Shown here: piece after piece, positions 1 through 6,028 of the stretch
How the letters are laid out: each line of letters starts with the position of its first letter
How positions within the stretch are numbered: position 1 is the stretch's first letter
Origin: a virus
Taxonomy: Duplodnaviria > Heunggongvirae > Uroviricota > Caudoviricetes
Reading direction: 5' to 3' (one strand)
DNA length: 6,028 nucleotides
IMG/VR virus record: IMGVR_UViG_2778261084_000002
The notes under the pieces: generated by a model
Told to the model about the DNA's origin: nothing
The model's input: the letters and a program-made list of their open reading frames with translations, nothing else
The model's database searches: none
Program-made: the position numbers and the translations under genes

Positions 1-357
1 CTTGCCGTTCGTGGGGAGTGGCAGGAGCGGAAGATTGCGCAGGTCAGTAAGCCTGCCCCCGCAATTAATATCACACCCGTGGTCCCGGCTCCGCTGCCTC
101 CGGCGCTGGTCCCTGTTGTTGCGGCCAGCTCCCGCCCGGTGGCGGAGGCCATACGATCGCCAGTGGCATCAGTTCCTGCAGCTTCCCGTAATCGGGAGCC
201 GGTTGCCTCCGGATTTGGCGGTGAAATTCATGTTCATCTGCATAACGTTGTTACGCAGAATCCCCGCGAACTTGCGAAACTGGTAGGTGAAATGGTCAGG
301 GCAGAAATGGAACGGCGCGCCCGTGCCGGGCGTGGCAGTTTTTACGATAAAGATTGA
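1..357 (+). CDS. 3' end of a phage tail gene, 5'-truncated by the window edge; Pro/Ala-rich C-terminus lying directly upstream of the gpU-like gene, so possibly a tape-measure (P2 gpT-like) C-terminus
   Basis: Frame 1 is open from base 1 to TGA at 355-357. The mirror copy at 5672..6028 differs in this frame by synonymous changes (ccc/cct, gtc/gtt) and one V/I replacement, whereas the overlapping frame-2 ORF 2..286 accumulates replacements between copies. A GAGGAG Shine-Dalgarno for the next gene sits at 356-361. Product assignment is by gene order only. Confidence 0.45.
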   Translation, partial: LAVRGEWQERKIAQVSKPAPAINITPVVPAPLPPALVPVVAASSRPVAEAIRSPVASVPAASRNREPVASGFGGEIHVHLHNVVTQNPRELAKLVGEMVRAEMERRARAGRGSFYDKD

Positions 358-363
358 GGAGTC

Positions 364-858
364 ATGGCCATGATGATGATCTACGGCATGTTTGTTTTTG
401 AGCTGCGCACATTGCCGCATCAGCAGTTACAGCAAAACAAAAGCTGGCGGCATGTGAAAAATGAACGCGTTAACCGTTCAGCAAGCTGGCAGTATATCGG
501 TGCAGGAGATGATCGCATCGTTCTTTCTGGTGTGCTTTATCCTGAAATTACAGGTGGCGAAGTATCGCTGTCGCTGCTGACCACGCAGGCGTATACAGGA
601 CGACCCTGGCCTCTGATTGATGGCGTCGGGCAGATTTACGGCATGTATGTGCTGACTGAAACGAATACGACCCGTTCCGAGTTTGATCGCTACGGTAAGG
701 CGAAAAAGATAGAATTTTCACTGACCCTTGAACGCTGTGATGAGGATTTGCGGGAGCGCCTGCAATCCTCATCGTTCAGTGATATGCTGTCCGGCTTCAA
801 AGATAAGGTGACATCATCTCTTAACAGCGCGGCCAGTTCAGTTAAAGGGCTGTTCTGA
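364..858 (+). CDS. phage tail protein, P2 gpU-like (164 aa)
   Basis: ATG ORF with GAGGAG at 356-361; alternative in-frame ATGs at 370/373/376 have better spacing. The translation (YGMFVFELRTLPHQ ... IVLSGVLYPEITGG ... RPWPLIDGVGQIYGMYVL ... IEFSLTLERCDE) matches my recollection of the P2 GpU tail protein family. The mirror copy at 5171..5665 differs by 15 nt, 12 of them synonymous. Confidence 0.65.
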   Translation: MAMMMIYGMFVFELRTLPHQQLQQNKSWRHVKNERVNRSASWQYIGAGDDRIVLSGVLYPEITGGEVSLSLLTTQAYTGRPWPLIDGVGQIYGMYVLTETNTTRSEFDRYGKAKKIEFSLTLERCDEDLRERLQSSSFSDMLSGFKDKVTSSLNSAASSVKGLF

Positions 859-866
859 TTTTACAC

Positions 867-898
867 AAAAACCGCTAATGGTCAGATTAGCGGTTTTC
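867..898. terminator. bidirectional rho-independent terminator between convergent gpU-like and invertase genes
   Basis: Perfect hairpin: stem aaccgctaat (870-879), loop ggtcag, stem attagcggtt (886-895), flanked by an A-run upstream and T-run downstream, so U-tracts are available on both strands. The invertase stop codon (887-889, - strand) lies inside the stem. Confidence 0.6.
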
Positions 899-1486
899 AT
901 TTTCCTGAGTCTGCCCGGTTGTTTCTTCAGTCTGTATATCGCCTACAGGGTGATAACGATAAATCGTCGATGTGCCAATGCCGTAAATTATTGCCAGTTG
1001 TTTTCTGTCGTGCCCGTTTTTGATTAGCCTTGCTATTTGCTCATGCTGTTCTTTTGTCAGCTTCGGTCGACGTCCGCCTGTGCGCCCCCTTGCGCGCGCT
1101 GCCGCCAGCCCGGCCAGTGTACGTTCAACAATTAATTCACGTTCCATTTCAGCCAGGGCACCCATCACGTGGAAGAAAAAACGCCCCATTGGAGAAGATG
1201 TGTCTATGCTGTCGGTCAGACTGCGAAAATTAATCCCTCGCTCCCGTAGTTCCCCGACGAGAGAAATCAGATGTTTCATGCTTCGCCCGAGGCGATCCAG
1301 TTTCCAGACAACCAGCGTGTCACCTTTTTGAAGGCGCTTTAAAGCGCGTTTTAATCCCGGTCGGTCTGTCTTTGTCCCGCTTAATTTATCTTCAAATATT
1401 TGTTCACATCCTGCACAAACAAGAGCGTTTCGTTGCAGGTCTGTATTCTGGTCATTTGTTGATACCCTTACATAGCCAATCAGCAC
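887..1486 (-). CDS. site-specific serine DNA invertase, Gin/Pin/Cin/Hin (Din) family, left copy (199 aa from GTG)
   Basis: Translation from GTG (1486-1484) begins (M)LIGYVRVSTNDQNTDLQRNAL with the catalytic Ser in the VRVSTNDQ motif. It has the family's resolvase-type catalytic core (WKLDRLGRS, ERGINFRSLTDSIDTSSPMGRFFFHVMGALAEMEREL) and a C-terminal helix-turn-helix (GIGTSTIYRYHP). A GGGAGA Shine-Dalgarno precedes the GTG. The TTG at 1504 used by the ORF track is probably not the true start. Confidence 0.93.
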   Translation of the reverse strand: MLIGYVRVSTNDQNTDLQRNALVCAGCEQIFEDKLSGTKTDRPGLKRALKRLQKGDTLVVWKLDRLGRSMKHLISLVGELRERGINFRSLTDSIDTSSPMGRFFFHVMGALAEMERELIVERTLAGLAAARARGRTGGRRPKLTKEQHEQIARLIKNGHDRKQLAIIYGIGTSTIYRYHPVGDIQTEETTGQTQENENR

Positions 1487-1540
1487 ACTGAATCTCCCGT
1501 CCAAAAGCGCAAATCATGCCATGCAGGCCAGAAACGGCCA

Positions 1541-1566
1541 TTATTTAAAACCTCGGTTTACAGGAA
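1541..1566. other. left 26-bp invertase crossover site (gix/cix/pix/hix-like), variant form
   Basis: ttatttaaaacc TC ggtttacaggaa: two imperfect 12-bp inverted half-sites around a 2-bp core, at the inner end of the arm and adjacent to the invertase gene. It differs from the right-hand site by TT versus CC at positions 5-6 of the outer half-site and one base in the inner half-site. Confidence 0.8.
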
Positions 1567-1590
1567 ACGGTAAACAGGGCTGGTAACGCC

Positions 1591-2427
1591 GTGCAAAAAA
1601 ATGGCGATACCTTGTCCGGTGGGCTTACTTTTGAAAATGACTCAATCCTTGCCTGGATTCGAAATACTGACTGGGCGAAGATTGGATTTAAAAATGATGC
1701 TGATGGTGACACTGATTCATACATGTGGTTTGAAACAGGCGACAACGGCAATGAATATTTCAAATGGAGAAGCCGCCAGAGCACCACAACAAAAGACCTG
1801 ATGACGCTGAAATGGGATGCACTAAATATTCTGGTAAATGCCGTCATTAATGGCAGTCTTGGAGTTGGTACGACGAATGCGTTAGGTGGTAGCTCTATTG
1901 TTCTTGGTGATAATGACACCGGATTCAAACAGAATGGTGATGGTATTCTGGATGTTTACGCTAATAGTCAGCGAGTATTCCGCTTTCAGAATGGAGTTGC
2001 TATTGCTTTTAAAAATATTCAGGCAGGTGATAGTAAAAAGTTCTCGCTATCCAGCTCTAATACATCCACGAAGAATATTACCTTTAATTTATGGGGTGCT
2101 TCCACCCGTCCAGTGGTTGCAGAGTTAGGCGATGAGGCCGGATGGCATTTCTATAGCCAGCGAAATACAGATAACTCGGTAATATTTGCTGTTAACGGTC
2201 AGATGCAACCCAGCAACTGGGGAAATTTTGATTCCCGCTATGTGAAAGATGTTCGCCTGGGTACGCGAGTTGTTCAATTGATGGCGCGAGGTGGTCGTTA
2301 TGAAAAAGCCGGACACACGATTACCGGATTAAGAATCATTGGTGAAGTAGATGGCGATGATGAAGCCATCTTCAGGCCGATACAAAAATACATCAATGGC
2401 ACATGGTATAACGTTGCGCAGGTGTAA
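1591..2427 (+). CDS. tail-fibre C-terminal (receptor-binding) cassette Sv; reading frame open from 1549 but separated from the arm ATG (1516) by TAA 1546-1548
   Basis: 278 aa from GTG 1591 (frame open from 1549, 292 codons). Gly/Asn/Thr/Ser/Trp-rich composition typical of fibre tips. C-terminus RPIQKYINGTWYNVAQV shares the RPIQ-Y-INGTWYN motif with the opposite cassette. Stop is 3 nt before the tfa ATG. The first ~25 codons inside the segment (NLGLQETVNRAGNAVQKN) parallel the other cassette. No convincing Shine-Dalgarno precedes GTG 1591. Confidence 0.75.
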   Translation: MQKNGDTLSGGLTFENDSILAWIRNTDWAKIGFKNDADGDTDSYMWFETGDNGNEYFKWRSRQSTTTKDLMTLKWDALNILVNAVINGSLGVGTTNALGGSSIVLGDNDTGFKQNGDGILDVYANSQRVFRFQNGVAIAFKNIQAGDSKKFSLSSSNTSTKNITFNLWGASTRPVVAELGDEAGWHFYSQRNTDNSVIFAVNGQMQPSNWGNFDSRYVKDVRLGTRVVQLMARGGRYEKAGHTITGLRIIGEVDGDDEAIFRPIQKYINGTWYNVAQV

Positions 2428-2430
2428 GTT

Positions 2431-2958
2431 ATGCAGCATTTAAAGAACATTAAGTCAGGTAATCCAAAAACAAAAGAGCAATATCAGCTAACAAAGAATT
2501 TTGATGTTATCTGGTTATGGTCCGAAGACGGAAAAAACTGGTATGAGGAAGTGAAGAACTTTCAGCCAGACACAATAAAGATTGTTTACGATGAAAATAA
2601 TATTATTGTCGCTATCACCAGAGATGCCTCAACGCTTAATCCCGAAGGCTTTAGTGTCGTTGAGATTCCAGATATAACAGCCAATCGTCGTGCCGATGAT
2701 TCAGGGAAGTGGATGTTTAAGGACGGAACTGTGGTTAAACGGATTTATACGACAGATGAGCAGCAACAACAGGCAGAATCACAAAAGGCCGCATTGCTTT
2801 CCGAAGCTGAATCAGTCATCCAGCCGCTGGAACGCGCTGTCAGGCTGAATATGGCAACAGACGAGGAACGCACACGACTGGAAGCATGGGAACGTTACAG
2901 TGTTCTGGTCAACCGTGTGGATACGGCAAATCCTGAATGGCCACAAAAGCCTGAATAA
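2431..2958 (+). CDS. tail-fibre assembly protein (Tfa; Mu U / e14 TfaE-like chaperone), 175 aa
   Basis: ATG preceded by AGGTG. N-terminus [24 protein letters not shown]...EDGKNWYEE...FQPDT...[27 protein letters not shown] is the conserved Tfa N-domain, with a divergent C-terminal third. Tightly coupled to the upstream fibre cassette. Confidence 0.9.
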
Positions 2959-2963
2959 AAATT

Positions 2964-2983
2964 AAGGCCCGATAGAGGGCCTT
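2964..2983. terminator. short hairpin between the convergent tfa genes (possible bidirectional terminator)
   Basis: aaggccc (2964-2970), loop gataga, gggcctt (2977-2983), preceded by an A-rich run and lying in the 28-bp gap between the two stop codons. The stem is only 7 bp and the T-tract is weak. Confidence 0.35.
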
Positions 2984-2986
2984 GTC

Positions 2987-3520
2987 TCATTCAGGTTGTT
3001 CGGGAAATGTTACTGGCAGGCTGGAGGTGTCTGTGGATTCGACTTTCTGCGCGTAGAGCATCCACTCGGTTAATTTTTGTTTATTCTCGTCGGAAATGAT
3101 GCCCAGCCGTAGCTGTGAGTCCCATAGCTGGGTTTTATCCCTGACAAGTTGCAACAGGCTTTGCTTTTCATTCTCTGCCTGCTGCCTCTGTTCCTCCTCG
3201 GTATAAGTTCGCTTTATCACTACGCCATCTTTGAACATCCATTTACCCGAAATATCAGCCCGGCGATTTGCTGTAATATCAGGAACCTCAACGACGCTTG
3301 CGCCTTCTGGATTAATTGCTGAAACATCCTTTTCAATACAAATAATAACGTCGTTGTGGTCATAGACCATTTTCAACGTATCAGGCTGAAAGTTCTTTTG
3401 TTCCTCATACCAGTTTTTCCCATCCTCTGTATAAAGCCATTTGATGTTAAATTGTTTCGTTAGCTGGTATTGTTCTTTTGTTTTAGGGTTGCCAGCAGTA
3501 ATATTTTTTAAGTGCATCAT
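2987..3520 (-). CDS. tail-fibre assembly protein Tfa' (second, divergent copy), 177 aa
   Basis: [24 protein letters not shown]...EDGKNWYEE...FQPDT...[30 protein letters not shown]: about 70% identical to the other Tfa over the N-terminal ~105 aa, with an unrelated C-terminus. GGGGAG Shine-Dalgarno upstream; start is 2 nt after the Sv' stop. Confidence 0.9.
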   Translation of the reverse strand: MMHLKNITAGNPKTKEQYQLTKQFNIKWLYTEDGKNWYEEQKNFQPDTLKMVYDHNDVIICIEKDVSAINPEGASVVEVPDITANRRADISGKWMFKDGVVIKRTYTEEEQRQQAENEKQSLLQLVRDKTQLWDSQLRLGIISDENKQKLTEWMLYAQKVESTDTSSLPVTFPEQPE

Positions 3521-3522
3521 AA

Positions 3523-4518
3523 TTAAATACTCCCCGCGTTATACCACGTTCCATTAATGCAATACTGAATTGGCCTTGCCTGAGTTGTATCAATTAATGC
3601 ATCACGGTTTCCGTTAACTGAACCCGTAACGACATAACCTGACCTGTCAGACCAGCCGGGACCATTCCATGTCTGAACAGATGACAGACCGCCAAGGCGA
3701 ATACCTGTAATAAACCTTGAGTTACATTCTGCCTGCGTATATGCACCAACATCTCCCGCAGAGGGTTTGCGGGTCGTGGTGTAAAACTCTGACCAGTCAG
3801 CCTCAAATCCATAACCATCACGCGCTGAACGATAAAAAATACCGCCGTTCCTGTAATTCACGCGGAACTGTACAGCAGGGCAGCTCCCCGTATTCATATT
3901 GAAGTGGAGGATTAATGTCGATGCGCCACCAATATTTGCGTTATAGACCCCGCTATTCCAGTTCCAGCCAACAGCTTTATCATTTCCGACAGTGCTTCCT
4001 GTTTGCCCTAAAGCAAATGCAGGCTGCTGGTTTTTCGTGTTGTAGTCTCGTCGCCAGCCAGGAGCATAAGCATCACCATGATTAATATAGGTGAATTGAG
4101 CGTTAGTAATTCCGCCGCCGCTGGACGTACTCGGCGTAGTAACGCGTATGGTCATTGCGCCGCGAGTGCCAATAACTTCCACCACAGCACCTGCAAGACA
4201 AATATTTCCGCAACCTGTATCTGTAATGACCTTATTATTTGCATAAGCCCATGAGCCTTTGCACATCCAGTAAGGATGGTTAAATGCTCCCTGACTCTCC
4301 AGCCACGAAATAAATTGCGCGGTTGTCCAGACCTGACTATCGCCACCAATATTCAGCCATGAGCTATATGCCCGGCAGGCACCAATATTTTTGGTGAAGG
4401 TATCTTTTCCTGGAATATCTGCACCGTTCTGATTTTTCTGTAATGCGCCAGAAGCCTGATTTACCGTTTCCAGTAAACCGAGGTTTTGGATAATGGCCGT
4501 TTCCGGCCTGCATGGCAT
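3523..4518 (-). CDS. tail-fibre C-terminal (receptor-binding) cassette Sv', 331 aa, currently in frame with an ATG located in the right arm
   Basis: ORF runs from ATG 4518-4516 through the right crossover site into the segment, so MPCRPETAII is arm-encoded and QNLGLLETVNQ... begins within the site. C-terminus RPIQYCINGTWYNAGSI carries the shared motif. No good Shine-Dalgarno precedes the ATG, and an in-frame TGA lies 7 codons upstream, so there is no longer constant N-terminal part. Confidence 0.8.
   Translation of the reverse strand: MPCRPETAIIQNLGLLETVNQASGALQKNQNGADIPGKDTFTKNIGACRAYSSWLNIGGDSQVWTTAQFISWLESQGAFNHPYWMCKGSWAYANNKVITDTGCGNICLAGAVVEVIGTRGAMTIRVTTPSTSSGGGITNAQFTYINHGDAYAPGWRRDYNTKNQQPAFALGQTGSTVGNDKAVGWNWNSGVYNANIGGASTLILHFNMNTGSCPAVQFRVNYRNGGIFYRSARDGYGFEADWSEFYTTTRKPSAGDVGAYTQAECNSRFITGIRLGGLSSVQTWNGPGWSDRSGYVVTGSVNGNRDALIDTTQARPIQYCINGTWYNAGSI
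4466..4494 (+). promoter_or_regulatory. putative sigma70 promoter for the right invertase, overlapping the crossover site
   Basis: -10 candidate GATAAT (4489-4494) with a weak -35 TTTCCA (4467-4472) and 16-bp spacer, ~55 bp upstream of GTG 4548. The mirror position in the left arm (1540..1567, - strand) has AATAAT. Based on sequence inspection only; in characterised Din systems (as I recall for Mu gin and P1 cin) the invertase promoter sits at the adjacent crossover site. Confidence 0.25.
4468..4493. other. right 26-bp invertase crossover site (gix/cix/pix/hix-like), canonical-looking form
   Basis: + strand ttccagtaaaccgaggttttggataa; - strand ttatccaaaacc TC ggtttactggaa. In inverted orientation relative to the left site and 55 bp upstream of the invertase start. 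Confidence 0.8.
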
Positions 4519-4547
4519 GATTTGCGCTTTTGGACGGGAGATTCAGC

Positions 4548-5135
4548 GTGCTGATTGGCTATGTAAGGGTATCAACAAATGACCAGAATACAGACTTGCA
4601 ACGAAACGCTCTTGTTTGTGCAGGATGCGAACAAATATTTGAAGATAAATTAAGCGGGACAAAGACAGACCGACCGGGATTAAAACGCGCTTTAAAGCGC
4701 CTTCAAAAAGGTGACACGCTGGTTGTCTGGAAACTGGATCGCCTCGGGCGAAGCATGAAACATCTGATTTCTCTCGTCGGGGAACTACGGGAGCGAGGGA
4801 TTAATTTTCGCAGTCTGACCGACAGCATAGATACATCTTCTCCAATGGGGCGTTTTTTCTTCCACGTGATGGGTGCCCTAGCTGAAATGGAACGTGAATT
4901 AATTGTTGAACGTACACTGGCCGGACTGGCGGCAGCGCGCGCACGGGGGCGCACAGGCGGACGTCGACCGAAGCTGACAAAAGAACAGCATGAGCAAATA
5001 GCAAGGCTGATTAAAAACGGTCACGACAGAAAACAACTGGCAATAATTTACGGCATTGGTACATCGACGATTTATCGTTACCACCCCGCAGGAGAATCAA
5101 GCGGAACAATAGAGAAGAGTCAGAAAACAAAATAA
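4548..5135 (+). CDS. site-specific serine DNA invertase, Gin/Pin/Cin/Hin (Din) family, right copy (195 aa from GTG)
   Basis: Same core protein as the left copy (12 nucleotide differences, all synonymous, by hand alignment) but a different C-terminal tail after ...IYRYHP (AGESSGTIEKSQKTK versus VGDIQTEETTGQTQENENR). GTG start with GGGAGA Shine-Dalgarno. Confidence 0.93.
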   Translation: MLIGYVRVSTNDQNTDLQRNALVCAGCEQIFEDKLSGTKTDRPGLKRALKRLQKGDTLVVWKLDRLGRSMKHLISLVGELRERGINFRSLTDSIDTSSPMGRFFFHVMGALAEMERELIVERTLAGLAAARARGRTGGRRPKLTKEQHEQIARLIKNGHDRKQLAIIYGIGTSTIYRYHPAGESSGTIEKSQKTK

Positions 5136-5162
5136 CCGCTAATCTGACCATTAGCGGTTTTT
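5134..5162. terminator. bidirectional rho-independent terminator between the invertase and the convergent gpU-like gene
   Basis: aaccgctaat (5134-5143), loop ctgacc, attagcggtt (5150-5159), then TTTTT; A-rich on the other side. Mirror of 867..898. Confidence 0.6.
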
Positions 5163-5170
5163 GTGTTAAA

Positions 5171-5665
5171 TCAGAACAGCCCTTTAACTGAAGTGGCCGC
5201 GCTGTTAAGAGATGATGTCACCTTATCTTTGAAGCCGGACAGCATATCACTGAACGATGAGGATTGCAGGCGCTCCCGCAAATCCTCATCACAGCGTTCA
5301 AGGGTCAGTGAAAACTCTATCTTTTTCGCCTTGCCGTAGCGATCAAACTCGGAGCGGGTCGTACTTGTGTCAGTCAGAACATACATGCCGTAAATCTGCC
5401 CGACGCCATCAATCAGAGGCCAGGGGCGTCCGGTATACGCCTGTGTGGTCAGCAGCGACAGGGACACTTCGCCACCTGTGATTTCAGGATAAAGCACACC
5501 AGAAAGAACGATGCGATCATCACCTGCACCGATATACTGCCAGCTTGCTGAACGGTTAACGCGTTCATTTTTCACATGCCGCCAGCTTTTGTTTTGCTGT
5601 AACTGCTGATGCGGCAATGTGCGCAGCTCAAAAACAAACATGCCGTAGATCATCATCATGGCCAT
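5171..5665 (-). CDS. phage tail protein, P2 gpU-like (164 aa), second copy
   Basis: Mirror of 364..858 with three amino-acid differences (E->D, N->S, S->T) and 12 synonymous changes. Confidence 0.65.
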   Translation of the reverse strand: MAMMMIYGMFVFELRTLPHQQLQQNKSWRHVKNERVNRSASWQYIGAGDDRIVLSGVLYPEITGGEVSLSLLTTQAYTGRPWPLIDGVGQIYGMYVLTDTSTTRSEFDRYGKAKKIEFSLTLERCDEDLRERLQSSSFSDMLSGFKDKVTSSLNSAATSVKGLF

Positions 5666-5671
5666 GACTCC

Positions 5672-6028
5672 TCAATCTTTATCGTAAAAACTGCCACGCC
5701 CGGCACGGGCGCGCCGTTCCATTTCTGCCCTGACCATTTCACCGACCAGTTTCGCCAGTTCGCGGGGATTCTGCGTAATAACGTTATGCAGATGAACATG
5801 AATTTCACCACCAAATCCGGAGGCAACAGGCTCCCGGTTACGGGAAGCTGCAGGAACTGATGCCACTGGCGATCGTATGGCCTCTGCCACCGGGCGGGAG
5901 CTGGCCGCAACAACAGGGACCAGCGCCGGAGGCAGCGGAGCCGGAACCACAGGTGTGATATTAATTGCGGGGGCAGGCTTACTGACCTGCGCAATCTTCC
6001 GCTCCTGCCACTCCCCACGAACGGCAAG
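5672..6028 (-). CDS. 3' end of a phage tail gene (possibly tape-measure C-terminus), second copy, truncated by the window edge
   Basis: Mirror of 1..357; the frame is open to the window edge, with one V/I replacement in the last 92 codons. Confidence 0.45.
   Translation of the reverse strand, partial: LAVRGEWQERKIAQVSKPAPAINITPVVPAPLPPALVPVVAASSRPVAEAIRSPVASVPAASRNREPVASGFGGEIHVHLHNVITQNPRELAKLVGEMVRAEMERRARAGRGSFYDKD

Follow-up and report, generated by a model that had tools for sequence, protein, structure and literature searches.

The closest described relatives of the locus analysed here are the tail-fibre inversion switches of the Din family, namely the G segment of Mu with its invertase Gin (also in D108), the C segment of P1 and P7 with Cin and the P segment of e14 with Pin, all of which follow the same logic. 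In a Mu-like switch, inversion by Gin of the segment between two gix crossover sites determines which of the two variable exons, each accompanied by its own chaperone, completes the constant part of the fibre. One gix of Mu accordingly adjoins the constant part Sc of gene S. P1/P7 and e14 have other flanking genomes, with a single invertase each. Gin and Hin normally recombine sites separated by a few kb within a single supercoiled domain, where the enhancer is in cis. The P88-like genomes, including those of Escherichia phage P88, Xuanwuvirus P884B11 and Citrobacter phage Shae_phiSM, are the normal home of all the parts described below, in the order tape measure, gpU, terminator, invertase and invertible segment. 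They carry one invertase, and their far gix leads into the fibre constant part and then gpI, gpJ, gpW and gpV.

We analysed a window of 6,028 nucleotides, which is the whole of contig NNWW01000090.1 (recorded as the reverse complement of the window) from GCA_002486795.1, a short-read draft assembly of an E. coli ST641 isolate; the putative linkage of arm A, segment and arm B is that of this one contig. Judged from similarity, the centre of the window is a tail-fibre segment of the ordinary invertible Mu type, as carried by P2-like E. coli prophages, and it lies between the invertase flanks of two different but related prophages. Its components are already known, being those of a Mu/P1-type tail-fibre switch in the usual P2-like prophage setting. 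The segment has the same Sv-U / U'-Sv' organisation as that of Mu at ~94% DNA identity, and the window has an invertase 86% identical to Gin (over 181 aa for the B allele described below) and gix sites alike at 24-25 of 26 positions. The P1/P7 and e14 segments are 89-95% identical, and the three P88-like genomes match at 94-96% DNA identity over 66-68% of the window. In contrast with Mu, both gix sites adjoin invertase genes, there is no Sc, and the flanks consist of P2-type tail genes rather than Mu genes. At the far gix, where the fibre constant part follows in the P88-like genomes, the window has instead a second arm of invertase, gpU and tape measure in inverted orientation.

The invertible segment and its flanking arms

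Between the crossover cores, the G/C-type invertible segment spans positions 1555-4479, with 89-95% identity to Mu G, D108, P7 and P1 C. Its plus strand codes for an Sv-type variable C-terminal fibre part (1591-2427, 278-aa ORF, PF21446 Gp34_trimer) and for the tail-fibre assembly protein U (2431-2958, 175 aa, PF02413 Caudo_TAP, E=7.5e-38). The minus strand codes for the assembly protein U' (2987-3520, 177 aa, PF02413, E=2e-36) and for an Sv'-type variable fibre part (3523-4518, 331-aa ORF, PF12604 gp37_C). Alternative fibre exons with their own chaperones are thus found on opposite strands, as in the Din family. The Sv part has no constant part attached in the window and is joined to it as a 716-aa fibre in normal prophages; Sv' is joined to the constant part in CT30-type prophages, giving a 744-aa fibre. 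The Sv' ORF contains a mosaic tract (3599-3996), and its ATG falls in the spacer between invertase and gix, outside the segment. The near-identical CT30 and EC12 prophages carry the segment in opposite orientations relative to the invertase, so that both orientations occur among these prophages.

The left gix (1541-1566, TTATTTAAAACC-TC-GGTTTACAGGAA, core at 1553-1554) shares 24 of its 26 positions with the Mu gix, TTATCCAAAACCTCGGTTTACAGGAA. The right gix (4468-4493, core at 4480-4481) is inverted with respect to it and reads TTATCCAAAACC-TC-GGTTTACTGGAA in reverse complement. These two 26-bp sites present AAAACC-TC-GGTTTAC on opposite strands and, with 24-25 of 26 positions shared with Mu gix, are of the Din-family type. 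In normal relatives, the fibre constant part starts at window position 1549 and runs leftward; the fibre-constant/left-end junction has the sequence …GTTATCGAATACC-TC-GGTTTACAGG…. Neither crossover site of the window has a constant 5' fibre part beside it, both adjoining invertase genes.

Both arms code for Gin-family serine DNA invertases in intact reading frames. The A allele (887-1486, minus strand, 199 aa) is given as called on the source contig, and its ORF reaches a TTG at 1504; the B allele lies at 4548-5135 on the plus strand (195 aa). The two copies have the domains of Din-family enzymes, i.e. the resolvase catalytic domain PF00239 (E=1.5e-50) and the C-terminal HTH domain PF02796 (HTH_7). 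In Din systems, the 5' part of the invertase gene holds a Fis-bound recombinational enhancer that acts in cis; the ~94% DNA similarity to Mu reaches ~400 nt into the invertase gene, an indirect hint of such an element here.

Beyond the invertases, each arm carries what is probably the end of a P2-family tail module, composed of gpU (PF06995, Phage_P2_GpU) and the 3' end of the tape-measure gene. The gpU-like genes lie at 364-858 (arm A, plus strand, E=5.5e-39) and at 5171-5665 (arm B, minus strand, E=2.7e-39). The exact arm A protein is present in many normal prophages, and the exact B-allele protein in the normal CT30 prophage. The gpU start is annotated in the source record to give 162 aa; a 164-aa version is the other option. 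The tape-measure (gpT) 3' ends, both cut by the contig ends, lie at 1-357 (arm A, plus strand), continuous with PF10145 genes in homologous prophages, and at 5672-6028 (arm B, minus strand), as called on the source contig. The genes upstream fall beyond the contig ends; sheath, tube, gpE and gpD precede the tape measure in all homologous loci. A hairpin terminator with a 12-pair stem followed by a T run (868-897, direct-repeat family D2) sits between the convergent gpU and invertase genes of arm A, and its mirror (5126-5167, inverted repeat I9) is found in arm B. By Pfam matches, the gene content of both arms is therefore as the first-pass annotation gave it: tail gene 3' end, gpU-like gene, terminator and invertase.

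Sequence comparison within the window confirmed that 1-1602 and 4432-6028 form an inverted repeat, at 95-97% identity, far above chance expectation; the palindrome claimed at the outset is thus real as a feature of the contig. Identity is 97% for the outer pair (1-895 / 5134-6028) and 95% for the inner pair (939-1602 / 4432-5095). The 43-nt stretch between these blocks (896-938) is non-homologous and codes for the two differing C-terminal tails of the invertases. The symmetry is exact, with base 1 paired with base 6028. Arms of ~1.57 kb extending to both edges had been proposed. The edges are indeed reached, for the trivial reason that the window is the entire contig, but the repeat goes ~30 nt past 1574, because it takes in the gix sites and, within the segment, another ~35 nt that are conserved in part. 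The hand counts of substitutions were exact: the gpU alleles differ at 15 positions over 492 nt, with 12 synonymous and 3 non-synonymous differences (dN/dS of 0.07), and the invertases at 12 positions over the first 185 codons, all 12 synonymous. Between the tape-measure 3' ends, 8 of 9 differences are synonymous.

Two prophage lineages joined at a crossover site

Their matches identify the arms as alleles from two P88-like (P2-family) prophage lineages in circulation. Arm A shows 2 mismatches to a prophage in strain 19AR1724. GCA_034677465.1, with an A-type invertase tail and the same segment, matches positions 1-4497 at 99.3% identity. From the other side, 1550-6028 matches the normal prophage SRR10825167_143 with 1 mismatch, and the fibre constant part comes next there. 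The segment itself (1550-4497) has 0 mismatches to that prophage and is of a single lineage throughout. The arm B lineage is that of CT30, EC12 and SRR10825167, and each arm is ~99.9% identical to the prophage of other strains.

The synonymous bias had been read as the mark of two selected gene copies evolving independently. It did not arise in place: since each arm is ~99.9% identical to prophages of unrelated strains, the divergence is older than the join. In-place duplication followed by divergence was ruled out accordingly, the arms matching two natural haplotypes. The 50-odd differences between the arms reproduce these haplotypes, so that the arms are no fold-back of one sequence, in agreement with the first proposal, nor the product of sequencing errors, and a long-read hairpin chimera is likewise ruled out. 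The synonymous divergence pattern is compatible, however, with an assembly that chimerically links two co-resident prophages. A chimeric switch within the segment has no support, the whole segment corresponding to one natural prophage without mismatch.

The two lineages meet at the left crossover site. The A-lineage match stops at 1561 and the B-lineage segment match begins at 1550, with the gix core (1553-1554) in between. In the contig, the invertase flank of the second prophage lineage takes the place of the fibre-side flank precisely at the gix core, and a crossover site as the position of the join, one of those first envisaged, is thus borne out.

With any segment sequence permitted, the invertase-segment-invertase layout was found in 0 of the 5,426 complete E. 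coli genomes. No record covering at least 80% of the window was detected in these genomes, in 50,697 phage records or in 72,556 plasmids, which rules out a standard arrangement of a described phage family. A literature search for Gin-type inversion between prophages returned no report. An evolved two-invertase module, or an inverted duplication in place that diverged under selection, would fit with both copies being intact and with their differences being almost all synonymous. Nevertheless, we consider it highly improbable, given the ~99.9% identity of the arms to prophages of unrelated strains, the lack of the layout in any finished genome, phage or plasmid record searched, and the loss of the fibre constant part, which the switch exists to serve. 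Given that no complete genome, phage or plasmid record shows the layout, it therefore results from mis-threading by the assembler or from real recombination. With either reading, it is no new kind of system, all its parts being ordinary.

Assembly path or physical joint

The best explanation, and a moderately probable one on these sequence comparisons, is an assembler path through a segment common to two co-resident prophages. The ST641 isolate would carry two related P88-like (P2-family) prophages, each with the normal order of tape measure, gpU and terminator, followed in the opposite orientation by a Gin-type invertase, then gix, the segment (Sv U / U' Sv'), gix and the fibre constant part, in the same orientation as the invertase. 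The two prophages would be identical upstream of window position 78, have the same invertible segment and be ~3% apart in the gpU-invertase stretch, with their segments in opposite or mixed flip states among the sequenced cells. Short-read de Bruijn assembly would have collapsed the common segment and then threaded invertase flank A through it to invertase flank B. Pairing each segment with one invertase flank and one fibre-constant flank, which is the arrangement in every finished genome, would fit the k-mers and coverage equally. Both the second segment copy and the mis-threading are what we infer from the following observations.

Each three-quarters of the window is a contiguous region of a normal prophage elsewhere (SRR10825167_143 and GCA_034677465.1), and the zero count for the layout among complete genomes, phages and plasmids also argues for mis-threading. 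Double lysogens for this phage type exist, such as EC416, and the tape-measure-gpU modules found outnumber the genomes by ~11%. Invertible prophage segments switched by the same enzyme family flip continually in clonal E. coli cultures (PMC4272514). Linkage across the segment is beyond the reach of read pairs, because 2.9 kb exceeds ordinary paired-end inserts.

The contig ends are consistent with the same explanation. Both break off at the same homologous base, and the outermost 77 nt are the same in both arms, with the first difference at position 78. The ends share one k-mer in reverse complement and first differ at k+1 (k=77), as in a collapsed-repeat contig; such ends would be expected of a de Bruijn edge that departs from a shared vertex at k=77. 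The arms of the closest reference lineages do not differ between -41 and +77. This k=77 argument is weakened by an unrelated MEGAHIT k=119 contig that likewise begins at window base 1, although the look-up by exact protein may itself have selected for this shared start. In that look-up, the cut tape-measure fragments matched two contigs only, the source and an unrelated one from a metagenome. The exact 40-nt B-arm pattern was found in one unrelated P2-like contig without invertase among viral contigs, and in none of the metagenome contigs or genome contigs.

Other features speak against mis-threading. A cautious assembler should halt at a branching 2.9-kb repeat, and an arm A-segment-arm B contig arises most naturally from an unbranched graph, hence from a real structure. 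The arms have three shared runs of 121-221 nt and are phased across all of them without error, a sign of careful assembly elsewhere in the contig. A site-specific event would directly explain why the lineages switch exactly at the gix core (1550-1561).

If the sample had contained two E. coli strains or subclones, one with normal variant A and one with normal variant B, and the assembler had merged their oppositely oriented segments, this would generate the same assembly graph as a double lysogen. A-type and B-type prophages occupy the same att site beside ihfA-pheT in different strains, so that the two could have been in the same place. However, the record is that of an isolate, used as a single ST641 genome, and many further split contigs would be expected of a mixture, which we therefore regard as improbable.

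A real structure is a lesser yet sizeable possibility. In a double lysogen, prophage A would have contributed its invertase-side gix to the recombination and prophage B its fibre-side gix. With both prophages in the same orientation, whether in tandem at a single att site or at separate sites, Gin acting between gixL of one and gixR of the other would invert the intervening DNA and create two joints, one with the order invertase-segment-invertase and a second with constant part-segment-constant part. For prophages facing each other, deletion would yield the same invertase-segment-invertase joint. Alternatively, a RecA-dependent exchange might have occurred inside two oppositely flipped homologous segments, with the same outcome. 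Both prophages would be broken for fibre switching and excision, because the segment at the joint, although flippable, is without a fibre constant part. Recombination between two related tail modules in opposite orientation had been suggested as the origin of the window. The join at gix and the two lineages agree with that proposal, but the orientation does not, as inversion between gix sites requires prophages in the same orientation and an opposite pair gives the product by deletion only.

A real joint would account for the lineage switch within 1550-1561, spanning the 2-bp core, for the segment being all of one lineage (0 mismatches over 1550-4497) and for both invertase genes being intact. 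Such a contig is also what would come from an unbranched graph closed off at its ends by a collapsed inverted repeat, and both junctions must occur in the reads, because reads supply the k-mers of the contig. Conversely, the structure is absent from the 5,426 complete E. coli genomes, ~150 of which have at least two tape-measure-gpU modules, and its one source of support is a 6-kb short-read contig. If made by Gin, it would also require action over at least 30 kb, instead of the usual few kb with a cis enhancer. That a Gin-type invertase made a physical joint between gix sites of separate co-resident prophages is more doubtful still, even if a tandem dilysogen at ihfA-pheT is plausible because the two types share this att site.

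Significance and documented rearrangements

As things stand, the biological weight of the locus is small. The lesson is for assembly: an invertible segment common to two related prophages can give palindromic short-read contigs that mimic new architectures. Synonymous-biased divergence of the arms is no safeguard, as such arms may simply represent two phage lineages in circulation, one allele from each. A real joint would document exchange between co-resident prophages mediated by invertase sites or by the segment, a modest but concrete addition on polylysogen rearrangement and prophage immobilisation. A joint made by Gin would represent a natural case of a Din invertase rearranging the chromosome between separate elements, and would imply that tens of kb or more were inverted or deleted, that both prophages are locked in place and that a still-flippable, functionless segment was left between two invertase genes.

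Rearrangements between IS elements, tuf and rhs repeats are documented in C. rodentium (PMC3072379), and a 700-kb inversion between 1-kb inverted repeats in E. coli (PMC4272514). Like those cases, the joint of the window, if real, would have formed where a mobile element present in two copies underwent exchange. Unlike them, it is seen in one short-read contig, and its exchange point is a site-specific crossover site.

Inverted arms and the lineages they match

The first-pass annotation described the window as a diverged palindrome, and the alignments bear this out, showing a near-perfect one. With base 1 opposite base 6028, positions 1-895 and 5134-6028 are 97% identical in inverted orientation, and positions 939-1602 and 4432-5095 are 95% identical. 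The sole break lies at 896-938, where the unrelated C-terminal tails of the two invertases are encoded. After 184 identical residues, these tails read VGDIQTEETTGQTQENENR and AGESSGTIEKSQKTK (896-938 vs 5096-5133), and the replaced stretch adjoins a terminator hairpin common to both arms. Recounting reproduced exactly the earlier hand counts for the gpU-like genes (15 differences, 12 synonymous) and the invertase cores (12, all synonymous); the tape-measure ends differ at nine positions, eight of them synonymous. Arm-versus-arm dS is ~0.09-0.11, with dN/dS of 0-0.07.

A prophage of strain 19AR1724 differs from window positions 1-1561 at two positions, and a normal prophage in run SRR10825167, which carries the constant part of the fibre gene to the left of 1550, differs from 1550-6028 at one. 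The lineage switch thus falls within 1550-1561, an interval that includes the core of the gix crossover site (1553-1554). Since the arms match separate prophage lineages this closely, divergence after a local duplication was rejected. The synonymous-biased differences are pre-existing variation between two phage lineages in circulation. The first-pass interpretation is partly supported: two distinct lineages do meet at the crossover site, but the bias itself predates their joining.

Such prophages are commonly mosaic. In the finished genome of C11 (CP182408.1), the arm equivalent to 1-1546 is B-like (right-arm lineage) over 1-862, A-like (left-arm lineage) over 863-1437 and B-like again over 1438-1546, evidence that homologous exchange among these prophages is frequent. 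A natural prophage in GCA_034677465.1 combines an A-type invertase tail with the window's segment. Compared with the segments of EC12, CT30 and C11, which are identical elsewhere, the window has 26 substitutions across a 400-nt tract of Sv' (3599-3996). Two retrieved loci (L013 and L021) equal the window across this tract and the GCA_034677465.1 prophage differs at 3599 alone; the tract is a brief stretch of recombined sequence in the receptor-binding region of the fibre.

Prophage setting and occurrence of the layout

In E. coli the module resides in prophages of the P2 family that are of the phage P88 / Xuanwuvirus type, and at least 80% of an arm was found in 618 of 5,426 complete genomes. 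Their normal order is ogr and gpD, then, divergently, sheath, tube, gpE, tape measure and gpU, followed on the opposite strand by the invertase, gix, the segment, gix, the fibre constant part, gpI, gpJ, gpW and gpV. CT30 and EC12 harbour near-identical prophages with the segment in opposite orientations, and the switch is thus active in nature.

Among the records searched, no match covered >75% of the window, each spanning either 1-4497 or 1537-6028. An arms-only query, in which Ns linked the two arms so as to tolerate any intervening segment up to ~3.3 kb, gave single-arm places (27% coverage) and no paired inverted arms in all complete genomes. Based on these two results, a dual-invertase layout as the standard arrangement was rejected, and we give next to no credence to an evolved two-invertase module.

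Several related loci are degraded: the segment of L022 and L026 (from window ~3243) breaks off within U' and gives way to unrelated genes plus an integrase, and in L040 (3299-3447) the fibre constant part is reduced to ~150 nt beside gix. The cargo between ogr and gpD varies between prophage lineages at one ihfA-pheT att site (L015, 2677-5795; L016, 2399-5847; L012, 36-3484). It comprises GapS6a and a 930-residue protein in 19AR1724, and a SIR2-family protein and a DUF87 ATP-binding protein in EC12 and CT30. The cargoes resemble anti-phage defence cassettes that have been exchanged at the P2 hotspot. The finished genome of EC416 (AP027404.1) harbours two P88-like prophages ~1.8 Mb apart in the same orientation, with identical gpU, invertase, fibre and baseplate proteins; in one copy the tape measure and U are both frameshifted. 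EC416 would offer a natural setting in which to test exchange between prophages.

Contig ends and origin of the joint

The window corresponds, in reverse complement, to the whole of contig NNWW01000090.1 (6,028 bp) in draft assembly GCA_002486795.1, from an E. coli ST641 isolate (PMC8467794). The first arm-versus-arm difference is at position 78, and hence both ends are one 77-mer in reverse complement. This looks like a k=77 de Bruijn edge where two variants leave one shared vertex, with the caveat that an unrelated MEGAHIT k=119 metagenome contig (ENA ERZ27295837 k119_65295) also begins at base 1, a probable coincidence because the look-up behind it selects precisely for such starts. A second, independent metagenome contig (JGI Ga0169785_102760) begins 11 nt within the opposite end of the window; assemblies seem to break recurrently in this part of the tape-measure gene. 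In keeping with the k=77 picture, identity between the closest reference lineages runs from -41 to +77. Three shared runs of 121-221 nt inside the arms were traversed with perfect phasing; the assembler thus drew on read pairs, and the sequence shared upstream of position 1 has to exceed the insert.

The unusual layout is probably an assembly path. We somewhat favour a path through a segment common to the two prophages of a double lysogen. The isolate would carry two normal prophages, as in EC416, with upstream tail genes and segment in common, a different gpU-invertase stretch, and segments in opposite or mixed flip states. Prophages with long identical upstream tracts likely share the segment too, which makes the assembly graph ambiguous, and prophage segments of this kind keep inverting within clonal cultures of E. 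coli (PMC4272514). The collapsed 2.9-kb segment would then allow two equally k-mer-consistent traversals, and the assembler would have emitted the one absent from finished genomes. Indeed, the layout occurs in none of the 5,426, ~150 of which have at least two tape-measure-gpU modules.

That same absence weighs against a real joint produced by recombination between two prophages, which we consider a serious if less probable explanation. In its favour, threading a branching 2.9-kb repeat is not what a careful assembler should do, and the lineages switch exactly at the crossover core. Moreover, since A-type and B-type prophages share one att site by ihfA-pheT, a tandem dilysogen is conceivable, in which the sites would lie ~30 kb apart. 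The joint could arise by Gin-catalysed inversion between the invertase-side gix of one prophage and the fibre-side gix of the other if both have the same orientation, by deletion if they face one another, or by homologous recombination inside segments that are in opposite flip states. A mixed culture is a minor alternative of low probability. Both joints (left arm to left segment end, right arm to right end) must be present in the reads, though not necessarily on one molecule.

Gene content, function and known inversion systems

From its outer end inward, each arm holds the final 118 codons of a tape-measure gene and a tail gene of gpU-like type (PF06995), then a hairpin terminator and, convergent with gpU, a serine invertase (PF00239 and PF02796). 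Two 26-bp gix sites with a TC core lie in inverted orientation at 1541-1566 and 4468-4493, 35-40 nt from the invertase start in both arms. Between them are Sv (a 278-residue ORF, PF21446) and U (175 residues) on one strand, and U' (177 residues) and Sv' (a 331-residue ORF, PF12604) on the other. The Sv' ORF (4518 ATG to 3523) has its start codon in the spacer between invertase and gix, beyond the invertible segment, and its frame runs on through gix. In the mirror position of the left arm (1516-1548), this spacer frame is closed by a TAA, from TT at 1545-1546 in the outer half-site.

With two intact invertase genes and two intact sites, the segment could still invert. Nevertheless, there is no fibre constant part to which Sv or Sv' can be joined, which leaves the layout without switching function; it is a by-product, of assembly or of recombination.

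The components themselves are those of a system already known. The invertase shares 86% identity with Mu Gin, the sites agree with Mu gix in 24-25 of their 26 positions, and the segment has the same organisation as the Mu G and P1 C segments, with 89-95% DNA identity. In contrast with P88-type prophages, in which the fibre constant part lies beyond the far gix, the window carries a second invertase arm there.

Follow-up and report, generated by a model that had tools for sequence, protein, structure and literature searches.

The analysed stretch of DNA, here called the window (6,028 nt), is one large imperfect inverted repeat. Its arms (positions 1-1602 and 4432-6028) are 95-97% complementary, and its ends are flush, position 1 pairing with position 6028. 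In each arm, the 3' end of a tape-measure gene is followed by a gpU-family tail gene, a hairpin terminator and, convergent with these, a small serine-recombinase gene. The arms enclose an invertible tail-fibre segment, in which the two fibre halves are arranged in mirror order (Table 1). For the allele-specific block, a coordinate x in the left copy converts to 6034 - x in the right copy. An Rfam search of the window gave no match.

Table 1. Features of the window, with coordinates, strand and remarks.
Feature	Position	Strand	Remarks
Tape-measure gene, 3' end, left arm	1-357	+	Mirror copy at 5672-6028 (minus strand); cut at homologous bases
gpU-family tail protein, left arm	364-858	+	PF06995; mirror copy at 5171-5665 (minus strand)
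Two-way intrinsic terminator hairpin, left copy	868-897	.	Between the convergent gpU and invertase genes
Left invertase, 199 aa (annotated start), L-type tail	887-1486	-	ORF; Pfam Resolvase and HTH_7
L-type tail, codons 181-199, VGDIQTEETTGQTQENENR	890-946	-	Stop codon 887-889 inside the terminator stem
Allele-specific block, left-copy coordinates	896-974	.	Haplotype comparison, 9 L and 21 R
Left 26-bp crossover site (gix-like), TTATTTAAAACC-TC-GGTTTACAGGAA	1541-1566	.	Outer half of 'invertase-side' type
Invertible tail-fibre segment, 2.9 kb	1567-4467	.	Bounded by inverted 26-bp crossover sites
Sv, fibre C-terminal part	1591-2427	+	In the invertible segment
Tail-fibre assembly gene	2431-2958	+	In the invertible segment
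Second assembly gene	2987-3520	-	In the invertible segment
S'v, fibre C-terminal part	3523-4518	-	Mirror order to the Sv half
Right 26-bp crossover site, reverse complement TTATCCAAAACC-TC-GGTTTACTGGAA	4468-4493	.	Also of invertase-side type
Right invertase, 195 aa, R-type tail	4548-5135	+	ORF; Pfam; protein identical to the P88 invertase
Allele-specific block, right-copy coordinates	5060-5133	.	Converted from 896-974
R-type tail, codons 181-195, AGESSGTIEKSQKTK	5088-5132	+	Stop codon 5133-5135, overlapping the first two stem bases
Two-way terminator, right copy	5134-5159	.	Counterpart of the left-arm hairpin at 868-897

The two crossover sites differ from one another at three bases (1545-1546 and 1562 on the left versus 4488-4489 and 4472 on the right); the left site has TTATTT in its outer half and ACAGG in its inner half, the right site TTATCC and ACTGG. 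Sites of 26 bp are also found in the Gin/Cin/Pin/Hin group. Identity of the invertible segment is 92-95% with the G segments of Mu and D108 and the P7 C segment, and 89% with the P1 C segment. At the 3' ends of both fibre C-terminal parts there is a 40-nt inverted repeat (2374-2413 and 3537-3576, 78% complementary), which codes for ...INGTWYN... just 5' of each assembly gene.

Both invertases contain a resolvase domain (PF00239, E 1e-50) followed by a helix-turn-helix domain (PF02796, HTH_7, residues 138-180/181). The residue S9 within the YxRVST motif is invariant in an alignment of 51 sequences. Mu Gin (PDB 3uj3 and 4m6f) has the same domain order and aligns over residues 1-183 at E 1e-100; residues 1 to about 125 are nearly identical, with a single K/R difference, whereas the helix-turn-helix domain and the tail of Mu Gin (...STLYKKHPAKR...) differ. 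This change from almost identical to dissimilar sequence, with the Gin-like part located at 1112-1486 (minus strand) and 4548-4922 (plus strand), marks the gene, as judged by its sequence, as a recombination mosaic in which a Gin-like catalytic half is joined to a DNA-binding half of another kind. Because the first 125 or so codons are so close to those of Mu gin, a Fis-dependent enhancer is likely to be present in the 5' part of the invertase gene.

The genetic context of the window invertases is a P2-type tail module, in which they are convergent with gpU, and not that of Mu or P1. Phage P88 (Xuanwuvirus P88, Peduoviridae) has the same gene order, namely tail fibre, invertible segment and invertase, and its invertase is likewise convergent with the gpU and tape-measure genes. 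The right invertase protein is identical to the P88 DNA invertase (AIZ95151.1). P88 and other real loci have one invertase; in the window, two invertases face each other across the segment.

The two invertases are identical in protein sequence through Pro180, and the shared part ends with ...STIYRYHP. An earlier note on this DNA had drawn attention to what follows: after the common ...GIGTSTIYRYHP, the left protein continues with VGDIQTEETTGQTQENENR and the right one with AGESSGTIEKSQKTK, exactly as the translated ORFs read. Global alignment of the arms bore out its description of a divergent island within near-identical flanks. The alignment contains 87 differences, about 23 of which fall in positions 894-947; outside this patch there are about 25 over positions 1-893 (~2.8%) and 12 over 948-1545 (~2%), so that the flanks are 97-98% identical. 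The arms measure 1602 nt (left) and 1597 nt (right), a net difference of 5 nt, as had been noted.

The description of the patch as unalignable was too strong, although the divergence itself is real and pronounced. In a pairwise alignment, the score for the patch was reached by 31 of 2000 shuffled sequences, and a MAFFT alignment together with related sequences yielded 46 patch columns at 59% identity plus eight gap columns. An intermediate tail, VGDTQPGGIIENTQETKNR, found in locus L067, bridges the L and R types. The possibility that one tail is a frameshifted version of the other was considered and discarded; comparison of the reading frames found no such relationship.

The patch borders directly on the terminator, and its A-rich end is the complement of the U-tract that serves the tail operon in this two-way signal. 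In the left copy the TAA stop codon lies within the terminator stem, as observed earlier. In the right copy the stop codon had been said to precede the stem; this is nearly so, with an overlap of two bases. The right stem has 10 pairs and the left one 12 or more; the right one is shorter because the R allele alters the stem-adjacent bases. Two antisense ORFs (878-1027, plus strand, and 5011-5151, minus strand; 49 and 46 aa) were also considered as genes. Both start in the terminator loop, with MVRLAV, and extend back across the tail patch; their products are hydrophobic, as the T/C-rich complement of an A/G-rich tract, and their sequences diverge between the alleles. Their start codons are inside the stem-loop, and inspection by eye revealed no ribosome-binding site. 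They were rejected as a probable effect of base composition.

Both tail alleles are already present in reference collections. Among 5,426 complete Escherichia coli genomes, searches with an 81-nt query for the left patch and a 77-nt query for the right one (at least 80% coverage) identified 518 with the L type and 116 with the R type; almost all matches were 95-100% identical. About 618 of these genomes contain this arm. From the comparison of these numbers, the L and R types make up essentially the whole population, and some genomes carry both alleles. Genes with the context and length of the left copy are annotated in complete genomes as WP_000905061.1, a 600-nt 'recombinase family protein' gene, and those corresponding to the right copy as WP_000905060.1 (588 nt). 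The ST131 strain EC958 carries the L-type allele next to its Phi1 crossover site.

These counts bear on the possibility that one of the tails is a sequencing, assembly or indel error and that the true copies are identical. The A/G-rich composition of the patch is the only point in its favour. Both versions recur in hundreds of independent complete genomes and one of them in an isolated phage, and the difference consists of 19 substitutions plus indels, not of a frameshift within one sequence. Genome counts and the identity with P88 refute an error, to which we assign practically no probability; the tails are genuine, and both are frequent.

The earlier note had regarded the two genes as copies within the arms of one element. 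This did not hold. In P88 and in the complete genomes examined there is one invertase per locus, and on the side away from it the invertible segment is joined to the constant part of the tail-fibre gene; the crossover site on that fibre side has a different outer half (gccgTTATCGAATACC...). None of the 5,426 complete E. coli genomes has the two-invertase arrangement, that is, none has a place covering at least 80% of the window. Instead, complete-genome matches stop at a crossover site, extending over either 1-4497 or 1537-6028. The arms have different closest relatives; the left one is 99.9% identical to strain 19AR1724, the right one 99.9% identical to CT30 and EC12, and the best-match list of neither arm includes the strains of the other. 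The comparison of the two arms is thus one of two alleles from two prophage lineages, not of paralogues that diverged in place.

Each of the two junctions in the window is an ordinary invertase-side junction, one for each orientation of the segment; the left one matches that in L002-L011 and the right one that in L001 and L012. A path that enters through one invertase flank and leaves through another therefore uses only real sequence. The window is most probably a chimeric hairpin join of two related prophages, present in one polylysogen or in a mixed sample, and we infer that the hairpin arose during assembly. The invertase-side flank of one prophage would have been linked, via the shared flip-flopping segment, to the invertase-side flank of the second, and the likely chimeric join accounts for the presence of two alleles in one window. 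In some double lysogens, such as TW10828, two normal loci are present. Two draft contigs contain fold-backs that run into the contig end, with 238-nt arms that are 100% identical (L023) and 584-nt arms that are 98.3% identical (L035). An exact 63-nt pattern from the left arm, sought in viral, metagenome and genome collections, occurred in four related contigs, none of which is a hairpin. The idea that the window ends where prophage homology ends was rejected, as homology runs for at least 3 kb further.

A documented example of the underlying behaviour is the Phi1 prophage of EC958, the crossover sites of which are the same as those of the window save for two inner-half bases (gccaTTATTTAAAACCTCGGTTTAC...) (Forde et al. 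2014, PMC4134206). Inversion of its segment of about 2.8 kb was demonstrated by experiment and observed in sequencing reads; the segment was found with ~50% of reads in each orientation, and gave rise to spurious contigs and to a warning of artefactual duplication (PMC4134206). The EC958 locus has the normal single-invertase layout, unlike the window.

Among IMG/VR draft contigs, L103 (1-1561) ends exactly at the crossover site, and several others (L024, L032, L043 and L054) end at the invertase start, ~55 nt from the crossover site. Such breaks show that the segment often interrupts or misleads short-read assemblies.

The arrangement could instead be real. Two P88-like prophages in the same orientation may have recombined between an invertase-side and a fibre-side crossover site, which would invert the chromosome segment between them and leave one invertible segment between two invertases and another between two tail-fibre constant parts. 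Worked through on paper, this gives exactly the order seen, with junctions at the 26-bp sites; it also suits arms that are 97% and not 100% identical, and which are thus no simple fold-back of one locus, as well as the existence of double lysogens. Gin and Hin require a supercoiled branch and an enhancer bound by Fis; this gives a strong preference to neighbouring sites on the same molecule and weighs against an exchange between two prophages. Such a product is also missing from all 5,426 complete genomes, though some of these apparently carry both alleles. The window ends at homologous bases, as it would if the ends of an assembly path shared a graph node, and the hairpins in draft contigs run into contig ends. 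Action in trans of one prophage's invertase on the sites of another has been proposed for EC958 (PMC4134206).

A further point in favour of real inversion comes from two long draft contigs in which two different invertases face each other across an invertible tail-fibre segment (L058, positions 3877-7600 of a 69.9-kb contig, and L094, positions 208-3050 of an 81.9-kb contig). Their arms are 73-76% identical in DNA and have different tails; the tape-measure genes on both sides are truncated in L058. The contigs may contain genuine composite loci or may be two-prophage chimeras, and in view of them two-invertase arrangements may sometimes be real. For the window, recombination between two such prophages is unlikely, though it is the main rival to the join. 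On this reading, the window would be a true molecule, the product of a large chromosomal inversion of the programmed type between crossover sites of two co-resident P88-like prophages, with one segment driven by two invertase alleles. In that event, the tail dimorphism might matter for two invertases that share, or compete for, one set of sites.

Under the preferred reading, the hairpin join, differences between the copies are population polymorphisms, and the divergence of the tails can be set against that of their surroundings. Over codons 1-180, the left and right genes differ by 12 synonymous and no nonsynonymous changes (dS 0.096); dS is 0.155 for the last 85 codons before the tail and 0.11 for gpU. 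The tail block, with 19 mismatches in 46 aligned columns plus indels, has p = 0.41 and K of about 0.60, an excess over the local synonymous rate with a binomial P of 5e-6. Neutral drift over an equal time would yield far less divergence. Among 30 distinct haplotypes (nine L and 21 R), the L and R types show fixed differences only at positions 896-974, which include the synonymous sites 953 and 974 in the last codons of the helix-turn-helix domain. In the first 13 sequences linkage had seemed to extend to 1202; in the larger sample it extends only to 974. SNPs in gpU, in the tape-measure gene and in the invertase gene beyond 974 are common to both tail types, and tail type was associated neither with gpU or tape-measure haplotypes nor, in other loci, with the TTATTT or TTATCC variant of the crossover-site outer half. 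The suggestion of a locally hypervariable or recombining patch was thereby supported.

Invertase bodies with no more than 79-90% identity, one of them from Salmonella, also bear these tail families; the Salmonella gene matches the left copy perfectly in its final ~150 nt and is diverged upstream. A tail K far above the dS of the gene, fixed differences limited to one block and freely recombining flanks together suggest an old mosaic cassette at a module boundary. The tail difference is ordinary in this respect, being a known kind of allelic mosaic variation in an unconserved gene end. As to which tail is ancestral, the left type is the better candidate because it is commoner and more widely spread, and because its HPVG start is common to two other families.

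Hypervariability generated in place, by slippage in the A/G tract or by a templated diversity-generating system, was weighed against this history. Relatives do show small indels in A-rich runs, namely the loss of 4 nt (TCAG) and single-base changes that move the stop codon. The tails nevertheless fall into a few discrete, internally conserved types and do not form a continuum. Tandem repeats are absent from the window, neither patch has a template or a further copy there, and the ORFs include no reverse transcriptase. Slippage explains some minor variants, such as the 4-nt deletion, and not the main difference between L and R; as the origin of the latter, mutation in place is very improbable.

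What the tails contribute to the protein can be approached from their position. The patch encodes the extreme C-terminus beyond the helix-turn-helix domain, as the earlier note had stated, since HTH_7 ends at residue 180/181. AlphaFold models have helices at 145-156, 161-168 and, as the last, 172-178; the L tail at residues 185-199 and the R tail at residues 184-195 have pLDDT values below 50 and are modelled without secondary structure. In the 51-sequence alignment, P180 is the last nearly invariant column and none beyond it is conserved. Among 120 homologues, the sequence after ...Y-x-x-x-P is between 2 and about 25 residues long, with no common sequence. Close relatives with ...STIYRYHP have at least four tail families, namely L, R, VGTVITQPEM and VEKRQTQ(S/T)EL; the last of these occurs in a P1-like context.

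Several otherwise intact invertase genes among 98 fetched loci carry altered tails. In an R-type variant (L055, L034-L037 and related IMG/VR loci), the 4-nt TCAG deletion leads to the frameshifted tail AGESSGTIEKSKQNNR, which ends ...KSKQNNR at a stop codon inside the terminator stem. Translation in the third frame carries another variant into the terminator loop, where a TGA follows the final ...KKPLI. In L032, the usual terminator is swapped for a different GC-rich hairpin (CCTCCGGCATAGCCGGAGG) directly after the tail; this replacement places a module boundary exactly at the tail end.

Hin has a comparable appendage, likewise a short unconserved extension after the recognition helix. It is reported to be unstructured, to be absent from other invertases and to be deletable without loss of Fis-activated inversion (PMC3798978). 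The window tails, predicted to be disordered, have no sequence similarity to it. The lack of conservation, the predicted disorder, the frameshifted relatives and the Hin precedent together point to little or no sequence constraint on the tail. On this basis, the disordered tail would tolerate substitutions, indels and frameshifts, with the terminator or an upstream TAA supplying the stop codon, and the tail block could therefore have diverged far beyond its surroundings. The block of about 80 bp would sit between two recombination anchors, the helix-turn-helix coding sequence and the terminator, and a discrete old cassette could persist there while homologous recombination shuffles and homogenises both flanks. 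Relaxed constraint and a mosaic history are what we infer from these comparisons.

Some of the same data would fit a functional difference between the tails that is kept by selection; the tails might tune DNA binding or inversion rate, or limit cross-talk between co-resident invertases. The L tail is acidic (net charge of about -4), and the R tail near-neutral. The two alleles are discrete and deeply diverged, each is well conserved within its type, and both are appreciably frequent. The block has diverged 4-6 times as much as local synonymous sites, as would also be expected under diversifying selection. The L tail is almost constant between invertase bodies of 82% identity; only 2 of its 19 residues differ, and both DNA changes are nonsynonymous. 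This near-constancy could mean recent transfer, or else some constraint or function. Selection is harder to reconcile with frameshifted and truncated tails that recur in otherwise intact genes, with a family-wide lack of conservation after P180 and such variable tail length, with the predicted disorder of both tails, with the dispensability of the analogous Hin segment for Fis-activated inversion (PMC3798978), and with the absence of linkage between tail type and the crossover-site outer half. Maintenance of the two tails by selection thus appears improbable.

The most comprehensive reading, which we consider likely as a whole, is that the window holds two common alleles of the single-copy Gin-family invertase gene of P88-like (Xuanwuvirus, P2-type) E. 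coli prophages, that their differing ends are largely unconstrained and belong to a mosaic block, and that a hairpin join has brought them together. The biological weight of the tail difference itself is small; the alleles are catalogued, the enzyme family is well studied, and what varies is a disordered appendage of the gene end. Of more use is the conclusion that the 'element with two invertases' is probably no element. When a near-perfect 6-kb inverted repeat has 'two invertases' around a phage tail-fibre segment, a join across the invertible segment should be the first assumption, ahead of a new kind of element, and a comparison of its arms should be read as one between two prophage lineages. 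The ~80-bp block would illustrate how an unconstrained gene end between conserved recombination anchors can stay deeply dimorphic amid homogenised surroundings.

Variation in these invertases also occurs upstream of the tail. One further allele (P0004, 210 aa) has an in-frame tandem duplication of 11 residues, with GRRPKLTKEQH present twice, between the catalytic and helix-turn-helix domains; it was found in at least three contigs, including L015 (2501-3133) and L016 (1407-2039).

Follow-up and report, generated by a model that had tools for sequence, protein, structure and literature searches.

The window, a stretch of 6028 nt that makes up the entire draft contig NNWW01000090.1 of GCA_002486795.1, has at 1541-4493 an invertible tail-fibre segment of the Gin/Cin/Pin type from a P88-like (Xuanwuvirus, Peduoviridae) Escherichia coli prophage. 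The contig around that segment is most likely a chimera in which the assembly joined two resident prophages, designated A and B. The module itself is already known, and its assignment in the earlier note to the inversion modules of the Mu and P1 type was borne out by near-identity to Mu, P1 and P7 and by the occurrence of both orientations in relatives.

The left gix-type crossover site (1541-1566, plus strand) read TTATTTAAAACCTCGGTTTACAGGAA, with two mismatches to Mu gixR and TC as central dinucleotide, and the right site (4468-4493) read TTATCCAAAACCTCGGTTTACTGGAA on the minus strand, with one mismatch to gixR. The two 26-bp sites were inverted and their central dinucleotides paired (TC with GA), as in systems of the Gin/Cin/Pin/Hin type. 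The positions first proposed for them were confirmed by the match to gixR and by a chance expectation of 0 matches (200 shuffles). The outer half of the left site, TTATTTAAAACC, was that of the copy-A invertase side, and the outer half of the right site, TTATCCAAAACC, that of the copy-B invertase side. The TT variant of the left site is natural, being found in 19AR1724 and in four IMG/VR contigs; the left-junction 48-mer matched four IMG/VR contigs, of which L026 was found in that way.

Two alternative cassettes of fibre tip and chaperone lay convergently between the sites, again as in the Gin/Cin/Pin/Hin type. The tip cassette Sv (1549-2427, plus strand; ORF 1591-2427, frame open from 1549) matched Gp34_trimer (4.3e-11) and had 46% protein identity with the variable part of Mu S; in finished relatives it is joined to the constant fibre part (Sc) to give a fibre of 716 aa. 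It was followed by its tail-fibre assembly chaperone gene tfa (2431-2958, plus strand), which was Mu U-like (94.3% identical to Mu U; Caudo_TAP 7.5e-38). On the minus strand, the tip cassette Sv' (3523-4485) corresponded to the variable part of Mu S' (98.4%; gp37_C 4.5e-5) and its chaperone gene tfa' (2987-3520) to Mu U' (98.9%; Caudo_TAP 2e-36). A hairpin scan placed a hairpin at 2964-2983 (minus strand), between the convergent tfa and tfa'. The proposal that each tip is coupled to its own Tfa gene in convergent arrangement held for the ORFs and for both Caudo_TAP matches, and an HMM comparison of the four ORFs with fibre and Tfa families, which had been suggested as a check, gave Pfam matches to Gp34_trimer, Caudo_TAP (twice) and gp37_C. 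Both tips ended in the motif RPIQ..INGTWYN, as had been noticed; the description of the tips as otherwise unrelated did not stand, their identity being 24% (E 1e-9), with the NLGL.ETVN start and some 20 residues at the C terminus in common. Sigma-70-like promoter sites were rarer than in shuffled sequence (promoter scan).

Each side of the segment carried an outward-reading invertase gene, followed by a gpU gene and then by a tape-measure end. On the left were the copy-A serine DNA invertase (887-1486, minus strand; 199 aa, GTG start, Ser9; Resolvase 1.4e-50, HTH_7 4e-13), a P2 gpU-like tail protein gene (364-858, plus strand; Pfam Phage_P2_GpU 5.5e-39) and the 3' end of a tape-measure gene (1-357, plus strand; 118 codons), a partial gene truncated by the contig end that continues into a PhageMin_Tail gene in relatives. 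On the right were the copy-B serine DNA invertase (4548-5135, plus strand; 195 aa, Ser9; Resolvase 1.3e-50, HTH_7 9e-14), a P2 gpU-like gene (5171-5665, minus strand; gene call) and a second tape-measure 3' end (5672-6028, minus strand), also truncated by the contig end. A terminator-like hairpin (868-897; 12-pair stem, then a T run) lay where gpU and invertase of copy A converge, and the hairpin scan placed another (5134-5159) between gpU and invertase of copy B.

Both invertases were adjacent to the segment and had a resolvase domain, HTH_7 and the N-terminal Ser, which the MLIGYVRVS start of the protein places at position 9. The copy-A invertase was 85% identical to Mu Gin, and over its first 360 nt the invertase gene had 88-98% DNA identity with Mu gin. 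By homology, the copy-B invertase gene should contain a Fis-dependent recombinational enhancer in its 5' part, where this element lies in systems of the type. The exact copy-A protein occurred in 13761 collection blocks and the exact copy-B protein in 2871, with the normal prophage layout in 10 of the 10 places listed for each.

The inverted repeat extended much beyond the 26-bp sites: 939-1602 was repeated at 4432-5095 (95%) and 1-895 at 5134-6028 (97%), and the entire contig was therefore near-palindromic, with two arms of about 1.6 kb that each comprised tape-measure end, gpU and invertase. The arms differed at 3-5% of positions, about 60 of them outside the segment ends, and the 3' ends of the invertase genes also differed. 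As the arms were two alleles 3-5% apart, two copies were involved and not one, and a simple hairpin artefact from a single prophage was ruled out by the arm differences and the different invertase 3' ends. No mosaic of A and B alleles was found within the arms, each being a clean natural allele. Nucleotides 1-77 were the exact reverse complement of 5952-6028, with the first difference at nt 78. SPAdes runs with k=77 on 150-nt reads. The 77-nt reverse-complement ends fit a vertex of a k=77 graph, and are the mark of a short-read graph assembler only, not of a wrong path.

In a normal prophage, the constant 5' part (Sc) of the fibre gene H lies outside the segment, and the adjacent serine invertase recombines the two inverted 26-bp sites and flips about 2.96 kb. 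The flip puts Sc in frame with one of the two tips, Sv (chaperone tfa) or Sv' (chaperone tfa'), and the exchange of tips changes the host range, as in Mu and P1. Every finished relative had the layout I - H(Sc+Sv) - tfa - tfa' - Sv' - invertase - U - T, in which Sc comprised about 425-470 codons and was on the opposite side from the invertase. In the window, Sc was absent from both flanks (gene calls, Pfam), and neither crossover site was read through in frame by an Sc with a promoter outside the segment. With no constant fibre part on either flank, there was nothing switchable in the contig as assembled; because all finished relatives have Sc, its loss was a fault of the contig and not of the phage.

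The earlier note had further proposed that by inversion one tip would replace the other at the junction with the flanking expression context, and for the window this failed: besides the missing Sc, the Sv frame, open from 1549, had no start context and was shut upstream by a TAA at 1546-1548. At the right end of the segment, the Sv' ORF (3523-4518, minus strand) extended to an ATG at 4518, inside the invertase leader, and its initial 11 codons from that ATG were non-fibre sequence. All parts within 1541-4493 were intact, which is what could be said for taking the window literally, as assembled, as a working host-range switch. With neither Sc nor a fibre promoter on either flank, the left frame closed by the TAA, the right ORF merely prolonged by 11 codons into the invertase leader, and Sc opposite the invertase in finished relatives, such a literal reading is wholly improbable and already refuted on sequence grounds.

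P88-like (Xuanwuvirus) prophages carrying the module are widespread in E. coli. The P88-like gene order I - H - tfa - tfa' - Sv' - invertase - gpU (reversed) - T (reversed) was matched by 1537-6028 of the window. Both orientations of the segment occurred among near-identical prophages: L018 and L021, and likewise L001 and L002, were collinear except for an inverted block of 2961 nt that has these crossover sites at its borders, with 99.5-99.8% identity. In agreement with this, some matches to the window covered 1537-6028 and others 1-4497. Among 5426 finished E. coli genomes (1938 with an arm), none had a pair of arms on the same strand within 3.5 kb of each other, and none covered at least 80% of the window; the left arm alone was present in full in 618 finished genomes (one place per record). 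The arrangement invertase-segment-invertase was found in four draft-derived IMG/VR contigs (L024, L026, L058 and L105), in all of which the second arm abutted the contig end; the arms were the same DNA in 2 of the 4. L024 and L026 were of the simple one-prophage hairpin kind.

The two halves of the window matched different prophage types. Positions 1-2015 matched the A kind, with 1-1546 2 nt off the arm of 19AR1724, and with this left arm (1-1546) the invertase-gpU-T end was present twice. Positions 1550-6028 matched a different prophage of normal layout; apart from four mismatches where the left gix site has its outer edge, there was one. In L028, which has Sc, segment and invertase in the normal order, mismatches numbered 0 over 1550-4480 and 1 over 4494-6028. 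A stretch of 466 nt (1550-2015) was common to both prophage kinds, with 0 mismatches to 19AR1724 (A) and to L028 and L001 (B), and from 2016 onward the B kind alone matched. Position 2016 was the sole informative boundary for the switch from A to B (SNP gradient inside the segment). The interval 1550-2015 is where the copy-A context changes to the copy-B context, through a chimeric join or through recombination.

The reading preferred here, a chimera made in assembly, would have arisen as follows. The isolate most likely contained A and B as two copies of a P88-like prophage. A de Bruijn assembler working on short reads would have entered through the copy-A invertase arm, with the copy-A segment flipped, crossed the 466-nt stretch common to both segments, followed copy B from there and come out by way of its invertase arm; both contig ends would be the points at which the two tape-measure genes become identical. 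All parts were found in normal context elsewhere, with the join inside an exact repeat, and the layout was missing from finished genomes and recurred in drafts, where the odd arm ran up to the end of the contig. The join was presumably made by the assembler rather than by the cell, and such a chimera presupposes another prophage copy or another strain.

Exactly the same contig would result from true recombination, whether at the gix core or within the 466-nt repeat. The palindrome would then be real: two resident P88-like prophages would have recombined and traded flanks at the invertible segments, through invertase action on one gix site from each prophage or through homologous recombination in oppositely oriented segments. 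The chromosome between the prophages would be inverted, with an invertase-segment-invertase junction and a reciprocal Sc-segment-Sc junction, and the 'headless' segment would still flip yet express neither tip. Such an event is compatible with the mapping of the switch in context to 1547-2015, which includes the gix core, with arms that are distinct natural alleles and not one DNA copied, and with invertase genes that are both intact and have Ser9. Double lysogens of this kind of phage do exist: the finished strain EC416 had two P88-like prophages, both in the normal layout. A real palindrome is nevertheless unlikely, as the layout was seen in 0 of the 1938 arm-carrying finished genomes and recurred in draft and metagenome contigs only, with the second arm at the contig end. 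Two such contigs had same-DNA arms, which recombination between prophages could not produce, and the reciprocal product was not seen.

The second copy may also have come from a second strain. As a variant of the artefact reading, a mixed culture or a contaminated library would have supplied two E. coli strains with one P88-like prophage apiece, and the assembler would have joined an arm from each. Both arm alleles are common and occur in different lineages, and the metagenome contig L039 terminated at the same nucleotide as the window, pointing to a graph branch that recurs wherever variants mix. The contig itself has no feature that separates two strains from a double lysogen, and with double lysogeny documented in one finished genome a mixture is not needed; this origin is regarded as quite improbable.

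The switch is textbook biology, and public annotation already shows it in a very common family of E. coli prophages. The assembly chimera carries a caution, namely that invertible segments common to several prophages give rise to palindromic chimeric contigs in draft assemblies, which a sequence-only scan can take for unusual elements. If the palindrome were real, host-range switches could drive large-scale genome rearrangement in polylysogens, and the window would be a tidy case of invertase sites mediating recombination between prophages, of moderate interest for studies of prophage-driven rearrangement.

Among known systems, the G segment of Mu with gin resembled the window in its 26-bp gix sites (one or two mismatches to gixR), in the convergent order Sv-U / U'-Sv' and in protein identity (Sv' 98.4%, U' 98.9%, U 94.3%, invertase 85% to Gin). 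It differed in that Sv of the window was another cassette (46% identical, of the Gp34_trimer type), and in that the phage here was P2-like and not Mu-like. In Mu, Sc lies to the left of the segment and gin to the right, whereas the window had an invertase on both sides.

The C segment of P1 and P7 with cin follows the same logic, and P7 and many P1-like E. coli plasmids of 90-100 kb had about 95% DNA identity with the window over 1603-4446. Their flanks were unrelated, with R, 16 and lydAB in P1 and the P2-type I, U and T here. The inverted repeats of the P1 C segment are 0.6 kb long, and the segment-intrinsic repeat of the window was about 62 nt. The P segment of e14 with pin in E. coli K-12 likewise belongs to a prophage and switches fibre tips through an invertase; the tail module of e14 is not P2-like.

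P88 (Xuanwuvirus P88, Peduoviridae) had 95.8% DNA identity over 1537-6028 and the same gene order of fibre, tfa, tfa', Sv', invertase, gpU and tape measure; unlike the window, P88 and all finished relatives had a single invertase, with Sc on the other side. P88 is an inducible phage whose host range is set by the fibre C-terminus, and its description does not discuss inversion (PMC5285337). Palindromes produced by assemblers at invertible segments shared with the window the same kind of flank on entry and exit, the reverse-complement ends and the confinement to drafts, and differed from it in that the arms of the window were two alleles 3-5% apart.

The window was a near-palindrome over its whole length, with 97% complementarity between 1-895 and 5134-6028 and 95% between 939-1602 and 4432-5095 (repeat search); the 3' ends of two invertase genes (896-938 vs. 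5096-5133) were the only unlike stretch between the arms. The left arm held the end of a tape-measure gene (1-357, + strand), a P2 gpU-like tail gene (364-858, +), a hairpin (868-897) and a serine invertase (887-1486, -; Pfam Resolvase and HTH_7), and the right arm a second invertase (4548-5135, +; Pfam Resolvase and HTH_7), a second gpU (5171-5665, -), a hairpin between these two, and a second tape-measure end (5672-6028, -). Enclosed by 26-bp crossover sites at 1541-1566 and 4468-4493 (2 and 1 mismatches to Mu gixR; none expected in shuffled sequence) were the fibre tip Sv (1549/1591-2427, +; Pfam Gp34_trimer), its chaperone tfa (2431-2958, +; Pfam Caudo_TAP), a hairpin (2964-2983), the chaperone tfa' (2987-3520, -; Pfam Caudo_TAP) and the fibre tip Sv' (3523-4485/4518, -; Pfam gp37_C).

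The earlier note had described an invertase-driven host-range switch at 1541-4493, and its site coordinates, the convergent order of two tip and chaperone pairs, the fibre and Tfa identity of the four ORFs and the RPIQ..INGTWYN ending of both tips were confirmed. The inverted sites and an invertase were indeed present, but the note had understated the extent of the repeat and overlooked the second invertase. The tips, which it had called unrelated, were distant relatives (24% identical overall, with the first ~10 residues, NLGL.ETVN, in common). Its claim that inversion exchanges the tip joined to the flanking expression context did not hold: the constant 5' part of fibre gene H (Sc) was found on neither flank in the ORF list and sequence of the 6028 nt, a TAA at 1546-1548 closed the left reading frame, and the right ORF merely extended 11 codons into the invertase leader. 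Judged from its sequence, the segment as assembled could be flipped, yet nothing would be switched.

An exact match at protein level traced the window to contig NNWW01000090.1 (draft assembly GCA_002486795.1), whose full 6028 nt it spans in reverse complement. Positions 1-77 and 5952-6028 were exact reverse complements over 77 nt, with the first difference at nt 78, as would be expected from a k=77 de Bruijn graph if the contig started and ended at one branch vertex; k=77 is a standard SPAdes value. The contig boundaries were therefore set by the assembly graph, where two tape-measure gene copies become identical. A MEGAHIT metagenome contig (L039, ENA ERZ27295837 k119_65295; 1-1217) ended at the exact nucleotide of window position 1, with 13 mismatches to the window over 1217 nt, which suggests that assemblies of variants repeatedly branch at this point of the tape-measure gene.

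Positions 1-1546 were 2 nt different from the invertase-gpU-T arm of the finished E. coli strain 19AR1724. The contig L028, with the normal Sc-segment-invertase order, had 0 mismatches over 1550-4480 and 1 over 4494-6028, and 1550-6028 was therefore essentially a normal prophage. Two kinds of P88-like prophage, A and B, were identical over 1550-2015 (466 nt); from 2016 onward the 19AR1724 segment diverged (93% identity) and the B kind stayed identical. From these matches, the contig consists of a copy-A prophage with a flipped segment (1-2015) and a copy-B prophage (1550-6028), joined somewhere inside the 466-nt exact repeat, which also holds the crossover core.

No finished E. coli genome covered >75% of the window, and the matches spanned either 1537-6028 or 1-4497, corresponding to a normal prophage in one orientation or the other. 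With both arms separated by random filler as the query, a true invertase-segment-invertase locus would score ~51% coverage; none was found in 5426 finished E. coli genomes, 1938 of which had an arm, with the best places all at 25-26%, that is, a single arm. The layout occurred in 4 of 84 IMG/VR loci, derived from drafts and metagenomes, and in all four the second arm adjoined a contig end. Both arms were the same DNA in L024 and L026 (identical in L026 bar one homopolymer slip), 97% alike in L058 and 78% alike in the P1-like metagenome contig L105. Because the layout was missing from finished genomes and recurred in drafts always at contig ends, and because each half was found elsewhere in its normal setting, with the join inside an exact repeat, the contig is probably an assembly chimera, and its odd architecture most likely not real. 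If two resident prophages had truly recombined, at the crossover core or inside the 466 nt that both kinds share, the same contig would result, and this is considered improbable; a mixed culture would amount to another form of the assembly artefact. Finished strain EC416 had two P88-like prophages, both with the normal layout; in this double lysogen (L042, 5500-18500) one of them had frameshifted tape-measure and chaperone genes and appears to be decaying.

In L105 (IMGVR_UViG_3300045988_155300; 208-3050), two different invertase genes (78% alike) faced outward from a 1.7-kb mini segment with a Collar-domain tip, a Caudo_TAP chaperone and a short receptor-binding fragment, and lydA and lydB came next; this contig is likely a metagenomic chimera, since its second invertase lay 208 nt from the contig end. 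A single series of IMG isolate drafts (taxon ids 2526164xxx) was the source of several palindromic or short invertase contigs (L058, L026, L046, L057, L061, L090, L114), which hints at pipeline-specific assembly behaviour. A truncated copy-B element in some strains (L029, L033; locus 6001-7300) comprised the tape measure, gpU, invertase, Sv' and a portion of tfa', and matched 3244-6028 at 99.8%; unrelated genes and an integrase came immediately after it. This natural remnant retained the invertase and half a segment without the fibre gene body. The invertase alleles (199 and 195 aa), both very common in E. coli, had unrelated C-terminal tails (VGDIQTEETTGQTQENENR vs. AGESSGTIEKSQKTK), encoded by a short, divergent stretch (896-944 vs. 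5096-5133) beside the shared terminator hairpin. On the invertase side, the outer half of the crossover site varied naturally (TTATCCAAAACC, TTATTTAAAACC, TTATCTAAAACC; window 1545-1546, L037 8549, L042 7890, L043 6928), the TT form making the in-frame TAA; the fibre-side half was TTATCGAATACC.

Both orientations were found at population level between near-identical prophages (L018 vs. L021 and L001 vs. L002), collinear save one 2961-nt block that matched inverted at 99.5-99.8% in both pairs, the matches overlapping by 42 nt at either end, across the crossover sites. This amounts to a population-level version of the orientation check suggested in the earlier note. The fibre had 716 aa with Sv in state 1 and 744 aa with Sv' in state 2. 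Genome comparison thus showed inversion of the block at these sites and fusion of Sc to a different tip in each state; invertase, sites, cassettes and chaperones were identified by sequence likeness. In Mu and P1, inversion depends on Fis and on an enhancer that lies within the 5' portion of the invertase gene, and host range differs between the two tips; by analogy, we infer that both properties may carry over to the module.

Sv' was 98.4% identical to the variable part of Mu S', tfa' 98.9% to Mu U', tfa 94.3% to Mu U, and Sv 46% to the variable part of Mu S (protein). Both invertases were 85% identical to Gin, with 88-98% DNA identity to gin in the first 360 nt of the gene, and both proteins were extremely common (present in 13761 and 2871 collection blocks). 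The whole segment 1603-4446 was ~95% identical to C segments from P7 and many P1-like plasmids, and the surrounding genes were those of phage P88 (Xuanwuvirus, Peduoviridae; 95.8% over 1537-6028), an inducible phage whose fibre C-terminus determines host range (PMC5285337). Every finished or long contig examined had the order baseplate I, fibre H (Sc fused to one tip), tfa, tfa', silent tip, invertase, gpU and tape measure. Of the traits that define the Mu G / P1 C family, the module had all that can be tested except an external constant fibre part; because all relatives have Sc, its absence is a property of the contig and not of the phage. Both the switch and the phage family in which it occurs were already known.

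Follow-up and report, generated by a model that had tools for sequence, protein, structure and literature searches.

Among the described systems closest to the locus analysed here is the invertible G segment of phages Mu and D108, whose gene order (Sv, U, U', Sv') is found in the C segment of P1 and P7, with its invertase gene cin, and also in our sequence. The P88-like prophages (Xuanwuvirus, Peduoviridae), including phage P88 (NC_026014), carry a fibre gene H that follows the baseplate genes V-W-J-I and has its last third inside such a segment. Their layout is V-W-J-I-H(head), segment and invertase, then gpU, T, E, tube and sheath on the opposite strand, with fibres of 617-764 aa. In the P segment of the e14 element (pinE, stfE, tfaE, tfaP, ycfK/stfP), inversion fuses stfE to ycfK (PMC4272514).

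We analysed a stretch of 6,028 bp, hereafter the window, which is one complete contig (NNWW01000090.1) of the draft assembly GCA_002486795.1. An earlier note on this DNA, made from its letters alone, had described both of its fibre cassettes as headless, i.e. lacking a constant 5' fibre region on either side. That observation is true for the contig. The fibre switch itself is already known, being the Mu-type switch of a P88-like prophage, and its cassettes are headless only because the contig carries on each side an invertase arm from a different prophage copy. Below, we detail the layout of the contig, the identity of the cassettes, and the evidence for and against a physical join between two prophages.

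A fibre segment between two invertase arms

Positions 1553-4481 form an invertible tail-fibre segment of the Mu G-segment type, with the inner order Sv, tfa, tfa', Sv'. It holds two convergent sets of a fibre C-terminus and a chaperone, Sv/tfa on the plus strand (1549-2958) and tfa'/Sv' on the minus strand (2987-4518), and Pfam finds fibre-tip domains in both cassettes. The Sv cassette, a variable C-terminal part of the fibre (1549-2427, plus strand; PF21446, Gp34_trimer), is followed by a U-like tail-fibre assembly chaperone of 175 aa (2431-2958, plus strand; PF02413, Caudo_TAP, E=7.5e-38). A terminator-like hairpin (2964-2983) lies between this gene and the convergent U'-like chaperone gene, which encodes 177 aa (2987-3520, minus strand; PF02413, E=2e-36). 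The Sv' cassette is an ORF of 331 aa (3523-4518, minus strand; PF12604, gp37_C), whose final 37 nt by position (4482-4518) lie beyond the crossover point, within invertase-side DNA.

Going outward from each crossover site, the same three genes are met: a serine invertase, gpU and the 3' end of a tape-measure gene. On the left, these are invertase A, a protein of 199 aa of the Gin/Cin/Pin type with a GTG start (887-1486, minus strand; PF00239, E=1e-50, and PF02796), a tail protein of the P2 gpU family (370-858, plus strand; PF06995, E=5e-39), and copy A of the tape-measure end, a gene call of 118 codons and a stop that runs off the contig (1-357, plus strand) and falls under the annotation 'phage tail tape measure protein' in complete genomes. 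The right arm has invertase B, of 195 aa (4548-5135, plus strand; PF00239, Resolvase, and PF02796, HTH_7), a second gpU (5171-5659, minus strand), which mirrors 370-858 at 97%, and copy B of the tape-measure end (5672-6028, minus strand), again running off the contig. At 868-897, the convergent genes for gpU and the invertase are separated by a terminator-like hairpin, which has its mirror copy at 5134-5159. P2-type tail genes stand beside each invertase, on the other strand from the fibre operon, gpU being recognized by PF06995 and the tape-measure end by its identity to annotated genes; gpE, tube, sheath and gpD were seen only in related loci, the contig ending before them. The contig is bounded by an inverted repeat of its ends: positions 1-77 are the exact reverse complement of 5952-6028, and base 78 is the first mismatch between the arms.

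In its sites and enzymes, the window looks like a switch of the Gin/Cin/Pin/Hin type. Two gix-like sites of ~26 bp stand in inverted orientation with matching central dinucleotides, the left one at 1541-1566 (TC at 1553-1554) and the right one at 4468-4493 (central dinucleotide at 4480-4481). Both contain AAAACC-TC-GGTTTAC, a core identical to that of the Mu gix sites, and the small serine recombinase (Resolvase plus HTH_7) that adjoins the segment in such switches is present twice. We aligned the two sites with those of seven related loci. Each normal locus in the alignment has one head-side site (CCGTTATCGAATACC-TC-GGTTTAC) and one invertase-side site (CCATTATCCAAAACC-TC-GGTTTAC). In the window, the outer half of the left site (1538-1554) reads CCATTATTTAAAACC-TC and that of the right site (minus strand, 4496-4480) reads CCATTATCCAAAACC-TC, both being of the invertase-side type. 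The alignment thus bears out the claim of the earlier note that the DNA outside both crossovers is invertase-side DNA. A constant 5' fibre region abutting one site, present in all related loci examined, is found nowhere on the contig. The double-invertase topology depends on a single assembly path of one short-read contig.

Identity and reading frames of the cassettes

Translated from 1549 to 2427, the left cassette is identical at 291/291 positions to residues 426-716 of a 716-aa fibre encoded by the normal prophage contig L004. The 331-aa ORF matches residues 421-744 of a 744-aa fibre (contig L028) at 320/324 positions and Mup52/S' of Mu at 319/327 (98%). The relatives fuse these cassettes in frame to a constant part of ~424 aa, as one would expect from the statement in the note that cassettes of this kind depend on an upstream constant region.

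At the DNA level, window positions 1541-4927 share ~94% identity with Mu/D108 over G plus gin, and the segment shares 95% with the P7 C segment. Invertase B is 86% identical to Mu Gin, and over positions 4548-4927 the identity to the 5' region of Mu gin, where the Fis-dependent recombinational enhancer lies, is ~94%. The arms (tape measure, gpU and invertase) and the segment of P88-like prophages are 94-99.9% identical to those of the window. Judged by these identities, we assign the segment to a P88-like (Xuanwuvirus, P2-family) prophage as the orthologue of the Mu G segment, and read both ORFs, with their chaperones, as the standard exchangeable C-terminal cassettes (Sv and Sv') of a Gin-type invertible segment. 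On their own, the cassettes are not genes; they become the end of a fibre, of 716 or 744 aa, only behind the ~424-aa constant head.

Both states of the switch occur among near-identical prophages whose segments are ~99% identical: STK77-E joins the head to Sv (716 aa), and C11 joins it to Sv' (744 aa). Likewise, EC12 expresses Sv and CT30 expresses Sv'. Both segment orientations were seen in these relatives, not in the strain of the window.

The note had also likened the cassettes to orphan genes, in the manner of stfP/stfE of e14. This likeness is not supported: e14 keeps a head on one side, and the two cassettes match the working ends of complete fibres at 99-100% identity. Orphan fragments of the e14 kind, i.e. 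short, degenerate and with no full-length counterpart, are ruled out by identities of 100% and 99% to intact fibre ends. The cassettes show no sign of decay, and their counterparts in fibres of 716 and 744 aa are intact.

A further reading is that the cassettes are stand-alone genes, expressed from their own starts as short fibre-tip proteins, e.g. as receptor blockers like StfE2 of e14. Two observations speak for it: the 331-aa ORF is open from its ATG, and a chimeric fibre-tip protein that inversion produces in e14 blocks adsorption of T2 (PMC12529663). Nevertheless, we consider this reading very improbable. The in-frame stops that the earlier note had placed upstream of the arm ATGs are there, TGA at 1489-1491 before the ATG at 1516 and its mirror at 4545-4543 before the ATG at 4518, in each case nine codons 5' of the start. 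The note was likewise right that no Shine-Dalgarno sequence precedes the starts, an AGGAGG-like motif being absent before both ATGs. Of the products of ~300-330 aa that it expected, the 331-aa ORF exists and the left one, of 303 aa, does not: the frame that opens at ATG 1516 ends after ten codons at a TAA (1546-1548, ATT ATT TAA) inside the crossover site, and the left ORF is instead one of 278 aa from a GTG at 1591 (1591-2427).

An in-frame TAA (ATC TAA) is also present in the invertase-side alleles of phage P88 and of Escherichia coli strain 15A, so the extension from the arm ATG is not conserved as coding sequence. At the corresponding half-site position, the right arm and Mu read ATC CAA. 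Across alleles, the extension of the silent-side ORF is open in some and closed in others. The same ORF stands on the silent side of Mu, where Mup52 (328 aa), an ORF of the same kind, starts 28 nt outside the annotated boundary of the G segment. On the silent side of the switch, it is normal for an ORF to begin at an ATG outside the segment boundary. The homology between the two cassettes that the note had seen to extend inside the sites is present as well, for ~16 codons (to ~1602/4432) rather than ~25.

The expression signals argue in the same direction. A promoter scan of the window gave fewer promoter-like sites than shuffled sequence, and none that faces a cassette from an arm; the sole promoter-like match beside a crossover site (4467-4494, plus strand) is directed at the invertase gene and not at the cassette. 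With 99-100% identity to the ends of full-length fibres, nothing about the cassettes hints at independent evolution.

Origin of the two invertase arms

The arms are inverted repeats of one another in two blocks, 1-895 against 5134-6028 at 97% identity and 939-1602 against 4432-5095 at 95%. The differences amount to 25/895 and ~30/664 positions (3-5%), and the blocks are separated by a patch without homology (896-938 against 5096-5133). Invertases A and B are identical at 181/183 positions apart from their C-terminal tails, which differ because of the non-homologous patch. In other genomes, both tail types are found next to the same Sv cassette, which makes the 3' end of the invertase gene a mosaic joint.

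Each arm has a natural counterpart. The left arm (1-1561) differs by two mismatches from a normal prophage of strain 19AR1724, and the segment with the right arm (1550-6028) differs by one mismatch from the normal prophage on L004, in which the head precedes Sv. Sequence of the A type gives way to that of the B type within the crossover site, between 1549 and 1562. When the arms were searched separately in complete genomes, their best matches (99.9%) came from different strains, and no complete E. coli genome carrying both arm alleles was found. The exact invertase A protein is widespread beside normal switches. The suspicion of the earlier note that the junction joins two elements is therefore well founded as to the arms, which differ by 3-5% and each match a different natural prophage.

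These comparisons dispose of a simpler origin for a contig with a palindromic overall shape and symmetric ends, namely the folding back of one prophage template on itself, whether through a hairpin, a chimeric library molecule or an inverted dimer. A single template would give identical arms. The arms instead differ, with a non-homologous patch, different invertase C-termini and a separate natural allele on each side, and we regard a fold-back palindrome of a single prophage as excluded by this divergence for all practical purposes.

The alternative of an assembly error is more serious, and sequence alone cannot tell a real rearrangement from such an error. Two normal P88-like prophages in opposite switch states, each cassette having its head in the real genome, could have been mis-joined in assembly by pairing the invertase-side entry of one with the exit of the other, provided that their segments are the same throughout, or over the first 466 nt at least. 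We judge a mis-join of this kind quite possible, its chance falling somewhat short of even. Window positions 1-4497 and 1537-6028 can each be aligned over their full length with normal prophages whose switches are in opposite states; the left and the right three quarters of the contig are each a normal prophage, and a wrong pairing would yield the same contig. The segment of the 19AR1724 type has an exact run of 466 nt (1550-2015) in common with that of the window, as the mis-join would need.

The ends of the contig are relevant here. In SPAdes, k=77 is the default maximum for 150-nt reads, and we take the inverted identical 77-mers at the two ends to be the pattern of a branching vertex in a k=77 de Bruijn graph of this assembler. 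Such ends fit a loop whose path runs out of a collapsed inverted repeat and re-enters it in reverse. Exact runs of 221, 121 and 203 nt are common to the two arms. These three internal repeats are longer than k, so that the contig is a resolved path rather than a single graph edge, and this, together with the 77-mer bounding the whole contig, speaks for a mis-join. On the other hand, because both arms equal natural alleles, the phasing is correct across all three shared runs, and the rest of the contig is thus phased free of error. Faced with an unresolved repeat that has two entries and two exits, SPAdes normally ends the contig there instead of joining across it, which counts for a physical join. 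Repeats of 466 to 2,900 nt are at or past the limit of what paired ends can reach, where a break is expected and not a confident wrong join.

The rarity of the arrangement also has to be considered. In a search with the whole window, where a place had to cover at least 80% of it to count as the same arrangement, an invertase-segment-invertase layout was found in none of 5,426 complete E. coli genomes, 50,697 phage records and 72,556 plasmids, an absence that fits a mis-join. The best places in the complete E. coli genomes cover 75% and comprise one arm with the segment, a fibre head standing at the other end. About 30 other contexts, from three look-ups of exact proteins, are all normal, with the head on one side, save for truncated remnants. 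The T-gpU block occurs in 1,577 copies in 1,403 complete genomes, and the ~170 surplus copies imply that well over a hundred poly-lysogens were sampled with zero double-invertase cases.

Two side observations were made in these searches. In several complete genomes (H1, H10, H14 and H16), an IS element, either ISVsa5 or IS100, interrupts the match to the window. Two records filed as plasmids (CP054252.1 and CP054244.1; 23-27 kb), from ST131 isolates labelled 'bone infection of foot', hold partly P88-like tail, invertase and fibre DNA, and could be excised or mis-binned prophage DNA.

We also probed complete E. coli genomes for the reciprocal junction, using a synthetic head-segment-head query. 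It gave a single match, NZ_CP077477.1 (E. coli O111:H21 strain 15A), in which two convergent full-length fibre genes surround a chaperone pair (26,807-31,510). The record contains a palindrome at 10,333-47,984 whose arms of 17,495 nt are 100% identical, as well as another, with arms of 20 kb or more, that crosses its origin. Its first base falls exactly on the inner border of a crossover site. A third prophage copy, of normal structure, lies just upstream, and pgsA meets a truncated replication endonuclease gene at a repeated junction; besides 10,333-47,984 and the origin, these features involve positions 5,167,000-5,197,000 of the record. The zig-zag resembles either a fold-back artefact of long reads or an inverted triplication. 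With its 100%-identical arms, the palindrome at the origin and the start of the record at the site, we did not accept 15A as clean evidence of a reciprocal junction. The record demonstrates that assemblies can contain such layouts at this locus, without deciding the question of the join. That the only head-segment-head case in a closed genome has a suspicious fold-back, and that assemblies do err at this locus, adds to the case for a mis-join.

Published work lends plausibility to a physical exchange between prophages. Among P88-like and Mu-like prophages of ST131, inversions within prophages, verified by PCR, are reported, as is the translocation of a fibre segment between isolates at a shared repeat of 70 bp (bioRxiv 10.1101/2022.05.07.487787). 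Invertases are also known to act in trans on the segment of another prophage (PMC12529663). Taking the evidence together, we infer with even odds that the join in the window is a physical exchange between prophages, the likeliest of the readings considered.

The source strain carries two diverged copies of the invertase-gpU-tape-measure arm, and in the contig a single segment links the invertase sides of copies A and B. On the reading of a physical exchange, two co-resident prophages may have exchanged at their crossover sites, or by homologous recombination between oppositely oriented segments. If the prophages lie in direct orientation, non-equivalent crossover sites, or segments in opposite states, would act as inverted repeats, and recombination between them would invert the DNA between the prophages, leaving an invertase-segment-invertase structure here and a head-segment-head structure elsewhere. 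Since both invertases are intact and the pair of sites is inverted, flipping of the segment could continue, and neither orientation would give a fibre; both phages would be disabled until the inversion reverts. We think it unlikely, though not far-fetched, that this is general behaviour, i.e. that the four sites (or opposed segments) of co-resident P88-like or Mu-like prophages form one multi-site network, with a reversible chromosome inversion that silences both fibres.

If the join is physical, it would provide an example of co-resident prophages that recombine via their host-range switches, invert part of the chromosome and thereby disable both phages. This would be relevant to prophage domestication and to genome rearrangements, as a by-product of a well-understood system and with no new mechanism. 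If it is a mis-join, the lesson would be that short palindromic draft contigs around invertible segments should not be taken as biology without the reads.

Comparison with known switches

In Mu, the left crossover site lies inside gene S, behind a constant part of 169 codons, and there is a single invertase gene, whereas in the window both sites abut invertase genes. In the P88-like prophages, a head of ~424 aa precedes one site; in the window, this head side is occupied by a second invertase arm, diverged by 3-5% from the first. P88-like segments themselves vary in content. In the prophage of strain 19AR1724, the nearest relative of the left arm, a third type of silent cassette (GGTTTACGAGAACTC; 8552-9262 of contig L033), annotated as a partial tail protein, replaces Sv', so that P88-like segments combine at least three cassette types.

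The P segment of e14, a defective prophage, resembles the window in that a Pin-type invertase adjoins convergent fibre-end cassettes. It keeps the head on one side, and hence offers no parallel for the absence of a head from both. Nearer to the headless cassette than e14, among natural cases, are the truncation remnants L005 and L009, which with seven similar places have a headless Sv' with the same 331-aa ORF and the same invertase arm. In L005 and L009, homology is limited to window positions 3244-6028, and tape measure, gpU and invertase are kept. They differ from the window in that the segment is cut inside tfa', where homology ends at window position 3244, and is followed by unrelated genes and, near yecA-tyrP-ftnA, an integrase, with no second arm.

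What the first reader, a model, noticed from the sequence alone, without database searches (positions are those of the whole stretch)
4460..4720. Two invertase genes, and presumably two enhancers and two promoters, flank one segment
Both invertase copies appear intact and under purifying selection, and both sit about 55 bp outside their own crossover site, pointing outward. In Gin, Hin and Cin systems the Fis-dependent recombinational enhancer lies within the 5' coding region of the invertase gene, so this locus would carry two enhancers in mirror positions about 3 kb apart. Invertasome assembly normally uses one enhancer with two sites, so two could change inversion rate or topology, and invertase dosage would be doubled. 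I could not pinpoint convincing Fis sites by eye; this is an expectation from family knowledge.
Basis: partly seen in the sequence, partly recalled or inferred. Interest (0 to 1): 0.5.

Follow-up and report, generated by a model that had tools for sequence, protein, structure and literature searches.

The report
Probably chimeric contig around Gin switch
The window is an ordinary Mu-type tail-fibre inversion switch of a P2-like E. coli prophage, and the unusual feature (an invertase gene on both sides) is most likely a short-read assembly joining two co-resident prophage copies, not a new kind of switch.

Summary
Two intact Gin-type invertase genes (887-1486 minus, 4548-5135 plus) each lie 54 bp outside a 26-bp gix site and point outward. 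Both keep the 5' coding sequence that holds the Fis enhancer in Mu gin.

The window is a whole 6,028-bp draft contig (NNWW01000090.1) and a near-palindrome. Its two ends are the same 77-mer in opposite orientation, which is the mark of a k=77 de Bruijn graph. The arms differ by 3-5%, almost all at synonymous sites, so they come from two phage lineages. From the left gix crossover rightward, the contig differs by 1 nt in 4,479 from a normal single-invertase prophage.

No tail-fibre constant part adjoins the segment, so the switch has nothing to switch.

None of 1,938 finished E. coli genomes carrying this module (about 2,400 loci), and no phage or plasmid record, has the two-invertase layout. 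The two other draft or metagenome contigs in which two invertase genes directly flank a segment have the extra invertase arm running into a contig end.

Best reading: a chimeric contig, about 0.6. Rival: a real gix-by-gix exchange between two prophages, about 0.3. Interest is low either way.

The parts
1..77 (.). Terminal 77-mer. It is the exact reverse complement of 5952-6028, and the first mismatch is at nt 78.
   Evidence: This is the signature of a k=77 de Bruijn graph vertex shared by both ends of the contig.
1..357 (+). 3' end of the tape measure gene, copy A.
   Evidence: PF10145 in relatives. It differs from copy B by 8 synonymous and 1 non-synonymous change.
370..858 (+). gpU-type tail protein, copy A (162 aa).
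   Evidence: PF06995. It differs from copy B by 12 synonymous and 3 non-synonymous changes.
868..897 (.). Hairpin between the convergent gpU and invertase genes; terminator-like.
887..1486 (-). Gin-type DNA invertase, copy A (199 aa, GTG start at 1486).
   Evidence: This exact protein is listed in 13,761 blocks of the public protein collection, and every contig shown for it has one invertase.
1402..1464 (-). Inferred recombinational enhancer of copy A. Fis-site cores lie at about 1450-1464 and 1402-1416 (gene nt 23-37 and 71-85).
   Evidence: Identical to Mu gin here. Synonymous-constraint islands. Function is inferred, not tested.
1541..1566 (-). Left gix crossover site, TTCCTGTAAACC-GA-GGTTTTAAATAA. 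On the plus strand the crossover dinucleotide reads TC, at 1553-1554.
   Evidence: The breakpoint between lineages A and B lies within 1550-1561.
1567..4467 (.). G-segment-type invertible segment. It holds Sv (1591-2427, +), tfa (2431-2958, +), tfa' (2987-3520, -) and S'v (3523 to about 4467, -; the ORF runs on to 4518).
   Evidence: About 94% identical to the Mu G segment over 2392-4927. No mismatch to the normal prophage L016 anywhere in the segment.
4468..4493 (+). Right gix crossover site, TTCCAGTAAACC-GA-GGTTTTGGATAA.
4467..4494 (+). Sigma-70-like hexamers TTTCCA-16-GATAAT overlapping the right gix; a possible invertase promoter.
   Evidence: One match was found where 0.8 is expected by chance. 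The left copy falls below the scan threshold. This is weak evidence.
4548..5135 (+). Gin-type DNA invertase, copy B (195 aa), identical to the phage P88 invertase.
4570..4632 (+). Inferred recombinational enhancer of copy B. Fis-site cores lie at about 4570-4584 and 4618-4632. Further Fis-like 15-mers are centred at 4588, 4636, 4648 and 4683.
   Evidence: PMC3378877 reports three Fis sites inside the Mu gin coding region.
5134..5159 (.). Hairpin between the convergent invertase and gpU genes; terminator-like.
5171..5659 (-). gpU-type tail protein, copy B.
5672..6028 (-). 3' end of the tape measure gene, copy B.

Best explanation
The parts are an ordinary Mu-G-segment-type host-range switch of a P88-like (Xuanwuvirus, P2-family) E. 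coli prophage.

How the normal switch works (established knowledge of the Gin/Hin/Cin family):
- A Gin orthologue binds two inverted 26-bp gix sites.
- A Fis-bound enhancer lies inside the 5' part of the invertase gene.
- Together they flip a 2.9-kb segment, which places one of two alternative tail-fibre C-termini, each with its own chaperone, behind the constant tail-fibre gene.

In every well-assembled relative there is one invertase, laid out as: tail-fibre constant part, gix, segment, gix, invertase, gpU, tape measure.

The mirror layout in this window is most likely not a real molecule. It is a 6,028-bp short-read contig. The assembly path leaves a shared 77-mer in the tape measure gene along prophage copy A. 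It crosses the segment and returns along prophage copy B to the same 77-mer. At the left gix it took the invertase-A branch instead of the tail-fibre branch.

Shown here: the identity of the parts, the two-lineage origin of the arms, the breakpoint at gix, the graph signature at the ends, and the absence of the layout from finished genomes.

Inferred: that the join was made by the assembler and not by the cell.
For: - The window is the whole contig NNWW01000090.1 of draft assembly GCA_002486795.1.
- The two ends are exact reverse complements for exactly 77 nt.
- The arms are 3-5% diverged. Differences are 12 synonymous / 0 non-synonymous in the invertase, 12/3 in gpU and 8/1 in the tape measure gene. 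Each arm matches a different natural lineage, at 99.4% and 99.9%.
- Window 1550-6028 differs at one base from a normal prophage (L016), which has the tail-fibre constant part where the window has arm A. Left of 1550 the window follows lineage A. The switch lies inside the 12 nt that include the gix crossover dinucleotide.
- A query made of the two arms with a random spacer found no finished E. coli genome with both arms on one strand within about 3.5 kb. The count was 0 of 1,938 genomes and about 2,400 loci.
- No record in finished E. coli genomes, phages or plasmids covers at least 80% of the window.
- Among 263 fetched loci, the only other contigs in which two invertase genes directly flank a segment are draft or metagenome contigs. 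In both (L198, L245) the extra invertase arm runs into a contig end.
- 41 of 183 loci begin less than 260 nt upstream of the invertase start. This shows the junction is a usual trouble spot for assemblers.
Against: - A conservative assembler should break at a branched gix junction, not pick a branch, and most draft contigs do break there. An unbranched path from arm A through the segment to arm B is what a real structure would give.
- The arms are not identical, so this is not the simple fold-back artefact.
- A breakpoint exactly at the gix core is also what real invertase-mediated exchange between two prophages would leave.
- I had no reads, coverage values or assembly graph.
- L198 is a second, independent contig with the same layout (arms about 98% identical).
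Confidence: 0.6

Rival explanations
1. The structure is real. Two related P88-like prophages in one chromosome recombined with each other. The route was either Gin acting on the gix next to invertase A and the tail-fibre-side gix of prophage B, or homologous exchange at that site. The DNA between them was inverted. One product is invertase A, segment, invertase B, which is this contig. The reciprocal product is a segment flanked by two tail-fibre constant parts. The contig's segment could still flip, since it has two inverted gix sites, two enhancers in cis and two invertase genes. It would have no phenotype, because no constant tail-fibre part reads into it.
For: - The breakpoint between lineages falls inside the 12-nt gix core window.
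- The contig crosses both gix sites without a break, whereas most draft contigs stop there.
- A second, independent contig has the same layout with 2% diverged arms (L198).
- Trabulsiella locus L127 lies inside a 232-kb contig. It shows that two-invertase rearranged remnants of such prophages do exist.
Against: - The count in finished E. coli genomes is 0 of about 2,400 loci. Several hundred of those genomes carry more than one copy (4,799 places in 1,938 genomes, two places per locus).
- No phage or plasmid record has the layout.
- In every draft case where the invertase genes directly flank a segment, the extra arm ends at a contig end, so no unique flank anchors it.
- A breakpoint at gix is equally expected from a wrong branch choice in the graph, because invertase-A-to-Sv junction reads exist whenever prophage A carries the same segment in that orientation.
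Confidence: 0.3
2. One reading: a maintained, functional architecture in which two invertase genes and two enhancers jointly control one segment, changing inversion rate, topology or invertase dosage.
For: Both genes are intact, with no non-synonymous differences in 180 codons. Both enhancer regions and both gix sites are conserved.
Against: - The synonymous-only divergence is between two phage lineages, each of which occurs alone in thousands of genomes. It does not show maintenance of a pair.
- The segment has no tail-fibre constant part to complete, so selection has nothing to act on.
- The layout is absent from all finished genomes, phages and plasmids searched.
Confidence: 0.03
3. An inverted duplication, made in place, of the tape measure / gpU / invertase arm of a single prophage.
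For: The near-palindromic shape of the window.
Against: - The arms differ at about 9% of synonymous sites, and the invertase C-terminal tails are different.
- Each arm is 99.4-99.9% identical to a different natural prophage lineage.
Confidence: 0.02

Closest known systems
Bacteriophage Mu G segment with Gin, gixL/gixR and the sis enhancer
   Same: - The window is about 94% identical to Mu over 2392-4927, which covers most of the segment and the 5' two-thirds of the right invertase gene.
- The gix sites match at 24 and 25 of 26 positions.
- The invertase is 81% identical overall and identical in 99 of its first 100 residues.
- The 5' coding region that holds the Fis sites in Mu is about 99% identical (PMC3378877).
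- The gene content is the same: Sv, U, U' and S'v.
   Different: - The host phage here is a P2-type (Xuanwuvirus) prophage, not Mu.
- The invertase tails differ.
- Mu has one gin gene, with the S constant part on the other side of the segment. The window has an invertase on both sides and no constant part.
Escherichia phage P88 and other Xuanwuvirus prophages (tail-fibre inversion module)
   Same: - The right-hand invertase is identical to the P88 invertase.
- The order segment, invertase, gpU, tape measure is the same.
- Window 1550-6028 differs by 1 nt from such a prophage (L016).
   Different: All of these have a single invertase, with the tail-fibre constant part on the far side of the segment.
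Hin/hix (Salmonella), Cin/cix (P1) and Pin (e14) Fis-dependent invertase systems
   Same: - A serine invertase, two inverted 26-bp sites, and an enhancer with a Fis-site pair inside the 5' end of the invertase gene. In Hin the proximal Fis site is about 100 bp from the nearest crossover site (PMC3798978).
- The constraint islands found here lie about 97 and 145 bp from gix.
   Different: Each of these systems uses one invertase gene and one enhancer.
Chimeric contigs at invertible or inverted repeats in short-read de Bruijn assemblies
   Same: - The contig starts and ends on the same k-mer in opposite orientation.
- It joins two diverged repeat copies across a shared segment.
- The layout is seen only in draft contigs, where the extra arm ends at a contig end.
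   Different: The arms are not identical, and the join is unbranched through two sites where assemblers usually stop. The artefact is therefore inferred, not demonstrated.

Membership tests
Fis-dependent DNA invertase switch (Gin/Hin/Cin/Pin type) | A small serine recombinase with an N-terminal catalytic domain (Ser9) and a C-terminal helix-turn-helix. | tested here: met
   Both genes carry PF00239 and PF02796 (gene table). The alignment with Gin shows Ser9, and residues 1-100 are 99 of 100 identical.
Fis-dependent DNA invertase switch (Gin/Hin/Cin/Pin type) | Two 26-bp crossover sites in inverted orientation around the segment. | tested here: met
   Sites at 1541-1566 (minus strand) and 4468-4493 (plus strand), with 2 and 1 mismatches to Mu gix. 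None is expected by chance.
Fis-dependent DNA invertase switch (Gin/Hin/Cin/Pin type) | A recombinational enhancer with a Fis-site pair in cis, inside the 5' coding region of the invertase gene. | tested here: inconclusive
   The sequence is about 99% identical to the Mu gin region reported to hold three Fis sites (PMC3378877). Synonymous-constraint islands lie at gene nt 25-36 and 73-81. A simple motif scan alone was ambiguous. Fis binding and enhancer activity cannot be tested with these tools.
Fis-dependent DNA invertase switch (Gin/Hin/Cin/Pin type) | One invertase gene and one enhancer per invertible segment. | tested here: not met
   The contig has two, one on each side. All finished relatives have one.
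Phage tail-fibre host-range switch (Mu G, P1 C, P88 type) | The segment carries two alternative tail-fibre C-terminal parts, each with its own assembly chaperone, in opposite orientation. | tested here: met
   Sv 1591-2427 with tfa 2431-2958 on the plus strand, and tfa' 2987-3520 with S'v from 3523 on the minus strand. The Pfam families are Gp34_trimer and Caudo_TAP.
Phage tail-fibre host-range switch (Mu G, P1 C, P88 type) | A constant N-terminal tail-fibre part outside the segment that reads across a crossover site into the segment. | tested here: not met
   Neither flank of the window has it. Relatives have a 617-764 aa tail-fibre gene with PF12571 and PF03406 there. L016 has it exactly where the window has arm A.
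Assembly chimera at a repeat | Contig ends lie on a shared k-mer, and the joined parts come from different repeat copies. | tested here: met
   The 77-nt ends are exact reverse complements. The arms match two lineages.
Assembly chimera at a repeat | Reads or long reads contradict the join. | not testable with these tools
   No reads, coverage values or assembly graph of GCA_002486795.1 were available.

The most novel reading that the evidence does not exclude
The contig is real and records invertase-mediated (gix by gix) exchange between two co-resident P88-like prophages. One product is an orphan G-type segment flanked by two gin genes and two enhancers. The other, elsewhere in the chromosome, is a segment shared by two tail-fibre genes. 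This would mean phage invertases can rearrange bacterial chromosomes between prophages, and it would provide a natural two-enhancer substrate.
Probability: 0.28. Interest if true: 0.4.

Novelty: not a real feature. Interest (0 to 1): 0.12.

Why it matters
If the layout were real, it would be a natural case of a phage invertase recombining sites in two different prophages, and a ready-made test of how an invertasome behaves with an enhancer next to each crossover site. As it stands, its main value is a caution. Invertible segments shared by related prophages can produce plausible-looking mirror contigs in draft assemblies. Purifying selection between the two halves of such a contig says nothing about function in place.

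Tried and rejected
- A Fis motif scan (G at -7, C at +7, AT-rich centre, pyrimidine-purine steps) gave many moderate hits, at gene nt 41, 78, 89, 101 and 136. It could not pick the sites on its own. I replaced it with a synonymous-constraint analysis over 171 distinct homologues.
- The promoter scan gave one match overlapping the right gix and none at the left copy. That is no more than chance, so "two promoters" stays unsupported.
- The classic mapping papers for the gin and cin enhancers (PMC146962, PMC400844) and a review (PMC4384473) are not held. The exact published Fis-site coordinates could therefore not be quoted.
- I could not retrieve other contigs of the same assembly. The protein look-up is by exact sequence and lists the longest contigs first, so the reciprocal junction could not be examined.
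- Comparing proxy genomes upstream of the contig ends was uninformative.
- In-place inverted duplication was rejected because of the arm divergence.
- A simple fold-back on one prophage was rejected because the arms are not identical.

Full report
**What is in the window**

The ORF map and the repeat search show a near-palindrome. In order, the window holds:
- the 3' end of a tape measure gene (1-357, +)
- a gpU-type tail protein (370-858, +)
- a serine invertase (887-1486, -)
- a 26-bp crossover site (1541-1566)
- a 2.9-kb segment
- a second crossover site (4468-4493)
- a second invertase (4548-5135, +)
- a second gpU gene (5171-5659, -)
- a second tape measure 3' end (5672-6028, -)

The segment carries two tail-fibre C-terminal parts and two tail-fibre assembly genes in opposite orientation. 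These are Sv 1591-2427 and tfa 2431-2958 on the plus strand, and tfa' 2987-3520 and S'v from 3523 on the minus strand.

The arms 1-895 / 5134-6028 and 939-1602 / 4432-5095 are 97% and 95% complementary.

**Check of the observation**

- Both invertases are intact. They are identical in residues 1-180, including Ser9, and differ only in their tails. The right copy is identical to the invertase of phage P88.
- Codons 1-180 differ by 12 synonymous and 0 non-synonymous substitutions.
- The Mu gix sequence matches at 1541-1566 (2 mismatches) and 4468-4493 (1 mismatch), with none expected by chance.
- Each site lies 54 nt from its invertase start codon.

**What the module is**

- Window 2392-4927, which covers most of the segment and the 5' two-thirds of the right invertase gene, is about 94% identical to the Mu G segment and gin.
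- The closest complete relatives are P88-like (Xuanwuvirus) P2-family prophages of E. coli.
- In all of them the order is: tail-fibre gene (constant part plus one variable part), tfa, tfa', the other variable part, invertase, gpU, tape measure. There is one invertase, and the constant tail-fibre part sits on the far side of the segment.

The window has neither feature. It has an invertase on both sides and no constant part.

**The enhancers**

- The first ~250 nt of both invertase genes are about 99% identical to Mu gin. The left copy is identical to Mu over gene nt 1-110. The right copy has two synonymous changes there.
- PMC3378877 states that three Fis sites were identified inside the gin coding region. 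[quoted passage not shown]
- A simple Fis motif scan was ambiguous.
  - Codons 9-12 (gene nt 25-36) have entropies of 0.05-0.2. Comparable Ser and Thr codons elsewhere in the gene score about 1.2-2.3.
  - Codons 25-27 (nt 73-81) are also constrained.
  - The two islands are about 48 nt apart and lie about 97 and 145 bp from the gix centre.
- That is the geometry expected of the Fis-site pair. The 48-bp spacing is from my own knowledge of the Hin literature.
- In window coordinates the cores are about 4570-4584 and 4618-4632 on the right, and 1450-1464 and 1402-1416 on the left.

Both enhancer sequences are present. Whether they are active was not tested. Promoter-like hexamers overlap the right gix only, and at chance level.

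**Where the window comes from**

- An exact-protein look-up shows the window is the complete contig NNWW01000090.1 (6,028 bp) of draft assembly GCA_002486795.1.
- Its first and last 77 nt are exact reverse complements, and the first mismatch is at nt 78. That is what a contig looks like when it leaves and re-enters one vertex of a k=77 de Bruijn graph.
- The arms share exact runs of 221, 121 and 203 nt and are otherwise diverged.

**Two lineages joined at gix**

- In a search with the two arms separated by a random spacer, the right arm matched prophages of strains such as EC12 and STK77-E at 99.8-99.9%. The left arm matched prophages of strains such as UTI89 and SE11 at 99.3-99.4%.
- Window 1550-6028 differs at a single base from a normal prophage in a 43-kb contig (L016). 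That prophage has the tail-fibre constant part where the window has arm A.
- Left of 1550 the window follows lineage A, including the outer gix half-site TTATTTAAAACC.
- The switch between lineages lies inside the 12 nt ACCTCGGTTTAC, which contain the crossover dinucleotide.
- Synonymous divergence is similar in all three arm genes. This rules out a recent duplication in place.

**Is the layout seen anywhere reliable?**

- No record in 5,426 finished E. coli genomes, 50,697 phage records or 72,556 plasmid records covers 80% of the window.
- The full window scores 75% on a normal locus, so it is a poor discriminator. I therefore searched with the two arms separated by 3.6 kb of random sequence. 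A two-invertase locus would then cover about 41% of the query and a normal locus about 21%.
- All 1,938 finished genomes with a match topped out at 21%. The search found 4,799 places, at two per locus, which is about 2,400 loci and implies several hundred genomes with more than one copy.
- I fetched 239 further loci from metagenome, species-representative and IMG/VR collections. Two invertase genes in one locus appear only in three of them:
  - L198: an IMG/VR contig whose 595-nt extra arm runs into the contig start. Its arms are about 98% identical.
  - L245: a P1-like metagenome contig. The extra invertase gene ends 208 nt from the contig start, and the arms are 78% identical.
  - L127: see below.
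- 41 of 183 loci start less than 260 nt upstream of the invertase, which shows that assemblies usually break at this junction.

**L127, a real but different case**

In Trabulsiella odontotermitis, inside a 232-kb contig, two invertase genes 79% identical at the nucleotide level flank a 4.6-kb region. That region contains a truncated gpI gene, the tail-fibre constant part and several variable cassettes. Perfect 56-64-nt inverted repeats mark three crossover regions. So rearranged two-invertase remnants do exist, but this one keeps the constant tail-fibre part inside.

**Weighing the explanations**

For a chimeric contig:
- the graph signature at the ends;
- the two-lineage arms;
- the missing tail-fibre partner;
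- the absence of the layout from about 2,400 finished loci, against its appearance in a small sample of draft contigs, always at a contig end.

For a real structure:
- the join is unbranched across two sites where assemblers normally stop;
- the breakpoint is exactly where Gin would cut;
- a second independent contig shows the same layout.

A real origin would be a gix-by-gix (or homologous) exchange between two directly oriented prophages. That would invert the DNA between them and leave a reciprocal product of tail fibre, segment, tail fibre.

I put the chimera at about 0.6, the real exchange at about 0.3, and a maintained functional two-enhancer design at a few per cent.

**Consequences if real**

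The segment could still invert, because all cis and trans parts are present twice. It would have no output, because no constant tail-fibre gene reads into it. One enhancer is enough for invertasome assembly (family knowledge), so a second would at most compete with it. Nothing in the data suggests selection for the pair.

**Verdict**

The parts are real, well known and ordinary. The mirror architecture is probably not a feature of any genome. Interest is low. Reads or long reads from the isolate would settle it.

Noticed in passing
L127:1-6600 (Trabulsiella odontotermitis, NZ_JNGH01000101.1, 232-kb contig): Two invertase genes 79% identical at the nucleotide level point outward around a 4.6-kb region. 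The region holds a truncated gpI gene, the tail-fibre constant part, and three variable cassettes with two chaperone genes. Perfect 56-64-nt inverted repeats lie at 1416-1479, 2699-2754 and 4852-4915. This looks like a real rearranged, multi-site inversion locus in the middle of a long contig.
   Followed up: partly
L198:1-4300 (IMGVR_UViG_2526164633_000021): A second, independent contig with the layout invertase, segment, invertase. It carries a different Sv type, and its arms are about 98% identical. The extra arm is only 595 nt long and starts at the contig end.
   Followed up: partly
L245:1-3100 (IMGVR_UViG_3300045988_155300, P1-like; lydB and darA lie downstream): Two invertase genes with arms 78% identical flank a 1.7-kb segment that holds one tail-fibre C-terminal part and one chaperone gene. 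The left invertase gene ends 208 nt from the contig start.
   Followed up: partly
Invertase gene nt 25-36 and 73-81 (window 4572-4583 and 4620-4628; mirror 1451-1462 and 1406-1414): Synonymous sites are almost frozen across 171 distinct homologues from many Enterobacterales. Codon entropies are 0.05-0.2 where 1.2-2.3 is usual. This is a clean comparative footprint of a DNA element inside the coding sequence, presumably the Fis sites.
   Followed up: yes
L017 and L021 (about 7000-10300): Some relatives are deletion remnants. After the invertase and S'v, the prophage breaks off inside the tfa' gene (homology to the window starts at window nt 3244) and continues into unrelated genes, including an integrase. 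So truncated copies of this module, lacking the tail-fibre constant part, do occur.
   Followed up: no
L001 and L002: In these P88-like prophages the block from the tail sheath gene to gpU is inverted relative to the P2 gene order. The invertase sits between the invertible segment and gpU, convergent with it.
   Followed up: no
window 1545-1546 and 4472: The two gix sites are not identical. The outer half-site is GGTTTTAAATAA on the left and GGTTTTGGATAA on the right. The inner half-site is TTCCAGTAAACC on the right and TTCCTGTAAACC on the left and in Mu.
   Followed up: partly
183 loci fetched: 41 of the 183 loci begin less than 260 nt upstream of the invertase start. Draft assemblies commonly break at the crossover site, probably because both orientations are present in the sequenced culture.
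   Followed up: partly
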